Shown piece after piece: positions 1-64,000 of a DNA stretch of 64,000 bases. Below the pieces are notes generated by a model, which saw only the letters and a program-made list of their open reading frames with translations, made no database searches and had not been told where the DNA came from. Each line of letters starts with the position of its first letter. Positions within the stretch are counted from its first letter, which is position 1. This DNA comes from Bacteroidota bacterium (GTDB lineage Bacteria > Bacteroidota > Bacteroidia > Bacteroidales > NBLH01): assembly GCA_025361565.1 (NCBI GenBank), contig JANYKN010000004.1, positions 2,012 to 66,011 on the forward strand. Reading direction: 5' to 3'. A program made the translations under genes and the position numbers.

Positions 1-1685
1 GTTCCATTTTCGTGCGTAAATTTTATTGCATTGCTAAGTAAATTTCTAATTACGGTATCAATCATATAATTATCCAACTTGCAGACTAGCTCAGGTGAAA
101 GCAAATTTTGGATTGATATTTTTTTGTCATCGGCCTTTCCTTGAAGCAAATTAATGTTATTTTCAACAATATGGTAAATATTATAGATTACTGGATTAAA
201 AATAATTGAACCTTGCTGAGATCTGGCCCAAGTTAAAAGGTTTTCTAGCAAAGTATAAGTTTGTTGCGACGAAGTGTTTATAACCAAAAGAATGTCCATC
301 AATTTTTCATCAATTTCATTTTGGTATTTTTCGATGATCAGATTGGTAAAAGTATGGAAATTGCCTATTGGTCCACGTAAATCATGTGCAATGATTGAAA
401 AGAATTTATCTTTAGTAGCATTTGCAAGGAATAACTCGTCATGCTGTTTTAAAATGGCTTCATTTTTACTTTCAATATCCTGCTTTTGAATTATTAGAAG
501 CTTATTTTTTTTAGCAATTGTTTTAAAGTTTCTCGCAAGGGCAATTATAAAAATAAAAACGATTACAAAAAAACCAAATAGGCAGTATATTAGCACTTTA
601 CTCCAATAAAGTTTTAATTTTTGATTGTTAATATCCTGTTGCATTTTGTACTCAAGATATTTATATTTTTGATCAAACTCTTTTTTCATATCGAGTTGTT
701 TATACTCGGCAATCAAATTTGAACTTTTAACACTATCGTTCATTGCTTTAAAAGTGTTAAAGTACGACAAAGCTGTTTTGTAATCTTTGCGTTCGGTGTA
801 GATATCGCTTAAAAGTTTGGCTGCATCGCGCATTTCGATATGCAAATTTAATTTATCTGCTAATTGTAAGCCTTGCTTGTAAAAGTCAATCGCTTTTTCA
901 ATATTATTTTCGCCTTGATATGTTTTACCAATTAAAATTAGGCGGTTTGGAATACTAAAGTTAGCGCGAATTTTAAGCTGTGCAGTATCCATTTTTTCAA
1001 AATATTTTCTGGCTTCTGCAAAACTACCTTTTTCAAGTAGATCTGAACCTATATTTTGCAATAGACCGGTAACAAACGCTTGATCGTTTAGTTTTTCACG
1101 AATTTCCAGCGCTAAAAAATGATATAGGACTGCCTCATCGAATTTTTTTTGGCTGAGCATTGCAAATCCCATTTGATTATAAGCATATGCAAGCCCCTTT
1201 ATATTATTGATTGATTTAAATAATTCAATGGCTTCTTTTAATGAAATTATTGCAGAATCAAGATTTCCTGTCAGACTGTATATTTCGCCTAAATTATTAA
1301 GTGCGTAGGCTTTTTCTGTTGGAATATTTAAACTGTCTGCAAAATGATATGCCATCTTTATTTGAACTTTGGCTTTATCAAATGATTTTATTTTAATGGC
1401 CAATACCCCAATATAATTATGCAAAACGGCTATATCATTGTTTCTTCCTAACTTTTCTGCTAGCGCAAGTCCATCAAAACCAAATTCAAAACCTTGGAGT
1501 GAACCTGAAAATCTGCATTCCCAAGTAAGGTTCTTTAGTGCATTTAATTTAATAGTATCAATGTGGCTTTTTGTAAGCCTTACCAGACTATCATATTTAA
1601 AATCGTTTATTTGACCAATTAAATCTATTTTGATAAATAGTATAATGCCAATAAAAAGGCCGTACTTAATTACAGTTTTTCGCAT
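1..1685 (-). CDS. TPR-repeat transmembrane sensor histidine kinase (N-terminal part and kinase core; C-terminus lies off the window)
   Basis: Hand translation of the minus strand from the ATG at 1685-1683 gives MRKTVIKYGLFIGIILF..., open to the window edge. It has TPR-like repeats, a TM segment VLIYCLFGFFVIVFIFIIAL, a coiled coil, the H-box FFSIIAHDLRGP and the N-box IRNLLSNAIKFT. It is absent from the ORF track because it is truncated by the window edge. Confidence 0.85.
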   Translation of the reverse strand, partial: MRKTVIKYGLFIGIILFIKIDLIGQINDFKYDSLVRLTKSHIDTIKLNALKNLTWECRFSGSLQGFEFGFDGLALAEKLGRNNDIAVLHNYIGVLAIKIKSFDKAKVQIKMAYHFADSLNIPTEKAYALNNLGEIYSLTGNLDSAIISLKEAIELFKSINNIKGLAYAYNQMGFAMLSQKKFDEAVLYHFLALEIREKLNDQAFVTGLLQNIGSDLLEKGSFAEARKYFEKMDTAQLKIRANFSIPNRLILIGKTYQGENNIEKAIDFYKQGLQLADKLNLHIEMRDAAKLLSDIYTERKDYKTALSYFNTFKAMNDSVKSSNLIAEYKQLDMKKEFDQKYKYLEYKMQQDINNQKLKLYWSKVLIYCLFGFFVIVFIFIIALARNFKTIAKKNKLLIIQKQDIESKNEAILKQHDELFLANATKDKFFSIIAHDLRGPIGNFHTFTNLIIEKYQNEIDEKLMDILLVINTSSQQTYTLLENLLTWARSQQGSIIFNPVIYNIYHIVENNINLLQGKADDKKISIQNLLSPELVCKLDNYMIDTVIRNLLSNAIKFTHENG

Positions 1686-1791
1686 ATTGCGGTAGAAATT
1701 TACTCCAATTCTTTAGGCGGCAATTTAATCATTTATGTTCGACTTTTAATGCAACTTGTTCATAATGATGAATAATGTTATAAAGTGGCAT

Positions 1792-3672
1792 TTAATTCTT
1801 ATATTTTAAAATCCCAAATTCAATATAGGTTTCGTTTCCTGGCTGATGAAACACTCGATGAGTCGCTTTGATAAAATCATCAGGTTTTGCCTGATAAATA
1901 TTTTCAATATATTTTTGTGGATTGACGTCTATCAAAGGAAACCAGCTACTCTGGATTTGGATCATTATACGGTGTCCCTTTTTAAAACAATGGAGAACAT
2001 CCAACAATTCAAGATCAATTTTTTCGATTTTATTTGGTGTAAAAGGGGTCGGGTTTACATTACTATTTCTAAATCGTCCTCTAATTACTTCACTACGAAC
2101 CATTTGCTGATATTCACCCATTTTCATTCCTTTTCGTGTTGTGGAGTTATCCTTGGATTCTGCAGGATAAACGTCAATAATTTTTACAACCCAATCGGCA
2201 TCTCCACCAGAAGTTGAAACCATTAAATGCGCTTGTGTTGGACCTGCTAAAGTGATTTCATTCTCCAGTGCATTAGTTTGATATACAAGTACATCCGATC
2301 GCTTTGAGGCAAATCGTTGATCATCAGTCATATATTCTTTAGTCATGCCAAAATCAATATCCTCAGTATAGGGAACTGGTTTATGCGGGTCACTAATAAA
2401 TTCATCAAAGTAATTTTCGGTTGATTTTGGGGGATCAAAAGTTAAATTTTCATTTTCATGAATGTATAATTTTCTGTTTTCTAAATCTTTAGGAGGCCAT
2501 TGATCAAACTTTTTCCATTCATTTTTCCCTGTCATAAACATATTGGCCTCGGCAAGATTTAACTTTCCCTCATCTTTAAGATAATAGTTGAAAAACGGTA
2601 GTTCAATACTATCGCGATAATACATGGATGCTTTGATATCGAAAGAAACATTGCCTAAAAACGAACCATCTGTGCGTGCCCAGCCTCCGTGTATCCAAGG
2701 GCCTATTACAATTGAATTATTAGCGCCAGGATTGTTTTTTTCTATGCTTTGATAGGTTTTAAAAGTGCCATACAAATCTTCAGCATCAAACCAACCACCA
2801 ACAACCAGTACTGCTGGTTTTATATTTTTCAAATGAGGGATTATGTTTCGTTTTTGCCAAAAATCGTCATAGTTTGGATGGTTAACTAATTCGTTCCAAA
2901 AGGCAATACTATCGCCAAAATATCGAGATTTTACATTACTAAGTGGGCCAAGATCTGAAAAAAAACTGTAGCCATCAGGAGTTACAAAATCATATGCAGA
3001 CACCCAATTTTGTGTCAGTCCGTGCTTAGGAAGATCTATTGCTGATAGAAATTTAAAGTTTGCGGCCAGAAAGAAAGCACCATGATGATGCATATCATCA
3101 AAAAACCAATCGCCTATTGGAGCCTGCGGTGACACACATTTTAAAGCAGGATGCGCATTAATGGCGGCGCACGAAGTATAATATCCAGGATAGGAGATAC
3201 CCCACATACCTACTTTGCCATTGTTGTTATTAATATTTTTAATCAGCCAGTCAATAGTGTCATAGGCATCGGAACCTTCGTCTACATCTGTTTTTGACTT
3301 TTTGTTGTCGATAAAAGGTGGCATATGCCTGAAATTTCCTTCGGACATGAAACGACCTCTAACATCTTGAAAAACAAAAATATACCCTTCGCGCAAGAAA
3401 GCTGGAAACAATCCCCTGCGGAATGAAAATCCCATTTCGGCACCATATGGGGCAACATTATAAGGCGTTCTGTTGAACAGCACAGGATATTTTTTAGTTT
3501 CATCCTTGGGAGTATAAACTATGGTAAAGAGTTTAACACCATCTCGCATAGGTATCTGATATTCAGCTTTGTTGTAATGCTGAACAAGGTATAAAGAGTC
3601 TTCATTTACAGTTATTGCAGCAAATATTTTGATGCTAATTAAGAGGAATATTATGGGTAAGTATTTTTTCAT
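1792..3672 (-). CDS. CocE/NonD family hydrolase (S15 Xaa-Pro dipeptidyl-peptidase-like), secreted
   Basis: 626 aa with a signal peptide (MKKYLPIIFLLISIKIFA), the nucleophile motif GISYPGY and the typical family length with a C-terminal beta-sandwich region. Confidence 0.75.
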   Translation of the reverse strand: MKKYLPIIFLLISIKIFAAITVNEDSLYLVQHYNKAEYQIPMRDGVKLFTIVYTPKDETKKYPVLFNRTPYNVAPYGAEMGFSFRRGLFPAFLREGYIFVFQDVRGRFMSEGNFRHMPPFIDNKKSKTDVDEGSDAYDTIDWLIKNINNNNGKVGMWGISYPGYYTSCAAINAHPALKCVSPQAPIGDWFFDDMHHHGAFFLAANFKFLSAIDLPKHGLTQNWVSAYDFVTPDGYSFFSDLGPLSNVKSRYFGDSIAFWNELVNHPNYDDFWQKRNIIPHLKNIKPAVLVVGGWFDAEDLYGTFKTYQSIEKNNPGANNSIVIGPWIHGGWARTDGSFLGNVSFDIKASMYYRDSIELPFFNYYLKDEGKLNLAEANMFMTGKNEWKKFDQWPPKDLENRKLYIHENENLTFDPPKSTENYFDEFISDPHKPVPYTEDIDFGMTKEYMTDDQRFASKRSDVLVYQTNALENEITLAGPTQAHLMVSTSGGDADWVVKIIDVYPAESKDNSTTRKGMKMGEYQQMVRSEVIRGRFRNSNVNPTPFTPNKIEKIDLELLDVLHCFKKGHRIMIQIQSSWFPLIDVNPQKYIENIYQAKPDDFIKATHRVFHQPGNETYIEFGILKYKN

Positions 3673-3871
3673 TTATATTTTTTTTAATTACAAAAATCCA
3701 GTTAAAGGTAATTCCGGTATATCTGATGTTTTTATCTGCAATTATACCCAACATTTATTTGATTCGCAAATTATGCAAAATTGGGAACAATGTTTTATAT
3801 ACAAACATTATTTTAAACCAATTTTATTTTAGTACCTTCATGCAATTAAAATTGAAATAAACGATATAAAA

Positions 3872-4741
3872 ATGCAAACAATTTTAGGAGCAAATGGAGT
3901 GATTGCCAATGAGATATCACTGGTACTTCCAAAATATACAGATAGAATACGTCAGGTGAGCCGTCATCCATATAAAATTAATGAAAATGATGATTTGATG
4001 GTTGCAGATCTGACAAATTACGATCAGACCGAAAAAGCGGTAAGTGGTTCTGAAATAGTCTATTTGACAGTTGGTTTGACTTACAACACTAAAATCTGGG
4101 GCGAAAAATGGCCCATCATCATGCATAATGTGATTGATGCCTGTAAAAAACATGGTTCTAAATTGGTTTTTTTCGACAATGTTTATATGTACGGAAAAGT
4201 AAATGGTTGGATGACAGAAGAATCGCCATATAATCCATCAAGTAAAAAAGGTAATCTTAAAGCTCAAATTGCCAGATCTGCTGATTTTTATGGTAAGTCG
4301 CCTTTGAGTTATATTGGACTGATGGTTTTCGAAAAATTTGCCAAACAAAAAAGAGCACAATTAATGATAAGTGATCAATTTATCCATTCATTTACTTATA
4401 TTCCTGATGCAGGGAAAGCAACAGCTTTGCTGGGAAATACTGATTCGGCTTATAATCAGATTTGGCATTTGCCTACCGATAAAAATGTAATAACAGGGAA
4501 AGAATTTGTTGAAATGGCAGCCAAAGCATTTGATTGTAAGCCAAATTATATGATCTTGAAAAAATGGATGATTAATATGGCTGCTTTATTCGATCCAATT
4601 GTAAAAGAATCTATTGAAATGCTCTATCAACTTGAAGATGATTATTTGTTTGACAGCAGTAAATTTGATGCTGCATTCGATTATAAAACAACCACATATG
4701 AAAAAGGAATGATTGAAACTGCATTAATTTATGGACTTTAA
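3872..4741 (+). CDS. NAD(P)-binding epimerase/dehydratase (SDR) family protein
   Basis: 289 aa with an N-terminal Rossmann-like ILGANGVIA, plus the LVFFDNVYMYG and WHLP motifs typical of atypical SDRs. Confidence 0.55.
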   Translation: MQTILGANGVIANEISLVLPKYTDRIRQVSRHPYKINENDDLMVADLTNYDQTEKAVSGSEIVYLTVGLTYNTKIWGEKWPIIMHNVIDACKKHGSKLVFFDNVYMYGKVNGWMTEESPYNPSSKKGNLKAQIARSADFYGKSPLSYIGLMVFEKFAKQKRAQLMISDQFIHSFTYIPDAGKATALLGNTDSAYNQIWHLPTDKNVITGKEFVEMAAKAFDCKPNYMILKKWMINMAALFDPIVKESIEMLYQLEDDYLFDSSKFDAAFDYKTTTYEKGMIETALIYGL

Positions 4742-5034
4742 ATTTGAAATTCGAAATTTGAGCTTTGTTATTTGAATTTTGATATTTATACCTCTAAATT
4801 TATTAAAATATCGTTAATTATATTTAAATCTAAATAAGGATAATTTTTATCAATTAATAAATTTAAAATGAAATAAATCAATTAGTTAGCGTATATTTTT
4901 TATTATTCAATTGATATATTTAAATATAACCATAATCTTTATTCTTATTTAATTTCCCTAATTTTGTATTTTAACGATGAAAGCTTATCATTGCAGTAAA
5001 ATTCAATGTTTGGGTTTTCGCAAATGTATATGAA

Positions 5035-7497
5035 ATGATTTTTAAAAACAATTTAGAGAAGATGGCCTTGATCACCAAAGATCAAAGTTTTTCGTATAGA
5101 GAATTATTTACAAAAATAAATACCTTTTCTCAATTATTTGAAAATAAGCAATATACTAAAGTTGCTATTTTTTCCGAGAATCGTGCTGATTGGGTTTTTG
5201 CATTTTATGCCGCTTTACAAAATGATTGTATTGTTGTGCCTATTGATTCAGGTGCGGCTGTAGATGATATTAACTATATATTAAACGATTGCAGACCTGA
5301 ACTCATTTTCACAAGTAAAGATTTAAAATTCAAGCTTTTAGAGACAAAACAGAAATTAACCTACCAAAACGATGTGGTTGTTTTTGATGAGTTGGAATTA
5401 TCCGAATCAAAAAGCCAATATTTATGGGATGGACCAAAGGATTTGAAAAAAACGGCTTTAATAATCTATACTTCAGGAACTACTGGGAGCCCCAAAGGAG
5501 TAATGCTTTCATTTGTAAACATAAAATCGAACATAAAAGCAGTTTCGGAAGATGTTATCATTTATACTCAAGACAGGCAGGTTTTGATGTTGCTTCCAAT
5601 GCACCATGTTTTTCCATTGATTGGATCTATGATGTCGCCCATTGTAGTTGGGGGAACAGTTGTTATGTCACCTTCTATGCAATCGCCCGATTTACTTGAA
5701 ACCTTAAAAAACAATGAGGTAAGAATCATGATTGGTGTGCCCCGATTATATGAATTACTATATAAAAGCTTAAAAACCAAGATATTTGCAAGTTTGGCAG
5801 GAAGGGTTTTTTATTCGATCGTGAAAATTTCAGGAAGCAAATCGCTTGCTAAAAAAATATTTAAAAAAGTATATGATGGCTTAGGTGGCCATTTGGAATA
5901 TATGATTGCTGGTGGTGCAGCTTTAAATCCCGAAGTTTGTAACTTTTTTAAAACGCTTGGATTTGAAATTCTTGAAGGATTTGGAATGACCGAAGCTTCG
6001 CCAATGATTACTTTTACGCGTCCTGGAAGAATATTAATAGGCTCACCAGGTGAAATATTACCTGGGTTGCTGCTCGAAATCCGAGATGGTGAAATTGTTG
6101 CCAAAGGCGATAACGTGATGCAAGGCTATTACAACAAACCCGAGGAAACTGCCGAAACCATTAAGGATGGTTGGTTATACACCGGTGATTTGGGTTATAT
6201 GGATAAAAAAGGCTTTTTGCACATTACCGGAAGAAAAAAAGATATTATTGTGCTTGCCAATGGTAAAAATATTAGCCCTGTTGAAATTGAAAATAAGCTC
6301 ACACTTAAAATTCCAGCTGTTAAAGAAGCCGCAGTATTTATGCACCATGAGCAACTTCATGCAGTTATTGTTCCTGATTTTAAATATTTGACCGACAATG
6401 AAATTAAAGATCCACAGATTTACTTTAAAGAAAAAGTTTTACCTGATTTTAATAAAGATTTAAGTTCCTACAAGCGCGTTATGCAATTTTCTTTGATTAA
6501 AGAAGAATTACCGCGAACAAAACTTGGAAAAATTCAGCGCTTTAAGTTGGCTGAATTACTTGAAAATACTGGAAAAAAATCTAAAAATCAGGAACATCCC
6601 GATAGTGAAGAATATAAACTTATAAGGAGTTTTATCGAAAATGAAGTAGATACTGAAATATCTCCAGATGACCACATTGAATACGATATTGCCCTTGATT
6701 CACTAGGTAAATTAAGTCTTATTGATTTTATTGAGCGTACTTTTGGTGTAAAACTGAATGAAGAAAATTTATTAAGCTTTCCATCTGTAAAACAATTGGT
6801 TGAACATGTTAAGAATAACAAAATATGGCATAAGATTGAATCGATTAACTGGACAGAGAGTTTAAAAGAAAAAGTGAACTTAAAACTGCCAAAAACATGG
6901 CCTACGCTTACTTTGTTTAAAAATACGGCTAAAGGATTTTTTAAAGTTTATTTTAGGTTTAAAGGGTATGGATATAAAAATGTGCCTGAAGGAGCCTGCA
7001 TTATTGCTCCTAATCATCAAAGCTTTTTTGACGGTTTGTTTGTTGCGGTATTCCTTAAAAGAAAAACAATGAACGCGACTTATTTTTATGCAAAAAAAGA
7101 GCATGTAAATAACTGGTTCTTAAAGTTTATGGCAAAAAAGAATAATATTATTGTCATGGATTTGAATAAAGGATTACAGGAATCCATTCAAAAAATGGCT
7201 GAAGTGTTACGAAAAGGTAAAAAAATTATTATTTTTCCCGAAGGAACCAGAACTACCGATGGTTTGCTTGGAGAATTTAAAAAGACTTTTGCCATTTTAA
7301 GCACCGAACTAAATGTTCCGGTTATTCCTGTGGCAATCAAAGGAGCTTATGATGCTTTGCCAAAAGGTAGCAAAATACCTAAGATTTTTAGCCGCATTGA
7401 AGTCAATTTTTTAGAGGCAGTTTATCCTAAACAATTTAATATGGATACATTAACACTGGAAGTTCAACAAAAAATTGATCATGTGTTAAGCAAGTAA
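5035..7497 (+). CDS. Tri-domain fusion: acyl-AMP/CoA ligase (adenylation) + phosphopantetheine carrier-like domain + PlsC-type lysophospholipid acyltransferase
   Basis: 820 aa. AMP-binding cores are IIYTSGTTGSPKGVML, GWLYTGDLGYMDKKGFLHITGRKKD and PRTKLGKIQR. The carrier motif ALDSLGKLSLIDFIE has its Ser codon at 6700-6702. The acyltransferase HX4D motif is NHQSFFD (His codon 7015-7017), with FPEGTRT. Confidence 0.8.
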   Translation: MIFKNNLEKMALITKDQSFSYRELFTKINTFSQLFENKQYTKVAIFSENRADWVFAFYAALQNDCIVVPIDSGAAVDDINYILNDCRPELIFTSKDLKFKLLETKQKLTYQNDVVVFDELELSESKSQYLWDGPKDLKKTALIIYTSGTTGSPKGVMLSFVNIKSNIKAVSEDVIIYTQDRQVLMLLPMHHVFPLIGSMMSPIVVGGTVVMSPSMQSPDLLETLKNNEVRIMIGVPRLYELLYKSLKTKIFASLAGRVFYSIVKISGSKSLAKKIFKKVYDGLGGHLEYMIAGGAALNPEVCNFFKTLGFEILEGFGMTEASPMITFTRPGRILIGSPGEILPGLLLEIRDGEIVAKGDNVMQGYYNKPEETAETIKDGWLYTGDLGYMDKKGFLHITGRKKDIIVLANGKNISPVEIENKLTLKIPAVKEAAVFMHHEQLHAVIVPDFKYLTDNEIKDPQIYFKEKVLPDFNKDLSSYKRVMQFSLIKEELPRTKLGKIQRFKLAELLENTGKKSKNQEHPDSEEYKLIRSFIENEVDTEISPDDHIEYDIALDSLGKLSLIDFIERTFGVKLNEENLLSFPSVKQLVEHVKNNKIWHKIESINWTESLKEKVNLKLPKTWPTLTLFKNTAKGFFKVYFRFKGYGYKNVPEGACIIAPNHQSFFDGLFVAVFLKRKTMNATYFYAKKEHVNNWFLKFMAKKNNIIVMDLNKGLQESIQKMAEVLRKGKKIIIFPEGTRTTDGLLGEFKKTFAILSTELNVPVIPVAIKGAYDALPKGSKIPKIFSRIEVNFLEAVYPKQFNMDTLTLEVQQKIDHVLSK

Positions 7498-7562
7498 AAG
7501 CTTAATTTATAATTAAACGGCATATATTTCAAGTTCAATGATTTATGTGCCGTTTTCTATTT

Positions 7563-9989
7563 TTAAAATGTCATTGACAATCTCAAATTAAACCTTCTTG
7601 CACTTAAGTGGTTAGGTACTGCAAAACTTGCATAATTGTCGTTGCCAATCACCGCTGTATTCGGAACAACTGTAACCCAGTTATATGAAATTGTATTGTT
7701 AATTCCCAATAAATTAAAGACTTCAATATTTAGCAATACGGTTTTGAATGTATTAATGAAGCGAGAAGTGTATTGTTTTTCTTCTTGTTTAAGGATAATT
7801 GAAAAACCGATATCGGCACGTTTATAGGCGGGCATTTTAAGCGGTGCATAATATGTTTCGTTATTTGGTGGTCCAAAAGGCAGGCCACTTAAGTAAAATA
7901 ATGCCAAATACATTTTAAATCGCTTATTACCAGGAATATAATCCTGGAAAAAAAGGCTTACATTTACCAAATGGTCATTCGGAAGTGGTTGTGTGCCCAA
8001 TGTATCACCATTAATATTGATTCCCGATTTCATTAATGACAAGCTTAACCATGAATCGGTACCTTCAACAAATTCTCCATTTAACCGTAAGTCAAGTCCA
8101 CCAGCATAACCTTCGCCAGTTTTGTTTGGGTAATAGTTTATTCTGATATTGTCAACACTGTATGGTATTATTTGTTTCAGGTTTTTATAATACATTTCTG
8201 CTTTAAAATGAAATGGACGATTCAGCATTTTAAAATCATAATCGCCAGAAAGAGTGTAATGTATAGAATATGGAGTATTAATGCCTGTATTCATTATTCC
8301 TTGTCTGTCAATCATTTCGCGATAAAAAACTGGCTGATAATACAAACCAGTACCAAACCGCAAATACAGATTTGAGTTATTTTTGGGATATAGGCCAAAT
8401 GAAATTCTTGGACTAACTAAAAATTGTTTATTTACATCGCACCAACTTATTCTTGCACCATATTCAACGTTCCATGAGATATTTTTATCTGCTTTATAGT
8501 TAACCTGAAAAAAGGAAGCTAAGCGGTTCGAATTCAAACTATTTTGTGAATGCCAGTAGTCTGCGAGTTCTAAATTGTCTTTACCAGAAGGAATAGAATA
8601 TCCGGCTGAATCAATCATTTTCCATTCATTTACCTTATCCTGAACCTGCTCATTTTGATATTTAAAACCCCATTGAATATAGTGGTTTCCAGCCTGTAAC
8701 TTGCCTACATGGTTAATATTTGTGATAAATGCTTCGAAATAACTTCTGGCATGATCTATAAATCGACCTATTCCAAGGTTTAGAATACTATCGCCAAAAG
8801 TGGAGGAGCCAAGTTCTTTGTCGAGCTGATTGAGCGAATACCTGCCATCGATATCATAAGTCAGGGCTTCGCTGTTTTTGTATACTGAACTTGTTAATTT
8901 CAGGTCCAATTTATCTGAAGGCCGGTAATCAAATGTAAGACCACTCATTTCTGAAGTAAATTTATCCTTTTCATTTCCTTCAAAATCAACATATAGGTTC
9001 AAAGCCTCATTTGTTGTTCCAAATGATGTGGTTCTGTCTTCGGGTAAAAAAAGATAATTATTGTTGGCGTAATAGGCTAGAAGATTTATGCTTAATTTAT
9101 TCGTTAATTTATAACCAAGCAAAGTCTGGAAATCCAGAAAATTGGGTTTGTATTCGCCCTGGGTTTCAAGTGTGTTCAGCAAATATTGCGAATTTTTATA
9201 ACGAACGCCTGCCAAGTAAGTAAATTTTTGTTTAAAACTACTTCCTTCAAAATGAGCTGAAGCACCCAATAAACTTAAACTTGTACTGGCTTTAAATGCA
9301 GTTGGTTTTTTATATCGGATATCAAGCACCGAAGACATTTTATCGCCATACATGGCACTGAAACCACCTGCTGAAAATTCAACTTTTGAAACTAAATCTG
9401 AGTTTACCATATCCAATCCTTCTTGTTGTCCACTTTGAAGAAGCATTGGCCTAAATACTTCTATTCCATTTATATAAACAAGATTTTCGTCGAAACTTCC
9501 TCCCCTTACAGAATAAGTAGAACTCATTTCGTTTGCTGACGCCACTCCGGGAAGCGTTTTAATGAAAGTTTGTATTTGATTACCTGAGATATTTGGGATA
9601 TTTTCGAGCAATAAGGGCTCAATATTCATCAAGCCAGCTTCTTTTGCCTTTTGATCAGTAATTGTTACTTCCGAAAGTTCTTCGTCTTTATTTTCGAGTA
9701 CAATATCTAACTTAAGTATTTCTTTTTGCGCAATAATTGCAATCTCTTTTTCAACAAAATTAAATCCTGAAAAAATTAATGTCACATTATTTTGACCTTT
9801 AAAATTGATGCTATAATTTCCGTCTTTATCAGTTGTTGTTCCCTGGGTTGAACCCAAAACACGAATATTTAACATTTCAATGGCATCTCCTTCTTTATTT
9901 GTTACTGTGCCATTTACAGTCCATTCGTTCTGTGAATAAATTTTACCTGCAAAAAGCGATAATATAAGGATAAGCGTCCATCTTGTCAT
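7563..9989 (-). CDS. TonB-dependent outer-membrane receptor with N-terminal CarboxypepD_reg-like domain
   Basis: 808 aa with a signal peptide, VNGTVTNKEGDAIEMLNIRVLGSTQGTTTDKDGNYSINF, a plug-like region, long beta-strand alternation and a C-terminal aromatic residue (RLSMTF). Confidence 0.75.
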   Translation of the reverse strand: MTRWTLILILSLFAGKIYSQNEWTVNGTVTNKEGDAIEMLNIRVLGSTQGTTTDKDGNYSINFKGQNNVTLIFSGFNFVEKEIAIIAQKEILKLDIVLENKDEELSEVTITDQKAKEAGLMNIEPLLLENIPNISGNQIQTFIKTLPGVASANEMSSTYSVRGGSFDENLVYINGIEVFRPMLLQSGQQEGLDMVNSDLVSKVEFSAGGFSAMYGDKMSSVLDIRYKKPTAFKASTSLSLLGASAHFEGSSFKQKFTYLAGVRYKNSQYLLNTLETQGEYKPNFLDFQTLLGYKLTNKLSINLLAYYANNNYLFLPEDRTTSFGTTNEALNLYVDFEGNEKDKFTSEMSGLTFDYRPSDKLDLKLTSSVYKNSEALTYDIDGRYSLNQLDKELGSSTFGDSILNLGIGRFIDHARSYFEAFITNINHVGKLQAGNHYIQWGFKYQNEQVQDKVNEWKMIDSAGYSIPSGKDNLELADYWHSQNSLNSNRLASFFQVNYKADKNISWNVEYGARISWCDVNKQFLVSPRISFGLYPKNNSNLYLRFGTGLYYQPVFYREMIDRQGIMNTGINTPYSIHYTLSGDYDFKMLNRPFHFKAEMYYKNLKQIIPYSVDNIRINYYPNKTGEGYAGGLDLRLNGEFVEGTDSWLSLSLMKSGININGDTLGTQPLPNDHLVNVSLFFQDYIPGNKRFKMYLALFYLSGLPFGPPNNETYYAPLKMPAYKRADIGFSIILKQEEKQYTSRFINTFKTVLLNIEVFNLLGINNTISYNWVTVVPNTAVIGNDNYASFAVPNHLSARRFNLRLSMTF

Positions 9990-10060
9990 AAATGCAAATG
10001 TAGAATAATGAAAATTGAAAATTTTTTATATATTCTTAAAATTGATTTTTTTGATGCTTA

Positions 10061-11314
10061 TTATGAATTTTTAGTTTTCAACTCAAAAACCGTAATTTCA
10101 GGATCGGTACCAACCCTGCCGGGGAAACCAATATATCCTAAACCAATATTGACATATAAATGTTGGTTGTTCTCGGTATATAAGCCTTTCCATTTTTTAT
10201 ATTTAAAACTAACCGGACTCCAGCTATATCCACCAATATTAATTGCAAGCTGCATTCCATGTGTATGCCCCGAAAGGGTTAAAGCGATATCTGTTTTTTC
10301 AAGTACCTGGTAATCCCAATGGGTTGGATCGTGTGATAACAATACCTTAAAAGGGATATCTTTTGCTTTTTCCAATGCTAAATCTAATCTTCCAAATTGT
10401 GGAAAAGGTTTTTCACCCCAGTTTTCAACACCTAAAAGTGCTATTTTTTTGTTGTTTCTTTCAAAAATTTCGGAATCATTCATTAACAATTTAAATCCCA
10501 TTTGGGCATGATATTTTTTGAGTTTTTCAAGATTGGCAGATTTTTCTTCCGGGCTATTCCAATGAAAATAATCGCCATAATCGTGATTTCCTAAAATAGA
10601 AAATTTACCTTGTTTTGCCTTCAAAACAGAGAGTACATCCACCCAATCCTCAACTTCAGAGGCAATGTTATTAACCATGTCGCCTGTAAAAACTATGATA
10701 TCCGCATTTTGCCGGTTAATCATGTCCATCGCTTTTTCAAATTCCTTTTGTTGACCAATCAAGCTTCCTGTATGTAAATCAGAAAATTGGACTATTTTAA
10801 AACCATCAAATTCTGTTGGCAAATGATTAAAATATAGTGTCCTTTTATTCACAACGAAATTAAATCTTCCGATAATAATTCCATAAAGGAGTGAAAAAAA
10901 TGGGATCGCAGAAATAAAAAGACCCATCCTGCTAATAAATACCGATCTGGAAATACCATCGGCGCTGGTGTAGGCGAGGCTTTCAACTGGACTTAATTTT
11001 TTTGTAATCCATGCCAATATTTTAGTAATATCTTCAATAGCCTGAAAAAACAGTATAAATAATTTTGGTAAATAGCAAAGCACAAGTATAGCTCCAAGAT
11101 AAATGAATAGTTTATTTGACCGGAAATCGATTGAATTTCTCATCAATGAAAAATAGATTGCCACCGCAATAAAGATTAACGGAATTAGCCAGTAAATGCT
11201 ATAAATTGTTATTTTTAAACCAGGTACCACAGACGAAAACTGATTCCGGAATGCCCGAAAAACATACCAGTCAATGAATAATAGAAATAAAAAGACAAAT
11301 ATAAAACGGAACAT
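10061..11314 (-). CDS. Membrane-anchored metallophosphoesterase (calcineurin-like)
   Basis: 417 aa with N-terminal TM helices followed by the motifs FSDLHTG, FTGDMVN, GNHDY and SGHTHG. Confidence 0.8.
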   Translation of the reverse strand: MFRFIFVFLFLLFIDWYVFRAFRNQFSSVVPGLKITIYSIYWLIPLIFIAVAIYFSLMRNSIDFRSNKLFIYLGAILVLCYLPKLFILFFQAIEDITKILAWITKKLSPVESLAYTSADGISRSVFISRMGLFISAIPFFSLLYGIIIGRFNFVVNKRTLYFNHLPTEFDGFKIVQFSDLHTGSLIGQQKEFEKAMDMINRQNADIIVFTGDMVNNIASEVEDWVDVLSVLKAKQGKFSILGNHDYGDYFHWNSPEEKSANLEKLKKYHAQMGFKLLMNDSEIFERNNKKIALLGVENWGEKPFPQFGRLDLALEKAKDIPFKVLLSHDPTHWDYQVLEKTDIALTLSGHTHGMQLAINIGGYSWSPVSFKYKKWKGLYTENNQHLYVNIGLGYIGFPGRVGTDPEITVFELKTKNS

Positions 11315-11493
11315 ATTTAAGATTTTTTATTGTTAAAATGGTTCGCAAAGATAAAATAAATCGATATTTGAAAGCATGTCTAATTAAAAACCATTTGTTT
11401 TGATTTTAATATTTTATCTACCATTAATTTCCAATTAACTTGTATATTTGTTTATAGTTTATTTTGAAAAATGATTGAATAAAAATTGATAAA

Positions 11494-12216
11494 ATGAATT
11501 ACACCCAATTTATAGAGAATCCCAAAGAACATATTTTTACTATTTCTGGCCTAATTATATATTTTATTTTCAGATTGTTGCAATATTTTTTTACCAAAAA
11601 ACCAGAGATCAAATCAAAACTATTTTTAAGCAGGATATTTTATTTTATTGAAATAATGACCTGGTTTGCCTATTTATCTGAAGGTGTTAATCTTTTTGCA
11701 CAAAAAAACCTGTTTTTTTCAGGTTTATGTGGGTTCATACTATTACTCGGAATTGTATGGATATCATGGTTTATTTTAAAGGATTTTATTGCAGGGCTTT
11801 TTTTAAAAATGAACCAGGACATTAAATTAAATGAGATTATTGAATTTGACAATATTTCAGGAAAGGTTATCAAAATTGGAAGCAGAGATGTTGAACTTGA
11901 AATTGATGGTTCAAATACAATTAATATTCCTTTCAATCAATTTTTTATAAAAAGAATTATTCATACAGGGACTTCTGAGCATTGTGCAAAAGCTAATTTT
12001 GTTTTAAAACTAAACAAGAACTTAAATGCAATCGAAGCTCTAGATAATATTAAAGTTTTTATCTATCAACTTCCTTGGACGAGTAGCACCCATGAGCAAG
12101 ACGTTACGATTGAAAAAATGGATAAAGAAGGGACTTTAATTAAAATATGTGCATTGCTTTTTGATCAAAAATACATGGATAAATTCGAACAAATACTTAG
12201 GGAGCGTTTTGAGTAA
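11494..12216 (+). CDS. Small membrane protein, possibly MscS-family mechanosensitive channel-like
   Basis: 240 aa with 3 predicted TM helices, then ISGKVIKIGSRDVELEIDGSNTINIPFNQF, which resembles the MscS beta-domain. Confidence 0.4.
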   Translation: MNYTQFIENPKEHIFTISGLIIYFIFRLLQYFFTKKPEIKSKLFLSRIFYFIEIMTWFAYLSEGVNLFAQKNLFFSGLCGFILLLGIVWISWFILKDFIAGLFLKMNQDIKLNEIIEFDNISGKVIKIGSRDVELEIDGSNTINIPFNQFFIKRIIHTGTSEHCAKANFVLKLNKNLNAIEALDNIKVFIYQLPWTSSTHEQDVTIEKMDKEGTLIKICALLFDQKYMDKFEQILRERFE

Positions 12217-12377
12217 GGAACTAATGCAAAATAATATCTTTTTTATTTACATATTGGAGAACCAAATATTTGTATTATTTTAGTGATTCAAAAAGCGAAT
12301 CAAATTTTTAGCTTTATAAATTATTCATTTCGTGTAAGTGAATTAAATTCAAATTATTAACATTAAAATATTTAATT

Positions 12378-12644
12378 ATGCCAAGAGTAGTAACGGAAGC
12401 CTGCAAAGGTAAAAAACACGGTGATTGTGTTGAAGTATGTCCTGTAGATTGTTTTTTCGAATTGGACGATATGTTAGTTATAAACCCTGATGAATGTACC
12501 GATTGCGCTGCATGCGAGGCAGAATGTCCTGTTGAAGCAATTATGCCTGATGATGAGGCTGATGAAAAATGGGTAAAAATTAATGCAGGTGCAGATTTTT
12601 CTAAACTTAAAAATATCACATCAAAAGACCAGATTACACGTTAA
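12378..12644 (+). CDS. Ferredoxin (3Fe-4S/4Fe-4S, 7Fe type)
   Basis: 88 aa with the Cys pattern C..(7)..C...CP and C..C..C...CP ([14 protein letters not shown]; [12 protein letters not shown]). Confidence 0.85.
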
Positions 12645-12690
12645 TTGAAGTTTTTTGATAAATAAGTTTAAAATAATTAAATCTGATATA

Positions 12691-12733
12691 GCGCAAATGC
12701 AAAATTTTTAAATGCATTTGCGCTTTTCGTTTT
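12691..12733 (+). terminator. Rho-independent terminator after the ferredoxin gene
   Basis: An 11-bp stem, GCGCAAATGCA (12691-12701) with TGCATTTGCGC (12713-12723), is followed by TTTTCGTTTT. Confidence 0.7.
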
Positions 12734-12746
12734 AAACCATTCTGTT

Positions 12747-13253
12747 ATGGCAAATAAAAATGCTGAGTATTGGATAAATCATCTTTGTCTTTTGCCACAT
12801 CCTGAAGGTGGATACTACAAGGAAATATTTTCTTCTATAGATGAAATTGAACAGAAATGTTTATCTAAAAGGTTTATTGGAAATAGAAAATACTATACTT
12901 CCATATATTTCCTATTAAAAGATGAACAAGTTTCACATTTTCACCGGATTAAATCTGACGAAATCTGGAGTTTCCATGCAGGCAGTGTCCTTGATATTCA
13001 TATAATAGACGAAGATGGCAATTATTCTATAAAAAAACTGGGTTTGAATCCTGAAAAAGACGAAATACCGCAGCAAATTGTAAAAGCAGGTTCTTGGTTT
13101 GGTGCAAGTTTATGCAACCAAAAGGGATTTGCATTGGTTGGATGTTTTGTTTCGCCTGGCTTTGATTTTAATGATTTTGAGCTGGGAAATAGAAATGAAA
13201 TGTTGAATTTATATGCCATGCATGAAATAATTATTGGTAAGTTGACGGTTTGA
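12747..13253 (+). CDS. Cupin-fold protein (DUF985-like)
   Basis: 168 aa with LLPHPEGGYYKE near the N-terminus and SPGFDFNDFE, both typical of DUF985 cupins. Confidence 0.65.
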   Translation: MANKNAEYWINHLCLLPHPEGGYYKEIFSSIDEIEQKCLSKRFIGNRKYYTSIYFLLKDEQVSHFHRIKSDEIWSFHAGSVLDIHIIDEDGNYSIKKLGLNPEKDEIPQQIVKAGSWFGASLCNQKGFALVGCFVSPGFDFNDFELGNRNEMLNLYAMHEIIIGKLTV

Positions 13254-13564
13254 TTCGTGAATTTAATTCTTGAAAATTATTTCGGTTCTTTAATTTAAAT
13301 GTTATTTGCTCATTTTATTTCGACTCCTATTAACTTTCAAATTCAAAATTAGACATTCTAAATTTTCATTTACATTCCACTACTGGTCAATTATCTAAGT
13401 ATTCTTTTAACTTATAACGTTAAAATATTGCATTCTGATTTTTTCTTGTGATTATAAATGATATAGACGTTTCAAAATTTGCCTATAAAAATTGATATCT
13501 GCAATTTTATTCTTAACTTTATGCAAATAAAAAAATAAAATACTAATTTATAAGCGTTTATAAT

Positions 13565-14590
13565 ATGAAAGTAAAACAGAATAATAAACTAAATATGTTC
13601 AATGCCCTGACTTTGGTTATGGATAGTAACAAAAAAATATGGTCGAGAGTGAAGGAAATTGAAAAAGCGTACAAATCGTTTTTGGATGGAAATAATAGAT
13701 TGAATATTCTCAAAGAAGATCATGAAAAGAGTTTGCAGCAATTAATTGATAAAAAATCGGACGCACGAAAGAATTTAATTCTTGAAAGTATTCCCGTTGC
13801 TAATGTTATCATTGCTTTTTCAAATGAAAATAAACAAAAAGAATTGGCAAAAAAATCAAATTTTTCTAAAAATGAATTGAAAAAATCGAAAGATTTGGAT
13901 TTAGTTGAACATTCAAAAACAATCTGGCGCGAAGCTAAAAAATTGTACAATAAATCAATCGCTACTTCTGAATCTGTAAAATCAAAGGATAAGGAAAATG
14001 CCTTTAATATCCATAATTATGGTTTAACTGGCCAAATGATTGATAAACTTGAAATTGCTAATGTTGCTTTTATTGAGGCTCATTTAGAATTGAAAGACGC
14101 AATTTTGCATAAGAAAAAATGCAGTAATAAAATAACATCAATAATTAAAGCCAATAGCCGGATTTTAAAGAGTAAATTGGATTTGCTAATGAGTCTGTTT
14201 AAGATTTCAGATCCTACATTTTATAAAAAATATCTGGAAGCCAGAAAAGCTCATAAAGCCTCAAAAACCAAAACTGTTAGAGCTGATAATAAAAAAGCAG
14301 TTCATACGAGTGAAACTAAAATTGAAGAAACAATACCTGTGATTAAAGAAGTTAGTGCTATCAAAGTTGTTCCAAAAAGAAGAAGCAGGGCAAATCCGGT
14401 AGTTAAAAAGCCAATAGTTTCGGAACCTGTTAAAACTGTTACGGAAGCCTCAAAATCTTCAATAGTAAAACCTGAAGTGAAAAAAACAGTTGTTTCAAGA
14501 TCAACTTTAAAGAAGCCGATTGCTAGAAAACCTGTTGTAACATCAAAGGCGACTGAAAATAAAACAGTTACTGATGAAACAGTAAAATAA
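13565..14590 (+). CDS. Hypothetical protein with helical N-terminal part and Lys/Pro/Val-rich basic C-terminal tail
   Basis: 341 aa. From about aa 225 the tail carries repeated VKKP / KKPI / RKPV / VKPE units. I recognise no family. Confidence 0.45.
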   Translation: MKVKQNNKLNMFNALTLVMDSNKKIWSRVKEIEKAYKSFLDGNNRLNILKEDHEKSLQQLIDKKSDARKNLILESIPVANVIIAFSNENKQKELAKKSNFSKNELKKSKDLDLVEHSKTIWREAKKLYNKSIATSESVKSKDKENAFNIHNYGLTGQMIDKLEIANVAFIEAHLELKDAILHKKKCSNKITSIIKANSRILKSKLDLLMSLFKISDPTFYKKYLEARKAHKASKTKTVRADNKKAVHTSETKIEETIPVIKEVSAIKVVPKRRSRANPVVKKPIVSEPVKTVTEASKSSIVKPEVKKTVVSRSTLKKPIARKPVVTSKATENKTVTDETVK

Positions 14591-14616
14591 AAAAGTTTTT
14601 AAAATAGTTGCACAAG

Positions 14617-14655
14617 AAAATCCTTCCTTTTGATTAAAGGAAGGATTTTTGCATT
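14617..14655 (+). terminator. Rho-independent terminator
   Basis: AAAATCCTTCCTT ... AAGGAAGGATTTT hairpin followed by a T-rich tract. Confidence 0.65.
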
Positions 14656-14923
14656 TTAAGACTATTTTTTAGACTTATTACATAAAGAATTTACCATATA
14701 CGATTTATTGGATGTGTTCAAAAATTCAATAATTTTATTTTATTTTCAGTGTTCAGGTAAGGTTGAGCGACAAAAATTTAATTGTTTTATCAGAATGCCT
14801 GTTCATGTCTTTCTAATTGTATGTAAAAATTTGTAACTTAGCGCTTTCGCAAATTTTTTGTCAGTTGCAAATTAATTAATTACTGAAGCTTATATTTGAT
14901 TTTAGGTTTTTATTTGGATAAAT

Positions 14924-17005
14924 ATGGTATCATATTCTTATTTTAACAGAGATTTAAGTTGGTTATCATTTAATTATAGAGTTCTGCAAGAAGCTATGGA
15001 TGAGTCGCTTCCATTGTATGAACGTATTAAATTCCTGGCTATTTATTCAAATAATCTTGAAGAATTTTATCAGGTAAGGGTTAGTTATTACCGGCAATTG
15101 CTCGAAAACGACAGCTTGATGGACGAAAGAATTAGAAGTATAAATCCTGCAGGTACTTTAAAGTTGATTAATAGTATTGTTAGTCAGCATCAGACTGAAT
15201 TTCATGAGATGTTCAAAAAGATTATTGTGCCTGAGTTGCGTAAAAATAGAATATATCTGCTTGATAAAGGTGAATTGATTACCACTGAGCAAAGAGATTT
15301 TCTGGAACATATTTTTGATTCAGAAGTATTATCTACAATTCAACCAGTTTTGTTGGTAAAAAATAGAATTTATCCTTTTTTAAAATCAGGTCAGGTTTAC
15401 CTTGCACTTGAAATGTACAACAAGGAATCAAAATTCAAAGCTTTAAATAAACGACAATCGAAATATGGGATAATTAAATTACCAACAGATCATAATATTC
15501 CGAGATTTATTGAACTTCCGGTAGTAAATGGAAAATATCCGATTATTTTTCTTGATGATATGATCATGCATTTTATCCATAAAATTTTCCCTGGTTATTT
15601 GGTTCGAAGCTGGCATTCGATAAAATTAACACGAGATGCGGATTTAGATTACGATGAATTTGAAGGGGATGATTTGATAAAGGCTATTGCAGGCATAAGG
15701 GCTTCACGTTCGCTAGGGTCGCCAAATCGGTTTTTATATTTCAGGGATATGCCTGCAAGGATGCTTGATTATTTGACCAAAACACTGCATATTGATCCCT
15801 CAATTACTGTGAAAGGTGGCACACATCATAACTTTAGCGATTTTTTTGTTTTTCCAAATCCTTACACTCCTAGATTGGAAGAGCCTAAACTACCGAGAAT
15901 TAGAATACCTGACTTTGGCAATGGTTCTACAATTGCTGCCGCTGTTGCCAAAAGGGATTATTTATTGAGTGTTCCATATCAAACATACGATCATTTTATT
16001 CAATTTCTTAAACAAGCTGCCCAGGATGAAAGCGTTGAAGAAATAAAAGCTACACAATATAGAGTTGCCAGCCATTCCGAAGTTGTTGATACTCTGATGC
16101 TAGCTGCCGATAACGGAAAAAAAGTTACTGTTTTTGTAGAATTGAAAGCTCGCTTTGACGAAGAAGCAAATTTGAATTATGCACATGAAATGAAAAAGGC
16201 CGGGATCAAAATTATTTATAGTATCCCATATTTAAAAGTACATGCCAAATTAGCCTTAGTTATCAGAAAATCAGGATCTTCAATTATGAACCAGGTTTTT
16301 ATGGGCACCGGTAATTTTAACGAAAAAACTGCACGTTTATATGGAGATCATGGCTTATTTACTAGTAATTCTGGAATAGTTAATGATATTATGTGCTTGT
16401 TTAATCATTTGGAAGATCAACATTTAAAAATGGACTTTAAACATATTTTAGTTCCACGATTTAACATGATTGAACGGTTTGAGCAATTAATTGATAATGA
16501 AATACAACAAGTAATAAATGGAAATAAAGGTTATATATTATTAAAAATGAATGGCTTGCAAGATATTCGAATGGTAAATAAATTGTATGAGGCCAGTTCT
16601 AAGGGTGTGAAAATTGATTTGATTGTTAGAGGAGTTTGTATTTTGAAAACAGGACAGGAGTATAGTAAAAATATCAAAGTTATCCGTATCATAGATCGCT
16701 TTTTGGAGCATGCAAGAATTTTTGTTTTTCATAACAATGGAGATCACATTATTTATTTAGGATCAGCAGATTGGATGAACAGAAATCTTTACAGAAGAAT
16801 AGAATGTGATTTTCCGTTATATGATAAAAATTTAAAACAGGAAATATTGGATGTTCTTTCCCTGCAATTGAACGATAATGTAAAAGCCTGCCTAATTGAC
16901 GAAAATATGGAAAATGTTAGGATTATAAATGATAAACCAAAGATTCGGTCTCAAATTGCAACTTATGAATATTTTAGGAATAAATATGCGAAAATTGGAA
17001 TTTGA
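14924..17005 (+). CDS. ppk: Polyphosphate kinase 1
   Basis: 693 aa with an N-terminal YFNRDLSWLSFNYRVLQEA, PLD-like HKD-type segments (KVHAKLALV) and the typical PPK1 length. Confidence 0.92.
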   Translation: MVSYSYFNRDLSWLSFNYRVLQEAMDESLPLYERIKFLAIYSNNLEEFYQVRVSYYRQLLENDSLMDERIRSINPAGTLKLINSIVSQHQTEFHEMFKKIIVPELRKNRIYLLDKGELITTEQRDFLEHIFDSEVLSTIQPVLLVKNRIYPFLKSGQVYLALEMYNKESKFKALNKRQSKYGIIKLPTDHNIPRFIELPVVNGKYPIIFLDDMIMHFIHKIFPGYLVRSWHSIKLTRDADLDYDEFEGDDLIKAIAGIRASRSLGSPNRFLYFRDMPARMLDYLTKTLHIDPSITVKGGTHHNFSDFFVFPNPYTPRLEEPKLPRIRIPDFGNGSTIAAAVAKRDYLLSVPYQTYDHFIQFLKQAAQDESVEEIKATQYRVASHSEVVDTLMLAADNGKKVTVFVELKARFDEEANLNYAHEMKKAGIKIIYSIPYLKVHAKLALVIRKSGSSIMNQVFMGTGNFNEKTARLYGDHGLFTSNSGIVNDIMCLFNHLEDQHLKMDFKHILVPRFNMIERFEQLIDNEIQQVINGNKGYILLKMNGLQDIRMVNKLYEASSKGVKIDLIVRGVCILKTGQEYSKNIKVIRIIDRFLEHARIFVFHNNGDHIIYLGSADWMNRNLYRRIECDFPLYDKNLKQEILDVLSLQLNDNVKACLIDENMENVRIINDKPKIRSQIATYEYFRNKYAKIGI

Positions 17006-17096
17006 AACTAGACAACTCGGCAACTAGATAATTTGAAAATAGACTATTGATTCGAATTAAGCATTCACTCATTTACGCATCTATTCTTTCAATTGT

Positions 17097-20000
17097 TTAT
17101 GCAATTTTAAATCCAATCACTAAAATATCATCAACTTGCTCTAAATTACCTTTCCAGTTGTCAAATGTATTGTTCAAGATTTGTTTTTGTTCATCCAATG
17201 GTTTTTGATGGATTTCAATAATTAGGCTTTGGAATTGCTTAATCATGAATTTTTTACCTTCTTTTCCGCCAAATTGATCATTATAACCATCAGAAAATAA
17301 ATAGATTACATCGCTTGATTGAAGCTCGACAACATGATTGGTGAATGACTCTTTTTCTTTGTGATAGATACCAATTGGCATTCTGTCTGCTTTTAACTGA
17401 ATTAGTTCACCATTGCGTATGATATAAAGAGGATTGTATGCACCTGCATATTGAAGTTGCTTTTTATCATTATTGAAAACACATAGGGCAATGTCCATTC
17501 CATCTTTTGCTTCATCTTGTTTGCCGGTTTGCCGGAGTGATTTTTTAACGTGATCTCTTAATCCATTTAAAATATTGCTGGCAACTAATTTTTCGGCACG
17601 GTTCACTATTTCATTTAAAAAAGCAATTCCCAACATACTCATAAATGCACCTGGTACGCCATGGCCTGTACAATCAGCAACAGCAAGTACAGTTTCACCA
17701 TCCTTATGGGTCATCCAATAATAATCACCACTAACAATATCTCTTGGTTTGAAAAAGATAAAATGTTGTGGCAAAGTAGCATTCATGTATTCATCAGGAG
17801 GCAAAACAGCATTTTGAATCCTGCTGGCATATTGAATACTGTCAGTAATATTTTTATTTTTTAATTCAATTTCATAACGCTGTCTTTCAATTTCAGCTGT
17901 TCTTTTAATTACTTCAAGCTCAAGTCTTTCCTTGGCGCGTCGTAAACTGGCCAATCTTAACCTGAATGTGAGGTAAATCGATATGATAATGATAAGTATA
18001 AGGCTGACAACAAACCATGTTCGCTTCCAGAATGGTGGGCTTATTTCAAACGAAAATTCCGCTGTTTGATTTTCTGTCCAAATTCCTGGTTCATTGCTTA
18101 CCTGCACTTTAAAAGTAAATTTTCCGTATGGAAGATTTGAATAAATGGCAATCAATGATTTTGTTTCGTAACTCCAACCTAAATCATGCCCTTCAAGTTT
18201 GTACCTGTAAACCAATCTTTCGGGGGCTTTATACCAAAGTCCAATGTAGGAAAATTCCAAATGATTTTGATCATATTTTAGATTATTTATTTTTCCAAGT
18301 AACTCAATTTCAAGTGCTTTACTACTTGTAATTGCTATTTTAGGAAATAATTTTTGTTCTTTTTTAACATGGGGATTGTACTTGATTATACCTTGATTGG
18401 TACCAATCCAAATATCTCCCGTTTTATCTTTAAAAATAGCATTTAAATTTGGCCCTGTATAACTTACTCCATCTTCTTCTGCGTAATTTTGAAATTGATT
18501 TGATTCTTTATCATAAACAGAAATTCCATCATCGCCGGCAAAAATGCAATTACCATAATTATCGATAATCAAGCTTTGAAAAGTATTGCTAATCAGCTTG
18601 TTTTTTTTATTGAAATGAATGAAATGATTACCGTCGAATTTAAGTATTCCCTGATTTGCAGTGGTAAACCACATATTACCATCCAATTCTTCTGCAATGC
18701 CATAGATTACATTGCTGATTGAATCTGATTGATTGAATGTTTTAATCTCTTCTTTATCTTTAAAGGCCAGGCCGCCACCGTCTTTTGCAAACCATGTTCT
18801 GTTTTTTTTGTCAGTATATGTCGAATATATATAATTGCTTCCAAGTCCTTGGTTGGTCGATATATTTTCAAAACTGAGATTGGGAGTTGAAATATCACAA
18901 TAATTCACACCTCCTCCAAAAGTGGAAAGCCAAACTAAATTGCCTTTTCCTGATATTGAAAAAACATTGTTGTTGGTTAGTCCATTTTTATCATTATACC
19001 ATTTATAATCCTTTGCTTGAGGGCTAAAGCGATAAACTCCAAAACCATATGTTCCAACCCAGATATATCCCTTTGAATCTTCATAAACTGAAGTATATGA
19101 ATGATTTACAAACTTTGGTCCTTCTAATAATCGTTTTGATGTAAATTCTCCGGTAATTGATTTGGTTAGAATAAATAATCCATTTTTACAGCATATCCAA
19201 TAGTTTGAATTAGAATCAATGATAAAACCAAAAATTTCGTTTGAGGGCAATCCTTCATTCTCGTTTAGAAATTCAAATAAATCTCCGGTAAGCAAAGACA
19301 CTCCATTTTCAGCACCAATCCAAACATTTTTTTCTTTATCTTTAAAAACGCAATTGGTTTTGTCATTGATTAGTCCATTTTGTATTTGAAATTTCTTGTA
19401 GTCAAATGAATTGATATCTTTATAATTAAGTTTAATAACTCCTTCGTCCCTGGTACTTATCCATATTTCACCTTTGTTTTTGATTACAACATGGTTTATT
19501 TGGCCAAATTTCCACATTGGAATTGCTGTAATTTGCGAATTAGAAGGATTATAGATAGCAATTCCAGCATCTTCCATGCCTAACCATATCTTTCCATCAT
19601 CATCAATTTCAATGGCTTTTATTATATTATCAGGCAAACCATTTTTCATTGAAAAGTTTTTCCATTGATCTTTTTGTGTATCATAATTCAGAATTCCAAT
19701 ATCGGAACCAATCCATAAGTTACCTGATTTATCTATTTCTATATCATAAATATAATCGTCGCCTAGCTTACTGTCGGAATTATATCGTGAAACCGATTTT
19801 CCGGTTATTTTAAAAAGTCCATTTCCTAAGGAACCAATCCAGATGCAGTTTTTGGTGAAATAAATTCTTGAAACAGGTTCAGTTAAAGTACTATCGAGTG
19901 TCGTAAATTGTTTTATCGAATCATTCTCTAAAATGCTGATTTTTCCATTTTTGTGTCCAATCCAAATTCTGTTTTCTTCATCCTGGCTAATGGCTGTTAC

Positions 20001-20255
20001 AAAATTATCGGCCAGGTTTTCATCGATTGTATAGGTCAAATAATTGATTCCATCGTATCTGATAAGTCCTTCGGAAGTTCCAAACCAAATGTATCCAAAA
20101 TGGTCTTGAAAGATGGTATTAACCGTGTAATTTTTCTTTCCTTTGGCTACATTGTAATTTTTAAAATGTGGGCTCTGTGCATTGATAGCATTGGATGAAA
20201 GTAATATTAATACGACGATGAATATTATTTTACAAATGGAACATTTAGTTGACAT
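17097..20255 (-). CDS. Periplasmic beta-propeller (Reg_prop repeats + Y_Y_Y) sensor fused via one TM helix and a coiled coil to a PP2C/SpoIIE protein phosphatase
   Basis: There are many repeats of the IWIGT..GL..Y type, then LVYRYKLEGHDLGW (Y_Y_Y-like), the TM segment WFVVSLILIIIISIYLTF and a C-terminal SpoIIE-like domain (SGDYYW, DCTGHGVPGAFMS, DGMDIALC, SDGYNDQFGG, DDILVIGFKI). The start is trimmed to MSTKCSICKIIFIVVLILL (ATG 20255-20253), because the track start at 20339 overlaps the upstream gene. Confidence 0.8.
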   Translation of the reverse strand: MSTKCSICKIIFIVVLILLSSNAINAQSPHFKNYNVAKGKKNYTVNTIFQDHFGYIWFGTSEGLIRYDGINYLTYTIDENLADNFVTAISQDEENRIWIGHKNGKISILENDSIKQFTTLDSTLTEPVSRIYFTKNCIWIGSLGNGLFKITGKSVSRYNSDSKLGDDYIYDIEIDKSGNLWIGSDIGILNYDTQKDQWKNFSMKNGLPDNIIKAIEIDDDGKIWLGMEDAGIAIYNPSNSQITAIPMWKFGQINHVVIKNKGEIWISTRDEGVIKLNYKDINSFDYKKFQIQNGLINDKTNCVFKDKEKNVWIGAENGVSLLTGDLFEFLNENEGLPSNEIFGFIIDSNSNYWICCKNGLFILTKSITGEFTSKRLLEGPKFVNHSYTSVYEDSKGYIWVGTYGFGVYRFSPQAKDYKWYNDKNGLTNNNVFSISGKGNLVWLSTFGGGVNYCDISTPNLSFENISTNQGLGSNYIYSTYTDKKNRTWFAKDGGGLAFKDKEEIKTFNQSDSISNVIYGIAEELDGNMWFTTANQGILKFDGNHFIHFNKKNKLISNTFQSLIIDNYGNCIFAGDDGISVYDKESNQFQNYAEEDGVSYTGPNLNAIFKDKTGDIWIGTNQGIIKYNPHVKKEQKLFPKIAITSSKALEIELLGKINNLKYDQNHLEFSYIGLWYKAPERLVYRYKLEGHDLGWSYETKSLIAIYSNLPYGKFTFKVQVSNEPGIWTENQTAEFSFEISPPFWKRTWFVVSLILIIIISIYLTFRLRLASLRRAKERLELEVIKRTAEIERQRYEIELKNKNITDSIQYASRIQNAVLPPDEYMNATLPQHFIFFKPRDIVSGDYYWMTHKDGETVLAVADCTGHGVPGAFMSMLGIAFLNEIVNRAEKLVASNILNGLRDHVKKSLRQTGKQDEAKDGMDIALCVFNNDKKQLQYAGAYNPLYIIRNGELIQLKADRMPIGIYHKEKESFTNHVVELQSSDVIYLFSDGYNDQFGGKEGKKFMIKQFQSLIIEIHQKPLDEQKQILNNTFDNWKGNLEQVDDILVIGFKIA

Positions 20256-20256
20256 T

Positions 20257-20820
20257 TTATTTTTTTTGTTTGAGAATAAATTTGACAGTGACATCAATTT
20301 TTTCAGATAATTTTTGGTTAACAATTGTAGGTATTTCAATATTATGATCTTTTAGCAATACATTAAATAAAGAACTGACCTGAATTTCACTTTTAGTAAT
20401 ATCTAAATCACACCGGATAGTCATCGGATTTTCTTTTCCATGTATCGAAAACTTGCCTTTGGCTCTTACTTTATAAGCTCCTGGCGTTTTAAAATCGATA
20501 TCTTCAATTATTTTTCCTTTAAAAGTTGCATCTGGAAATTTATCAGATTCAATATAATTTTCGTTGAAATGAATTTTCTGCAATGGACTGTTAAATCCTT
20601 CAAAACTCTTCATAGGAACAGCAAATGAAAATTCTTTATCAGTAATATTCAAAATCCCTGCCAGCTTGTTTGAAGTTGCTTTGATGATCTCCAATGGTGC
20701 TTCTGATTGAAAATTTACTTTTCCATTGGTTGTATAATACAGATTGTTATCGAATGTAAATGAGGTTAAGAGCCCCATCAAAATTAAAATTCCAATAAAA
20801 TTAGCTTGTTTTGATTTCAT
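20257..20820 (-). CDS. YceI-like (polyisoprenoid/lipid-binding) periplasmic protein, copy 1
   Basis: 187 aa with a signal peptide, KVNFQSEAPLEIIKATSNKLAGIL and HFNENYIESDKFPDATFKGKI, which are typical of the YceI family. Confidence 0.8.
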   Translation of the reverse strand: MKSKQANFIGILILMGLLTSFTFDNNLYYTTNGKVNFQSEAPLEIIKATSNKLAGILNITDKEFSFAVPMKSFEGFNSPLQKIHFNENYIESDKFPDATFKGKIIEDIDFKTPGAYKVRAKGKFSIHGKENPMTIRCDLDITKSEIQVSSLFNVLLKDHNIEIPTIVNQKLSEKIDVTVKFILKQKK

Positions 20821-20934
20821 CTGTTTTATTTTAAATATTTTTTATTTGTCTAATATAACATCCTTAATATCATTTATTTGTGGGTGTAATTTTAAAAACT
20901 CGGATGATTCATGACAAATTCTATATATTATTGT

Positions 20935-21843
20935 TTAATCATTAATATCAATTATCTTGTGCTTAGTAAGGGTAAAAGTTCTAGAAATATTAAAACCAAG
21001 GCGGATATTTCCTTTTAGCCAGCTTCCGGTTGTTTCTGGAATAAAAGATTGTTCTATCATTCCATTTGAATTGGTTAAAAAGATTTGAAAAACATGGCCA
21101 CCGGTTTCAATATCAACTCCAACCGAAAATGAATCATAGAAATCATCTGCTGTTTTTCCTGGCAATAGGTAATAGTATTCAGCATTTAAAGAAAACCTCT
21201 TTGACATTTTGATTCTGCCACCAACACCTACTGAAAATACATCATTTTGATCAGCAGGTGTTTTAACCAAGTTTCGATGAATCATTGAAGGTGTCAATTG
21301 TAAAGATAAACTGGAATTCAATTTTCTGGCAATCAACAACTCATAGGCGTATGACAATCTTGAATCGAAACGGTTAGCCCTGTCAGGATTGGCCCAATGC
21401 AAAGAATTGAGGGCAATATTTGAATAAAATGAGATAGAAAAAGGAATGTTTTTTTCACCAGTTGATTGTCTGAGAATTTTTAATTTAAAACTACCATCAA
21501 ATATTTTATTAAATGAGCTTCGTCCAATTCCTATTGTTAGCCAATCTGTAATTCCATATTCAAATCCCAACCTAATCTCCGAATAATCGAGTCCATATAA
21601 ATGATAAGATCCGTCGCTGATATTTCCAAAATGATGTGAAATAAGAAAATTTAACTCTCCATAAGCTTTGTTTTCAATGGATTGACCTAAAATGATTCTT
21701 GTTGATTTAAATGTGGCTTCAACATATTCTTTTTCCTTATTGGAATCTGTTTCAACCTGGAGCAAACTGTCTAAGTTTTGTGCCCTGCATGGTGTTATTT
21801 TAAGTATAATGAATAGAATAGAACAAAGAATGATTCGGTTCAT
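20935..21843 (-). CDS. Outer-membrane beta-barrel protein (DUF5777-like)
   Basis: 302 aa with a signal peptide and alternating hydrophobic beta-strand pattern. From memory, this family sits next to YceI genes in Bacteroidota. Confidence 0.5.
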   Translation of the reverse strand: MNRIILCSILFIILKITPCRAQNLDSLLQVETDSNKEKEYVEATFKSTRIILGQSIENKAYGELNFLISHHFGNISDGSYHLYGLDYSEIRLGFEYGITDWLTIGIGRSSFNKIFDGSFKLKILRQSTGEKNIPFSISFYSNIALNSLHWANPDRANRFDSRLSYAYELLIARKLNSSLSLQLTPSMIHRNLVKTPADQNDVFSVGVGGRIKMSKRFSLNAEYYYLLPGKTADDFYDSFSVGVDIETGGHVFQIFLTNSNGMIEQSFIPETTGSWLKGNIRLGFNISRTFTLTKHKIIDIND

Positions 21844-21849
21844 GACATA

Positions 21850-22413
21850 TTAATTATTAAGTTCATTCATTTTTAGGCTAACTTTTACTTGCACCTTTTC
21901 AGCGATATTGTTTATCACAGTTGATGGAATTTTAATATTATAATCTTTTATCAGAATGAAAAATTCAGTTGAAACTTCCAACGTACCATTATTGCAGTTA
22001 ACCAAAGCACTACTTTTCAAATCTTTTGTAATTCCATGGATGGTTAAATCTCCATCAAATTCAATGTTTTTTGACCAATTAGTACTGAAATTTAGATTTT
22101 CTATGTTCAGTAATTTGCCTTTGAATATTGCTTTTGGAAATTTATCAGATTCAAGGTAGTTTTCGTTAAAATGTTGTTGCATTAGTGCTTTTTCAAATTC
22201 AAATGCTTTGATTAAAACATTTGCTATTATTCTGTTTGATTCAATTTCAAAAATACAGCTAACCTGGTTGTTTACCGCTTTAATGTCCTCAATTGGGGCT
22301 TTAGAGAAAAAAACGACTTTTCCTGAGCGCGTAAAAAACTTTTTTTGTGCACTCATTATAGAACTTTGGCAAATGATTATCAGCCAAATGAATATGAAAC
22401 TCTTTTTTATCAA
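21850..22413 (-). CDS. YceI-like protein, copy 2
   Basis: 187 aa and paralogous to 20257-20820 (KVVFFSKAPIEDIKAVNNQVSCIF; HFNENYLESDKFPKAIFKGKL). Confidence 0.8.
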   Translation of the reverse strand: MIKKSFIFIWLIIICQSSIMSAQKKFFTRSGKVVFFSKAPIEDIKAVNNQVSCIFEIESNRIIANVLIKAFEFEKALMQQHFNENYLESDKFPKAIFKGKLLNIENLNFSTNWSKNIEFDGDLTIHGITKDLKSSALVNCNNGTLEVSTEFFILIKDYNIKIPSTVINNIAEKVQVKVSLKMNELNN

Positions 22414-22419
22414 TTCATT

Positions 22420-22788
22420 TTAATTTTGTAACGTACCATTATTAATCCAGTTTTCAATTTTATTGATATTGCAATCCGATAATTTTGCATCTCCCTGTGG
22501 CATTGGTATTCCAGCTGGATCATGCTTAATATTGTTAAGCAATTGACCATTGCTTACTTCTCTTTGAATATTTGAAAAGTCTTCTAAATTAAAATTTCCC
22601 CTTATTACACCACTGCTTGCACTATGGCAACGATAGCAGAATTGCTGAAATATGGGAAGAATATTGGCACTGTAAGTTATATTTGAGGTGTCGCATACTT
22701 CATTTGGAAATAATTCTTGTTCATTAAAATAAGTACAAGAAGATAAAATGAGTAGGACAAACAGAAAAAGAGCAATTAATTTTTTCAT
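22420..22788 (-). CDS. Small lipoprotein with a single CxxCH haem-c binding motif (cytochrome c-like)
   Basis: 122 aa with a lipobox-like LILSSC and the motif FQQFCYRCHS (C-Y-R-C-H). Confidence 0.5.
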   Translation of the reverse strand: MKKLIALFLFVLLILSSCTYFNEQELFPNEVCDTSNITYSANILPIFQQFCYRCHSASSGVIRGNFNLEDFSNIQREVSNGQLLNNIKHDPAGIPMPQGDAKLSDCNINKIENWINNGTLQN

Positions 22789-22796
22789 TTTAGCAC

Positions 22797-23207
22797 TTAT
22801 TTTATTATTATACAGTTATTTACAATTACATCATTTAGGTATCCCTGTACAATTCCTTTGATAGTTATTGAATCGCCTACAAGATAGTGATTTGATTTTA
22901 TATCCTTATCAACAATCATACAGTTTATACCAAATACATCATTCTTTTCTTTTAATATAAACATAATATCATTGTCCTGGCTCTTAGTTATTTCGCCAAT
23001 TTTTCCATGAATTTCTATTATCTTATTGTTATATTTTTGGCCTGCAACGGTCTCATCTTTCTCAAATTCACCGAATAACTCATTTGCATAAAGTTTAAAA
23101 AATGTATTTTCTGAATGGATATCTCTTTTTTTTGTATTGTAAATGTTGTATAAAATAATAATTATTCCAATTGATAGAATAATGATGAGCATCCATAATT
23201 TTTTCAT
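22797..23207 (-). CDS. Membrane-anchored OB-fold protein (tRNA_anti-like family)
   Basis: The sequence YANELFGEFEKDETVAGQKYNNKIIEIHGKIGEI resembles the PF12869-type OB-fold proteins of Bacteroidota. The start is trimmed to MKKLWMLIIILS (ATG 23207-23205). Confidence 0.5.
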   Translation of the reverse strand: MKKLWMLIIILSIGIIIILYNIYNTKKRDIHSENTFFKLYANELFGEFEKDETVAGQKYNNKIIEIHGKIGEITKSQDNDIMFILKEKNDVFGINCMIVDKDIKSNHYLVGDSITIKGIVQGYLNDVIVNNCIIIK

Positions 23208-23486
23208 TTTATTTACGGTTAGGTTTAATTGACATTTATTTGAAATCAAAATATCTATTTTGACTTTTTAGTAAAAATAAAATTTTGATTGATTGAAATT
23301 TCAATACACATTCTGAAAAAATTTAATTACATATGAAACGTCATGAGATTCCAATTTTGAAATCAATGAAAAAGAAATTTTTATCAATCATTTTGAAACA
23401 TTTATCCAATAATTACGTATAAAGAGTAAATAAATTAATTTAAAATTTAATAGATTGGAATAGATTTTGAAATTATTTATCTAAAA

Positions 23487-23708
23487 ATGAATGTTATGGA
23501 AAAAATCGATGAAATTAAAGATGTAAAAGGTAAAGAATTTGTTGCCGCCAAGGTTTTATTTTTAATTGCAATTATTCTTTTTTCTGTACCAATTGCTCTA
23601 GTTCTGTTGTTAAAATTTCTTTTTACCGTAACTCAAAGAGCAAAAGTTCAGATAGATAATTCAATTACCCTTGAATCTCATTTAGAAAAAATTTATTCAA
23701 AATATTGA
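23487..23708 (+). CDS. Small hypothetical membrane protein
   Basis: A 73-aa ORF with one hydrophobic helix (VLFLIAIILFSVPIALVLLL). There is no other support. Confidence 0.3.
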   Translation: MNVMEKIDEIKDVKGKEFVAAKVLFLIAIILFSVPIALVLLLKFLFTVTQRAKVQIDNSITLESHLEKIYSKY

Positions 23709-23936
23709 ATTTCAGCTTATTAAATACTGAAAAGCTTTTTCTGTTTTATAAAAAATTTCTCATTTTATATTTTTAATACTATTTCTGGATAAAATCTTTA
23801 TCTGGCTAATTTTTGAATTGATAATTTCTTTGAAATATTAATTTGATAATCAATAACGGCACCATCTAACTTATAATTAATTTCTAATAAAAGGCTCAGT
23901 TTTTAGTTCTAAAGATGGACCTTTTATCAATTTTTA

Positions 23937-25403
23937 TCAAGCTGTAGTTCTTTCAATATGCTGCAAAACTTCTATCAACAAATCCCAGAATTTTTGGACA
24001 GTCTCAATATTCATTCTTTCGTCTGGTGAATGTGCACCTTTAACGGTAGGACCAAAAGATACCATATCTAGATTAGGATATTTGGTCAGAAACAACCCAC
24101 ATTCCAGTCCTGCATGAATTGCTTTGACTTGTGCCTTTACTCCAAATAGCTTTTGATAAGCCTTTTCAGTAACTTGGAGTATTTTTGAGTCCAATTTCGG
24201 CGTCCAGCCTGGATATCCATCACTCTGGTTAACTTTGGCGCCGTTTGAAGTGAAATTTGAGGCAACCTTTACCGCAATTTCTTTTATAGATTCATCAACA
24301 GAGCTCCGCTGACTTGTGCCTATAACGATAGTATCATTTTTATCAAATTTTACAGAGGCAAGATTGGTCGATGTTTCAACAAGCCCATCAATGGATTTAC
24401 TCATAGCTATCATTCCATGAGGGCAGTTTAAAAGTGCATTAAATAATTGGTTTTGAGTTGTTTTATCAATCACAAAATCAGGAGATTTAATACTGTCAAG
24501 ATCAAGATTTAAATGTTTTTCGGTTTCCTGATATTCTCTTTGAACATCGGCTGTATAAATATTTAGTTCTTTACGGATTAATTCTTTATCAGACGAAGGA
24601 ATACAAACAATTGCAAAAGCTTCTCTGGCAATAGCATTTCTTAAGTTTCCACCATTAAATTCAGTAAGACGTAAATCTGTTTTTCCAGCAATCAAATTCA
24701 AGAAATTTACTAATATTTTGTTTGAATTGCCAAGTCCTTTATTGATATCGTCACCAGAGTGTCCTCCATTTAAACCAAAAACTGATATTTTGCAAGAAAA
24801 ATACCCATCAGGAACACTTTCTTTTTTAAATGTGAAAATAGCCGTTGTGTCCATTCCTCCTGCACAGCCAATGAATAATTCACCTTCATCTTCCGAATCG
24901 AGGTTAAGAAGTATTTCACCTTTCAGAAAACCTGGTTTCAGGCCAAATGCTCCGGTCATTCCTGATTCTTCATCAACAGTGAAAAAACATTCAATTGGTC
25001 CGTGTTTGATATTTTTTGAAGCTAAAATAGCCATTGAAGCTGCTATGCCTATTCCATCGTCTCCTCCAAGGGTTGTTCCTTTTGCTTTTACCCATCCATC
25101 TTCGATATAGGTTTGAATAGGATCATTATCAAAATCATGTATAATATTGCTGTTTTTTTCACAAACCATATCCAGGTGACTTTGCAAGATAACAGTTTTC
25201 ATACTTTCCATGCCAGGACTCGCTATTTTGCTGATTAATACATTGCCAACTTCATCTTTTTCTGCCGTTAAATGATGTTCTTTTGCAAAATCTAACAAAT
25301 ACTGAATGATTTTTTCTTCTTTTCTTGAAGGACGCGGAATCTGAGTAATTTTATCAAAAAAGTGCCAGATTTCCTGTGGTTTAAGTTGCTCTAATTCTCT
25401 CAT
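23937..25403 (-). CDS. pepD: Aminoacyl-histidine (Xaa-His) dipeptidase, M20 family
   Basis: 488 aa with LKPQEIWHFFDKITQIPRPSRKEEKI, QSHLDMV and GTTLGGDDGIGIA, which are characteristic PepD motifs. Confidence 0.9.
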   Translation of the reverse strand: MRELEQLKPQEIWHFFDKITQIPRPSRKEEKIIQYLLDFAKEHHLTAEKDEVGNVLISKIASPGMESMKTVILQSHLDMVCEKNSNIIHDFDNDPIQTYIEDGWVKAKGTTLGGDDGIGIAASMAILASKNIKHGPIECFFTVDEESGMTGAFGLKPGFLKGEILLNLDSEDEGELFIGCAGGMDTTAIFTFKKESVPDGYFSCKISVFGLNGGHSGDDINKGLGNSNKILVNFLNLIAGKTDLRLTEFNGGNLRNAIAREAFAIVCIPSSDKELIRKELNIYTADVQREYQETEKHLNLDLDSIKSPDFVIDKTTQNQLFNALLNCPHGMIAMSKSIDGLVETSTNLASVKFDKNDTIVIGTSQRSSVDESIKEIAVKVASNFTSNGAKVNQSDGYPGWTPKLDSKILQVTEKAYQKLFGVKAQVKAIHAGLECGLFLTKYPNLDMVSFGPTVKGAHSPDERMNIETVQKFWDLLIEVLQHIERTTA

Positions 25404-25541
25404 TGTTTCATTTTTATGTTTTATGCTTTATTAAAGATGAAAGTTGAAACCCTTATCTACATAATTATTTCAGGCAACTAATTTAAGAAATATTTGTACT
25501 TTTAGGTACATTTTATATAAGAAATTGATAAGACATATTTT

Positions 25542-25916
25542 ATGAAAACAACGATAGCAATAGGAATTTTTTTTGCATTTTTCTCAATTTTGATGAATGC
25601 CCTTGGTAGCCATGCAGTAAAAACTACTTTAATTGAACGTCAGATGGTTGATAGTTACCAGATTGCCTGCAATTTTACTATGTATCATGGTTTAGCATTA
25701 ATTCTTTTAGGAATATTTATTCATCTTTTTCCAGATATCAAATTTGAGTATGTTTCTTATGGATTCATTGCCGGGAGTCTATTATTTCAGGGTGTTATTT
25801 TTTTTAAATCTTTCGCTGATGTTGGAAAACTTGGAATGCTTAATCCAATAGGAGGGAGTATCTTATTTCTTTCGTGGATTTACTTTTTTTATATAGTTGT
25901 TCGGTTTGTTAAATAA
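25542..25916 (+). CDS. DUF423 family membrane protein
   Basis: 124 aa with 4 TM helices and the motif ALGSHA. Confidence 0.7.
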   Translation: MKTTIAIGIFFAFFSILMNALGSHAVKTTLIERQMVDSYQIACNFTMYHGLALILLGIFIHLFPDIKFEYVSYGFIAGSLLFQGVIFFKSFADVGKLGMLNPIGGSILFLSWIYFFYIVVRFVK

Positions 25917-25958
25917 TTGATCTTCCGGAATTAGTTTTAAATATTAAATCTAAACAAA

Positions 25959-27017
25959 ATGAAAATTACAGTATTTATTGTTATCCTTTTAATGTTTGTC
26001 GCTAATTTATTAATTGATCAGGATGATATAGAAACTAAAATTACCAAAATCAGAGAAGAATATAATAAAGTAGAATTGAATCTGAAGAATTGCAAAAAAA
26101 AGCTATTTACATATCCAGCAGAGGATGGTGAGAGTGAAATGAAGTTTGAAGCTTATTATTTACCTTATGGCCAATTAGTTAAGCTTATTGCAATTTTTAA
26201 TTTCAAATCTTGTGAAAGACACATCGAATATTGTTGTAAAGCGGATGCTGTTATTTTTATGTTCATACAGGATAAAAGACAAGATGGAACTCAAGTTCAA
26301 GAAAGAGTTTATTTTGATGATAATCATAAAGTTATACGAGACTTAATTAAAGAAAAAAAAATTGATGATAAACGTGATTTTTCAAAAATATCCAATGAAA
26401 ATGCCCCTGAGCAATGGTCAGATTTATCAGAATTGCCTGGATATGCATTTTATGGAAACTGGATAATTGAAAGATACTTAAGTTATCCAGTTTTTGAAGT
26501 GTGCTATGATGTTGATTTAAAAATGAAACAAATAAGGGAAGAATACGACAAAATTGAATCCAATCGCCAATCCGGAGCTTTAAAGGAATATTCAATTTAC
26601 TATACTGACTCAGTTGCTTATTGGAACAATACTCACTATACCGCATTTTATGACGAGCAGAGCAATTTAGTTTTGTTAACTTATTCTATTGGTGAGGAAG
26701 GTTACTATGGCAATTACGAGATATCTTTTAAAGATCGAAAGCCCTTTTTTATTTTAAGTACATCGGGTGAACCTGATGGAAAAGAATCTCAGGGGCGAAT
26801 ATATATTTATAATGATAGGATTATTAATGCTTTAATCAAAGAGAAGTCACCTGATCAAACCCTCGATTTTTCACAGATCGAAAATAAAACCGATAATTCA
26901 ATTATGGATAATGTCAATAATTCAAATAGTGGTTATTCGAGTGATGGTAATTTGAGAGGTGTTGGATATGAACTTTGTAAATTATATAAAGGATTTGAAG
27001 CGGAAAAAGATAATTAA
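25959..27017 (+). CDS. Hypothetical secreted protein built from two copies of a ~150-aa module
   Basis: The two halves align: ITKIREEYNKVELN...VYFDDNHKVIRDLIKEK...DFSKI with MKQIREEYDKIESN...IYIYNDRIINALIKEK...DFSQI. Confidence 0.45.
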   Translation: MKITVFIVILLMFVANLLIDQDDIETKITKIREEYNKVELNLKNCKKKLFTYPAEDGESEMKFEAYYLPYGQLVKLIAIFNFKSCERHIEYCCKADAVIFMFIQDKRQDGTQVQERVYFDDNHKVIRDLIKEKKIDDKRDFSKISNENAPEQWSDLSELPGYAFYGNWIIERYLSYPVFEVCYDVDLKMKQIREEYDKIESNRQSGALKEYSIYYTDSVAYWNNTHYTAFYDEQSNLVLLTYSIGEEGYYGNYEISFKDRKPFFILSTSGEPDGKESQGRIYIYNDRIINALIKEKSPDQTLDFSQIENKTDNSIMDNVNNSNSGYSSDGNLRGVGYELCKLYKGFEAEKDN

Positions 27018-27236
27018 TATTCGAAATACTTCATTCAATATTTTTTAATTACTTATATATCAATATAATATGTAATATTTCATATGATTAAAATCAGTTT
27101 TTTGAGGTGTTTTGAGGACGAAAAAAGGTTTAATTTTGAAATTATTTTGGAATTATAAATTTTCTCAATTTGAGATATGTGAAGTTGAACTTTCAAAAAA
27201 AAATTACTTATTGAAATAAACAAGAAAAGAAAATCA

Positions 27237-27875
27237 ATGATAGGAAATAGTGCCATTAAAATATTGATATGCTTTTTGTTTTTAATAATTACTTTTTATA
27301 GTAGTTTTAGTCAAAAGCAAAATGACCAAACATATAATGATAGTATTATTAAGCAATTTGAATCAAATAAAATGCTTATTCCTCTGTTCAAATATCAGAT
27401 ATTTAAAGCATTATCGCATTATCCTGAATTGAAAAATACAAAGATTGTATTTAAATATAAAAATATAAGGACATCGCTTGCTTGCAGGCCAAGTTTAATT
27501 TCTATTTTTTTGAGAAAGAATAAACGGACTTACAACATTTTTATAAACCGGGATACTTCCAAACTGAAAAATGCAATATTATTGTTTGTACCAATAAATG
27601 CTCAAATTGGTGTAATTGGGCACGAATTGGCGCATATAATTGATTATCAGCATAAATCTATTTATGGGATTATAAGTACCGGGTTTGGATATTTTTTTAC
27701 AAGTTATAAATCAGCTTTGGAAAAAAGAGTTGATCTTATTGCAATTAACCATGGTTTGAAAAAGGAATTAATTGAATTTAGTAATTATGTTATTAATGAG
27801 TCCAATGCACCAACAGAATATAAAAACTATAAAAAGAAAATATATTATTCTCAAATTGATTTAGAAAAACTATAA
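27237..27875 (+). CDS. Hypothetical secreted protein with HExxH motif (putative zinc peptidase)
   Basis: 212 aa with a signal peptide and IGVIGHELAHIIDY. Confidence 0.4.
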   Translation: MIGNSAIKILICFLFLIITFYSSFSQKQNDQTYNDSIIKQFESNKMLIPLFKYQIFKALSHYPELKNTKIVFKYKNIRTSLACRPSLISIFLRKNKRTYNIFINRDTSKLKNAILLFVPINAQIGVIGHELAHIIDYQHKSIYGIISTGFGYFFTSYKSALEKRVDLIAINHGLKKELIEFSNYVINESNAPTEYKNYKKKIYYSQIDLEKL

Positions 27876-27913
27876 AGTAAACTTGTATATTAATTGATAA
27901 AAACTTATTACAA

Positions 27914-29110
27914 ATGGCAAATAGAACAATTGTAGCAATGCCCGGCGACGGGATTGGAAAAGCAGTTTTGGATGAAACCATCAGGGTTTTGAATGCTGCC
28001 GGATTTAAAGCGGACTATGTTGAAGGTGATATTGGGTGGGAATTCTGGAAAAGTGAAGGAAACCCTTTACCTGACAGAACTATTCAATTATTAGAAAAGC
28101 ATAAAATTGGCCTGTTTGGTGCCATAACTTCAAAACCAAAAGATGAAGCATTTGATGAATTAGCTCCAGAATTAAAAGCAAAAGGACTTATCTATTCAAG
28201 CCCTATTGTTGGCCTTCGTCAACACTTTGGACTTGATATTTGCACTCGCCCTTGTAGAACCTATAAAGGAAATCCTTTGAATTTTATTAGAAGAGGTAAA
28301 GGTGAAGATATTGAAGAACCGATGGTCGATGTTGTTATTTATCGTCAAAACACAGAAGGTTTATACAGCGGAGTTGAATGGACAAATCCTTCACAACAGG
28401 TGTATGATGCTTTTATGACCCATCCTCAGTTTAAGAAGAACTTTGGGCATGCACCTAAAGAGGAAGTATCGATTTCAACACGAATATTTACAAAAAAAGC
28501 TACAGAAAGGATTCTTCGCGCCGCATTTGAACATGCCAAAAAATACGGTTACAAATCTGTTACATTGTGCGAAAAACCAAATGTAATCCGCGAAACTTCC
28601 GGGATGATGTATAAAATGGCATTGTCAATTCAAAAAAATGATTACCCAAATATTGAGCTTTGGAATACCAATATTGACGCTCAAATGATGTGGCTAACCA
28701 AAAATCCTGAAGATTATGGAGTTATTGTTGCCGGTAATATGTTTGGCGATATTGTTTCTGATGGATTTGCAGGTTTAATAGGAGGTTTGGGATTTGCATG
28801 TAGTGCACAATCTAATCCTGATACAGGAATTGCAGTTTTTGAACCAACCCATGGTTCTGCCCCAAAATATGCAGATTATGCAGTATCAATTGTAAATCCA
28901 ATTGCAATGGTTGAATCTGCAGTAATGATGCTCGATTTTATTGGTGAAGGAGCAATGGCTTCAAAAATCCGGAATGCTGTTGCAGCGGTAATTGCTGAAG
29001 GTAAAGTAAGAACATACGATATGATGAAAATGCGTGGTACTCCTGATGTTATTAATAAAGGTGCTGCTTCAACAAAGCAAATGGCTGACGCTATTATTGC
29101 TAAACTGTAA
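27914..29110 (+). CDS. Isocitrate/isopropylmalate dehydrogenase family protein (substrate not assignable)
   Basis: 398 aa with an N-terminal IVAMPGDGIGKAV, plus YRQNTEGLYSG and NMFGDIVSDGFAGLIGGLGFA. Confidence 0.8.
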   Translation: MANRTIVAMPGDGIGKAVLDETIRVLNAAGFKADYVEGDIGWEFWKSEGNPLPDRTIQLLEKHKIGLFGAITSKPKDEAFDELAPELKAKGLIYSSPIVGLRQHFGLDICTRPCRTYKGNPLNFIRRGKGEDIEEPMVDVVIYRQNTEGLYSGVEWTNPSQQVYDAFMTHPQFKKNFGHAPKEEVSISTRIFTKKATERILRAAFEHAKKYGYKSVTLCEKPNVIRETSGMMYKMALSIQKNDYPNIELWNTNIDAQMMWLTKNPEDYGVIVAGNMFGDIVSDGFAGLIGGLGFACSAQSNPDTGIAVFEPTHGSAPKYADYAVSIVNPIAMVESAVMMLDFIGEGAMASKIRNAVAAVIAEGKVRTYDMMKMRGTPDVINKGAASTKQMADAIIAKL

Positions 29111-29144
29111 CATATTAATAAATACTTTAAACCTATAGTTAGCA

Positions 29145-29696
29145 ATGAATGATGATGTAAAACAACTCTGGGGCGAAGAACTCGCTTGGATTAATGATGA
29201 TGATTTACGTGATAAAACAGCCAAAACCTGGGAGATGGCATTAGAAAAAAGTGTTTTGACAGTTCAGGATTTAAATACAATCCCTTTTACCTTGTTGGTT
29301 CCTAATCTGAAAGTTACTTTTATGGCTCACAAACGAGCAGTAGTGAATATTGCAAAGGATTGTGGAGACCAGATGAACAAATTTTTTACAACCGATTTGC
29401 CGGTTGATATGGATGTGTTAATTTCAGGAGCCATTCTTGCTGATGTTGGTAAAATGCTGGAATATGTTTTAGATACTGATGGTAAGGCAATACAAGGAGC
29501 GTACGGGCAATATATCAGGCATCCTTTTTCTGGGGTTTCATTGGCTGAACAATGTGGTATTCCTGCAGAAGTATGCCATATTATTGCCACCCATGCTGGT
29601 GAAGGAGATATGGTTAAGCGATCTACGGAAGCATATGTTGTTCATCATGCAGATTTTATGACTTTTTTACCTTTTAAAAGCAGATTGAAATTATAA
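29145..29696 (+). CDS. HD-domain protein
   Basis: 183 aa with H..(n)..HD-like residues (LADVGK, IATHAGEGD, VVHHADF). It lies 34 nt downstream of the dehydrogenase gene. Confidence 0.5.
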   Translation: MNDDVKQLWGEELAWINDDDLRDKTAKTWEMALEKSVLTVQDLNTIPFTLLVPNLKVTFMAHKRAVVNIAKDCGDQMNKFFTTDLPVDMDVLISGAILADVGKMLEYVLDTDGKAIQGAYGQYIRHPFSGVSLAEQCGIPAEVCHIIATHAGEGDMVKRSTEAYVVHHADFMTFLPFKSRLKL

Positions 29697-29702
29697 ATTT
29701 TA

Positions 29703-29737
29703 AACCCGGCAAGTTTCTGAAACTTGCCGGGTTTTTT
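29703..29737. terminator. Bidirectional rho-independent terminator between convergent genes
   Basis: AACCCGGCAAGTTT (29703-29716) pairs with AAACTTGCCGGGTT (about 29720-29733), followed by a T-run; the opposite strand has an A/T-run. Confidence 0.8.
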
Positions 29738-29782
29738 GTATGAATACTTCACTAAAATAATTAATTGTTCAGTGGACAAAAT

Positions 29783-30505
29783 TTACTTAGAGAATAAATT
29801 ATATTTAAAAATACACCATATAGCCCAAAAACCATCCTTTGCCTTAATCTTTTTTCCCTCGTCGTAAGTGCGGCCATAATAAGAAATTCCAACTTCGTAA
29901 ATTCTAATTTTAGGAACCCTTGATATTTTAGCTGTAATTTCAGGTTCAAAACCAAATCGTTTTTCTTTTAGCTTTATTCCTTTTATAATTTCAGAACAAA
30001 AAGCTTTATAACAGGTTTCCATATCTGTTAAATTCAGGTTTGAAAAAATGTTGGACAAGAATGTTAAGAATTTGTTTCCAATGGAATGCCAGAAAAATAG
30101 AATGCGATGTGGTTTTCCACCCATGAATCTGGAACCGTAAACAACATCTGCTACGCCATCTAAAAGCGGTTTAAGAAATAAGTTATATTCATTCGGATCA
30201 TATTCAAGGTCTGCATCCTGAATTATTATGTAATTGCCTGTTGCTATTTCAATTCCTTTATGTAATGCTGCTCCCTTTCCCATATTATATGGCTGATTAT
30301 AGATTTTCAAATCGGTATCTAAATGTAGGAGTATATATTCTTCAACAATTTCTTTGGTTTTATCTTTTGAAAAATCATTGATTATAATAATCTCTTTTTC
30401 AACGTTATCAATGAGATTTACCGCTAATATTTTATTCAGAATTAAGTGAATTGTTCGTGCTTCATTAAAGGCAGGAATGATTATGGATAGTTTAGTTTGA
30501 AACAT
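29783..30505 (-). CDS. Family 2 glycosyltransferase, polyprenyl-phosphate sugar synthase-like (DPM1/Ppm1-like)
   Basis: 240 aa with [24 protein letters not shown] (DxD) and VYGSRF. Confidence 0.8.
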
Positions 30506-30522
30506 AATATTTAAAAAAATAA

Positions 30523-32115
30523 CTACTTTATTACATACACTTTTGTATCTAAAACATTATTAACTTTAAACCATGACATACGCGAAGCAGAGTCAAGATT
30601 TTTCCAATAATTGGTATATGTGCCTGGAGATGTTGCTGTGTATCCATTTACAGAAATAAGATTTAGTGATTGAGCAGCAAGCATAGCATCTAGCTGATAT
30701 TCAACACAATTTGTTTTTATTTCGATAGGTTCATATGAAACAACTGATTTTTCAGGAATATCTTTCATCTTTTCCATTAAAAATTTTACTCTTGATTGAG
30801 CTACAAACTTTTCAGTCCGGTACGAACTTGCTTCTTTATAATAATTGTCTGCAACAACAAAAGAAGCAATTAAAATAAACCAAATCATCGAAAGTTTATA
30901 CTTATTGTTCAATAGATTTCTTACGATGAAAGCTACAGTTATAGCATAAAAAATCAATTCAATATTAATGATTCTTGTAATTGAGCGCATGGAACCAAAA
31001 CCTGGCAAACTGAATACAAATTTATATAAGGAATAGTTTTCAAAACGAATAAACAATAAAAAGGTAATGATTGTAGTGAGTGTCAAAATCTTTAAATTAT
31101 CATCTATAACAAATTGATCCAATTTATTTTTAGTACTTATTTTTATTAGAACTAAAATCATCAAAATAATAAGACAAATGTTTGCCAATCCTCCTGCAAA
31201 AATCTGGTGATCCCAAAATGCAGGAATATCAACTCCAATATTTGAGAGAAAATCCCAGATTAAACTACCTTTTTGGCTATAGAAAAATGATAAAAATGTT
31301 GGTATAGTTGGCAAAATATGTTCATAGCTATTCATACCAACCATTTTTGATCTTGCTATATAAGGTAAAATCAGTGGTAATGTAATAAGCACATTTATGA
31401 TTAAAGAAATAGATATCCAGCCTAACCATTTTAGGTTTCTCAGATGTTGAATAAATTTTTTCCAATGAAAAATGAACACCAATAAAAACATTACTGAAAT
31501 TGGAATCATTAACATTAAACCTAAATATATGCCGCAATATAATTGATAAACAGTTACTAAGATGGTAAGGAAAAAATATTTCGGGCTAAAGTCTTTGATA
31601 AATAGTACAAGCATTGCAAAAGCTAATGGTATTGGAAAACGCGGAAATGTTTGAGCATGTGTTAACTGAGATTGCAGCGCCATTGAAAATGCAAATACCA
31701 TTGCTCCAATTGCAGCAGCATAATTGTTTTTGAAAAGTAATTTCAACAAAAAATAGCAACTTGCATAAGACAATATTGCCATTAAAACAAACCACAATTG
31801 GAATGATGTTTCTCTATCAAAATTCAACAACCTAAAAATAATATAAAAAGGAGCAGTACCAAGCAAATTGTCAGAATATGAAATTACATCTTTTTCAGGG
31901 TACATAAAGGGTGCGTTCCAAAAGGATTTTTCTTGTCCGGTAATAAATAAATGTGCATGTTCCAGAAAATAAGTATTTAATCTGGCATCTCCTAAATCGC
32001 CTGGATAGTGTGAAAAGGATGTTCCAATAATATTAAATACAATAAAATATAGACCAATTGCAAGACCAAAAATAAATGGGAAAAGCCGGAGTAATAAACC
32101 AAATTTAATTTTCAT
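30523..32115 (-). CDS. Large polytopic membrane protein (possible GT-C-type glycosyltransferase)
   Basis: 530 aa with more than 10 hydrophobic helices and a soluble C-terminal domain. It ends 17 nt upstream of the GT2 gene on the same strand. Confidence 0.45.
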
Positions 32116-32195
32116 TAAAAATATAAATCATAAAATTTCACCTTTCTAGCATTATATTCATCATAAAAAGGTTCAATAAATTGATGAAGTAATCA

Positions 32196-32771
32196 CTAAA
32201 TCAAAATCAAAAAATCATCGGGTACTTTATCGCGAACTTCAGGTGGTATTACTTTTTCTTTAAAACCATCTAAAAAGTCCCTGGTTTTTTTAGAGATAAG
32301 TTCTTGAATTTCATCAATAGCCTTTTCGCCAATGGCAAAAGGGAAATTTCCTAAAAGCAGGCGATTTTGAAAGCACATGCCACCAATCCGATATGAATTA
32401 TATTCTAAAATCGGTTTTTTAGTTATAATACAATCTGAAATGAAGTCTGAAAGTTTATGATTTTCCCGATTTGCTAATCTTTCTTGTCTTTTATCAAAAT
32501 CAACATACAAATCGTAGTACATTTTAATGCGCTTCATACTTTCTACTGATAACTCCGAAGCTGCATTATGTTGACAAACAGAACATAACGCATATTCAAA
32601 TATAACTTCAAATTTTTGGCTGCTTATATTTTTTTGAAAAGCTTTTTCGATCAAATAAGGAGAATTATCTGTGAGTAGATTTTTACCACAAATCATACAA
32701 TGCCCAATAGGCTTGCTGGTTTTAGAAGATAAAAATTCTTCTGGCAATGATATTGAAGGAAAATTCCACAT
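32196..32771 (-). CDS. Hypothetical protein with two CxxC pairs (zinc-ribbon-like)
   Basis: 191 aa with CMICGKN ... CSVCQH. I recognise no family. Confidence 0.4.
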   Translation of the reverse strand: MWNFPSISLPEEFLSSKTSKPIGHCMICGKNLLTDNSPYLIEKAFQKNISSQKFEVIFEYALCSVCQHNAASELSVESMKRIKMYYDLYVDFDKRQERLANRENHKLSDFISDCIITKKPILEYNSYRIGGMCFQNRLLLGNFPFAIGEKAIDEIQELISKKTRDFLDGFKEKVIPPEVRDKVPDDFLILI

Positions 32772-32831
32772 TATTAGAGTATCAATTCTTATTTATCGAT
32801 TTTAAAGATTCAATTTTGAATTTGGTTTAAA

Positions 32832-33716
32832 CTATTTGCTGAATGTAATTTTGGTTGTAACTTTATTCGAATCAACCACTTCATTAACAACCATTACAAA
32901 TTTATTTTCAGTTAGGCTTTCGAAGTGAATTGTATCTTTTCTGTTAACTCCATTTGGTTCAAGTAAAAGCATATTTAATTCAGAATTGAATTCCCATTTT
33001 CCAATTTGTGGCTCAGGTGTAAATCCTTTTCGCTCAAAGGTATGATCTTCATTAAAAGTCAATCTGGCATTGGCTTTCAGATTTTTAAGTGTTTGAATTA
33101 TATTGATGCTATCCATATGATTCCTTGGTAAATTATCCTGATAATCAGATAGTTGCCATTGTCCAATTATAATTTCCGAATCATTGTTTTCTGATAAACT
33201 GGTATATACAAAGTAGAAAATTACTGCTAAAGCAATAGCGGCTATTGCATATATAATTGGTTTTGAAATAGTTTCCGGTGATTGATTCTTTTTTGAGGAA
33301 TTGGATTTTTTTACTGATTTTTTTCCGCCCGTTAATTCTTCATATGCATCAATTAATACTTCATATGAAGCTTCGAAAGTGTCTTCATACGCCGCAACCC
33401 AGCTAAAAGTGTAAAAGAAATGATCAGTATAAAGATTTGACTCAATTTTTTCAAGCACAAATGGAATAATTCCTATCTGATTATCAAGTGCATACTCAAG
33501 TGATTGAATCATTTCTTTACTAGAAACCGAATTTTTATCGATGATTAAAAGCAAGATCTTAGAATCTTCAACAGTTGCTTTTAGCGAATCATTTTCTTCC
33601 TGCTTATAATCCCTTGGCGATACCCAGCATGAAATACCATCGGATTCCAGTTTTGAAACCAATTTTTTTACAAGTGATTTGTTTTCTTTTTGATAAACCA
33701 AACAAAGGTCTTTCAT
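32832..33716 (-). CDS. TIR-domain protein with one TM helix and a C-terminal lipocalin-like extracytoplasmic domain
   Basis: 294 aa. Residues 1-~125 fit the TIR_2 pattern (LCLVYQKENKSLVKKLVSKLESDGISCWVSPRDY...LLLIIDKNSVSSKEMIQSLEYAL...IIPFVLE). A basic stretch, GGKKSVKKSNSSKKN, precedes the TM segment IIYAIAAIALAVIFYFVYT (aa 153-172). The C-terminus (IIGQWQLSD...IGKWEF...LTENKFV) is paralogous to the neighbouring lipoprotein. Confidence 0.7.
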   Translation of the reverse strand: MKDLCLVYQKENKSLVKKLVSKLESDGISCWVSPRDYKQEENDSLKATVEDSKILLLIIDKNSVSSKEMIQSLEYALDNQIGIIPFVLEKIESNLYTDHFFYTFSWVAAYEDTFEASYEVLIDAYEELTGGKKSVKKSNSSKKNQSPETISKPIIYAIAAIALAVIFYFVYTSLSENNDSEIIIGQWQLSDYQDNLPRNHMDSINIIQTLKNLKANARLTFNEDHTFERKGFTPEPQIGKWEFNSELNMLLLEPNGVNRKDTIHFESLTENKFVMVVNEVVDSNKVTTKITFSK

Positions 33717-33879
33717 GTTTTAAAGTCGTATTATAGATTTGTTAATTGAGTTGTAGGCCAACTGAATATTTTAATCAAGATAACCGGAAAATCTTCTGAT
33801 AATGATAGATTAGCAGATTGGATAATAACTATGATTATAAACATAATAGCCTATCCATATTAAAAAGGTAAAACAAAAT

Positions 33880-34299
33880 TTATTTTTTCTTATTGGCTTG
33901 TTTTTCCCAGGTAATGGTATTTTTACTGTCATTGATTTCTATTGAAACGACCAATTTCGAATTTGTTAATTCAACAACATCAGAAACTTCAGAATTTCCA
34001 TCCTCATATGTCAGCGTCAATTTTTTTGCATCAGGACTCAAAACCCATTTTCCAATGCTGCTTTCTTCCAAAATAGTCTTTGTAAATGTGCCATCTGCGT
34101 TTATAACCCATAATGAACTTGCTTTCATTTCGTCAAGAGTTTCCTTGAGTTTTTGTTTTATATCTGGTGAAATTTCTTGACTATATGCTATATCGGCAGC
34201 CTTCCATTCTCCAACTATTAATCCGGATGGATCTTTTTTGCAGGAAACAACAAAAATAGAAATTAGTAATAAAGCAGCTAAAAATCCTGAAGTTTTCAT
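33880..34299 (-). CDS. Lipocalin-like domain lipoprotein
   Basis: The start is trimmed to MKTSGFLAALLLISIFVVSC (lipobox). LIVGEWKA...DGTFTK...IGKWVL...LTNSKLVV matches the Lipocalin_4-type pattern and the C-terminal domain of 32832-33716. Confidence 0.6.
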   Translation of the reverse strand: MKTSGFLAALLLISIFVVSCKKDPSGLIVGEWKAADIAYSQEISPDIKQKLKETLDEMKASSLWVINADGTFTKTILEESSIGKWVLSPDAKKLTLTYEDGNSEVSDVVELTNSKLVVSIEINDSKNTITWEKQANKKK

Positions 34300-34748
34300 A
34301 ATAATTAAGTTTTGATTAAACAAAGCAAAAATAAACAAATCTATTTAATTAACTCTTAAATCCTTAAGTCTTTTTATAAGTATTTGTAAATGAATATATT
34401 TAATGCATAGACAAAGAATGAAACAATCTTTGTGCTCCATTTGTTATTGACTCATAAAGTAGAAAGAGCCAGCTTGGTTGTAGTATAAAATCTAGTATAC
34501 AAGTATCAGAAGGCATTAATTATTGATCCTTTTTTTCAACGTTGTTGATGAAAACAAACTTTTTTTATTGTGAAAAAGAAAACCCGGATAATGAATAATT
34601 GGTACTCTATTTGGTATAAAAATATTTATTATTGTATAGTCTTTTTGTATAAAGGATTAATTTAGTATATTTGAAGACCTGTTAAATACTAAATTACAAA
34701 AGAAAATTTATTGTTTAATTGTATACAATGCTTTGAAATTATTTTAGA

Positions 34749-35312
34749 ATGGACGAAATTTTAATTGATCGGGATAGAATACGCGATATATTTGTCGGTA
34801 TAAAACCTTATTTTAAAGATAAACTTGGAAAATATACTCACCAACGTATTTCAGGTGACTGGCATTTTCACGGTTTGGGTTTTGTAAATGGCGATATGAC
34901 ATACGTATTTGGTATCAATATTGGATTTTTTAAAGTAAGCACCAAAAAGCATTATAGTCACGTTGGTATGAATCTACTTGTTCGTACCAATGGAATTAAC
35001 AGGGAATTGCGACTTAAGTACCGTGATTTTTTCAGGCAAAATCTATCCAACTGGATTTCTGATGCAGAAATGATTTATACTTCAGACAGAGGTGGGATTG
35101 GAAGTGAATTTCCTAAATACAGAGCTTTGAGCGAATTCGAAAATGATGAACAAATTATAAATTTCCTTAAAGAATGTATTGATGGAATGCATAAAATATA
35201 TCCATTGATTGCAGCAAATCCGGATAAATTATTCGAAAATGTTTTACGGGCAGCCCCTCCATGGCACGATTTACTTGTTCAAATTGCTGATGAATTTAGT
35301 AACCAGGAATAA
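34749..35312 (+). CDS. Hypothetical protein
   Basis: A 187-aa ORF with coding-like composition. It lies 23 nt upstream of the BatA-like gene. I recognise no family. Confidence 0.35.
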   Translation: MDEILIDRDRIRDIFVGIKPYFKDKLGKYTHQRISGDWHFHGLGFVNGDMTYVFGINIGFFKVSTKKHYSHVGMNLLVRTNGINRELRLKYRDFFRQNLSNWISDAEMIYTSDRGGIGSEFPKYRALSEFENDEQIINFLKECIDGMHKIYPLIAANPDKLFENVLRAAPPWHDLLVQIADEFSNQE

Positions 35313-35335
35313 AACGCTTTTATAGCGAATTCAAC

Positions 35336-37393
35336 ATGAGTTTTTTATATCCATCCTTTTTTTGGGCTTTGTTTTTAATTGCGATTCCGGTAATTATCCA
35401 TCTTTTTAATTTCCGTGTATATAAAACTGTATATTTCAGCAATATTAAGTTTTTGCAGGATATTAAGGATGTAAGCGATTCAAAATCAAAAATTAAACAT
35501 TTAATAGTTCTTTTATTACGAATACTTGCCATAGTTGCACTTACCATTGCTTTTGCAGTCCCTTTTGTACCAGTTCTAAAAACTAAAGATTCATTCAAGG
35601 AGCGAATAGTTACCATTTATCTGGATAATTCGTATAGTATGAATGCTGGAAGTTTGCATGGAAACTTATTTGACGCTGCAAAAGAAAGAGCGCGAAAAAT
35701 TGTTTCTTCATATGATAACCGACAAAAGTTTTTTTTCCTTGATAATGATATGGAATCAAAGCACCGCATTATTACCAATAAACAGCAAATAACTGAATTT
35801 ATCAATAATAGTGTGCTTTCGGGTGCGGTTTCTGATTTTTCCAAGCTTATTCAATTTCAAAGAAATTTTATGAAACAGGAAAATGAAATCAAACAATATC
35901 ACCATTTATTTTACATGATTTCGGATTTTCAGAAAGTAGTTTCGGATTTTCGGAATTTTGAATCAGATTCCAATACTTTTTTTTATTTATTACCCCTCGC
36001 AACCAATTCGACCAATAATATTTATATCGACTCGTGCTGGTTTTCATCACCGGGCCGAAACTTGAATAAAAATGAAAATTTGAATGTAAGGGTTGTAAAC
36101 AAAGGAAAGGAAGAATATCAGGATATTCCTATTCGGTTATTTGTAAACGGAAGACAAAAAGCGATAAATAATTTTCAAATAGATGCAAATAGTTCTAAAA
36201 CTGTGGTCTTGAATTATTCAAACACCGAAAGTGGAATTTTGCCTTCTTCGCTTGAAATCACTGATTATCCGATTACTTATGACAACAAATTCTATTTCAG
36301 TTACCAAATTAATAAACAAACTTCGATTTTAATTATCAATAAATCGGAAAACAAATATCTGAATGCTTTGTATAAAAGCGATTCATCCTTTGTGCTTCAA
36401 AATAGTAATACAGGAAGTTTGCGAACTTCCGAATTTCCAAATTATCAGGTTATTATACTTGATGAGCTTGATGGTTTTTCATCCGGATTAATTGGAGAAC
36501 TTAAACGTTTTGTTTCAAATGGTGGTGTAATGGTTTGTATTCCAGGCGAAAATACAAACTTGATTGAGCTTAATAATTTACTTTCTTCAGTTAACGCTAA
36601 CCTGATGAACGGAATTGTAAAACAAGTTACACAGCTTGAAAAGATTAATTATGAGCATTTTATTTATAAGGATGTTTTTATTAAAAATGAAGATAAATTA
36701 ATTCTTCCCGAAATAAAAAGCTATTTTCCGGTGAATTTAAGTACACAATCAGTAAGCAATATTCTTTTAAGTTCCTTATCTGGCAAACCTTTGCTTATAC
36801 AAACCAATTTTGATAAAGGTAAAGTGTATACTTTTACGTTTCCATTGGCAATTGAAAACAGCGATTTTGTTGTTCATTCTCTCTTTGTTCCAACCTTGTA
36901 TAATATTGCTGCTTTTAGTCAAACCTATGAGAGATTGTTTTATACCATTGGTAATGATAATATTATAGATTTAAACCTGAAACCCACCACAGGCGATAAA
37001 AGCTTTCATTTGATTGATTTGGAAGGAAAAACAGATTTTATTCCGCAATTTTCGGGAATTGGTGAGCAAGGTATCCGTTTAAACTTGATGAAAAACATCG
37101 TATTTGCCGATAATTATTTATTGAAAGTGAACAGCAACAATTTAAAATGTCTTTCTTTTAATTACAATAGAAAGGAATCAGATCTGGATTTTTATAAAAA
37201 TGATGAAATAGAAAAGCTAATTGAAGACTACAAACTTTTGAATTTTAGTATTTTATCTGCAAATTTGAATGAATTGCAAACCCAAATTGAAGATTCATTA
37301 AAAGAAAGAAAAGACTACTGGAAATGGTTTATTTCATTTGCTTTTATTTTTCTTATTTCTGAGATATTCATTCTTAGATTATGGAAAGATTAG
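35336..37393 (+). CDS. BatA N-terminal double-TM domain protein (aerotolerance-related family), with C-terminal TM anchor
   Basis: 685 aa with an N-terminal MSFLYPSFFWALFLIAIPVIIHLFNFR typical of BatA_N/TIGR02226, and a C-terminal helix WFISFAFIFLISEIFIL. Confidence 0.6.
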   Translation: MSFLYPSFFWALFLIAIPVIIHLFNFRVYKTVYFSNIKFLQDIKDVSDSKSKIKHLIVLLLRILAIVALTIAFAVPFVPVLKTKDSFKERIVTIYLDNSYSMNAGSLHGNLFDAAKERARKIVSSYDNRQKFFFLDNDMESKHRIITNKQQITEFINNSVLSGAVSDFSKLIQFQRNFMKQENEIKQYHHLFYMISDFQKVVSDFRNFESDSNTFFYLLPLATNSTNNIYIDSCWFSSPGRNLNKNENLNVRVVNKGKEEYQDIPIRLFVNGRQKAINNFQIDANSSKTVVLNYSNTESGILPSSLEITDYPITYDNKFYFSYQINKQTSILIINKSENKYLNALYKSDSSFVLQNSNTGSLRTSEFPNYQVIILDELDGFSSGLIGELKRFVSNGGVMVCIPGENTNLIELNNLLSSVNANLMNGIVKQVTQLEKINYEHFIYKDVFIKNEDKLILPEIKSYFPVNLSTQSVSNILLSSLSGKPLLIQTNFDKGKVYTFTFPLAIENSDFVVHSLFVPTLYNIAAFSQTYERLFYTIGNDNIIDLNLKPTTGDKSFHLIDLEGKTDFIPQFSGIGEQGIRLNLMKNIVFADNYLLKVNSNNLKCLSFNYNRKESDLDFYKNDEIEKLIEDYKLLNFSILSANLNELQTQIEDSLKERKDYWKWFISFAFIFLISEIFILRLWKD

Positions 37394-37695
37394 AAAGCAA
37401 AAGTAAAAATTGAAATAAAGGTACAGCGACTGCTATATTAACAATCCAACAACTGAATTCAAAAACTTATTTCTGAGATAATTTTCTTATGAAATGCCAT
37501 CTGTCATTTAAATTCTGAGAGTGATAAATCTTATTTTCAATATGTATTTCCAATAAATTAGTAATAATATACAATTAATGTATATTTATGCAAAAGATTT
37601 TTATTGATTTATTTTGTATTAGTATCTATATATCAATAATATATAAAGTTATTTTGTTAGTTTAACACAAATTTAATCATTATTTAATATAAATA

Positions 37696-37728
37696 TTTGC
37701 ATAAATTAAAATTATGCATTTATATTTG
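37696..37728 (+). promoter_or_regulatory. Bacteroidota-type promoter candidate (TTTG -21 nt- TATATTTG) with an embedded inverted repeat TGCATAA-N7-TTATGCA
   Basis: TTTG lies at 37696-37699 and TAnnTTTG at 37721-37728. The palindrome arms are at 37698-37704 and 37712-37718. The site is about 29 nt upstream of leader ORF 1. Confidence 0.35.
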
Positions 37729-37756
37729 TCCTATAAATAATTTAAGATTTTTAGGT

Positions 37757-37868
37757 ATGAAATCCATTTTCCAAAACCCGTATAGACGCTTTATTAAATT
37801 TATTACTTAGGAAAGTGGATTTGTAATTATATTATAAAGCTTTCCAATATTTGGAAAGCTTTTTTTTT
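37757..37868 (+). promoter_or_regulatory. Candidate arginine attenuator unit 1: 17-codon leader ORF (MKSIFQNPYRRFIKFIT) plus terminator
   Basis: The ORF spans 37757-37810 with AGA CGC at 37784-37789. The terminator stem is 37836-37845/37853-37862 (10 bp), followed by T8. Alternative pairings are 37760-37772 with 37810-37822 (13 bp, one GU), and GGAAAG 37810-37815 with CTTTCC 37840-37845. Confidence 0.5.
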
Positions 37869-37894
37869 GAATAATAACCAATAAATTAAAGATA

Positions 37895-38021
37895 ATGAAC
37901 AGATATTATAAAAACCCGTGCCGCAGATGTTTGCCTGGACTTTAATTTCGGTAGTTTAATATTATTGTTTTGATATCAAAATAATATAGGCCTACCGAGT
38001 ATTTCAGTAGGTTTTTGTTTT
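37895..38021 (+). promoter_or_regulatory. Candidate arginine attenuator unit 2: 16-codon leader ORF (MNRYYKNPCRRCLPGL) plus terminator
   Basis: The ORF spans 37895-37945 with CGC AGA at 37922-37927. The terminator is CCTAC..GTAGG (37991-37999/38003-38011), followed by TTTTTGTTTTT. The anti-terminator TTCGGTAG (37947-37954) pairs with CTACCGAG (37992-37999). Confidence 0.5.
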
Positions 38022-38052
38022 TAATAGATTTGTTACAATTAAAATTGAAAAA

Positions 38053-38616
38053 ATGATTGATACTATAATTGATACAACTTTGAAAGTAATAGTAATTGAA
38101 GCAGGTCCAGAACATGGAAAATATGCTGAGCAAATTGTTGAAATGATCGAAACAGCTGCACGGATAAGAGGTACAGGAATAGCAAAACGTGATCCACGCT
38201 ATATTGAAAAGAAAATGACTGAAAATAAAGCAATCATTGCACTTAATGGATCAAAACCTGTTGGTTTTTGTTACATCGAAACCTGGGATCATGGCAAATA
38301 TGTAGCAAATTCTGGTTTAATAGTTGATCCGGAGTTTCGCCAGTCCGGTTTGGCCAAAATGATTAAAGCAAAAGCATTTAATTTATCAAGAAAACGATTT
38401 CCCGAAGCTAAAATTTTTGGTTTAACTACCAGTTTGCCAGTGATGAAAATCAATTCGGAATTGGGATATCGTCCGGTTACTTTTTCTGAGCTTCCGAAAG
38501 AAGATGCTTTTTGGAAAGGATGCAGCAGCTGTGTTAACTACGATATTCTTCAACGAACAAGTCAGAAAATGTGTCTGTGCACAGGAATGCTTTATGAACC
38601 AAATAATAAAAAATAA
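38053..38616 (+). CDS. GNAT-family N-acyltransferase of the arginine cluster (putative glutamate N-acyltransferase)
   Basis: 187 aa with a GNAT core (PEFRQSGLAKMIKAKAF). From memory, its position at the head of the arg cluster matches other Bacteroidota. Confidence 0.65.
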   Translation: MIDTIIDTTLKVIVIEAGPEHGKYAEQIVEMIETAARIRGTGIAKRDPRYIEKKMTENKAIIALNGSKPVGFCYIETWDHGKYVANSGLIVDPEFRQSGLAKMIKAKAFNLSRKRFPEAKIFGLTTSLPVMKINSELGYRPVTFSELPKEDAFWKGCSSCVNYDILQRTSQKMCLCTGMLYEPNNKK

Positions 38617-38629
38617 ATAATATTTTTTT

Positions 38630-38716
38630 AACCCTGCCAGTGTTCTGATAATAAATATATTGTAAATTGTAAATTTGCAATTATATTTTGGTATCCGCGC
38701 TGGCAGGGTTTTTTAT
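38630..38716 (+). terminator. Long-loop hairpin with T-tail between the GNAT gene and argC (terminator or attenuator)
   Basis: AACCCTGCCAG (38630-38640) pairs with CTGGCAGGGTT (38700-38710), followed by TTTTATT. The 59-nt AT-rich interior has further self-complementarity (AAATATATTG/CAATTATATTT). Confidence 0.5.
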
Positions 38717-38895
38717 TGAAAGGAACAAATGTCTGAATTTACTTTAACAAGTTTATAAATCGAATTATATTTCGCATTTTTGACAATTGTTTTTTCTATG
38801 CTTTTTTGTCTTTCTAAAAGCTCAAAATAAACATTAATTTTAAACCATGGCATTGTATTCACTATGAAATCAATAGCTTTTTTCAAAAAACAAAT

Positions 38896-39861
38896 ATGAT
38901 TAATATTGGAATAATTGGAGGTGCCGGCTATACTGCGGGTGAGTTGATTAGAATACTGCTATGGCATCCAATTGCAAAAATTCAGTTTATTCAAAGTAAT
39001 AGCCATTCTGGCGAGGACATTACTTCCATTCACCGCGACTTAATAGGTGATACAGATTTAAAATTTAGTGAACCAGATTTTAATGCCGTCGATGTTATTT
39101 TTTTATGTTCCGGTCATGGTATGTCTAAAGTTTTTATGGAAACCCATCCGCTCCCTGAGCATTTGAAAGTAATAGATTTAAGTACCGATTTCAGGCAAAT
39201 TTCAGAGGATAATGATTTTATTTATGGTTTGCCTGAATTGAATAGAGAAGATATTGAATCGGCAGAAAGAATAGCCAACCCTGGATGTTTTGCCACAGCC
39301 ATTGAACTGGCTCTTTTGCCTTTGGCAGAACATCAAATGCTTAATAATGATATACATGTAAATGCAATTACTGGTTCTACCGGAGCTGGCCAAAAACCGA
39401 GTTCAACTTCACATTTTAGCTGGAAAAACAACAATATTGCAGTTTATAAACCATTTGAACATCAGCATTTAGCTGAAATTGTTCAAAGCATGAAGCAACT
39501 GCAACCTAGTTTTAATCATGAACTTAATTTTATCCCGGTAAGAGGAAATTTTAGCAGGGGGATTATGGCAACCGCATATACAGAATGCAATTGGAGCCAG
39601 GACGAAATTACAGAAAACTACATACAATATTATCAAGATCATCCATTTGTAACGATTGTAAATGAAATTCTGGATGTGAAGCAAGTTGTAAATACAAACA
39701 AATGTTTGTTGTTTCCTTCAAAATATGGATCAAAAATTATGATAATTTCGGTAATTGACAACCTTTTAAAAGGTGCATCGGGGCAGGCTGTTCAGAATAT
39801 GAACCTGATGTTTGGCCTTGATGAAACAACGGGTTTGAATTTAAAACCTGTTGCATTTTAG
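38896..39861 (+). CDS. argC: N-acyl-gamma-glutamyl-phosphate reductase
   Basis: 321 aa with IGIIGGAGYTAGELIR and the catalytic Cys motif ANPGCFATA. Confidence 0.92.
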   Translation: MINIGIIGGAGYTAGELIRILLWHPIAKIQFIQSNSHSGEDITSIHRDLIGDTDLKFSEPDFNAVDVIFLCSGHGMSKVFMETHPLPEHLKVIDLSTDFRQISEDNDFIYGLPELNREDIESAERIANPGCFATAIELALLPLAEHQMLNNDIHVNAITGSTGAGQKPSSTSHFSWKNNNIAVYKPFEHQHLAEIVQSMKQLQPSFNHELNFIPVRGNFSRGIMATAYTECNWSQDEITENYIQYYQDHPFVTIVNEILDVKQVVNTNKCLLFPSKYGSKIMIISVIDNLLKGASGQAVQNMNLMFGLDETTGLNLKPVAF

Positions 39862-39921
39862 TAGATGATGTTTATAAATTATTAATTCAACTTAATTATA
39901 TAACCAAAGGAATTTTTAAAG

Positions 39922-41049
39922 ATGAAATTATTTGATGTTTACAGTCAGTATGATGTAGATTTAAGAAAAGCCAAAGGCGCAATTCTTACAGACGTTGAAG
40001 GAACAGACTATCTTGATTTTTATGGTGGACATGGAGTAATTTCTATTGGGCATGCACATCCAAGATATATCGATGCTATTGAAAATCAATTACATCAAAT
40101 TGCATTTTATACCAATGTGATACAAAATAGTTTGCAGGTTGAATTGGCTGAAAAGCTTGGAAAACTTTCAGGATATACTGATTATAACTTATTTCTGGGT
40201 AATTCAGGAGCAGAGGCAGTTGAAAATGCTCTAAAAGTGGCTAGTTTCAAAACCGGGAAAAATAAAATAATTGCAATTAAAGGTTCGTTCCATGGCAGGT
40301 GCAGTGGATCAATAGCTATAACTGATAATCCTGTCATTCAATCACCTTTTAATCAAGTGCATAATGTCAGTTTTATAGCCTTAAACGATTTTGAAGCACT
40401 TGAAAAGGAATTTAAGGATAAAGATGTTGCCGGAATTATTATTGAAGGTATCCAGGGAGTTGGAGGAGTATATGAAGGAACACCTGAATTTTTGAAAGCA
40501 GTAAGGGAAATCTGTACAAAGACTGGAGCAATGATGATTATGGATGAAATTCAGTCTGGATATGGCCGAACTGGTAAATTTTTTGCACATCAGTGGGCTG
40601 ATGTTAAACCTGATATAATCACTGTTGCAAAAGGAATGGGAAATGGGTTTCCAATATCCGGAGTTTTGATTGCACCAAATATTGAAGCAAAAAAAGGAAT
40701 GCTGGGAACCACTTTTGGAGGAAACCATTTGGCTTGTGCATCAGCCATTGCTGTTCTGGATGTTATGAAGGATGAGAACCTAATGGAAAATGCACTTCAA
40801 ATGGGCGAATATCTTAAAAAAGAACTTAAACAAATGGATTTTATTAAAGATATTCGTGGAAGAGGGTTGATGATTGGTATTGAAATGGAAAATGCAGCAG
40901 AATTTAGGAAACAATTGATACTTGAAGAAATGATATTTACTGGTTTTTCAGGACCAAATACTATTCGATTATTACCTCCTTTAAATATTACCATGAAGGA
41001 AGCTAAAAAATTTATAAAAGCATTGATATCAACAACCACAACTGATTAA
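39922..41049 (+). CDS. argD: Class III aminotransferase, acetyl/succinyl-ornithine aminotransferase
   Basis: 375 aa with YLDFYGGHGVISIGHAHP, MIMDEIQSGYGRTGKFFA and the PLP-Lys motif TVAKGMGNGFP. Confidence 0.85.
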   Translation: MKLFDVYSQYDVDLRKAKGAILTDVEGTDYLDFYGGHGVISIGHAHPRYIDAIENQLHQIAFYTNVIQNSLQVELAEKLGKLSGYTDYNLFLGNSGAEAVENALKVASFKTGKNKIIAIKGSFHGRCSGSIAITDNPVIQSPFNQVHNVSFIALNDFEALEKEFKDKDVAGIIIEGIQGVGGVYEGTPEFLKAVREICTKTGAMMIMDEIQSGYGRTGKFFAHQWADVKPDIITVAKGMGNGFPISGVLIAPNIEAKKGMLGTTFGGNHLACASAIAVLDVMKDENLMENALQMGEYLKKELKQMDFIKDIRGRGLMIGIEMENAAEFRKQLILEEMIFTGFSGPNTIRLLPPLNITMKEAKKFIKALISTTTTD

Positions 41050-41052
41050 AAT

Positions 41053-41826
41053 ATGGATGATTTGACCATTGTTAAGGTTGGAGGTAATTTAATCGACAAT
41101 GCAGCTGAGCTTGATTCATTTTTAAGTGCTTTTGCCAGTATTCAAGGAAAAGCACTCTTGGTTCATGGAGGTGGTAAATTAGCCACCAATATGGCTACCA
41201 GGCTTGGAATTGAAACTAAAATGGTAAACGGTCGTCGTATTACTGATGCTGAAAACCTTAAACTGGTAACCATGGTTTATGCAGGATTTGTCAATAAAAA
41301 TATAGTTGCTTTATTGCAGTCGAAAGGAAAAAATGCGATGGGTATTTGTGGAAGTGATTTGAATATCATCAAATCTGCAAAACGGAAACATCCTACCTTG
41401 GATTTTGGATTTGTAGGGGATATTACCGAAGTGAATGCCATTGCTTTATCAGATTTAATTGAAAAAAATATTACGCTCGTTATTGCGCCAATTACTCATG
41501 ATGGAAAAGGGCAATTGTTAAATACCAATGCTGATTCCATTGTAACAGAAATTGCTATTGTACTTTCGAAAATATATAAGGTAAAATTGATTTATAGTTT
41601 TGAAAAGGCTGGTGTGCTGCGAAGCCTTGAAAATGAGATGGATGTGATTCCAACTTTATCCGAAGCCGAAATTATAGAAATGCAGGAGAGAGGTTCCATT
41701 CATACTGGAATGATGCCTAAAACAGATAATGCCATTAAAGCCATGAAAAATGGTGTAGTGGAAGTAATTATTGGGAATTTGGTTGATATTCAAAAGAATA
41801 ACTTACCTGGAACAAGAATAGTATAA
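41053..41826 (+). CDS. argB: Acetylglutamate kinase
   Basis: 257 aa with IVKVGGNLID, LVHGGG and NTNADS. It starts 3 nt after the argD stop. Confidence 0.9.
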   Translation: MDDLTIVKVGGNLIDNAAELDSFLSAFASIQGKALLVHGGGKLATNMATRLGIETKMVNGRRITDAENLKLVTMVYAGFVNKNIVALLQSKGKNAMGICGSDLNIIKSAKRKHPTLDFGFVGDITEVNAIALSDLIEKNITLVIAPITHDGKGQLLNTNADSIVTEIAIVLSKIYKVKLIYSFEKAGVLRSLENEMDVIPTLSEAEIIEMQERGSIHTGMMPKTDNAIKAMKNGVVEVIIGNLVDIQKNNLPGTRIV

Positions 41827-41905
41827 TTTGAAAATAGAAATTAGAAACTAGAAATTATATAATTTAATTTCAAAGTTCCAATTTCCAATTTCTGAAAATA
41901 AAGGA

Positions 41906-42973
41906 ATGGAAAAACTCGAAAAATATATAAATTTGGCAACAGATACATTGAAACAACTAATTGCAATCCCTTCCTACAGTAAAGAAGAAAAGCAAGTTGC
42001 TGATTTAATGGAGAATATTTTAATCAATCAAGGTTATAAAACCAATCGCAAAAAAAACAATGTTTGGGTTTATAGCAAAGATTATATGGAAGGAAGACCA
42101 ACTTTATTAATGAATTCTCATTTAGACACTGTAAAAGCCAGCGATAAATGGACGAAAGATCCATTTAATCCCTTGATAGAAGATGAGAAATTATATGGCC
42201 TTGGAAGTAATGATGCCGGTGGTTGTTTGGTTTCGTTAATGGCTACTTTTTTAGCATTGGAACAGGAAAATCAATCCTATAACCGTGTTTTTGTAGCTTC
42301 AGCCGAAGAAGAGAACTCTGGATTTGATGGTTTTGAATGTGTACAATCTGAATTGGGCAAACTTGATGTTGGAATTGTTGGTGAGCCAACACTTATGGAC
42401 ATGGCCATTGCCGAAAAAGGCTTGATGGTATTAGATTGCGAAGCTGAAGGTAAATTAGGTCATGCAGCTAGAAATGAAGGGATTAATGCCATCAGTATTG
42501 CTGTTGAAGATATTAATTGGTTGCAAACGTACAAATTTGAAAAAGAATCTGAAATTCTTGGCCAAGTTAAGTTGACCGTAACACAAATAGACGCTGGTCA
42601 CCAGCACAATGTAGTTCCTGCAAGTTGTAAATTTGTGGTAGATGTAAGAACCAATGAGCATTACAGCAATGAAGTGGCTTATGAATTCATCAAAAATAAT
42701 CTAAAAAGCAAGGTTACTGCCAGATCTTTCAGGTTAAATTCTTCAGGTATTGAAATGGATCATCCATTAATTAAAGCCGGACTTGAAATGGGAATGAATT
42801 GGTATGGATCGCCAACTACATCAGATCAGGCTATTATGATTGGTTTTCCTACGTTGAAGCTTGGCCCTGGCGATTCTGCACGATCTCATACTGCTGATGA
42901 GTTTATTTACCTAGATGAAATTAAAAATGGAATTGAAAAATATTTTAATTTGTTAAATGGATTGAAGTTTTAA
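41906..42973 (+). CDS. argE: M20 family deacylase (acetylornithine deacetylase / ArgE-DapE-like)
   Basis: 355 aa with LMNSHLDTVKA, LYGLGSNDAGG and ASAEEENSG. The gene sits in the arg cluster. Confidence 0.75.
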   Translation: MEKLEKYINLATDTLKQLIAIPSYSKEEKQVADLMENILINQGYKTNRKKNNVWVYSKDYMEGRPTLLMNSHLDTVKASDKWTKDPFNPLIEDEKLYGLGSNDAGGCLVSLMATFLALEQENQSYNRVFVASAEEENSGFDGFECVQSELGKLDVGIVGEPTLMDMAIAEKGLMVLDCEAEGKLGHAARNEGINAISIAVEDINWLQTYKFEKESEILGQVKLTVTQIDAGHQHNVVPASCKFVVDVRTNEHYSNEVAYEFIKNNLKSKVTARSFRLNSSGIEMDHPLIKAGLEMGMNWYGSPTTSDQAIMIGFPTLKLGPGDSARSHTADEFIYLDEIKNGIEKYFNLLNGLKF

Positions 42974-43014
42974 ATATTTACAATTTCTAATTTATTTTGA
43001 TTAGATAAAATTAT

Positions 43015-44544
43015 CTAATTGTCAATAACAAATTTCTCATTAAAAAAAGTGTTAGTATTATTTAAACGCACCAAATAAATACCGGCATCTAACTTTCCTA
43101 TTTCATTTAAGTTTACAACATATTCGTTGTTATAATTTAATTGGATATTTTTTGAAATGATAATTCTTCCAGTAATATCAAGAATTTCAATTTTTGAGTT
43201 TAAATTATTTGTTGTTTTTTTAGTAGACAAAATTTTCAAAATGCCATCTTTAACCGGATTGTTCTGTATTTTAAAATCTTGATTTTTTTCCGGAATTTCA
43301 GCTATACTGTTTGCAATATCTCCAAATTGAATCCAGTTTAGGTTAAAACCGTTATTAGTAGCTATAACGCGCAAAGTATGGAGCCCAACAGTAAGGTAAA
43401 TTGATGTCTCATTTGTTTGCCAGGAAGAGTAGCTATTTGTGTTGCCAAGATTAACCAACGTAGGTTCCGTAAGTTCTTCTTGAATAGATAATTGCGTATT
43501 TTTAATGGATGAAAATCTAATTCTTAAGGGATATAATTTTGATTCTGGCACATCAATTTTATATTCCATGTAGTCATTTGCATCAATATATCCTACATGG
43601 ATAAAACCATCCAAATCAGTTGTTGATTGAAGTTGTATGCCAGACATAGCCGTATAATTTTCAGCTTGAATCCGTGCCGGGATAGTTTGAAAATAAGTAG
43701 TATCGTGAACAGGCATATTTACATACAAATTGCCCAACTCTGTCAGCTGACCTGTACTTGCCAACAAATCAATAAAATCGTTGTTATCAGCACGACCAGT
43801 AAACCATGAATAGCGGAATACATTTGGATTGTTTTCTAACAATTCCACATATTTAACCATAAAATCTTTTTCGAGTTGCATGGACATTGATGCACCAACA
43901 TCATCGCCCCAGGCTGAAAATTCAGTTACCCAAATTGGTTTGTGGTATTTGTCCCACATCGTATTAACAACAGTTTCCAATCCGCCATATCCATACCAGT
44001 GAACTGCAATGTAGTCTACCTGGCAAGTTGGACAATCTAAAAAAAATGTATCTAAGTATGAGTATGGATCCTGATACATGATTTTGCCATACTTGGAGTC
44101 ATAAATACCTGCGCTATAATTGGTAACAGGAGCCACAAGTTTTAAATTATAAGTAGTTGCCAATTCTTCAAGCTTTGGCCAGAAAGCGGCAGAAGCGGCT
44201 GGAGTCATATTTGCCTGATCAGGGAAATTGGGTTCATTAAAACCCATTAAATAACCATTTGTTGGATCTGTGGGGTAGTATAAATTTGCCTTATCAATGG
44301 CATTTTGATTGCCATTCCAAATCATCGGAACATATTGTACATTTTCACTCGCCAAAGATCCCATAACGCTATAATTTGGATATTGATTCCAATTATAATA
44401 CCATGATATGCCGGGTGAAAGTACCTTCAAGTCAGCCACGCTGGTAATATCAGCAGCTATTCCTCTTTTTGTGCTTTTTGGCTGTGAAAAAAGGCTCAGA
44501 TGGAAAATGGTAGTTAGAATTAGTATTATGGAAAATTGTCTCAT
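43015..44544 (-). CDS. Secreted glycoside hydrolase (Glyco_hydro_cc / GH128-like catalytic core) + CBM6-like module + T9SS C-terminal sorting domain
   Basis: 509 aa with a signal peptide, KRGIAADI...ISWYYNW, the acid/base motif GFNEPN and the nucleophile motif IWVTEFS. It also has ARIQAENY...DANDYMEYKIDV (CBM6-like) and the C-terminal KIEILDITGRII...GIYLVRLNN. Confidence 0.7.
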   Translation of the reverse strand: MRQFSIILILTTIFHLSLFSQPKSTKRGIAADITSVADLKVLSPGISWYYNWNQYPNYSVMGSLASENVQYVPMIWNGNQNAIDKANLYYPTDPTNGYLMGFNEPNFPDQANMTPAASAAFWPKLEELATTYNLKLVAPVTNYSAGIYDSKYGKIMYQDPYSYLDTFFLDCPTCQVDYIAVHWYGYGGLETVVNTMWDKYHKPIWVTEFSAWGDDVGASMSMQLEKDFMVKYVELLENNPNVFRYSWFTGRADNNDFIDLLASTGQLTELGNLYVNMPVHDTTYFQTIPARIQAENYTAMSGIQLQSTTDLDGFIHVGYIDANDYMEYKIDVPESKLYPLRIRFSSIKNTQLSIQEELTEPTLVNLGNTNSYSSWQTNETSIYLTVGLHTLRVIATNNGFNLNWIQFGDIANSIAEIPEKNQDFKIQNNPVKDGILKILSTKKTTNNLNSKIEILDITGRIIISKNIQLNYNNEYVVNLNEIGKLDAGIYLVRLNNTNTFFNEKFVIDN

Positions 44545-44591
44545 TTATAGATGCTTTTATTTATTGTTGGTATAATTAAATGTCAATTTAT

Positions 44592-46238
44592 CTAATTATA
44601 CAAGTACCTTTTAATACTTTTTTTAGGTGTTTTCGCAAATTCCTCTTTTTGTAGTTCTACCACTGAAATATTCATATAACCAGGTAGTTTATGATTAATT
44701 GCCTTTTTGTGGTGATCATAGATTTTGATTAGATCGTCTGGTAAAATGTTTTCCTTTTCAACTGTTTCAAAATCAGGATAGATTAGTGCTACTAATTTAT
44801 TATCGCGATGCACAATCAAAGATTCACCAACAGCGTAGCGGTTATCGAAAATAGATTCGATTTCTTCGGGATAAATGTTTTTCCCGTTTGAACCTAAAAT
44901 CATGCTTTTACTGCGTCCTTTAATATGGATATTCCCTTCTTTATCAATAATGCCAATGTCTCCGGTGTGCAACCAGCCATCTTCAGTTATTATTTCTCTG
45001 GTTGCTTTTTCATTTTTATAATAACCGATCATTACATTATCACCTCGAACCATAATTTCGCCGGTTATATTTTCAGGATCTTCAGAATCTATCTTAATTT
45101 CTAATGTATCAACTACTTTTCCTGATGATCCTGAAACAAATTTTGTACATTTTTCGTAAGAGATTAATGGGCCACATTCAGTCATTCCATATCCAACTGT
45201 AAAAGGAAATTTCATTTTCTTGAAAAAAGCTTCAGCTTCACTGTTGATAGGGGCACCACCAATTATCAGTTCAGTAAAATTACCACCAAAAACTTCGCGC
45301 ATTTTGGCGTTGAATTTATTTAACAAAACACTTTTGATTACGGGAACTGAAAGCAGAGTTTTAATATGAGGTTTTCGTAACATGGGTAACAACTTATTCT
45401 TGTATATTTTTTCGATTACAAGTGGAACTGATAAAATCAATGCAGGTTTTATTTCCTGAAAAGCTTTGATTATGATTTGAGGTGAAGGTGTTTTTGTTAA
45501 AATAGTAATATGGCAACCCATTGATAATGGAAATAGAAACTCAAAAGCGGCACCAAATGCGTGCGCCAATGGCAAAAAGGACACGATTTTATCACCCGCT
45601 TTTAAAGGCATATTTCTTTGCGCAAATCGAATGTTCGCTGCAAGGCTGTTGTGTTGTAACATCACACCTTTGGTAAAACCTGTTGTGCCGGATGTATAGC
45701 TGATCAATGCCAATTTATTGTTGCTAATCTGCGGAAGATGAAAATCATTTTTGACTTCAATCAGGTTTTGATGTCCGATATCAAAACCATTCAATTTAAA
45801 TATGGCATTCAGTTCATCCGATTTACTTTGAAGCAGCGAAAAATCGTCAATGGCAATGATGCCGATTAAATTTTGCATTTTCGAAAACTCAAATTTACTG
45901 GTAAGTGTTCCACCCGCGAATAGAAGAATTGAATCGGAATGGTTTACAATTTCATGCAAATCGTCGGGTTTAAAATCGGGCAATACCGGCACTACTACTG
46001 CACCATAGCTTACAATTGAAAGATACAAAATTCCCCATCGGGCTGAATTTTTGCCAACCAAAGCAATTTTGTCGCCTTCGCAAATTCCTGCTTCTTTATA
46101 AAGCTTGTGAAATTTTTTGATAAATGCGGCTATTTCGGCATAAGTAAAAGACTCACCTTCGTAATCTGAAAGTGCCGTGAAGTCCCAGTTTTTTTTGAAA
46201 CTATCCTCAAGATAGCTGACAAAATTTTTTTCCAACAT
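44592..46238 (-). CDS. Long-chain fatty acid-CoA ligase (AMP-binding)
   Basis: 548 aa with ISYTSGTTGFTKGVML and GWLHTGDIGIIDKEGNIHIKGRSKS. Confidence 0.85.
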   Translation of the reverse strand: MLEKNFVSYLEDSFKKNWDFTALSDYEGESFTYAEIAAFIKKFHKLYKEAGICEGDKIALVGKNSARWGILYLSIVSYGAVVVPVLPDFKPDDLHEIVNHSDSILLFAGGTLTSKFEFSKMQNLIGIIAIDDFSLLQSKSDELNAIFKLNGFDIGHQNLIEVKNDFHLPQISNNKLALISYTSGTTGFTKGVMLQHNSLAANIRFAQRNMPLKAGDKIVSFLPLAHAFGAAFEFLFPLSMGCHITILTKTPSPQIIIKAFQEIKPALILSVPLVIEKIYKNKLLPMLRKPHIKTLLSVPVIKSVLLNKFNAKMREVFGGNFTELIIGGAPINSEAEAFFKKMKFPFTVGYGMTECGPLISYEKCTKFVSGSSGKVVDTLEIKIDSEDPENITGEIMVRGDNVMIGYYKNEKATREIITEDGWLHTGDIGIIDKEGNIHIKGRSKSMILGSNGKNIYPEEIESIFDNRYAVGESLIVHRDNKLVALIYPDFETVEKENILPDDLIKIYDHHKKAINHKLPGYMNISVVELQKEEFAKTPKKSIKRYLYN

Positions 46239-46538
46239 AGCAATTTGTTCTTGATATTGCCTGCTAAGTTAGAAATATTTCAATTGCTGTAAAATATGTT
46301 AAAACTAATTTATAATTAATTTTCCAAATTTTTATAAATTAGCCTTATATCGTTTTCATTAATTGATACTTGCATATATTTAAAAAATGATTTCAATGTA
46401 AAATTTCAGGTTAAAGGAGAACTTATTTTTAAAAATAAGTTTAAATCGTTGAAATATTTATTAATCAAATTTAAGAATGGATTCTTATTGATATAGATTA
46501 CTAAGCTTTTTCATTAGATTTGTAAAGTTTATAAATGC

Positions 46539-47756
46539 ATGCTTTTTATGAAAAATATTTTAACTTTTCTGTTCTTATTTATTTCTTATATTGCATCAGC
46601 ACAGATAGATAGCATAGAAATTGAAATATTGAATTACCACAACTCAAAATCAGAAATTATTTCTAAAGCCAGGCGTTTATTGCTTGATAAATTGATGCTT
46701 GGAGATTATCAAAAGATGAAGGAAATTAAAGATTATCTTAAAAATAATATAGATAATAAAGAATATCCTACGCTTTCAGTGCAGGAATATTGGTTGATTC
46801 TTTTTTGGACACAAGAGTTTGATGAATTGCTAAGCAGTATCGAACAGACTGTTTTACAGGTTGATGTAAGAACTTCAAATGAAGGCATAATTCAAAATTT
46901 TCCGGAAACGGATGAATTATACAAAAACCTGCTTGAAAAATCTTTTGAATCTAAACATCTGCTTGAGATTTTAATAAATAGTTCTCAATTGAGTGCAGAA
47001 GAAAAGGATTTTTTAAAATTGCATTTGAATTATTGTTTACTGGATTTAAATAATCCTTCAATTACTCAGGATAGTTTGAATGTGCAATCAGATAAATTTA
47101 TTCTCAAATATTCAACAAGCCCATACAGGCCTTTTATAAAAAGATTAATCCATTACAAAATAAAAATTTCCGATTTTGGTTTTGGATACGATGTTTTTAT
47201 GGGATATGGGTTTTTTAATGGTGGATTATCAACCAATTTGGTAGATTATGTTCCTTTTGGTTTTTCAGTTGATTTTAATTATAAAAACTTTGACCTTAAC
47301 CTTGGTATTGGACTTGGCATTGCAAAATTAAAACAAGAAATTGTATATCAGAATATTAAATGGGAAAAAGAAATGAAAGCCGATATATATTTTCCAAATT
47401 TGAGCTTGGGCTATATTGTATTTGGAATTAAACAATTTAACTTTAACCCATTTGTAGGTGTTCATACCCTTATTTTATTGCCCACTTACGAGGATATACA
47501 AAATTATCCACAATTGGAAAATATTTATTTTCAATCAGATGTCAGTTTATTGGCCGGCTTTAGTATCAATTATTATAGTAAGCCTTTAAAAACTACAAAT
47601 AGATATCACAACTCAGTTCAATTTCAAGGATTCATTAAGTTAAAATACACTTATTATCAATCAGGATTTAAAAAAGAATATTATGGTTTAGATGGAAGTA
47701 TGCATAATATATGTTTATCCTTTGGGGGTTTTACAAAAAGAGTGTATAAAATGTAA
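46539..47756 (+). CDS. Hypothetical secreted protein (helical N-terminal half, beta-rich C-terminal half)
   Basis: 405 aa with a signal peptide. I recognise no family. Confidence 0.35.
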   Translation: MLFMKNILTFLFLFISYIASAQIDSIEIEILNYHNSKSEIISKARRLLLDKLMLGDYQKMKEIKDYLKNNIDNKEYPTLSVQEYWLILFWTQEFDELLSSIEQTVLQVDVRTSNEGIIQNFPETDELYKNLLEKSFESKHLLEILINSSQLSAEEKDFLKLHLNYCLLDLNNPSITQDSLNVQSDKFILKYSTSPYRPFIKRLIHYKIKISDFGFGYDVFMGYGFFNGGLSTNLVDYVPFGFSVDFNYKNFDLNLGIGLGIAKLKQEIVYQNIKWEKEMKADIYFPNLSLGYIVFGIKQFNFNPFVGVHTLILLPTYEDIQNYPQLENIYFQSDVSLLAGFSINYYSKPLKTTNRYHNSVQFQGFIKLKYTYYQSGFKKEYYGLDGSMHNICLSFGGFTKRVYKM

Positions 47757-47835
47757 TTTCATACAAAATCTAGCTAAAATATGCTTGAATTAAATAAATT
47801 AAAATTTTTCTTACCATCTAATAAATTAATGTAAC

Positions 47836-48399
47836 ATGTTTAAATATAGTATTTTAATAGCTTTAGTAAGTATTTTATTGATATCCGCATGTAATTCCGG
47901 TTCAAATTCAAAAGCAAAAAAACTACAATCAATTAAAAAAAGGGAATATAATATCAGGCCAGGGTTTGATCCGTTGATAAAAGGTTTTGGTTGCGATGAA
48001 TTAAAAATTAAGACTGTTTTAGCAGGAAGTAAAATAAAGCAAATTGTAGTTTTGATGGGAGAAAATTTGCTTGATACTGTTTTATTACCACAAGGAAAGA
48101 TTCCCGCAAGTGCAGAAAGTGATATTATTATTTCGGACTATAATTTTGATGGGTTTTGCGAATTTGTAATCCCGGATAAAAAGTCAGAAAGTAGAGGTGG
48201 AATGGATTATTACTATTTTGTTTTTGATACCTTGAATCGGCATTTTATCGAAATTACTTCACTTCCAAAATTTATAGGAAATTTTAAATTGGATGTTAAA
48301 AACCAAAGAGTAAAGATTTATTGTCCGGATGAAGTCTGTTTTGCCTATTATAAGTTTGAAAATAAGGAATTTAAATTGGTTCAAGGAGAGTTTAAATAG
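47836..48399 (+). CDS. Hypothetical lipoprotein
   Basis: 187 aa with the lipobox LLISAC. Confidence 0.35.
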   Translation: MFKYSILIALVSILLISACNSGSNSKAKKLQSIKKREYNIRPGFDPLIKGFGCDELKIKTVLAGSKIKQIVVLMGENLLDTVLLPQGKIPASAESDIIISDYNFDGFCEFVIPDKKSESRGGMDYYYFVFDTLNRHFIEITSLPKFIGNFKLDVKNQRVKIYCPDEVCFAYYKFENKEFKLVQGEFK

Positions 48400-48455
48400 A
48401 AATAGAAAATTAGTCATTAGAAATTTTTCCAATGACTAATTTCCAATAACTAATA

Positions 48456-49202
48456 TCAGTCATTGGCTGACAAACCAATTGATAATACAAAAAATATGTT
48501 TTCCTGGTGAGGGTTTGCTATAATGGAACCGGTGACTGGGATACTGAATTTATCGTTTATATTGATTACTCTTGAATTTGAAATACCCACATTATTCATG
48601 GCGAATTTTGTTCCATAAAGCCCTTCCCAAGGGGTAATGCCTGCAAATACCTTTATTTGATTTGCCCGCCATTTAAATAAATAAGCTGCTTCAAAATAAC
48701 TTGAGTATGCTTGTTCTCCTTTTGAATTATAATCATATCCATAAAAAAAAGTAGCCCAGGTTAACTGAATGGGAAAAGATTCTGGCCCGCTATAAGAAAG
48801 TGTGCCTTCAAATGCATGAGCTGTTGAGTCTTTTCTGTAATCAAAATAATTGTTGTTTTCTTGCTGGCTCATGGTGAAATAATCCCAAAGGGATACTGTT
48901 AATGGCCCAAGGTTAAGGCTTGTATACCAATCTACTTCGGCATAATAATCAGCCAGGGAAGTACTTGCCCAAGAACCAATCGTAAAATTTCCTTTATCGT
49001 TTGTATATGATAGATATGGCTGCAAATTTGGTGACGTACTATATTGCAAGCCTCTCCAGATATACTGACTTACAAAATCGGCACCCAAAGAAAAATTTTG
49101 CGTTTCAACGGCAGCTTTATCTTTATTGTCATCTTGAGCCACAATACTATTCCAGTATATGGCAGTAATAAATACGAATAATAAAATTAGGTTTTTTTTC
49201 AT
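48456..49202 (-). CDS. Outer-membrane beta-barrel protein, TorF/Gcw_chp-like
   Basis: 248 aa with a signal peptide and FSLGADFVSQYIWRGLQYS, which is typical of this family. Confidence 0.5.
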   Translation of the reverse strand: MKKNLILLFVFITAIYWNSIVAQDDNKDKAAVETQNFSLGADFVSQYIWRGLQYSTSPNLQPYLSYTNDKGNFTIGSWASTSLADYYAEVDWYTSLNLGPLTVSLWDYFTMSQQENNNYFDYRKDSTAHAFEGTLSYSGPESFPIQLTWATFFYGYDYNSKGEQAYSSYFEAAYLFKWRANQIKVFAGITPWEGLYGTKFAMNNVGISNSRVININDKFSIPVTGSIIANPHQENIFFVLSIGLSAND

Positions 49203-49641
49203 AGCAGGAAGTTTAAGTAATTATTTAATACTGAAATTAATGTTTATTGTCCTTCAGGTTTTGTTATTTTTAGATAAACAGTTTTAAAAATACAAATAAG
49301 TATTGGAATATTCCCTATTTAAGTTGCTAAAAATTGCAAATCAATATATTCAAAATCAAAAATCTTTATTTTTCTGGTACCATAGTAGAATAAAGAAAGA
49401 TAGCATTCAGTATCTTTTATCCAATTCATATATTTTAAAATGTCAATTTGGCATTTTAAATGTCATGTTGTAGACATACTGACGATTTTTCATGTAAATG
49501 TATCCGAATTTAAAGTAATAAGTTATTGTATATTAATTATTTAACAATATTTAAATATTACATCTTTTGACATGGCATTTCATTTGTCGAATTATTTAAA
49601 AACAAATAAACAAATGTTAAACAATTAAAGCGGAGGTAGTT

Positions 49642-50085
49642 ATGACACTCATGAAAAGAAATGAATTATTCCCTACCTGGTCGAAATTCTTTAACGATTT
49701 TATGGATAAAGATATTTTCGATTATTCAAACAGACATTTTTCAAATACCAACACCACTTTGCCTGCTGTAAATATAAAAGAATCGGATCAAGGCTATGTT
49801 GTTGATATGGCTGTTCCAGGCATGGAAAAAGGCGATTTTTAAATTAATCTCGAAAATAAAATGCTTTGCATTTCTTCCGAGAAAAGGATTGAAAATGAAG
49901 AGAATGAGGATAATTATTCTCGTAAAGAATTTAGCTTTCAATCATTTAGCAGATCATTCTCTTTGCCCGAAACGGCTGACGAAGGTAAAATAGAAGCCAA
50001 GTACGAAAATGGTATCCTTCATATCAACATTCCTAAAAAAGAAGAGGCTAAACCTAAGCCTCCAAAGTATATTGAAATTTCGTAG
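49642..50085 (+). pseudogene. Hsp20/alpha-crystallin small heat-shock protein interrupted by one in-frame TAA
   Basis: ORFs 49642-49842 and 49861-50085 are in the same frame (the offset between their starts is 219 nt). The join reads ...PGMEKGDF*INLENKMLCISSEK..., spanning the alpha-crystallin domain. The TAA at 49840-49842 sits where homologs have Lys (AAA). Confidence 0.8.
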
Positions 50086-50106
50086 TGTGTTGAATTTTAA
50101 TTGGAA

Positions 50107-50144
50107 AACTACCGGAACTTTGATTACCGGTAGTTCATTTTTTA
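50107..50144 (+). terminator. Rho-independent terminator after hsp20
   Basis: AACTACCGG (50107-50115) pairs with CCGGTAGTT (50127-50135), followed by a T-run. Confidence 0.7.
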
Positions 50145-50252
50145 TTATAGCTTGAATTCAAATTATTGATTATGGTTACAAATTCAAAGCTTGTTATGAA
50201 AAAGAATCTCATCATTTTTCGAAATAAAATTTAACAATTAAATCAAAAACAG

Positions 50253-51767
50253 ATGAAAAAACAACTGGTTTTATCGGGCCTGGTTGCTTTGGTTATAAGC
50301 ATAGGCTCTTTTTTAGTAATGTATGGATTTATGATTGATGGTAAAAATTCTGTTACTATTGAGCATCTAGATGGAACACCTTCCAGTAAGGTATTGTTTC
50401 ATCAAAATGAAAATGGAGAATTTGAACCTGTTGATTTTACAAAAACAGTGGATAAAGTAGTGAATTCTGTTGTTTTTATAAAATCAACTTATATTAATAA
50501 ATATCAGATGGATGGTAATCAATATCGACAATTACCTGATCCTTTCAAAGATTTTTTTAATGACGATCCATTTCAATTCTTTTTTGGGCCGAAGGGTGAT
50601 CAGAAACAAAATGAAAAAATGCAATTTGCTACTGGCTCCGGAGCTATTATCAATAGTCAGGGATACATAATTACCAATAATCACGTTATTGCAGATGCCG
50701 ACGATATTGAAGTTACTTTATATGATAATCGAAACTATAAGGCTAAAGTTATTGGTACTGATCCAAGCACTGATTTGGCTCTTTTACAGATTAAAGAAAA
50801 GGATTTGCCAGCTATTGCATTGGTCAATTCAGATGATGTAAAAGTTGGAGAATGGGTGATGGCCGTAGGTAATCCATTTAGTTTAAATTCTACTGTAACA
50901 GCTGGTATTGTTAGCGCCAAGGCCAGAAATATCAATATTTTAAAGGATCAGTATGCCATTGAAAGTTTTATTCAAACCGATGCCGCTATTAACCCTGGTA
51001 ATAGTGGTGGCGCACTTGTTAATCTCGATGGTGCCCTAGTTGGAATAAATACTGCAATAGCAAGTCCTACAGGCACATACAGTGGTTATGGTTTTGCAAT
51101 ACCCAGCAATATGGTAAATAAAGTAGTAGAGGATTTACTTAAATACGGCGAAGTACAACGTGGTGTTTTAGGTATTACAATACGTTCTGTTGACGGCAAT
51201 CTGGCTAAAGATAAAGATTTGGATGTTACTGAAGGTGTGTATGTTGACAGCTTACTGAAAAATAGCGCTGCTGCTTCTGCCGGCATAAAACCAGGTGATG
51301 TGATTTTAAAAATTGATAATGAGAAAACAACATCATCGCCCGTTTTGCAGGAAATAATTGCAAATCACCATCCTGGCGATAAAGTTGTGGTTGTTGCCGA
51401 TCGAAAAGGAAAACAGATTGAATTTAAGATTACTTTAAATAACAGGGCTGGCGAAACTGATTTAGTAAAAACTGAAGGAAACGAAATTTTAGGTACTTTG
51501 GGTTGCGAATTGAAAGATTTAGATGTAAAAACTGCAAAAAAACTCGGTATTGAAGGAGGTGTTAAAGTAACCAAATTGACTGCCGGAGTTTTAAAAAGAA
51601 ATACGCAGATTCATGAGGGATTTATCATTACCCATGCAAATAATCAATTGGTTAAAACGGTTTCGGATTTTGTTAAAATTCTTGAAAAAGCTCAGGGAGG
51701 TATTATGATTGCAGGTATTTATGAGGATATTCCAGGGAAATATTATTATGCTTTCGGACTGAATTAA
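50253..51767 (+). CDS. htrA: Periplasmic serine endoprotease, HtrA/DegP/DegQ family with two PDZ domains
   Basis: 504 aa with triad motifs TNNHVI, DLALLQI and GNSGGALVN, then two PDZ-like segments. Confidence 0.9.
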   Translation: MKKQLVLSGLVALVISIGSFLVMYGFMIDGKNSVTIEHLDGTPSSKVLFHQNENGEFEPVDFTKTVDKVVNSVVFIKSTYINKYQMDGNQYRQLPDPFKDFFNDDPFQFFFGPKGDQKQNEKMQFATGSGAIINSQGYIITNNHVIADADDIEVTLYDNRNYKAKVIGTDPSTDLALLQIKEKDLPAIALVNSDDVKVGEWVMAVGNPFSLNSTVTAGIVSAKARNINILKDQYAIESFIQTDAAINPGNSGGALVNLDGALVGINTAIASPTGTYSGYGFAIPSNMVNKVVEDLLKYGEVQRGVLGITIRSVDGNLAKDKDLDVTEGVYVDSLLKNSAAASAGIKPGDVILKIDNEKTTSSPVLQEIIANHHPGDKVVVVADRKGKQIEFKITLNNRAGETDLVKTEGNEILGTLGCELKDLDVKTAKKLGIEGGVKVTKLTAGVLKRNTQIHEGFIITHANNQLVKTVSDFVKILEKAQGGIMIAGIYEDIPGKYYYAFGLN

Positions 51768-51791
51768 AATTAAGTGAAAAAGTCATAAAAA

Positions 51792-51817
51792 AGCTGCTCA
51801 GGTGCAGCTTTTTTTAT
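51792..51817 (+). terminator. Rho-independent terminator after htrA
   Basis: AGCTGC-TCAGGT-GCAGCT hairpin followed by T7. Confidence 0.7.
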
Positions 51818-51955
51818 TCGAACCTTTTTACTATATTAGTTGGCAATTTATAGTATACCGAACTTCAATACTAAACATTCAATTTTGGCATTTAATACTC
51901 ATATTCAGAATAATTAATTTATTGGGAATTAGCATTCTAACTAAAAACTAATAAT

Positions 51956-52492
51956 ATGGATAAATCGGCAATAAACCAAATAATTAAAAATCAGGGTTTT
52001 ATTGATTTTAAATGGATAGATGCAAAAGAAATTGTTGTTGCACAATGGGTTAGGTTTAAATGTATGTTTGGTTACGAGTCATATGGAGCCAAAGCCTCAT
52101 GCCCGCCTGAGGTTCCTTCAATCCTAGAATGCAGGGAGTTTTTCAGCGAATATCAAAGAGCTATTCTTATCCATATTAACCAAAAATTGGACAAACCAGA
52201 AGATAGGGTTCAATGGGGAAAAGGTATAAATGATCAACTTTTGAAGGTTGAAAAGGAAATATTTCTTTTGGGATATAGAAAAGCATTTCTTTTATTTATG
52301 GATGAATGCCAATTGTGCAAAGATTGCTCAGTTGTGCGCGAAAACTGTCATTATAAAAAACAATCGCGACCTTGCCCTGAAGCCCTGGGAGTAGATGTTT
52401 TTGAAACAGCGCATAAATTCAATTTTCCAATCGAAGTGCTTAAAGATTATGATGAAGAAATGAACAGATATTCTATTATTTTGATTGACTGA
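51956..52492 (+). CDS. DUF2284-like metal-binding protein
   Basis: 178 aa with a Cys-rich pattern (RFKCMFGYESYGAKASCPP; CQLCKDC; RPCPE). Confidence 0.55.
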   Translation: MDKSAINQIIKNQGFIDFKWIDAKEIVVAQWVRFKCMFGYESYGAKASCPPEVPSILECREFFSEYQRAILIHINQKLDKPEDRVQWGKGINDQLLKVEKEIFLLGYRKAFLLFMDECQLCKDCSVVRENCHYKKQSRPCPEALGVDVFETAHKFNFPIEVLKDYDEEMNRYSIILID

Positions 52493-52571
52493 CGATTTTT
52501 GAAATTAGAAATTAGTAATTTGATATTGGAAATTTATTCATTCAATCATTCACTCATTTAAACTTTAATAT

Positions 52572-52919
52572 ATGAACTTAGTAGATTCTTTTGATTTAAC
52601 CATTGTTTGGTCATTTTTGGGACTTTTAATTCAATTGGTTGTTTTTAGTGTTTGTGTTTATTATGTAGTTCAAAAACAAAATACCGATAGTTATCTTTTG
52701 TCTGTTGGTGCTTTTATTCATCTCTTGACGTCCCTATTTTATACAGTTGGACTTCCATTGTTTTCGAAAATGAATGTTAATATTTACAGTAATCGTTCTA
52801 TTTTTAGAGTGGTTGGTTTTTTTGGTTTGGTTGGAACTATTTGTTTTAGTGCAGGATTGATAATTTTAATAATCAATTACCTAAAACTGGTTAATGAAAA
52901 GAATACTAATTCCTATTGA
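52572..52919 (+). CDS. Hypothetical membrane protein
   Basis: 115 aa with 3-4 hydrophobic helices. Confidence 0.35.
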   Translation: MNLVDSFDLTIVWSFLGLLIQLVVFSVCVYYVVQKQNTDSYLLSVGAFIHLLTSLFYTVGLPLFSKMNVNIYSNRSIFRVVGFFGLVGTICFSAGLIILIINYLKLVNEKNTNSY

Positions 52920-53024
52920 AAAATTATGAATTTAAAAATGAGGCTGTATCAAAAGTACTAAGATGATGCCAGTAAACAGTTATGAAACAGCCTCATTTAA
53001 TTTTTTACTTCAAAACTCTCTACA

Positions 53025-53870
53025 ATGAAATTGACACCTAAAATCCATTTACTTAAGCATTCTTTTGAAATCCACTTTCCAAATGGAAAAAAATTACCAA
53101 GGTTTGTTAATTCAATCATCATATTTGGTTCTGAAATTACTTTGATTGATTCTGGTGTAAAAAATTCATATCACCAAATCTTTGAATATATTGAAAATCA
53201 AGGACGAAAACCTTCTGAAATAAAAAGACTTATTTTATCACATTCACATCCGGATCATATAGGTTCTGCTGCCCAAATCAAGGAATTATCCAGTTGCAAA
53301 ATACTTGCCCATATCGAGGAAAAGGAATGGATCGAACATATTGATGTACAATGTAAAAAACGACCAGTTCCCGGATTTTATGAATTGCTGGACCAGTCTG
53401 TAAAAATTGACGAATTCATTGAACACAATCAGATTTTAAAAGCTGACGAAAATTTGAATTTGAGAATTATACATTCACCTGGACATTCAAAAGGGCTGGT
53501 GAATATTGAGTTTATTGAAGATAAAATACTTTTTACGGCCGATTCTATTCCTTTAAAAAATGATATACCCAATTACGATAATTATTTTGATTTGATTAAT
53601 TCATTAAAACGGATAGAGAAAAACACTAATTATGAATTACTTATCAGCTCGTGGACAGAACCGTTATCTGAAAAAGTAAAAATAGATCTCTTGATTTCAG
53701 AAGGATATGATTATCTTAAAAAAATCGATAATCTGGTAAATACCTATTATTCCAATGAATCCGAAATGCCTTTTGAATCGTGTAAAAAAATAATTGATGA
53801 ACTTAAATTGCCTCCTTTATTTGTAAATCCTATAGTTGATAGAGCTTTCAGAACACATTTGGAAGCATAA
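53025..53870 (+). CDS. MBL-fold metallo-hydrolase
   Basis: 281 aa with LSHSHPDHIG and HSPGHSKG. Confidence 0.8.
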   Translation: MKLTPKIHLLKHSFEIHFPNGKKLPRFVNSIIIFGSEITLIDSGVKNSYHQIFEYIENQGRKPSEIKRLILSHSHPDHIGSAAQIKELSSCKILAHIEEKEWIEHIDVQCKKRPVPGFYELLDQSVKIDEFIEHNQILKADENLNLRIIHSPGHSKGLVNIEFIEDKILFTADSIPLKNDIPNYDNYFDLINSLKRIEKNTNYELLISSWTEPLSEKVKIDLLISEGYDYLKKIDNLVNTYYSNESEMPFESCKKIIDELKLPPLFVNPIVDRAFRTHLEA

Positions 53871-54211
53871 AAGGCAACAAGTTGGAGCTCAGTATAAAAA
53901 AGAATTTAAAGAGTTAAGGGTAAAATGCTTTTTTGTTGTATTATATAGTATTCTGAAATGGCCATATTTGAATAATCTCAGAAAATTAATCAAAATAAAT
54001 GTATAGATGTCTGATATTTAGCAGTTTGTTATTCAATTTTGGATAATATTGCTAAACATGATAAAACGACATAAAAAGATTTGAGAGGATTGGTTAATTT
54101 TGTCATCAAATATAAGGTTCAAAAATCTTCATTTTTTGATTTAAACAAAATGATTATTCATTTTCGAAACCATAGACAGGATATTGTTAAACTTAATAAA
54201 CTTATAGTACG

Positions 54212-55426
54212 ATGAAAGCACAGGATTACATGAATAGGGAAGACAATTACGGAGCACACAATTACCATCCACTACCAGTTGTTTTGGAAAAAGGCGAAGG
54301 TGTTTTTGTTTGGGATGTTGATGGCAAAAGATATTTTGATTTTTTATCAGCATATTCTGCCGTAAATCAAGGACATTGCCACCCAGCTATTATTAAAGCA
54401 CTTACTGATCAGGCACAAAAATTAACACTTACTTCAAGGGCTTTTTACAACAATGTATTGGGCGAATATGAAGAATATATCACCAAATTTTTTGGCTACG
54501 ATAAAGTACTGCCAATGAATACAGGTGCCGAAGCCGATGAAACTGCGCTTAAGCTTTGTCGTAAATGGGCTTATAAAAAGAAAGGTATTGCTGAAAACAT
54601 GGCTAAAATAGTGGTTTGCGAAAATAATTTTCATGGCCGTACCATTACCATTGTTTCTATGTCTACTGATCCTGATGCAAAAAAGGATTTCGGACCATTT
54701 ACTCCCGGTTTTGTAACCATTCCTTATAATGATATTCCTGCTTTGGAAAAAGCTTTGGAAGATCCAAATGTTGCAGGTTTCCTTGTTGAGCCTATTCAGG
54801 GTGAGGCTGGTGTTTATGTTCCTGAAGAAGGTTATTTGAAAAAAGCATTCGATATTTGTAAAGCAAAAAACGTATTGTTTATTGCTGACGAAGTTCAAAC
54901 AGGTATCGCTCGCACAGGCCGTATGCTGGCTTGCGATTGGGAAGGTGTTAAAGCTGATATCTTGATCCTTGGCAAAGCAGTTTCCGGTGGTGTGTTGCCA
55001 ATTTCAGCAGTTCTTGCAAATAATGATATTATGCTTTGCATTAAACCTGGTGAGCATGGATCTACTTTTGGTGGTAACCCATTGGCTGGAAAAGTGGCTA
55101 TTGCAGCTCTTGAAGTAATTAAGAACGAAAAATTGACTGAAAATTCCGAGCGTTTGGGCAATATTTTTAGGGAAGAATTGAAAAAAATAGATTCACCTAG
55201 AGTTGAGTTAGTTCGTGGTAAAGGTTTATTGAACGCAGTAGTGATTAAGCCTATGGCTGGTAAAACTGCCTGGGATGTTTGTTTGTCGTTACGTGATAAT
55301 GGTTTATTGGCCAAGCCAACACACGATCATATTATCCGTTTTGCGCCTCCTTTGGTAATAACCGAAAAGCAAATATTAGAAGCTGTCGCAATTATTAAAA
55401 AGACTATTCTTGAAATGGATAAATAA
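54212..55426 (+). CDS. rocD: Ornithine-oxo-acid aminotransferase
   Basis: 404 aa with [46 protein letters not shown] and [11 protein letters not shown]. Confidence 0.9.
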
Positions 55427-55470
55427 TTTACTCGACAAAGTTTTAACCTATAATTGTTAGTATTAAAAAG

Positions 55471-55497
55471 AGATCGCTGCGGCGGTCTTTTTTTATT
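55471..55497 (+). terminator. Rho-independent terminator after rocD
   Basis: AGATCGC-TGCG-GCGGTCT (7 bp, one GU) followed by a T-run. Confidence 0.7.
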
Positions 55498-55544
55498 TTT
55501 TTACTGGAAATTGATTTGCCATTGAATTTTTCTATTTTTGCATA

Positions 55545-55922
55545 ATGAAATTGTTAATAAAGCCAATATTAATATTAAGTCTATTAATCAATTATTGTTT
55601 TGCTGTATGCATAAACAGTAATATTGGATTCTCCAATGAATTAATAACGAATAATGGCAATACCCAAAATCAGGACAATTACTTTTCGAATAACAAATTT
55701 AATTTATTAAGTCATCTTATTAAAAATGAGAAGTCTTGTAACAGTTTAAGTAAGCTGCCAAATTCATTTGAAAAAAAACAACATCACAATTCCATAAATG
55801 ATAAGCATTCCAAAGAACTATTTATTTTATCATCTTTCTCCAATTATACTTTAAAGGAGAAATTTACTTTTAAATACTTCACTTCAACAGACATTATTTT
55901 TCCGTTCCATAATTTCTGGTAA
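55545..55922 (+). CDS. Hypothetical secreted protein
   Basis: A 125-aa ORF with a signal-like N-terminus. The sequence is low complexity and the call is weakly supported. Confidence 0.3.
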   Translation: MKLLIKPILILSLLINYCFAVCINSNIGFSNELITNNGNTQNQDNYFSNNKFNLLSHLIKNEKSCNSLSKLPNSFEKKQHHNSINDKHSKELFILSSFSNYTLKEKFTFKYFTSTDIIFPFHNFW

Positions 55923-56040
55923 TTCCATTTTTATTGATTCCCAGGTGCTCCGCGCCAAAAACATTTTTTTATTAATAAAATAATTCCTTGAGTCAATTCA
56001 TAAAATTGATTTATCATGGAAAATAATAACTATATATATT

Positions 56041-56544
56041 ATGGATTTAACAGTTATAATTATTGGTGTAACAATACTGGCTGCATTTATTGTACCTACA
56101 GTACTTGTTTCAAATTCAAGAAATAATAAAAAGAAGAAATTCTTAAAAGTAATGTCTGACTTTGCCGAAAGTAAATCGTGCAAAATAGTAGAATATGATC
56201 AATGGAAAGATGCATGCATTGGAATGGATAAAGAAAAACAGAAAATTTTATATGTCCATAAAAATTCAGGAGATTACCGAAAAACGGAAATAAGTTTGCC
56301 CGAAGTTTTAAAATGCAAAATTGAAGGCGTAAATCTTACCGGAAATTCGATATCGAGTAATCACAAATCAATTGATGAAATAGAACTTTGTTTTAGCTAT
56401 CGCGATGCCGGAAAACCGGAAACATCCATCGAGTTTTTTAAAATACAAAAAGACTTCACCGTTGTTGATGAGGATTTAAAGCTTGCTGAAAAATGGCACA
56501 AGATTGCAAATTCAGAATTGGCTAATTTGGTGAACAAAAACTAA
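56041..56544 (+). CDS. Hypothetical N-terminally anchored protein
   Basis: 167 aa with the N-terminal TM segment VIIIGVTILAAFIVPTVLV. A T-tailed hairpin follows (ATCCCCAT 56558-56565 / ATGGGGAT 56578-56585). Confidence 0.35.
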   Translation: MDLTVIIIGVTILAAFIVPTVLVSNSRNNKKKKFLKVMSDFAESKSCKIVEYDQWKDACIGMDKEKQKILYVHKNSGDYRKTEISLPEVLKCKIEGVNLTGNSISSNHKSIDEIELCFSYRDAGKPETSIEFFKIQKDFTVVDEDLKLAEKWHKIANSELANLVNKN

Positions 56545-56628
56545 TTGCATCGATTTTATCCCCATTGGTAATTACTGATGGGGATATTATTTTTTGTTTG
56601 AAAAACAGATTACTATAAAACAAACAAT

Positions 56629-57429
56629 CTATTTCTTTACCAAAAAACCCAACGGCCCTTCTTTCAAAATCAAACTTTGCAATTTTTCAATGGGTATTTC
56701 AATGGTAATATAACCAGCCGCATAAGGACCAATTTCATAAGGATTGTAAACGAAGCAAAACTTTTCCTTATCGAAATAGAAATTTTCGTTCAATTCAGCT
56801 TTGGCATCTTCGAATAGAACCGAATTTTCATCCTTTTTCATCTCTTCGCTTTTTTCAACTATTAACGAGGCTATTTTTTGTTTGGAATCGGCTCCAAAAA
56901 TTTGCTCAAGCCCAAATAATTCTCCGGTATTCATGTCGAAATGAAGATATTGCATATTTTCCAAGCCATGTGCGCCTCCTGCATATACGTATGACTCGAT
57001 TTCGATAATTAAAATATTATTTTTATTATATAAAATTTTTGATGATTTAGTAAGCTCATAATTCAATATATAGCTCATCTCTTCCATTTCGCTTTTTAAT
57101 TTTAAACCTTCTTCGCGATACGCAGGAGTAATGGCGTTGATAAGAGTTTTAAAGTTTTCTTCGGGACTGCTTGAAAACTCAAGTTTTTCGGCATTAAAAA
57201 ATTGTTTGTTCAATTCTTTTTTTACCTTTTCCAATGCTGTTTTGTTTTGAAAACCAGTTAGTTCAGTAAAATGAAATTCAACATGGTAATGGATACTATC
57301 CGTTGAGCCTTCGATGAGTGGAATTTTTTTATCAAAATCAATTATTTTAAAAGCTACCTGGCCATTTTTTTTTGATGCACATGCAGCAATGATAAGTATT
57401 GAAAATACAGCGATATTAAATTTTTTCAC
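56629..57429 (-). CDS. DUF4163/DUF3298 domain lipoprotein (RsiV/PdaC-like fold)
   Basis: 266 aa with the lipobox IIAAC and YVYAGGAHGLENMQYLHFD, the DUF3298 hallmark. Confidence 0.65.
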   Translation of the reverse strand: MKKFNIAVFSILIIAACASKKNGQVAFKIIDFDKKIPLIEGSTDSIHYHVEFHFTELTGFQNKTALEKVKKELNKQFFNAEKLEFSSSPEENFKTLINAITPAYREEGLKLKSEMEEMSYILNYELTKSSKILYNKNNILIIEIESYVYAGGAHGLENMQYLHFDMNTGELFGLEQIFGADSKQKIASLIVEKSEEMKKDENSVLFEDAKAELNENFYFDKEKFCFVYNPYEIGPYAAGYITIEIPIEKLQSLILKEGPLGFLVKK

Positions 57430-57586
57430 AATTATTGGTTTAAAATGTTTTTATGAGTTTTGTTCGTGTTCCAAAATCGATGATGGCCATTTCCACGCTC
57501 CATTCGTTGATTTTGGATTGGAAGTGCAAAGATATTTAAAGTTTGCCTGTTTTTAAGCCTGCGGATGGGGAAATTTTGAAATATTT

Positions 57587-59110
57587 TTATTGTGGGCTTT
57601 TTGATTTTTTGATGAGACTGATATATTTCGTTCCAATCAAAGTTTGAATGGAATCTATTTTTACAATCTCAAAATCTTTAAAAAACAACTCATTTTCATT
57701 TTTAGAAAAGTACTGTTTCCTGCTTATAACCTTTGGTTCATTAACACAATCAGTAAAAATTTCGATATTATTCAATATACATGAATCCATTTTAGTTTTT
57801 AAACATTCGGTTGATTTGTTTTGCTGAATTAGCGAAGTTGGCGATTTGTAAATTGCTGGATTGCAGCTTAATCCCATTCTATAATAAATCATGTTTTCCA
57901 CTAACGCATTTTCTGAAAGTATGAAGATTGCATTTTTCTTATTTTCCATGATTTGGATAATTTTTTGCTGATTTTGAAAATCGTAGGAATAATTTGGAAA
58001 TAAGCCAAAAGCGATGTTCCATATAAAAATTGAAATTCCTAAAGACAAATAAATACTATCTTTTATTTTGAATAACCCATTGATTATTAGTAATAAAAGA
58101 ATTGGAAGCATAACCATAAACTCCATATTTCCTTCAGAAAATATGGCAAAAGCAAATTGCAATAAGAATATTATCGAAATTGTTTTAACAAATACTGTGG
58201 ATTCTAATTTCTCAAGCTTATTAATCCATGAATACTTAATGATTTGAAAACCAGTAAATAGGAACGGAGCAAATGCAAAGGCATATAAATAATTCTTTTT
58301 AATCAAAACTGGTATTATTCCATGCACCTGAATAAAACTTCGCACAAAACTGATAAAACCAAGAATTAAATTGTCAAACCCAAATTGAACACGGGCAGTT
58401 CCATAATAATAATCGTAGAACACAAATTGCCAAAGATTTTCTGCATTGTTAAATTCGAAATGAACTTGCTTAAAAGCAAAATAATAAGCTATTGGCAGAA
58501 TAAGGGCTGGTGCTGCTAAAAAGAATGTACTTTTTAGGTCCTTTTTGTAAAAGAAAGTTCCAAAAAATAATCCGGCATACCACAAAATATGAATCTGGTG
58601 GAATAGACACGAAATGGTGGCAAAAATCCCGGAATAAAGAATATCTGCTTTAGCATTTGATTTGATATATTTTAGAAAGAAATAAGTAGCTAATAATGAC
58701 CAGAAAATTGGAACAATATAGGTTTCATTTTCAGTAGCATAACGCATAAAACCAAAACAACTGGCGGCAATTAAAATTATAGGAAGTATATTCTTTTTAT
58801 CTTCCTGCAATTTATCTAAAATTTTGTAAAAAATATAGAGACTTAAAGCCGCAAAAGAAGCATTCACCATTTTCATAAATGCCAAAACATCCGGTTGAAA
58901 ATTTAAAAGCCCTAAAAATTTAATAATCAAGGAAGGAAGCAAATTATACATTAAATGATGCGGGAAAAAAATATCGTGGTTCAATTTTACATTTGCCGCA
59001 TAGTTGTAAGCATCTATGCTTGAGTTTTGGGTTGGAAGTAATAGGTAAATTAGAAAGAAAAAAGGGATAAGAATAAATATGTAATTATTTGAATTAAATG
59101 GCTTTTGCAT
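57587..59110 (-). CDS. Large polytopic membrane protein (possible GT-C-type glycosyltransferase)
   Basis: 507 aa with about 11 hydrophobic helices and a C-terminal soluble domain. Confidence 0.4.
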   Translation of the reverse strand: MQKPFNSNNYIFILIPFFFLIYLLLPTQNSSIDAYNYAANVKLNHDIFFPHHLMYNLLPSLIIKFLGLLNFQPDVLAFMKMVNASFAALSLYIFYKILDKLQEDKKNILPIILIAASCFGFMRYATENETYIVPIFWSLLATYFFLKYIKSNAKADILYSGIFATISCLFHQIHILWYAGLFFGTFFYKKDLKSTFFLAAPALILPIAYYFAFKQVHFEFNNAENLWQFVFYDYYYGTARVQFGFDNLILGFISFVRSFIQVHGIIPVLIKKNYLYAFAFAPFLFTGFQIIKYSWINKLEKLESTVFVKTISIIFLLQFAFAIFSEGNMEFMVMLPILLLLIINGLFKIKDSIYLSLGISIFIWNIAFGLFPNYSYDFQNQQKIIQIMENKKNAIFILSENALVENMIYYRMGLSCNPAIYKSPTSLIQQNKSTECLKTKMDSCILNNIEIFTDCVNEPKVISRKQYFSKNENELFFKDFEIVKIDSIQTLIGTKYISLIKKSKSPQ

Positions 59111-59228
59111 TTTTAGTCTGATAAATGATTGAATTGATGTTTGCTTGCAATATTAACCATATTTTTTTGAATAGTATAAATTTGACAAGGAATGGATTTA
59201 ATAAAGTAGAACTATATCATGTGCCGCG

Positions 59229-59436
59229 ATGGCGCAAGCTTTTAGCCTCGGCTGGCGCGAGCTTGTAGCTCGTGCCACTTCAAATACAAATAATCCATAA
59301 ATTTATTATCTTTGTTTTGATGAGCCAAAATTATAAAACTGAAAATATATTAGCATTGCTTATTTTACAGGATCTCGTGGAATTATTGAAATTAATGAGA
59401 TTTGATAGATGGGCACGAGTTACAAACTCGCGCCAG
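59229..59436 (+). mobile_element. Mini-RAYT unit I: tandem left REPs + RAYT 5' leader and first ~10 codons fused to the last ~20 codons + right REP
   Basis: There is a degenerate REP at 59229-59250 and a REP, GCTGGCGCGAGCTTGTAGCTCGTGCCAC, at 59251-59278. The relic ATG is at 59320 and the relic stop at 59403-59405. The right REP, GGGCACGAGTTACAAACTCGCGCCAG, is at 59411-59436. Positions 59320-59436 differ at only 2 positions from 62736-62852. Confidence 0.75.
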
Positions 59437-59515
59437 ATTGGAGTTTGAGTGGATTATAAAAATAATCGAATTGGAGAAACAAGTAAACGATTTAAAAACA
59501 AAAAAATAAGTAGAT

Positions 59516-60235
59516 ATGAAAAAAATACTATTAATATGCGGCTTATTTTCTGTTACAGTCAATTTGTTTGCACAGTTTGAATATAACAGCCAAGGAAATA
59601 TAGTCCCATTCTCATTAAGTGACAAATATAAAGACATAATAGATACTTCAAAGGTAAATACATGCATGCTGCCTTCCTATAACAATGATTCATTGTATTG
59701 GGAAGCTAATTTTGAAGCAATGTATATTAAAAGAAAAGATATTGGTCTTAAAGTTGGTTTTCCTCTCGACACTTTGATTGATTTTAAAAAGCAAGCCAAT
59801 AAATATAGAATACAAGGAGGTACTTTGTGGCTTTATAAAATTGAGAGCAAAACAGCAAAAAGTATAAGTATAATATATAAAGACTTTGAAATTCCTGAAG
59901 GAGGGATCTTCTCAGTTTATCCTTCAAATTCGAAGTTGCAGGATAATGAGCGCAGAGTATACGATAAAAATGCGTGGGGAAAAATTAAAATTCATTTTTG
60001 GAATTTGGTAATTGGAAACAATATGTATATTGAATATTTCGAACCTGATCAATCCAATTGCAAACCTGAGATAATAATTAGTAAAATTATTTATGGGTAT
60101 TACGATAAAAAAAAAAGTGGACTAGAGACGCTCCCGAATCACTTAAAAAAAAATATCCCAACTTCAATTTTGAAAGAGAGTGCATTAGAAAATAAGTGCA
60201 AGTACTTTTTTTGCAATAAATGGAATAATTTATAA
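59516..60235 (+). CDS. Secreted hypothetical protein; resembles the N-terminal pro-region of Bacteroidota lysyl-endopeptidase-like S1 proteases, with the catalytic domain absent (possible gene fragment)
   Basis: 239 aa with a signal peptide. The pattern LPSYNNDSL...GGTLWLYKIESKTAKSISIIYKDFEIPEGGIFSVYP...MYIEYFEP...IISKIIYGY matches my recollection of that pro-domain. The ORF ends 33 nt before a REP block. Confidence 0.4.
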   Translation: MKKILLICGLFSVTVNLFAQFEYNSQGNIVPFSLSDKYKDIIDTSKVNTCMLPSYNNDSLYWEANFEAMYIKRKDIGLKVGFPLDTLIDFKKQANKYRIQGGTLWLYKIESKTAKSISIIYKDFEIPEGGIFSVYPSNSKLQDNERRVYDKNAWGKIKIHFWNLVIGNNMYIEYFEPDQSNCKPEIIISKIIYGYYDKKKSGLETLPNHLKKNIPTSILKESALENKCKYFFCNKWNNL

Positions 60236-60267
60236 ATAGATATTTTCGAAATGCGAAGTTAATCCAT

Positions 60268-60375
60268 CGCTGATGCAAGCTTGTAGCTCATCTCGCTGGC
60301 GCGAGTTTGTAACTTATGCCACCTCTGAAACAATGAATCCATAAATTTATTATCTTTGTTTTGATGAGCAGAAAA
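60268..60375 (+). repeat. Solo REP/RAYT left end (unit II): degenerate REP + REP + RAYT 5' leader with a truncated start
   Basis: There is a degenerate REP at 60268-60293 and a REP, CGCTGGCGCGAGTTTGTAACTTATGCCAC, at 60294-60322. The leader CTCTGAAACAATGAATCCATAAATTTATTATCTTTGTTTTGATGAGC is nearly identical to 62023-62069. Confidence 0.7.
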
Positions 60376-60450
60376 ATCTAATTTCCAAAACGAATAAAGC
60401 TTTTTCTTTATTCTTGCTGTAATTAGACTTTAATATAGTAAAACCTTAAA

Positions 60451-61890
60451 ATGCAGCAGTTAGATAAACTCTCCATTAAAACCAATATTGTAAATTTATC
60501 CCTTTTTTTTATATTTTTTACACTGCTCACATGGTTTGTTTCCGATCAAATTTTCTTTTGGGATACCATACAACTCGGAGCAAAACATGGTCTCTTTTTT
60601 TATGAAAATAATTTTTCATCCATACTATTACCAGATAATATCGATAGCGGACATATTCCTACTTTTGGAATGTATTTGGCCATTTGCTGGAAAATATTCG
60701 GTAAATCTTTGTTGGTAAGTCATTTTGCCATTTTGCCTTTTTTGCTGGGGATTGTATGGCAAGCCTATATTTTATTGAAAAAATATATCAATCCAAAATA
60801 TATCTATTTTGCGTTAACGCTCTTTCTTGCCGATGCTACTTTTTTAAGCCAAGCCACTTTAATCAGCCCCGATGTTGTGTTGGTTTTTCTGTTTTTGCTT
60901 GGTTTAAATGCAGTACTAAGGAACAAAAAAGTATTGGTTTCAATAGCTTGTGCAGGGCTTGTTTTAATCAGTATGCGCGGCATGATGGTTGCGTTTTCCT
61001 TATTAATTTTAGACATTATCCTAAATGTAAAGTTTGACGATTTTAAGTCTGTATTTTTTCAATTGGTAAAAAAGACAATTGTTTATTTTCCTGCTTTTAT
61101 TGTTTTCACAAGCTATTATTTATATCATTATTACTCAAAGGGCTGGATAGCTTACCATGCAGATTCTCCATGGGAACAGAGTTTTCAATTGGTTGATTTT
61201 AGTGGTTTTATTTTTAACACAGGAATTCTTGGTTGGCGGATATTGGATTTTGGACGTGTTTTTCTTTGGTTGTTTTCAGGTATTATCACGATTAAATATT
61301 TTAAGAATCTGATACATGACAAAAAACTGATACAAATCCTTTTCATTTTTATTATAGTATTAATCTGTTTATCAGTAAGTTTTGTATTATATCAAGGCTT
61401 AAGCGGACATCGTTATTTATTGCCGGTTTATCTTATTTTTTCATTATTTACCTGTTATCTTGTTTTTGAAAAGCTGAAAGTTGAAAGATTGAAATATATC
61501 ATTTTTTCGATATTACTTGTTGGTTCGTTGACTGGGAATTTGTGGATTTACCCCGAAAAAATAGCCATGGGATGGGATTCGACTTTGGCTCATTTACCTT
61601 ATTACCATTTACGAAAACAAATGCTTGATTATTTGAATGAAAACAAGATTAAAACTGGTGATGTTGGTTGTGATTTCCCGAACCTTTCGGAACAAAAGTA
61701 TATGGAGCTAAATGACGATTTGCAAAAGCATCACGAAAAAAACTTAGATACAGACAAATATGTTTTATACTCCAATGTTTATAATGGCTTTAGCGATAAT
61801 GAAATTGACAGACTAAAAACTGATTTTATACTTTTAAAAGAGTACAAACAGTTTGGGGTATTTATGAGGATTTATAAAAGGAAAATATGA
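60451..61890 (+). CDS. GT-C fold glycosyltransferase, family 39/83-like (ArnT/PMT_2-like)
   Basis: 479 aa with about 12 TM helices. The first periplasmic loop, DSGHIPTFGMYLAICWKIFGKS, resembles the ArnT-like GHPPL segment. Confidence 0.55.
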   Translation: MQQLDKLSIKTNIVNLSLFFIFFTLLTWFVSDQIFFWDTIQLGAKHGLFFYENNFSSILLPDNIDSGHIPTFGMYLAICWKIFGKSLLVSHFAILPFLLGIVWQAYILLKKYINPKYIYFALTLFLADATFLSQATLISPDVVLVFLFLLGLNAVLRNKKVLVSIACAGLVLISMRGMMVAFSLLILDIILNVKFDDFKSVFFQLVKKTIVYFPAFIVFTSYYLYHYYSKGWIAYHADSPWEQSFQLVDFSGFIFNTGILGWRILDFGRVFLWLFSGIITIKYFKNLIHDKKLIQILFIFIIVLICLSVSFVLYQGLSGHRYLLPVYLIFSLFTCYLVFEKLKVERLKYIIFSILLVGSLTGNLWIYPEKIAMGWDSTLAHLPYYHLRKQMLDYLNENKIKTGDVGCDFPNLSEQKYMELNDDLQKHHEKNLDTDKYVLYSNVYNGFSDNEIDRLKTDFILLKEYKQFGVFMRIYKRKI

Positions 61891-61892
61891 AT

Positions 61893-61981
61893 GGGCACGA
61901 GCTAGAAACTCGCGCCAGCTGGGGCATTTCATGCACAATGCCTCAACCGCCCCGCTGGCGCAAGCTTGTAGCTCGTGCCAC
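61893..61981. repeat. REPIN-like inverted REP doublet (R4/R5) with a 30-nt spacer
   Basis: GGGCACGAGCTAGAAACTCGCGCCAGC is at 61893-61919 and CCCCGCTGGCGCAAGCTTGTAGCTCGTGCCAC at 61950-61981. R4 starts 2 nt after the stop of the 60451-61890 gene. Confidence 0.8.
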
Positions 61982-61990
61982 TTCAAATAC

Positions 61991-62022
61991 TCCCGCTGGA
62001 GCGAGTTTGTAACTCGTGCCAC
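61991..62022. repeat. REP (R6), left flank of the RAYT gene
   Basis: TCCCGCTGGAGCGAGTTTGTAACTCGTGCCAC; an imperfect palindrome with a 3-nt loop. Confidence 0.8.
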
Positions 62023-62063
62023 CTCTAAAACAATGAATCTATAAATTTATTATCTTTGCTTTG

Positions 62064-62609
62064 ATGAGCCAAAAATACAAATTCCACAACAAAGAAGGAT
62101 TATACTTTATCAGCTTTGCCACTGTCTATTGGATAGATGTTTTTGTGCGGGATATTTATTTTGCAGTTATAACAGACAGTTTGGAATTTTGTAGGAAAAA
62201 CAAGGGAATGGAATTGTTTGCCTATTGCATATTGCCAAGCCATGTTCATTTAATCTTTCGCGATAGGAACAATGATCCGGGTAAATTAATTAAGGAACTG
62301 AAAACCTATACTTCAAAGAAAATGCAGGAAATAATATCAGAAAATATGCAGGAAAGTAGACGGGAATGGATACTTTGGATGATGGAGCGTGCCGGATTAA
62401 AAAACAGCAATGTCAAGAGCAAACAATTTTGGCAACAAAGCAATCATCCAATTGAGTTGTGGGGAAGCAAAGCAATTCAACAGAAATTAGAATACATTCA
62501 TAATAATCCTGTTGAAGCAGGTTTTGTAACTGAGCCACATCATTGGAAATACAGCAGTGCGGCTAATTTTTCTGGATCAGCTGGGATTATTGAAATTGAT
62601 GAGATTTGA
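62064..62609 (+). CDS. REP-associated tyrosine transposase (RAYT; IS200/IS605-like Y1 HUH transposase)
   Basis: 181 aa from the ATG at 62064 (the track start at 62061 is a TTG). It has the HUH motif LPSHVHLI, YFISFATVYWIDVF, FWQQSNH and KLEYIHNNPVEAGF, and is flanked by inverted REPs. Confidence 0.85.
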   Translation: MSQKYKFHNKEGLYFISFATVYWIDVFVRDIYFAVITDSLEFCRKNKGMELFAYCILPSHVHLIFRDRNNDPGKLIKELKTYTSKKMQEIISENMQESRREWILWMMERAGLKNSNVKSKQFWQQSNHPIELWGSKAIQQKLEYIHNNPVEAGFVTEPHHWKYSSAANFSGSAGIIEIDEI

Positions 62610-62614
62610 GGGAT

Positions 62615-62694
62615 GGGCACGAGCTATAAGCTCGCACCAGCTTTGGGGAAAAAAATTGATTTCCCCGCTTGCGCGAGCTTGTAGCTCGTGCCAC
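62615..62694. repeat. REPIN-like inverted REP doublet (R7/R8) with a GGGGAAA..TTTCCCC spacer
   Basis: GGGCACGAGCTATAAGCTCGCACCAGC is at 62615-62641 and CCCCGCTTGCGCGAGCTTGTAGCTCGTGCCAC at 62663-62694. Confidence 0.8.
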
Positions 62695-62853
62695 TTCAAA
62701 TACAGATAATCTATTAATTGACTATCTTTGTTTTGATGAGCCAAAATTATAAAACTGAAAATATAGTAGCATTGCTTATTTTACAGGATCTCGTGGAATT
62801 ATTGAAATTGATGAGATTTGATAGATGGGCACGAGTTACAAACTCGCGCCAGC
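62663..62853 (+). mobile_element. Mini-RAYT unit IV (twin of 59251-59436)
   Basis: The left REP is at 62663-62694, the relic ATG at 62736, the relic stop at 62819-62821 and the right REP at 62827-62853. Track ORF 62718-62936 is a read-through artefact of this element. Confidence 0.75.
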
Positions 62854-62871
62854 ATGTAGCCAGCAACGAGC

Positions 62872-63729
62872 TTAATCAAACCGCTGCTTATACCTGCATT
62901 TCATGCACAATGCCTCAACTGCTCGGTGGTTGGTAAATCCTTCGTAAATAGCCCTGGATCTTTCGTTTTTGATTATCTCAATAAAACTTTGTTCAAAAAT
63001 ATTCCCCAATTTAGTAATCCCTTCACCATCCAAGCAGCAGGGAACCACAGTTCCATCGGCCAGGATCGCAATCTGTTCGCGTAACGCATAACAGAAACCT
63101 TTTTCGTTGTGGTAATTGCTATTCATATCAGGCCACTCAAATTCATAGTCCGTATTTAAATAGAGATGTTCCCGTATTTTTAACCCTTTGCCTGTTATCA
63201 GGTTTTCTTCCAGTTTGTTATCGCCATAAAATTGGGTTTCGATGGCATTAAGTATAATTTTGTTTTTTTCGTTTGCCGATTCGTCTTCTTTGTTGAAGTT
63301 CCACAAACGCAATGCAATGATCATGTTGGTTTTTTCCAGCGCTTCATGCGCAAAATCAAGAATATCGGTCAGATAATTCACTTTATTGTTTTCGGTAAAA
63401 CTATGCAGCGAAAAATTGATTTGCCTGATTGCCGGTTTGTTAAGGAATTCTTCTTTTACTTTGTTTATCAACACGCCATTGGTGGTGATGTTTACCTTTA
63501 AATTAAATTCATATGCCATATCCAGAAATTCGTTGATTTGCGGATGGAGTAGGGGTTCTCCTTTTACATGGAGGTAAATATGATCGGTATAGGGTTTTAC
63601 TTCGTTCAGGATATGACGGAAAGATTCTTTTGTGAGCGTTTTGGGCTTTAATATGCTTTTATAGCAAAAGCTGCAGCTGAGGTTGCAGATGTTTGTGATT
63701 TCGATATATAATTTTTTAAATTTTTTCAT
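62872..63729 (-). CDS. Radical SAM protein with C-terminal Cys-rich (SPASM/twitch-like) region
   Basis: The start is trimmed to MKKFKKLYIEITNICNLSCSFC (CX3CX2C). The C-terminal region has CYAL...VPCCLDGEG...ALCMKC. The track start at 63774 runs into an upstream palindromic element. Confidence 0.8.
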   Translation of the reverse strand: MKKFKKLYIEITNICNLSCSFCYKSILKPKTLTKESFRHILNEVKPYTDHIYLHVKGEPLLHPQINEFLDMAYEFNLKVNITTNGVLINKVKEEFLNKPAIRQINFSLHSFTENNKVNYLTDILDFAHEALEKTNMIIALRLWNFNKEDESANEKNKIILNAIETQFYGDNKLEENLITGKGLKIREHLYLNTDYEFEWPDMNSNYHNEKGFCYALREQIAILADGTVVPCCLDGEGITKLGNIFEQSFIEIIKNERSRAIYEGFTNHRAVEALCMKCRYKQRFD

Positions 63730-63740
63730 ATTTAAGATTG

Positions 63741-63819
63741 GAACACGAATGACACAGATGATACGAATTTCCACAGATTTTATTCGTGTTTATTCGTCAT
63801 ATCCGCGTCATTCGTGTTC
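63741..63819. repeat. Palindromic ACGAAT/ATTCGT-rich intergenic element
   Basis: Perfect 13-bp arms GAACACGAATGAC (63741-63753) and GTCATTCGTGTTC (63807-63819) enclose further ACGAAT/ATTCGT copies. Confidence 0.7.
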
Positions 63820-63825
63820 TATGAA

Positions 63826-64000
63826 TTACCATTTAATATTCTGATCAATGAACTTGATCAAACTATCCGCCATCTTTTTATGTTCCAATATGTTGGGATG
63901 CCCCGGCGTATTTTTATACGGAACAAAAAAAGTATAAATAAAAGGATCGTTTAACGAAGCAACTGCTTTTTGAACATATCCCGGCCAAACCGAAGCTTTT
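63826..64000 (-). CDS. C-terminal end of an unidentified protein (N-terminus off the window)
   Basis: Hand translation of the minus strand gives ...KASVWPGYVQKAVASLNDPFIYTFFVPYKNTPGHPNILEHKKMADSLIKFIDQNIKW, with the stop at 63828-63826. It is open to the window edge. The GHPN..MA tail is faintly SGNH-hydrolase-like. Confidence 0.45.
   Translation of the reverse strand, partial: KASVWPGYVQKAVASLNDPFIYTFFVPYKNTPGHPNILEHKKMADSLIKFIDQNIKW

Follow-up and report, generated by a model that had tools for sequence, protein, structure and literature searches.

A TIR-domain membrane protein without the canonical catalytic glutamate, joined to a predicted periplasmic lipocalin-like barrel and paired with a lipoprotein gene in uncultured Bacteroidota

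Introduction

To our knowledge every bacterial TIR domain of established mechanism, most of them from phage defence, cleaves NAD+, and we know of no established precedent for non-catalytic signalling by a bacterial TIR. Among the bacterial TIR NADases are ThsB of Thoeris, TIR-STING, the TIR-APAZ protein of SPARTA, AbTir and SpbK. The catalytic glutamate is critical for the NADase activity of TIR domains, and it is present in more than 90% of NADase groups as opposed to less than 10% of MyD88, TIRAP and endosomal TLRs (PMC7075850). Receptors of the TLR/IL-1R type are single-pass proteins with a ligand-binding domain of LRR or Ig type on the outside and the TIR domain on the inside. The Lipocalin_4 (PF13648), DUF5004 (PF16395) and DUF4923 lipoprotein families, which come into play here as well, have no established function that we know of.

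Here we describe a locus from an uncultured sediment Bacteroidales bacterium, analysed within a stretch of 64,000 nucleotides (the window), which has something in common with each of these systems and corresponds to none of them. Its central protein shares the TIR fold with the bacterial NADases but lacks the canonical catalytic glutamate, as do MyD88, TIRAP and the endosomal TLRs (PMC7075850), and it is furthermore predicted to be membrane-anchored and to carry a periplasmic domain. The predicted arrangement, single-pass with a putative ligand-binding domain outside and the TIR inside, is that of the TLR/IL-1R proteins, but the TIR is N-terminal, the protein would be of type II with reversed polarity, the outer domain is a lipocalin-like barrel instead of LRR or Ig, the host is a bacterium, and neither a death-domain adaptor nor a kinase is known for it. 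The resemblance to Toll-like receptors is one of architecture, from which neither orthology nor a common mode of signalling should be concluded. The reading that we favour, and to which we give a probability of about one half, is that the two genes form an envelope module, passed on vertically within a narrow group of uncultured Bacteroidota, in which the TIR domain would act non-catalytically as a receptor or scaffold.

Results and Discussion

Gene layout and domain structure

The three open reading frames of the preliminary description are all found, on the reverse strand, on which all features given below lie as well. The first in the direction of reading (33880-34299) encodes a lipoprotein of 139 residues with a signal peptide and a lipobox, the second (32832-33716) a bitopic membrane protein of 294 residues, made up of TIR domain, linker, transmembrane (TM) helix and lipocalin-like barrel according to Pfam, AF2 and Foldseek, and the third (32196-32771) a presumably cytoplasmic, zinc-ribbon-like Cys4 protein of 191 residues, here called ZNR. 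The spacers are 163 nt between the lipoprotein and TIR genes and 60 nt from the TIR stop to the ZNR start. The start of the lipoprotein gene is an ATG, and a TTG further upstream at 34338 is unlikely to be used, since the homologues begin at the MK... position.

Residues 1-130 of the membrane protein (33327-33716) are assigned to a cytoplasmic TIR_2 domain by Pfam, AF2, Foldseek and alignments alike. PF13676 (TIR_2) matches residues 6-116 with an E-value of 1.9e-12 and a score of 48.1 bits (cut-off 28), and PF01582 (TIR) is likewise above threshold (24.4 vs. 21.3). Residues 1-129 of the AF2 model reach a pLDDT of about 90 and show strands alternating with helices in a flavodoxin-like fold, and Foldseek relates the model to the TIR domains of RPS4, TRR-2, SARM1, MyD88 and SPARTA at E-values from 3e-6 to 1e-3 and a probability of 1.00, with further matches to AbTir, a B. 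cereus TIR and TIR-STING; the best match in the PDB by sequence is the TIR of the Hydra Toll-related receptor TRR-2 (E=4e-6). There is no N-terminal hydrophobic segment, and the N-terminal TIR_2-type domain without a signal peptide that had been read from the sequence at the outset is thus in agreement with both profile and structure searches.

The TIR domain is followed by a Lys-rich, disordered juxtamembrane linker, placed on the cytoplasmic side (residues 131-152, 33261-33326; pLDDT below 50 at residues 133-153), and by a single TM helix at about residues 153-175 (33192-33260), modelled by AF2 as a helix spanning residues 152-175. The protein has one hydrophobic 19-mer, at approximately residues 154-172. 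In all 33 family members the Kyte-Doolittle mean of the 19-mer is 1.8-2.9, and the 20 residues before it contain on average 6.5 lysines and arginines as compared with 1.2 after it. The positively charged stretch and the one TM helix that had been proposed before are accordingly seen in charge counts, hydropathy and model, and the protein is predicted to be of type II, N-in/C-out, with the barrel in the periplasm.

The C-terminal part (residues 183-294, 32835-33170) is predicted by AF2, Foldseek, Pfam and HMM comparison to be an eight-stranded lipocalin-like barrel. Residues 185-293 are modelled as eight strands and one helix, for which Foldseek finds the DUF4822, bovine OBP, Bos d 2 and lipocalin-15 folds, and the Pfam scores are just below threshold, both for DUF5004 (19.7 vs. 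21.6, E=8.7e-4) and for Lipocalin_4 (18.4 vs. 22.4, E=4e-3). The upstream lipoprotein on the other hand passes Lipocalin_4 with 40.5 bits against 22.4 (E=5.4e-10) and can be regarded as a bona fide member of that family, of which the TIR-linked barrel would be a divergent relative with a lipocalin-like fold. That the two are paralogous, as had been claimed from shared motifs, is confirmed by a BLASTP match at 29% identity (E=3e-8) and by an HMM of 27 lipoproteins, which matches the TIR protein with E=4.5e-15. The TIR-linked barrel forms a sub-family of its own, with the signature G185-x-W187, Y192-x-D194, F227-x-R229-x-G231 and G239-x-W241, of which the invariant Y-x-D and F-x-R-x-G elements are missing from the free lipoprotein.

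The catalytic glutamate

The position of the catalytic glutamate was fixed by HMMER alignment to TIR-STING (6wt6) and to RPS4 (4c6r), by hhalign against the TIR of SARM1, for which the sequence used was validated against the PDB, and by a joint MAFFT alignment of the 33 members of the window's family with the 61 nearest outside relatives. All four alignments agree that the equivalent of SARM1 E642 is residue 72, which is a serine here (codon at 33501-33503). Across the family this position is A in 22, Q in four, S in three, I in two and G and L in one member each, and hence acidic in 0/33, whereas the catalytic-position Glu is found in 50 of the 61 outside relatives. The canonical catalytic glutamate is thus absent from all the aligned members of the family. 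The preliminary description had let the segment SSKEMIQSLEYAL supply this residue, with Glu74 as the site to be mutated, but the alignments put S72 in its place and E68 at the Trp of the WxxxE motif, and E74 can be rejected as a catalytic residue, being mis-registered in the alignments and variable (E20, K5, N2, T2, S2, M1 and Q1 over the 33 members).

Residue 68 deserves separate consideration. It precedes the catalytic position by one turn of the helix (codon at 33513-33515) and aligns with the Trp of WxxxE, the equivalent of the ligand-contacting Trp of SARM1. Since it lies so near, faces the pocket and is acidic in 27/33 members, E68 may be a relocated catalytic residue. It is on this point that a suicide or defence effector would hinge, in which the barrel senses an envelope signal and the TIR responds as an NADase with E68 as its acid, causing death or arrest. 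An intact TIR fold and the E or D at the pocket-facing Trp position in most members are in keeping with such an enzyme, as is the fact that NADase activity is the dominant known function of bacterial TIRs; furthermore, relatives with other outer domains and some deep lineages of the TIR-TM-lipocalin family itself have kept the canonical Glu, and the ancestor was therefore plausibly an enzyme. However, the canonical Glu is present in none of the 33 members, six otherwise intact members have I, Q, T or K at position 68, and the BB loop of the family's TIR is two residues shorter and without Pro-Gly. The NADase or suicide output originally suggested fits poorly with these counts (0/33 as against 50/61), and together with the genomic context described below they make such an effector, in our estimation, distinctly improbable.

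A non-catalytic TIR would instead work as do those of MyD88, TIRAP or the endosomal TLRs, the Glu-less domain serving on the cytoplasmic side as a surface for assembly or for adaptors and not cleaving NAD+. The barrel, either together with the lipoprotein or upon receiving cargo from it, would bind another protein or a small hydrophobic molecule of the envelope, for which the invariant Y192, D194 and R229 form a candidate polar site, and occupancy of the barrel would alter the self-association of the membrane protein. The binding of a ligand or partner, the interaction of lipoprotein and barrel, and signalling through TIR assembly are all inferred, whereas the domain folds, the predicted topology, the paralogy, the conserved gene pair, the missing Glu and the housekeeping context are shown by the analysis. 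A functional Glu-less TIR would allow a tractable test of assembly signalling as it occurs in animal TLR adaptors.

Relatives of the TIR protein

A membrane-tethered TIR with an outer domain is not a one-off. An exhaustive search found many proteins with an N-terminal TIR_2 domain, a TM helix and a variable C-terminal part (here TIR-TM-X), and these are indeed the nearest relatives of the TIR domain, with E-values from 1e-23 to 1e-26 against a family profile of TIR, linker and TM helix. In a crude regex and hydropathy census 52 of the top 150 representatives have an N-terminal TIR and one TM helix, a figure to be read with the reservation that motif misses inflate the class without TIR. Ten TIR-TM-X proteins were scanned for domains and contain DUF6273 (such as P0199, P0217, P0220 and P0254), LRR (P0204 and P0230), LVIVD (P0238), TPR with a CsgG/LpoB-like domain (P0210), ankyrin or PPC domains. 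They resemble the window's protein in having the TIR first, followed by a linker rich in Lys, a single hydrophobic helix and a presumably extracytoplasmic module, but differ in that they keep the Glu, within ...S.QVLREVERA..., in 50 of 61 cases and a BB loop of the type PRDI.PG, and in having outer domains that bear no relation to lipocalins. No paper on a TIR-lipocalin or TIR-TM-X architecture was found in the literature, and the TIR-TM-X proteins are apparently a large and uncharacterised class, which could couple envelope events to NAD+ metabolism by way of LRR, DUF6273, LVIVD and other outer domains.

It is tempting to go further and to regard the window's protein and thousands of TIR-TM-X relatives as inverted-Toll-like transmembrane receptors, among which the lipocalin branch would have switched from NAD+ catalysis to TIR assembly with the lipoprotein as co-receptor. 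Scaffold-type TIR signalling would then have its first bacterial example, but we hold this wider view to be unlikely. Glu-containing and Glu-less lineages are both found in one superfamily, and this would, provided that the TIR is functional, offer a route into the transition from enzyme to scaffold.

Conservation of the TIR domain and the barrel

Whether the TIR domain has retained a function at all can be judged from its conservation, which gives a different picture at different depths. Within the window's clade the mean pairwise identity is 54% for the TIR and 49% for the barrel, the residues K13, E24, C30, R35, P85, W106, A109 and L121 are invariant, and the best conserved parts are helix alphaA, with a near-invariant KKLVSKLES, and the segment W106-F114. 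This level of identity, the invariant residues and the near-invariant helix argue for a retained TIR function in the clade. Among 38 deep representatives, however, K13, L23 and L121 are the only TIR positions at least 90% conserved as opposed to nine in the barrel, which is the most constrained element over deep time, and the C-W..P-R-D core of the TIR is lost in several deep lineages.

These counts speak for a vestigial TIR, a decaying remnant of a TIR-TM-X ancestor. The function would then be periplasmic only, with barrel and lipoprotein binding a lipid, an isoprenoid or a lipoprotein acyl chain or shuttling it between the membranes, and it is in agreement with this notion that the barrel signature also occurs free of any TIR, in lipoproteins, in tandem secreted barrels and in fusions to other periplasmic domains. 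A decaying domain is on the other hand hard to reconcile with a TIR that in the window's clade is slightly better conserved than the barrel, with its eight invariant residues and its alphaA helix, and with the full-length TIR that is kept in about 45 representative clusters. We consider the vestigial TIR doubtful; if it is correct, the finding shrinks to an uncharacterised periplasmic lipocalin-like module of modest interest.

The lipoprotein partner and the genomic context

The lipoprotein is by its distribution a genuine conserved partner of the TIR protein. Wherever a fetched locus has its upstream DNA intact, the lipoprotein gene is found directly upstream of the TIR gene and in the same orientation. 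The pair is seen in clade A (46-83% identity), in clade B (32-39%) and in one deeper lineage that retains the Glu; by their ORF coordinates the two frames meet end to end or overlap in several loci of clade B. The putative lipobox ends in ...FVVSC with Cys20, and a cysteine at about position 20 is found in 27 of 27 distinct orthologues. No adjacent lipoprotein was found in one deeper lineage, P0137, and the pairing is therefore not universal. The pair is furthermore rare, with only 24 loci among 185,579 species representatives, all of which are Bacteroidota-type MAGs with partly shared synteny.

The neighbouring genes are Iso_dh, arginine biosynthesis genes, BatA, GT2, YebC, Lgt and RF-1, the synteny shared in part across clades comprises Iso_dh with c6 as well as YebC/B3_4/methyltransferase, and toxin-antitoxin pairs are only occasionally found nearby. 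No mobile elements or defence genes were found to flank the pair, the inheritance of which looks vertical. PADLOC, run on the three genes together with one gene flanking them, gave no match even at E-values up to 1, and an NCBIfam scan of the three proteins and one neighbour returned only BamJ (E=0.0055), covering the signal peptide. The defence role entertained in the preliminary description, and with it the suicide effector discussed above, is in poor agreement with this housekeeping context, the blank PADLOC result and the vertical-looking inheritance.

The absence of the usual partners of bacterial TIRs, which had also been remarked upon, does on the other hand stand, as Pfam and PADLOC searches of the neighbourhood agree on the lack of SIR2, Macro, SLOG and Argonaute partners. 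By Pfam none of SIR2, SLOG and Macro is found in the 17 ORFs between 23937 and 42973, nor is any CD-NTase/cyclase, SAVED, STING, APAZ or Argonaute found in the TIR protein or its neighbours. The locus thus differs from Thoeris in having no ThsA effector (SIR2-SLOG or Macro/TM) adjacent to the TIR gene, from the CBASS/Pycsar TIR effectors and TIR-STING in having no adjacent CD-NTase/cyclase or SAVED/STING sensor, and from SPARTA in that the C-terminus of the protein is a TM helix and a predicted lipocalin-like barrel, without APAZ or a nearby short pAgo.

The Cys4 gene

A Cys4 protein encoded 60 nt downstream of the TIR stop had been pointed out as well, and both the spacer and the CxxC...CxxC arrangement are indeed seen, with C25, C28, C63 and C66 conserved. 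The AF2 model of the protein has a pLDDT of 89, and a fold search found no PDB match with an E-value below 0.3. In all clade-A loci the ZNR gene lies 7-700 nt downstream of the TIR gene on the same strand, and this adjacency, the lack of a detected terminator between the genes of the window and the well-folded and seemingly cytoplasmic nature of the modelled protein could together suggest a system of three components, with the Cys4 protein as the partner of the TIR in the cytoplasm or as its output, if only in the clade of the window. The adjacency is however limited to members with at least 46% identity (clade A), and no ZNR gene was found next to clade-B members (32-39% identity) or L019. 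In L012 and L014 an unrelated gene of 200 aa is inserted between the TIR and ZNR genes, and in Cyclobacteriaceae ZNR homologues have a polyprenyl synthase for a neighbour and no TIR gene in the vicinity. Clade A moreover shares an extended synteny (BatA, U187 and GT2), so that the adjacency may reflect kinship only. Of the three-gene unit first envisaged the pair holds, but the ZNR gene goes with it in the closer clade only and is found elsewhere in the absence of a TIR gene. This distribution leads us to reject it as an obligate third component, and even as a partner within clade A we think it very improbable. The Cys4 gene is, as far as gene neighbourhoods indicate, a neighbour in one clade and not part of the core of the module.

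Putative regulatory elements

TAnnTTTG is a promoter consensus in Bacteroidota, and two overlapping-spaced copies of this motif, TAGATTTG and TATTTTTG, are found at 34326-34343, where they precede the lipoprotein ATG by 27-44 nt. A Bacteroidota-type -7 promoter element for the unit is thereby suggested, but since the motif is common, occurring 0.87 times per kb per strand, the two copies make for weak promoter evidence. No further copy is found within the 163-nt and 60-nt spacers on either side of the TIR gene, and terminator-like hairpins were not found across 32000-34800. A sigma-70 promoter scan, the model of which omits Bacteroidota promoters, gave 20 hits and hence not more than shuffled sequences (16.4 ± 4.5 expected), and Rfam and tRNA scans of the window were without matches. 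Finally, the locus is present in four DNA runs, and these are exclusively from sediment metagenomes.

Domain structure and predicted topology of the TIR-barrel protein

The 294-residue product of the gene at 32832-33716 (minus strand) joins a TIR domain to a lipocalin-like barrel. The Pfam family TIR_2 covers residues 6-116 (E=1.9e-12, 48.1 bits, cut-off 28), and residues 179-292 match both DUF5004 and Lipocalin_4 slightly below threshold. In an AlphaFold2 model built from an alignment of 33 sequences, residues 1-129 (pLDDT about 90) and 185-293 (about 80-90) are confidently placed, with a disordered linker at 133-153 followed by a long helix at 152-175. Foldseek searches of the PDB matched the TIR part to RPS4, Hydra TRR-2, SARM1, MyD88, SPARTA and AbTir, and the barrel part to the DUF4822 structure 4nw4, bovine odorant-binding protein, Bos d 2, lipocalin-15 and EF0376. 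The protein has no N-terminal hydrophobic stretch, and one strongly hydrophobic 19-mer is found near residue 154 in all 33 family members, the 20 residues before it averaging 6.5 Lys+Arg and 1.0 Asp+Glu and the 20 residues after it 1.2 and 3.5, respectively. Because of the Lys+Arg excess preceding this segment, the positive-inside rule predicts a cytoplasmic TIR domain and a periplasmic barrel, and the fact that the barrel's paralogue is a secreted lipoprotein fits this arrangement. Hence the preliminary description was correct in proposing a TIR_2-type N-terminal domain devoid of a signal peptide, a positively charged juxtamembrane stretch, one (predicted) transmembrane helix and a lipocalin-like C-terminal domain. 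The architecture is analogous to that of Toll-like or IL-1 receptors, but with reversed chain polarity.

The upstream 139-residue product (33880-34299, minus strand) scores above the Lipocalin_4 threshold (E=5.4e-10), and its lipoprotein signal peptide ends in a lipobox cysteine, Cys20, which is invariant in 27 of 27 distinct orthologues. Surface-exported lipoproteins of Bacteroidota are marked by an acidic cluster after this cysteine; here the residues that follow are K-K-D-P, S-Q-K-P or N-K-T-P, with no such cluster. The proposed paralogy of the lipoprotein and the TIR-linked barrel is supported at the sequence level by BLASTP (29% identity over 129 residues, E=3e-8) and by an HMM made from 27 lipoproteins, which matches the C-terminus of the TIR protein at E=4.5e-15. 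Y192, D194, F227, R229 and G231 are nonetheless invariant in the TIR-linked barrel and absent from the free lipoprotein, and the two are distinct sub-families.

Gene organization and distribution

The ORFs for the lipoprotein, the TIR-barrel protein and a 191-residue Cys4 protein (32196-32771) lie head to tail in this order on the minus strand, with spacers of 163 and 60 nt and a G+C content of about 30%, the same as in the remaining window; DNA of the locus was found in four sediment-metagenome runs. Between 32000 and 34800 there are no intrinsic-terminator-like hairpins, and sigma-70-type promoter matches do not exceed background. Two copies of TAnnTTTG, the Bacteroidota -7 promoter consensus, are located 27-44 nt 5' of the lipoprotein ATG and none in either intergenic spacer, a pattern that would be weakly compatible with a single transcript.

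A word-indexed search returned 67 homologues, nearly all full-length and from Bacteroidales or Bacteroidota MAGs, and among 185,579 species (one genome per species) only 24 loci were found, all in uncultured Bacteroidota-type MAGs, some of them labelled Chlorobiota. Taken together, phmmer mapping and annotation-free ORF clustering covered the window and 37 further loci, 34 of these with the TIR gene. Wherever upstream DNA is intact, the lipoprotein gene is found directly 5' of the TIR gene on the same strand, and by ORF coordinates the two frames abut or overlap in several loci of the more distant clade B (32-39% identity). An adjacent lipoprotein gene also accompanies P0116, a deeper, Glu-retaining representative, but not P0137, whose lineage is deeper still and whose TIR is degenerate. 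In locus L006 (5083-5578) the lipoprotein gene is frameshifted, its signal peptide and GKW start being in a different frame from the remainder, and in L032 (8001-9172) the TIR-barrel gene is divided over two frames that overlap; either pseudogenes or errors in MAG assembly may account for this.

The Cys4 gene is found 3' of the TIR gene in the closer clade A only (at least 46% identity), sometimes with an extra gene between, and is absent from L019 and all of clade B among the mapped loci. Furthermore, homologues in Cyclobacteriaceae lie beside a polyprenyl synthase without a TIR gene. In this family C63 and C66 are invariant, C25 and C28 nearly so, and the motifs IEKAF and IFEYA.C..C are present; its AlphaFold2 model is confident (pLDDT 89.3, pTM 0.85), but the fold finds no match in the PDB (best E=0.37) and the sequence none among Pfam, NCBIfam or PADLOC families. 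The description of a Cys4 protein of no known family 60 nt downstream of the TIR gene thus holds, and the protein is an orphan outside the core module; a clade-specific role, to which its position in clade A could point, is unsupported and improbable.

The pair is flanked by housekeeping genes in both clades, namely Iso_dh, a conserved 183-aa protein, GT2, a PMT-like membrane protein, BatA and arginine biosynthesis genes in the window and clade A, and YebC, a B3_4 protein, a methyltransferase, signal peptidases, Lgt and RF-1 in clade B. The housekeeping character of the region is confirmed by an arginine-biosynthesis-like cluster at 38896-42973 (plus strand; semialdehyde dehydrogenase, class-III aminotransferase, amino-acid kinase and M20 peptidase/deacetylase), and PADLOC gave no defence-system match for the three genes and one flanking gene. 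The lipoprotein-TIR unit is therefore a two-gene module, apparently inherited vertically, and not a three-gene defence cassette.

Among the neighbours, a 187-aa protein of no family (34749-35312, plus) directly precedes a BatA/VWA (aerotolerance-type) membrane protein (35336-37393, plus), and this pairing (clusters c5 and c4) is kept in all clade-A loci, so that the two may form a separate functional pair. Samples of one species-level locus are not identical here (L001 1424-4565 against L002 and L003): BatA is intact in L002 and L003 (685 aa) and split in L001 (453 + 200 aa), and an adjacent DDE_5 transposase, whole in L003, is in fragments in L001. The 183-aa protein (29145-29696, plus; cluster c6, no Pfam match) adjoins Iso_dh (isocitrate/isopropylmalate dehydrogenase, 27914-29110), and its recurrence beside that gene near the TIR pair in the distant L011, L019, L026 and L032 hints at an ancestral neighbourhood. 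Proteins without a Pfam family are also encoded at 25959-27017 (352 aa, plus), 27237-27875 (212 aa, plus) and 30523-32115 (minus), the last a 530-aa multi-pass membrane protein beside GT2 with a homologue weakly matching PMT_2.

The catalytic position of the TIR domain

The preliminary description assigned the catalytic Glu to E74, which is however variable among the 33 family members. In HMMER alignments of the family profile with oyster TIR-STING (SEWSKFEM) and RPS4 (SVWCVRELE), E68 is opposite the Trp and the catalytic Glu opposite residue 72, and hhalign gave the same register for human SARM1 (E68 to W638, S72 to E642; SARM1 sequence identical to PDB chains). When the 33 members were aligned by MAFFT together with SARM1 and the 61 next-best relatives outside the family, E642 fell in the residue-72 column, which holds Glu in 50 of the 61 relatives and is never acidic in the family (A22, Q4, S3, I2, G1, L1). 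The BB loop is moreover two residues shorter in the family and lacks Pro-Gly (PRDFKQEE as opposed to PRDIxPGxxW). This Glu is reported to be critical for TIR NADase activity and to be present in more than 90% of NADase groups and less than 10% of MyD88, TIRAP and endosomal TLRs (Toshchakov & Neuwald, PMC7075850). Canonical NADase activity therefore seems unlikely in the family. A catalytic acid could have been relocated to E68, which lies one turn earlier in the helix and points to the same pocket. This position carries an acid in 27 of the 33 members and I, Q, T or K in the other six, which are otherwise intact, and the NADase-suicide model originally proposed is disfavoured and improbable even by way of E68. 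The preliminary description was largely right in its observations and wrong in its enzymatic inference and its three-gene unit.

Conservation and possible function

An HMM search run exhaustively against 1.84 billion representatives gave 18,470 matches at E<=1e-3 and 8,178 at E<=1e-10, including about 45 cluster representatives with the full-length TIR-TM-barrel arrangement. Among 38 deep TIR-TM-barrel representatives residue 72 varies (Q11, E8, L4, F4, A3, others), the C-W..P-R-D core is lost in some lineages, and only K13, L23 and L121 of the TIR are at least 90% conserved, as opposed to nine barrel positions (G185, W187, Y192, D194, F227, R229, G231, G239 and W241). Long-term constraint thus resides in the periplasmic barrel, with its Y-x-D and F-x-R-x-G residues as the most promising candidates for binding a ligand or partner. 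In the main rival explanation, the TIR would be a vestige without function and the module would work in the periplasm only. In the window's clade, mean identity is however 54% for the TIR and 49% for the barrel, the alphaA helix (KKLVSKLES) is near-invariant and the W106-F114 segment conserved, so that the TIR there, although it has probably drifted from catalysis, is still under selection, and a vestigial TIR is rather unlikely. Given the constraint on the barrel, the lipoprotein as stable companion and a TIR that has probably left catalysis but is selected, we favour, at a probability of about one half, that the TIR would have a non-catalytic, assembly- or adaptor-type role linked to binding by the barrel. 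The finding is a membrane-tethered TIR without the Glu, joined to a lipocalin-like barrel of predicted periplasmic location, with a paralogous lipoprotein as the other member of the gene pair.

The barrel signature G.W.L.DY.DN...F.R.GF...G.W is also found without a TIR, in single lipoproteins (P0206, P0189), in tandem two-barrel secreted proteins (P0150, P0161, P0176, P0201) and in fusions with further periplasmic segments (P0179, P0218, P0249), and such barrels look like an unnamed lipocalin-like sub-family.

Next beyond the full-length proteins are many longer ones matching profile positions 2-180 only, that is TIR, Lys-rich linker and membrane helix, and in ten that were scanned the helix is followed by DUF6273, LRR, LVIVD, TPR with CsgG/LpoB-like, ankyrin or PPC domains. 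These relatives (P0199-P0259, e.g. P0204, P0230, P0199, P0238, P0210) have kept both the PRDI.PG loop and the canonical Glu, and the window's protein is therefore a derived branch of a large class of single-pass membrane proteins with an N-terminal TIR. The class resembles an inverted Toll-like receptor and appears to be unstudied, as we found no literature on N-terminal TIR_2 domains with a membrane helix and variable C-terminus; it is arguably a more valuable lead than the window's protein. Six further matches of 600-2200 aa (P0131, P0132, P0143, P0155, P0162, P0192) have 4-7 tandem matches to the TIR profile and are multi-TIR repeat proteins.

Follow-up and report, generated by a model that had tools for sequence, protein, structure and literature searches.

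Two probable tandem arginine-codon leader-peptide attenuators upstream of an arginine biosynthesis cluster in Bacteroidota

Two tandem ribosome-mediated attenuators keyed to arginine probably precede a GNAT acyltransferase gene and the arginine biosynthesis genes that follow it in the 64-kb stretch of Bacteroidota DNA analyzed here, which is referred to below as the window. Textbooks present arginine biosynthesis as controlled by the ArgR repressor alone, and to our knowledge it does not figure among the classical attenuated systems (trp, his, leu, thr, phe, and ilv). A preliminary description of this region had listed two leader open reading frames (ORFs), a promoter, hairpins, and alternative pairings, all of which were confirmed (Table 1). 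Its central proposal of tandem Arg leader attenuation is supported by conservation, by the enrichment of Arg-Arg mini-ORFs, by constrained folding, by the lack of an Rfam match, and by the lack of an adjacent ArgR gene.

Table 1. Positions of the proposed regulatory elements and of the downstream genes in the window
Feature	Position	Strand	Details
Bacteroidota-type promoter	37696..37728	+	-33 box TTTG at 37696-37699; -7 box TATATTTG at 37721-37728; 21-nt spacing
Leader ORF 1	37757..37810	+	encodes MKSIFQNPYRRFIKFIT-stop
Segment 1 of unit 1	37760..37772	+	13 bp with 37810-37822 (1:2 helix)
Leader 1 Arg codons 10-11	37784..37789	+	AGA CGC; candidate regulatory codons
Anti-terminator 1	37810..37845	+	outer helix 37810-16/37839-45 stacked on inner hairpin 37820-27/37831-38
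Intrinsic terminator 1	37836..37868	+	12-bp stem 37836-47/37851-62, then T run
Leader ORF 2	37895..37945	+	encodes MNRYYKNPCRRCLPGL-stop
Leader 2 Arg codons 10-11	37922..37927	+	CGC AGA; candidate regulatory codons
Anti-terminator 2	37948..37998	+	outer helix 37948-58/37987-98 around inner hairpin 37963-72/37977-86
Intrinsic terminator 2	37990..38022	+	stem 37990-38012, then TTTTTGTTTTT
GNAT acyltransferase	38053..38616	+	first regulated gene (proposed); Pfam Acetyltransf_1
argC	38896-39861	+	Pfam match
argD-like aminotransferase	39922-41049	+	Pfam match
argB	41053-41826	+	Pfam match
M20 deacylase, argE-like	41906-42973	+	Pfam match

The gap between the end of a BatA-like ORF (37393) and the start of GNAT (38053) measures 659 bp, and the promoter listed in Table 1 is the sole match to TTTG-N17-23-TAnnTTTG between positions 37533 and 38055. 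Its boxes and the flanking ATTTGCATA were invariant across the window and the related loci L088, L082, and L081. Between its -33 and -7 boxes the promoter has an imperfect palindrome, TGCATAAATT/AATTATGCA, of which the left half alone was invariant in the relatives. In every related locus argC and further arg genes came after GNAT, and this conserved linkage suggests that GNAT encodes a putative short-form N-acyl-glutamate synthase. The argC-argD-argB-argE genes (38896..42973) are presumed to belong to one operon with GNAT; the order of the arg genes was identical in relatives, where the gap between GNAT and argC was as short as 30 nt. The corresponding interval of the window contains a very stable hairpin (38630-38709, -37.6 kcal/mol) with T runs on its flanks, and transcripts could end there before reaching argC. 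GNAT is certainly the gene under direct control, and we infer rather than observe that control by read-through extends to argC-argE. The absence of an argR gene next to the cluster, which had been pointed out before, held for the whole 64-kb window and for the retrieved DNA of the loci from close relatives. In seven related loci ArgR was found directly upstream of GNAT, and all seven were without a leader.

Each leader contains just two Arg codons, in a window whose long ORFs have Arg at 2.8% of their codons and use CGC for 9% and AGA for 39% of these. When all 932 ATG-initiated mini-ORFs of 10 to 40 amino acids on both strands of the window were considered, 21 contained an Arg-Arg (RR) doublet, and a terminator lay within 110 nt downstream of only 2 of these 21, which were leaders 1 and 2, directly upstream of the arg genes. 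The two leaders have in common the 9-mer AAAACCCGT, offset by +16 from the ATG in each. The identical N7-P8-x-R10-R11 register that had been described for the pair is present in both window leaders, but both the register and the 9-mer were specific to the window and were not conserved in relatives. In leader 2, TTT CGG TAG follows the TAA in frame, and this downstream TAG matches the ancestral stop inside TTCGGTAG of relatives.

The predicted structures of both units were more stable than those of shuffled sequence, to which the z values below refer. In unit 1, the 1:2 helix is present in the minimum-free-energy fold (-14.5 kcal/mol) and would sequester the 5' arm of the anti-terminator if no ribosome were stalled on the leader. 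The outer helix of anti-terminator 1 joins GGAAAGU (37810-16) to GCUUUCC (37839-45), and its 5' arm overlaps the final base of the leader 1 TAG stop; this structure (-9.5 kcal/mol, z -3.2) forms in the stalled-ribosome fold. Terminator 1 (-13.5 kcal/mol, z -4.3) nevertheless beat it in every ribosome state when folding was carried to equilibrium, whatever mask was applied, and a thermodynamic switch was therefore rejected for this unit. Since anti-terminator 1 never wins at equilibrium, unit 1 must act kinetically. For a transcript ending before the 3' arm of the terminator, pairing of the terminator left arm was 0.82/0.68 with the ribosome stalled at the Arg codons versus 0.29 with the ribosome at the stop codon. 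Terminator 1 was kept in L088, L082, and L081, and TAGGAAAGTG, in the region of anti-terminator 1, was invariant in four relatives.

Unit 2 gave a different picture. Its anti-terminator (-17.1 kcal/mol, z -4.7) has a 5' arm that begins 3 nt past the leader 2 stop, with an outer helix that joins UCGGUAG... (37948-58) to ...CUACCGA (37987-98), and its terminator is weak (-7.6 kcal/mol, z -3.5) with an interrupted T tract. In constrained folding, anti-terminator 2 prevailed both without a ribosome and with one stalled at Arg, and was lost with a ribosome at the stop codon, so that the switch held even at equilibrium, where the probability of the terminator was 0.15 to 0.28 versus 0.97 with a ribosome at the stop. 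For the transcript ending before the terminator 3' arm, left-arm pairing was 0.79 in the stalled state versus 0.32 at the stop. The two leaders had been taken for paralogous duplicates; they are not simple duplicates, because the terminator and anti-terminator sequences of the two units differ, with GGAAAG/CUUUCC used in units of type A and UCGGUAG/CUACCGA in units of type B. Both types also occur in relatives. Across the type-B units of eight relatives the anti-terminator helix was 91% paired and the terminator helix 100% paired. Covariation in the stems, which had been suggested as a check, was not significant in this 8-sequence alignment of type-B helices, in which the observed scores were matched by 134 of 500 and 122 of 500 shuffles because the helix arms are almost invariant.

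We propose that transcription would start near 37733 from the conserved promoter and that RNA polymerase would meet two attenuators in series before reaching the GNAT-arg genes. A ribosome coupled to the polymerase would decode each 16- to 17-codon leader, in which the Arg pair at codons 10 and 11 comprises one common AGA and one rare CGC codon and would call upon different tRNAs. With ample charged tRNA-Arg, the ribosome would reach the stop codon and mask GGAAAGU in unit 1 or UCGGUAG in unit 2; the masked segment would be kept from pairing with the terminator left arm, the hairpin and U tract would form, and RNA polymerase would stop. When tRNA-Arg is uncharged, the ribosome would stall at the Arg codons, approximately 20 nt upstream of the anti-terminator segment, leaving this segment free to form the anti-terminator with the terminator left arm and allowing read-through. 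Unit 1 would operate with four segments (1:2, 2:3, and 3:4) in the manner of trp, and if left untranslated its 1:2 helix, which would also bury the leader AUG, would form and lead to termination. Unit 2 would operate with three segments, its anti-terminator being the default and its termination needing a ribosome at the stop codon. With one unit behind the other, the total read-through would be the product of both, and lower basal expression and a sharper response would be expected from this arrangement.

Conservation was examined in close orthologous loci, in which GNAT is 70 to 90% identical and the BatA...GNAT-argC-argD-argB synteny is shared. These loci carry from one to four leader units in series and keep the promoter, the Arg-run mini-ORFs, a terminator after each unit, and the anti-terminator arm adjacent to the stop codon, which bears out the conservation that had been expected of the mini-ORFs and hairpins. 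Four units are present in Labilibaculum manganireducens and L. antarcticum, and Marinifilum shares the architecture. L082 and L083 are a partial exception: unit 1 has Arg-His, and unit 2 is degenerate and has no RR, although promoter and terminator 1 are kept. Mini-ORFs orthologous to leader 1 were identified in L088/L089 (MKFILHNPRDRRSSIKFS), L081 (MISNFKREVRRTLFIFH), and L082 (MRAILQNPYRHNLKMIV), and type-B leaders homologous to leader 2 were identified in L088, L084 to L087, L090, and L171. No variation was seen in the promoter boxes, TAGGAAAGTG, or the terminator arms, while the coding part of the leaders drifts. In the orthologous units the Arg run is RR, RRR, or RRRR, it starts between codons 8 and 13 (most commonly at codon 10), and its flanking residues differ, while the Arg codons themselves vary synonymously (AGA-CGC, CGC-AGG, AGG-CGT, CGT-CGT-CGT, CGC-CGC-CGC, and CGA-CGA-AGA). 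The varied flanks and the synonymous Arg codons together suggest that decoding, and not the RNA sequence, is under selection.

The position of the anti-terminator arm and the behavior of the switch were also followed across units. The best partner of the terminator left arm started from -8 to +2 nt from the leader stop codon in all 12 units of the window's clade, and among all 21 units it fell between -10 and +6 in 12, versus 2.9 expected under uniform position. Full-length equilibrium folding favored the terminator in most units. In a kinetic model, in which transcripts ending before the 3' arm of the terminator were folded with constraints on ribosome position, the two window units and 10 units from relatives all gave the predicted switch: the mean probability that the terminator left arm was paired was 0.62 to 0.97 in the Arg-stalled state versus 0.00 to 0.47 with the ribosome at the stop (12/12 units).

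RR mini-ORFs in the 350 nt before orthologous GNAT genes were counted in two independent sets comprising approximately 150 Bacteroidota loci. In the first set, 49 of the 78 loci had an RR mini-ORF on the sense strand, versus 24 on the antisense strand and 11.7 in shuffled sequences (maximum 18); the corresponding values for RRR were 22, 8, and 1.1. The second set came from a metagenome scan for closer relatives, which yielded only loci that were 57 to 70% identical, the close clade being small, and which served as a replication. Here RR was found at 31 of 75 loci in sense, 13 in antisense, and 8.4 in shuffles, and RRR at 19, 6, and 0.6, respectively. Arg-Arg was the only clearly enriched doublet, with a weaker sense-strand excess for ProPro and ValVal. 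Outside the window's clade, canonical terminators by a strict definition were rare, following 8 of 94 RR mini-ORFs on the sense strand. What the enrichment across the phylum supports is therefore an Arg-sensing leader and not necessarily this exact terminator mechanism, and the terminator model was dropped for the phylum as a whole and confined to the window's clade. Many leaders outside the clade end in ...RRRRP-stop, where a conserved CGCCCG-UAA-GGGUG hairpin holds the stop codon in its loop and precedes a GGAAC-UUAGGUGAGUCC-GGUUC hairpin, and some relatives have a last leader of 44 to 46 amino acids whose C-terminus (...ELNNKWLSLxAVALFWET-stop) is kept through synonymous changes. These leaders raise the prospect, which we regard as rather unlikely, that the window units belong, as a single branch, to a so far undescribed family of leader peptides that sense arginine throughout Bacteroidota, and that elsewhere in this family the nascent chain itself may be the sensor; the ...RRRRP-stop and 44- to 46-amino-acid leaders would then be arrest peptides for free arginine or ornithine, as are AAP, TnaC, and SpeFL, and the NPxRR of the window would be a remnant.

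A nascent-chain component had also been suggested for the window leaders themselves. In this case an NPxRR-like peptide would sense free arginine or ornithine, and a ribosome arrested near the stop codon would enforce termination at high arginine. SpeFL binds ornithine via an HIRRXXH motif and TnaC stalls at Pro-stop, and the register and 9-mer that the two window leaders have in common would fit such a scheme, as would a Pro within 3 residues upstream of the Arg run in approximately 12 of 21 units, the Pro that type-B leaders keep 3 to 4 residues after the run, the ...RRRRP-stop endings outside the clade, and the 44- to 46-amino-acid last leaders of some relatives. Across units, however, the Arg run alone is conserved, and its start shifts from codon 8 to codon 13. 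Asn-Pro is absent from many units, including those of L081, L085, L087, and L090 and all four Labilibaculum units, and NPxRR is confined to the window, L088, and L082. Since this register is not conserved, the arrest-peptide idea is weak, and the suggestion found no support. In addition, the Arg codons precede the anti-terminator arm by approximately 20 nt, as is classical for sensing through hungry codons, and Pfam and NCBIfam scans gave no family match for the leader peptides. We therefore consider arrest by the nascent chain to be very improbable for the window units, and stalling at hungry Arg codons remains the preferred reading.

It is also conceivable, if quite improbable, that the mini-ORFs are non-functional, the hairpins being plain terminators or sRNA ends served by the 37696-37728 promoter, with a separate promoter beyond both units driving the arg genes under a repressor such as ArgR encoded elsewhere. 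A TAnnTTTG-like box, TAGATTTG (38025-38032), indeed precedes the GNAT ATG by 20 nt, but it lacks a TTTG 17 to 23 nt upstream as well as conservation in L088, L082, and L081, and it was rejected as a promoter for the arg genes. The palindrome in the main promoter, the TGCA-rich motifs that are also present in promoters of ArgR-led operons, the hairpins kept without RR in L082/L083, and the non-significant covariation would all be compatible with non-functional mini-ORFs. Against this reading, an RR mini-ORF and a terminator occur together nowhere else in the window, and the Arg runs survive synonymous changes in many lineages and show their enrichment across the phylum on the sense strand only. 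In all 12 clade units, moreover, the anti-terminator arm lies at the leader stop, a placement for which plain terminators give no reason. Finally, the attenuators could be real and report general translation capacity or ribosome-polymerase coupling instead of arginine. With only two Arg codons per leader, and with termination of unit 2 requiring a ribosome at the stop codon, any block of leader translation would de-attenuate unit 2, whose default is the anti-terminator. Against this, Arg is the one strongly enriched residue, its run lies at a fixed distance from the anti-terminator, the elements are found specifically upstream of arginine biosynthesis genes, and unit 1, which is predicted to terminate when untranslated, would filter out a general loss of translation. 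We regard a sensor of general translation as the least credible of the readings considered here, and attenuation keyed to arginine as the probable one.

If this interpretation is correct, arginine would be a new amino acid specificity for ribosome-mediated attenuation, and a phylum that includes abundant marine, sediment, and gut lineages would gauge the charging of tRNA-Arg by translating Arg codons, often with two to four serial attenuators and apparently in place of an adjacent ArgR. The loci would then offer natural serial leader-peptide attenuators in which to study how stacking affects dynamic range, compact arginine-responsive parts for the engineering of Bacteroidota, and a better annotation of the seemingly empty intergenic regions upstream of arg clusters. 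They would also bear on how fast Bacteroidota ribosomes, in the absence of Shine-Dalgarno sequences, load onto leader ORFs to stay coupled with RNA polymerase.

No gathering-score match to Rfam 15 was obtained in the whole window or in 20 related loci, which indicates that the units are not a known leader, T-box, or riboswitch. At E <= 10 over a 701-nt region, the only leader-family match over unit 1 was a sub-threshold Phe_leader match (23 versus 55 bits) that covered terminator 1. A bacterial Arg leader-peptide attenuator was not found in full-text literature searches, although an earlier description may exist. The nearest parallels are the enterobacterial attenuators, in which the Trp pair of trpL is at codons 10 and 11 and the Leu run of leuL begins at codon 10. 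As in trpL, leuL, hisL, pheL, thrL, and ilvL, the promoter is separated from the first gene by a short leader ORF with consecutive codons for the amino acid of its own pathway (here RR at codons 10 and 11), an intrinsic terminator, mutually exclusive 1:2/2:3/3:4 pairings between which the position of the ribosome would decide, and a stop codon that abuts segment 2. Unlike these systems, the window units would sense arginine, occur as two serial units (up to four in relatives), include a three-segment unit 2 without segment 1 that would be ON by default, reside in a Bacteroidota host with a -33/-7 promoter and without a Shine-Dalgarno sequence, and have no sequence or covariance-model similarity to the enterobacterial leaders.

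Within the phylum, the leaders listed for Flavobacterium psychrophilum comprise ilvE, hisG, and tandem-aromatic leaders in addition to the known Bacteroidetes trp leader, with no Arg leader among them (PMC9723704). These and the Bacteroid-trp leader (RF01692) are likewise attenuation candidates for amino acid operons, and differ from the window units in the amino acids concerned. Fungal AAP, SpeFL, and TnaC resemble the window units in that an upstream ORF ties the status of the arginine pathway to expression, with Arg or Pro near the site; in those systems, however, a conserved peptide binds free ligand in the exit tunnel and acts on translation or Rho, whereas the window units conserve the Arg codons only and have an intrinsic terminator/anti-terminator pair. 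ArgR, which acts with its ARG box on the same target genes, is a repressor protein that responds to free arginine and works at initiation, and the palindrome in the window promoter could be an operator of this kind. The Arg T-boxes of Firmicutes sense tRNA-Arg charging by binding uncharged tRNA directly, with no need for translation, and tandem T-boxes (e.g., B. subtilis thrZ) show that a serial arrangement tightens control. The window units, which gave no T-box match, would resemble the tandem T-boxes in their serial arrangement and the Arg T-boxes in the control of read-through by tRNA-Arg charging, with the translating ribosome as the proposed sensor.

The 659-bp gap between a BatA-like gene and the five-gene arginine cluster that begins with GNAT was found to contain every element placed there by the preliminary description, namely a promoter, two leader ORFs, T-tailed hairpins, and alternative pairings. 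The promoter is of the Bacteroidota type and is the only such match within positions 37533 to 38055, and the entire 291-nt leader is more stable than shuffled sequences (z = -3.0). The window has a G+C content of 31.6%, and Arg makes up 2.8% of the codons in its long ORFs. Counting both strands, the 64-kb sequence contains 932 ATG mini-ORFs of 10 to 40 codons, 21 of which encode Arg-Arg, and a terminator follows within 110 nt of just 2 of these 21. They are exactly the two leaders, which adjoin each other directly upstream of the arginine genes.

Coordinates of the genes and regulatory features in the window
Feature	Position	Properties
TIR-domain ORF (- strand)	32832-33716	294 aa
BatA-like gene	35336-37393	
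Promoter	37696-37728	TTTG-N21-TATATTTG
Imperfect palindrome	37696-37720	TGCATAAATT / AATTATGCA; between -33 and -7 boxes
Leader 1	37757-37810	MKSIFQNPYRRFIKFIT; Arg codons AGA CGC
Unit 1 1:2 helix	37760-72 / 37810-22	13 bp; -14.5 kcal/mol
Anti-terminator 1	37810-45	-9.5 kcal/mol, z -3.2
Terminator 1, T-tailed hairpin	37836-37862	-13.5 kcal/mol
Leader 2	37895-37945	MNRYYKNPCRRCLPGL; Arg codons CGC AGA
Anti-terminator 2	37948-98	-17.1 kcal/mol, z -4.7
Terminator 2, T-tailed hairpin	37990-38012	-7.6 kcal/mol
GNAT	38053-38616	first gene of cluster
GNAT-argC hairpin	38630-38709 (flanks 38622-38722)	-37.6 kcal/mol, z -7.3
GAATTATATTTCGCATTTTTGACAATTG block	38755-38790	
argC	38896-39861	
Class-III aminotransferase (argD-like)	39922-41049	
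argB	41053-41826	
M20 deacylase (argE-like)	41906-42973	

Three ribosome states were each represented by a 28-nt footprint kept unpaired, on transcripts that ended just before the 3' arm of the terminator, which is the moment of decision, and we computed the mean probability that the terminator left arm was paired. In all 12 units tested, this arm was paired more often with the ribosome stalled at Arg (0.62 to 0.97) than with the ribosome at the stop codon (0.00 to 0.47). The values were 0.82 / 0.68 versus 0.29 for window unit 1 and 0.79 versus 0.32 for unit 2, so the switch expected from the preliminary description was reproduced for both units in these truncated transcripts. In all 12 units from the window's clade, the segment that pairs best with the left arm begins -8 to +2 nt from the leader stop codon; a terminating ribosome would therefore mask this segment, whereas one stalled approximately 20 nt upstream would not. 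Units of Labilibaculum have longer ORFs, with the arm 30 to 46 nt before the stop, which is the classical 1:2, 2:3, and 3:4 layout. Unit 2 switches even at equilibrium (P(terminator) of 0.15 to 0.28 versus 0.97). The unit 1 terminator wins in every state at equilibrium, and this unit must therefore be kinetically controlled. Segment 1 of unit 1 is predicted to pair with both the anti-terminator arm and the leader AUG, and an untranslated leader would lead to termination, as in trp. Unit 2, which has no segment 1, would be on unless a ribosome reached the stop codon, and the effects of two units in series should multiply.

These features were compared with 80 loci from genomes, 11 close loci from metagenomes or MAGs, and another 80 from metagenomes. 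GNAT is strongly conserved in Bacteroidota, its closest named matches being Bacteroidales MAGs, Labilibaculum, and Marinifilum, and the BatA...GNAT-argC-argD-argB synteny is common to close relatives, each with 1 to 4 leader units. The closest loci, L088 and L089 (GNAT 90% identity), carry both units, MKFILHNPRDRRSSIKFS and MKTIKYTYPYRRFFAGL, with the same promoter, TAGGAAAGTG, and terminators as the window, and L081 has a single unit, MISNFKREVRRTLFIFH. Units with the unit 2 type of anti-terminator (UCGGUAG/CUACCGA; type B) in L084 to L087, L090, and L171 encode M..Y(T/A)xRR(R)FFPxIIGCR, with the stop codon inside TTCGGTAG and the terminator AAGCCTACCGA...TCAGTAGGCTT. Three or four serial units occur in Labilibaculum (four species or MAGs) and in L091. 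A counter-example is provided by L082 and L083 (GNAT 85% identity), where unit 1 encodes Arg-His and unit 2 is degenerate. When the four closest loci are aligned at the nucleotide level, no variation is seen in the promoter boxes, TAGGAAAGTG, or the terminator arms, and the leader coding part drifts. Across close relatives the Arg run starts at codons 8 to 13, most commonly 10, its flanking residues vary, and its codons differ synonymously (CGN/AGR mixes), a pattern that reads as the signature of selection on decoding. The search of relatives did recover Arg-run mini-ORFs, but the stem covariation also sought was not significant in counts over eight type-B units. Nor was the proposed conserved NPxRR register borne out: both NPxRR and the 9-mer AAAACCCGT common to the two leaders are window-specific, a result that speaks against a conserved arrest peptide, even though Pro often occurs near the Arg run.

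Past the TAA stop of leader 2, the frame reads TTT CGG TAG (37946-37954). The equivalent CGG-TAG ends the ORF in L084 to L086 and L171 (TGG-TAG in L090), and L088 reads TTT TAG after its earlier stop. The window and L088 therefore gained a stop 6 to 9 nt further upstream, with the anti-terminator arm unmoved. A different leader, an ORF of 44 to 46 aa that is absent from the window, forms the last unit before GNAT in L002 (2845-2985), L171 (910-1044), and L091 (1346-1486), with equivalents in L001, L003, and L004. RR(R) lies near codons 10 to 12 in most copies and at codons 14-15 in L091. The conserved C terminus, ...(V/I)(E/D)(L/I)NN(K/R)WL(S/C)L(N/T)(A/G)V(A/C)LFWE(T/I)-stop, is kept through synonymous nucleotide changes, indicating that selection acts on the peptide, a candidate arrest peptide or micro-protein. 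Another small conserved ORF, MYNYLR.L...FVMSIIED(V/I)EV..., with one Arg only, sits at the leader unit 1 position in L085 (2531-2644), L090 (2558-2653), and L171 (558-665) and is followed by a GCTTCCC...GGGGAGC hairpin with a T run.

Across the phylum, we counted ATG mini-ORFs of 8 to 45 codons with RR located at most 350 nt upstream of GNAT. Genome loci gave 49 of 78 on the sense strand, 24 on the antisense strand, and 11.7 (maximum 18) in shuffles, with corresponding RRR counts of 22, 8, and 1.1. Metagenome loci gave 31 of 75, 13, and 8.4 for RR and 19, 6, and 0.6 for RRR. No other residue doublet was comparably enriched in these upstream counts, Pro-Pro and Val-Val showing a weaker sense-strand excess, and among the loci excluded by the filter, several nonetheless have ORFs that end in Arg-rich sequence but differ in start codon or length. 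The window's units belong to a widespread family of Arg-run leaders in Bacteroidota that appears to be unannotated. Beyond the window's clade, canonical terminators seldom follow these leaders. The Flavobacteriia form ends in ...RRRRP-stop; here CGCCCG-UAA-GGGUG forms a hairpin whose loop holds the stop codon, and a conserved GGAAC-UUAGGUGAGUCC-GGUUC hairpin follows. The mechanism of this form may differ from that of the window. This form lies approximately 60 to 120 nt upstream of GNAT in L024, L037, L042, L056, L059, L064, L069 to L071, L074, L077, and L078. Its 5-bp stem GGAAC/GUUCC encloses an invariant 13-nt loop, UUAGGUGAGUCCG, containing the Shine-Dalgarno-like AGGUGA, a U tract is often missing, and Rfam returned no match for these leader hairpins. 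Many Flavobacteriia (L056, L070, L071, L102, L123, L141, L144, L150, L161, and L166) have a second, upstream Arg leader whose N terminus, M(I/N)T.KNKI(R/K)..., is conserved and whose last residues are RRR or RRRR, so serial Arg leaders are not confined to the window's clade.

The predicted leader control is direct for GNAT, and we infer it for argC to argE. Between the GNAT stop and argC, a long perfect stem, AACCCTGCCAG...CTGGCAGGGTT, with a TAAATTTG box in its loop and flanking T7 and T6 runs, one on each side, looks like a bidirectional terminator and could free argC-argE from the leader control that acts on GNAT. It is common to the window and L088 only, being absent from L082, L081, and L086, and the gap shrinks to as little as 30 nt in other relatives. 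Upstream of argC, the window, L088, and L082 share a conserved GAATTATATTTCGCATTTTTGACAATTG block, which L081 retains in part. The TTTGCAT motif found in the main promoter recurs in this block, a possible internal promoter or operator. ArgR was not found in the window or in the fetched stretches of close relatives. Seven loci have an ArgR ORF directly upstream of GNAT, and in the six of these that were inspected further no Arg leader precedes argR, which suggests that the leader and an adjacent ArgR substitute for each other. The left half of the promoter palindrome is invariant in four relatives, and TGCA-rich motifs also crowd the promoters of ArgR-led arg operons in L075, L080, L111, and L118; the palindrome may be an ArgR-type operator, from which dual control would follow. 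The TIR-domain ORF near the arg locus (PF13676, N-terminal, E 2e-12; weak DUF5004 match) may function in defence or signalling.

The window leader belongs to no curated Rfam family, and its peptides matched nothing in Pfam or NCBIfam. In Bacteroidota, described cases of leader-peptide attenuation involve Trp, Ile, His, and aromatic amino acids (PMC9723704). Known arginine-related systems include a translational uORF of S. aureus that senses arginine (PMC13009471) and the fungal arginine attenuator peptide. Our literature search returned no bacterial Arg leader-peptide transcription attenuator and no serial leader-peptide attenuators, although an earlier description is possible. All four sequence-level features that define ribosome-mediated attenuation are present in the window units, which resemble the classical attenuator in architecture and predicted function. 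Taken together, these results support the original reading of the features as tandem arginine-codon leader-peptide attenuators, a mechanism in which we have fairly high confidence. The mechanism itself is known, and its novelty here lies in a new amino acid, arginine, and in the arrangement of the units in series.

Follow-up and report, generated by a model that had tools for sequence, protein, structure and literature searches.

Two local copies of an internally deleted RAYT relic framed by REP hairpins in a Bacteroidota bacterium

Introduction

The ends of IS200/IS605 elements are recognized on a single strand. PATEs are deletion derivatives of these elements, and both PATEs and MITEs are defined by the presence of many dispersed copies.

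For RAYT genes, Bertels and Rainey describe a single-copy character and an inability to self-mobilize, and in their proposal, REPINs originated from REPs located on either side of an IS200-like ancestor (PMC3116915). In the survey by Bertels et al. (2017), 7.7% of RAYTs were accompanied by a duplicate sharing at least 95% identity, and RAYT Group 5 was found to evolve slowly and vertically (PMC5581495). Quentin et al. report no evidence of class 2 gene mobility (PMC6006769). No mention of truncated or relic RAYT copies was found in the REP/RAYT papers that we searched.

The locus examined herein is located in a 64,000-nucleotide stretch of DNA from a Bacteroidota bacterium (assembly GCA_025361565.1, contig JANYKN010000004.1, positions 2,012-66,011 of the forward strand), which we call the window. 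The locus resembles other REP/RAYT systems in that a Y1 HUH protein of ~180 amino acids is encoded between inverted REPs, extra REPs cluster beside the gene, and the same REP motif is dispersed in related genomes. Unlike described RAYTs, the intact gene is accompanied by three decayed copies of the RAYT unit, including one that was duplicated after it had lost its interior. Within the 64 kb available, REPs were found in the array only.

The duplicated relic shares features with two further types of element. Like PATEs and MITEs of the IS200/IS605 type, it has lost its interior, here the transposase, while keeping both hairpin ends of the parent, and a related Y1 transposase could, in principle, use the resulting unit of ~190 nucleotides as a substrate. 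However, such elements occur as many dispersed copies, whereas we found two local ones, 3.4 kb apart in a single REP array, on searching the window and public collections. In addition, the relic ends are inverted REPs, as found around RAYT genes (Nunvar 2010), unlike IS200/IS605 ends. The resemblance to REPINs is that the two inverted REPs of the relic can pair as one long hairpin (-36.9 kcal/mol, z = -5.9), and canonical short-spacer R-L doublets are present in the array at 61888-61990 and 62611-62698. Unlike a REPIN, the relic has a spacer of ~130 nucleotides made of RAYT remains, carries its REPs in the gene-bracketing order L...R rather than R-L, and is represented by two copies rather than by a replicating population. 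Thus, the relic adds a case to a known class, that of transposase relics with retained ends, and it lacks the dispersed copies by which a MITE is defined.

Results and Discussion

An Intact RAYT Gene of the Bacteroidetes Type

The final 5 kb of the window contain an intact RAYT gene that codes for a protein of 181 amino acids. The protein matches the Pfam family Y1_Tnp (E = 1.4e-7) and is placed in the RAYT clade by NCBIfam model NF047646 (93.5 bits; cutoff 80), while its score of 22 bits with the IS200 model falls short of the cutoff of 55. Its translation carries the HVH, WQ, and YIHNNP motifs, and the gene is flanked by inverted REPs whose hairpins fold, the left of which spans 61991-62025. 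Judged by length and motifs, the protein fits TnpA_REP subclass 2.6, or RAYT Group 5, which is the Bacteroidetes type (PMC6006769).

Relatives of the resident RAYT number in the thousands. Among the best 120, to which our identity values are restricted, the proteins are 64-79% identical to the resident protein, and nearly all are exactly 181 amino acids long. Their hosts are Pontibacter, Pedobacter, Flavobacterium, Bacteroidales MAGs, and similar organisms, and many are named RayT. The nearest RAYT in any collection shares 79% protein identity, and the nearest whose DNA was compared (L002) shares 78%. A RAYT that is 52% identical to the resident protein is present in Bibersteinia trehalosi.

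A REP Array with Four RAYT-Derived Units

The RAYT gene is part of an array of four units in the same orientation, each located between L-type and R-type REP hairpins (Table 1). These are, in order, relic A, a 5'-only relic fused to a gene for a 479-amino-acid protein, the intact RAYT, and relic B. When the REPs are included, the array reads (L')L-relic A-R and then a lipoprotein gene, (L')L-5' relic-479-aa gene-R, L L-RAYT-R, and L-relic B-R.

The REP itself is a hairpin repeat of ~30 nucleotides. Nine strong and two degenerate copies were identified by nhmmer and pattern searches, all within 59.2-62.9 kb, and the same searches returned none in the remaining 59 kb of the window. Eight occurrences of a REP 26-mer with three or fewer mismatches, and four of a 26-mer covering the leader and ATG, are present in the window, against an expectation of zero in both cases. 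L-type and R-type REPs alternate strictly along the array, all in the orientation of the RAYT, and the subtype is strictly tied to position: L-type REPs (ending in ...GCTCGTGCCAC, with the GTGCCAC end) precede RAYT 5' ends, and R-type REPs (ATGGGCACGAG..., with the ATGGGCAC end) are found just past RAYT 3' ends. Every REP folds as single-stranded DNA (-7 to -12 kcal/mol). The hairpins are strand-asymmetric, with a G.T pair on one strand becoming an A/C mismatch on the other. Two stem variants occur, GAGCT...AGCTC and GAGTT...AACTC, which differ by a compensatory change from C-G to T-A, and the copy at 61894 is a mismatched intermediate.

The REP motif of the array is also found at 118 or more loci in Capnocytophaga, Pontibacter, Hymenobacter, Rufibacter, and others. 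There is no RAYT within 8 kb at 89 of the 118, and REPs of this family therefore do disperse in other Bacteroidota. A near-identical 25-nucleotide REP core is common to distant genera, including Sphingobacterium and Bacteroidales MAGs (loci L082-L199). It is unusual for a REP to be conserved to this degree across genera, and the RAYT family itself likewise evolves very slowly. A single match to the REP motif (L131) is on a contig binned as Comamonadaceae.

Table 1. Features of the REP array, with positions in the window
Feature	Position	Strand	Evidence
Degenerate, shortened extra left-type REP (GCGCAAGC variant) touching relic A	59228..59246	+	nhmmer REP profile E = 0.08; 88% identical to 61949-61972
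L-type REP hairpin, relic A, ends ...GCTCGTGCCAC	59247..59282	+	nhmmer E = 5e-11; ssDNA hairpin -11.7 kcal/mol, z = -4.6
RAYT leader, relic A; TATCTTTG just upstream of ATG	59283..59319	+	34-nt tract 59292-59325 = 60336-60369
5' coding remnant, relic A (ATGAGCCAAAATTATAAAAC, ~6-7 codons)	59320..59339	+	Same sequence in relic B
3' coding remnant, relic A: 22 codons and original TGA stop, out of frame with ATG; Trp codon now TGA	59340..59405	+	Alignment to RAYT 3' end, tblastn
R-type REP, relic A (ATGGGCACGAGTTACAAACTCGCGCCAG)	59407..59442	+	nhmmer E = 6.5e-11
Degenerate L REP and L REP, third unit	60266..60325	+	Repeat search, nhmmer
Leader and ~48 nt of RAYT 5' coding sequence, third (5'-only) relic	60326..60411	+	87% identical to resident RAYT 5' region; 479-aa gene next
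R-type REP immediately 3' of the 479-aa gene stop	61888..61923	+	nhmmer E = 3.5e-11
Solo L REP and 12 nt of relic-type leader	61950..61990	+	39/41 match to relic B left end (95%); 28-nt exact tract
L REP (GAGTTTGTAACTC variant) and leader of intact RAYT	61991..62063	+	REP and leader pattern matches, nhmmer
Intact RAYT, 181 aa	62064..62609	+	Pfam, NCBIfam, motifs
R-type REP of intact RAYT	62611..62645	+	Pattern match, nhmmer
L-type REP of relic B, 17 nt past the R REP of the RAYT	62663..62698	+	Pattern match, nhmmer, alignment
Leader of relic B; 5 differences from relic A	62699..62735	+	Alignment
Mini coding sequence, relic B: 20 nt 5' and 66 nt 3'; junction as in relic A	62736..62821	+	Alignment, tblastn
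R-type REP, relic B; same as that of relic A except for the last base	62823..62857	+	Alignment, nhmmer

Two Copies of a Unit That Lost Its Interior

A first-pass annotation of the window had described two near-identical RAYT relics framed by REPs, and our alignments agree. Relic A (59247-59442) and relic B (62663-62857) are units of ~190 nucleotides that are separated by 3.4 kb, and both are located no more than 3.6 kb from the intact RAYT. A repeat search of the window paired 59251-59443 with 62667-62859 at 94% identity over 193 nucleotides, and a gapless alignment of 59247-59437 with 62663-62853 reveals 11 differences in 191 nucleotides. Three of these fall in the outermost part of the left REP, five are in the leader, two are in the 3' coding remnant, and one is the last base, with none in the 5' coding remnant. 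The right REPs had been called identical, which holds except for the last base.

Each relic is composed of an L REP, a leader of ~37-40 nucleotides, 20 nucleotides of RAYT 5' coding sequence, 66 nucleotides of RAYT 3' coding sequence that still end in the original stop, and an R REP. Approximately 460 nucleotides of the RAYT interior are absent. The first-pass annotation had allotted ~10 codons to the 5' piece, which is too many: only ~20 nucleotides (6-7 codons) are retained, and the TGAAAAT that follows already belongs to the 3' piece, where the intact gene reads TGGAAATAC and TGA has taken the place of the Trp codon. The 3' piece does retain the stop and is out of frame with the start, as had been stated, but it holds 22 codons instead of ~20.

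The 3' pieces (59340-59405 and 62756-62821) are homologous to the final 66 nucleotides of the intact gene (62544-62609). For relic B, 52 of the 66 positions are identical to the resident gene, and the repeat search gives 77-80% over 98 nucleotides. A tblastn search of the window recovered both relic ends, with 80% and 70% identity over 20 amino acids. Similarity is highest next to the right REP, where 26 of the last 27 nucleotides match the resident gene, compared with only 26 of the preceding 39; the former value could reflect a functional right end. On sequence grounds, relics A and B are noncoding, internally deleted RAYT remnants that are still framed by REPs, and no separate function is evident for them.

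Relics A and B share one deletion junction, which establishes that copying came after the deletion, just as the first-pass annotation had argued. The similarity between the two relics stops at the outer edges of the REPs, where the flanks become unrelated, and the large membrane proteins encoded nearby (507 and 479 amino acids) are not paralogues of each other. The pair is therefore not part of a larger segmental duplication with homologous flanks, and we reject this explanation.

Another conceivable origin for the second copy is an error of assembly. The source is a 288-kb metagenome-type contig, and REP clusters are hard to assemble, such that repeat collapse or chimeric joining at REPs might have generated a spurious copy. 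However, there are 11 differences between the two relics, and the flanks of each are unique. Furthermore, independent Logan contigs (SRR23617162) are exact substrings at 59407-60365 and 60340-62700, these contigs were seen in nine samples, and both relic ORFs are recorded on two contigs. These exact contigs and repeated ORF records make an artefact unlikely, and we give this explanation almost no weight.

The Relic Is a Paralogue of the Resident RAYT

A different RAYT lineage had been suggested as the source of the relic. We find instead that the relic 3' end, which is identical to the resident gene at 52 of 66 positions, matches 12 other RAYTs at only 35-44 of 66 (one frameshifted gene was excluded). 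In addition, the relic and the resident RAYT begin with ATG-AGC-CAA (Met-Ser-Gln). This start is unique to the resident gene among the 42 family members compared, and Met-Ser-Arg is used by 40 of the other 41. The closest 3' end and the common Met-Ser-Gln start argue that the relic is a decayed old paralogue of the resident RAYT, and a foreign origin is rejected on the same evidence.

Rearrangement and Exchange within the Array

A third relic, which is not in the first-pass annotation, is present at 60291-60411. This 5'-only relic includes a doubled L REP, a leader, and ~48 nucleotides of 5' coding sequence that run into the gene for the 479-amino-acid membrane protein. The latter has no Pfam or NCBIfam match, and its stop codon abuts an R REP. 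The segment from 60266 to 61923 resembles a RAYT unit in which a passenger gene has taken the place of the body or become fused to it. A search with a wobble-tolerant pattern for the 479-amino-acid gene returned only relatives of 41-45% identity, with no REP or RAYT nearby.

Relative to the resident unit, the 5' region of the third relic is 87% identical, and those of relics A and B are 82-83% identical. Relics A and B share 91% identity over the 5' region and 94% over the whole unit. These three grades of 5' identity indicate several rounds of local duplication followed by decay.

Other traces of rearrangement surround the intact RAYT unit. It is bracketed by a 41-nucleotide direct repeat (39 of 41 positions identical) that consists of an L REP plus 12 nucleotides of relic-type leader, at 61950-61990 and 62663-62703. 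Moreover, 24 nucleotides of 3'-terminal sequence from a convergent radical-SAM/SPASM gene (62897-62920, coding for VEALCMKC) recur exactly at 61924-61947, between an R REP and an L REP and ~1 kb upstream of the original. This copy implies that a rearrangement duplicated flanking DNA adjacent to a REP. Together, the four-unit array, the direct repeat, and the 24-nucleotide copy point to repeated rearrangement at REPs.

The differences between relics A and B are unevenly distributed, with eight in the left 60 nucleotides and three in the right 131 (Fisher P = 0.005). The first-pass annotation had likewise noted that the left leaders are more diverged, and this is explained best by a conversion tract shared with the third relic. 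Specifically, relic A and the third relic, although ~1 kb apart, are identical over 34 nucleotides (59292-59325 and 60336-60369), and this tract contains four of the eight core A/B differences (binomial P about 0.03). The tract and the uneven differences indicate gene conversion between units. On this reading, the tract shows that homology-driven exchange operates in the array, and such exchange could also have made the second copy of the relic.

We consider the chances about even that a decaying RAYT paralogue was copied once, locally, by gene conversion or recombination, and we judge MITE-style transposition less likely. In this scenario, an old paralogous copy of the resident RAYT would have lost ~460 nucleotides of its interior, such that only the REP-adjacent parts remained: the left REP, leader, and 20 nucleotides on one side, and 66 nucleotides and the right REP on the other. 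The deletion derivative would later have been copied once, from REP edge to REP edge, to a site 3.4 kb away within the array. Copying would have proceeded through homology-driven exchange between REP-bounded units, with the shared REP and leader serving as arms. We infer this mechanism from the anatomy, the junction, the flanks, the local distribution, and the conversion-like tract that are observed. Three considerations weigh against recombination. Ends at REP edges and unrelated flanks are equally expected of RAYT-catalyzed excision and insertion; conversion requires that an L...R pair was already present at the recipient site, which is plausible in this array; and the relic keeps exactly those parts that a Y1 transposase needs.

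The 34-nucleotide tract also bears on an explanation that we find improbable, in which functional constraint keeps relics A and B alike. The relics would be promoter cassettes or structured RNAs, with relic A and the third relic providing a RAYT-derived promoter for the downstream same-strand genes at 59516 and 60451. The sequence TATCTTTG, found 5 nucleotides upstream of the RAYT ATG (59308-59322, 60352-60366, and 62052-62066), resembles the Bacteroidetes -7 promoter box. If this putative assignment is correct, it would imply that the RAYT mRNA is leaderless or nearly so, and relic A and the third relic could donate a putative promoter to the genes downstream. In keeping with this possibility, relic A and the third relic are located ~80 and ~40 nucleotides, respectively, upstream of same-strand genes, and their leaders are identical over the 34 nucleotides that include the TATCTTTG box. 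Relic B, which points toward the 3' end of a convergent gene, has four changes in this tract, upstream of the box. However, the best conservation between relics A and B is in the dead coding remnant and the right REP, not in the promoter, and the right REP hairpin stands between the putative promoter of relic A and the gene downstream. There is no match to an Rfam family, only spurious hairpin matches far below threshold, and the relic ORFs have no homologues outside the source contig in 5.8 billion protein clusters.

Searches for Additional Copies

The first-pass annotation had attributed MITE-like behavior to the relic. This claim is not sustained by our searches, which recovered the two local copies only. 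No further copies were detected elsewhere in the 64-kb window by pattern search, tblastn, or nhmmer. An exact 31-mer across the deletion junction is absent from 185,579 GTDB species genomes, a relic-specific 24-mer is absent from JGI metagenomes, and a comparison of the relic ORF peptide with the 5.8 billion protein clusters gave no match beyond the two ORFs of the source contig itself. Exact queries with these two ORFs yielded no contigs. The flanking proteins have no homologues in the 200 RAYT/REP loci compared, and there is no synteny at related loci. More relic copies may be present in the source genome beyond the 64 kb examined.

Mini-RAYTs in Other Genomes

Comparable deletion derivatives were identified in other Bacteroidota. 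Pedobacter sp. MW01-1-1 (NZ_CP179926.1, 676551-687093) carries two mini-RAYTs that are 96% identical and have unrelated flanks. This unit consists of a left REP, a leader, 130 nucleotides of 3' coding sequence, and a right REP, and its junction occurs twice in the complete genome, both times at the RAYT locus. Alongside this pair are two full-length RAYTs of 97% identity in a duplicated segment of ~1.2 kb, whose copies are ~2.5 kb apart and each carry a different in-frame stop codon. Further fragments of a RAYT 3' end plus REP are also present at this locus.

In Tenacibaculum sp. M341 (locus L081, 4160-5600), two tandem mini-RAYT units of 352 nucleotides directly precede an intact RAYT. Here, the unit includes a left REP, a leader, ~50 nucleotides of 5' coding sequence, and a right REP. 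The spacer between units is duplicated as well, which indicates tandem duplication and not transposition. Marivirga atlantica carries one REP-framed relic that has several deletions and is more than 8 kb from any RAYT, and a junction scan found this single copy. More broadly, extra RAYT pieces within 5 kb were found at ~12 of 80 RAYT loci, all but one on the same strand. Decay of RAYT loci has therefore yielded mini-RAYTs repeatedly in this phylum, with one or two local copies in every case checked.

Local Copying versus Transposition

The relics of Pedobacter, Tenacibaculum, and Marivirga, being likewise few and local, favor local copying for relics A and B. A tentative alternative is that the mini-RAYT is a nonautonomous element, similar to a PATE or MITE or to a REPIN with a long spacer, that was moved in trans by the neighboring RAYT. 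The RAYT would have cut at the L and R REP hairpins, excised or copied the unit as single-stranded DNA, and inserted it beside another REP (local hopping). Several features of the locus would be expected from such events. Homology ends at the outer REP edges between unrelated flanks, both parental ends are retained, and the intact cognate RAYT is only 54 nucleotides away. Each relic copy adjoins another REP, which is consistent with REP-targeted insertion, and the strand asymmetry of the REP hairpins is expected for recognition of single-stranded DNA. The whole unit can also fold as the REPIN-like long hairpin noted above.

The same REP motif is dispersed in many Bacteroidota, mostly at loci with no RAYT within 8 kb, and Pedobacter provides an independent REP-bounded mini-RAYT pair with unrelated flanks. 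Transposition would also accord with the origin of REPINs proposed by Bertels and Rainey (PMC3116915). However, neither Pedobacter nor Marivirga, the genomes tested, exhibits amplification, and in Tenacibaculum the copies are in tandem and their spacer is duplicated too. In the window, both copies are part of the RAYT-proximal array, with no copy in the remaining 59 kb. Gene conversion, for which there is evidence here, provides a sufficient alternative. The literature likewise reports no evidence for mobility of class 2 (RAYT) genes (PMC6006769; PMC2817692).

A bolder extension, which we regard as unlikely, is that the whole L-REP/gene/R-REP unit of Bacteroidetes-type RAYTs is still copying itself to nearby REP-marked sites, or did so recently, and that mini-RAYTs are mobilized in trans. 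The relics would then represent a REPIN-like element at birth, with RAYT remains as the spacer, and would be the intermediate predicted by the hypothesis that REPINs come from an IS200-like ancestor. The present evidence is compatible with ordinary local duplication and decay.

The window and the loci of Pedobacter, Tenacibaculum, and Marivirga reveal that RAYT loci of the Bacteroidetes type often comprise arrays in which intact, truncated, and internally deleted units share one orientation. The recurrence of such arrays indicates that the REP-gene-REP unit has been duplicated repeatedly, at least locally. In contrast, RAYTs have been regarded as domesticated, single-copy, and immobile genes, with only REPs and REPINs being mobile. 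If some of the duplications were catalyzed by RAYTs, mini-RAYTs would be the step missing between an IS200-like ancestor and REPINs. If recombination produced the duplications, which we judge more likely, these loci would be REP-rich recombination hotspots that gather RAYT pseudogenes. Either way, a 190-nucleotide unit with defined left and right ends, located beside its cognate enzyme, is a testable substrate for RAYT activity.

Additional Observations on RAYT Decay and Mosaicism

The conserved HWKYSS motif has lost its Trp codon to a stop (TGA, TGA, and TAG) in three independent relic lineages. The sites are 59340-59342 and 62756-62758 in the window, ~3959 and 9127 in the Pedobacter sp. MW01-1-1 locus (L009), and ~4826 on the minus strand of locus L188. 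This recurrence is probably due to the high nonsense-mutability of TGG. Finally, Flavobacterium pygoscelis (locus L036, 5001-5590 and 9475-10194) carries two RAYTs whose proteins are 62% and 41% identical to the resident protein. The ends of these two genes are 96-97% identical to each other while their middles are divergent, a pattern that suggests mosaic recombination between RAYT paralogues.
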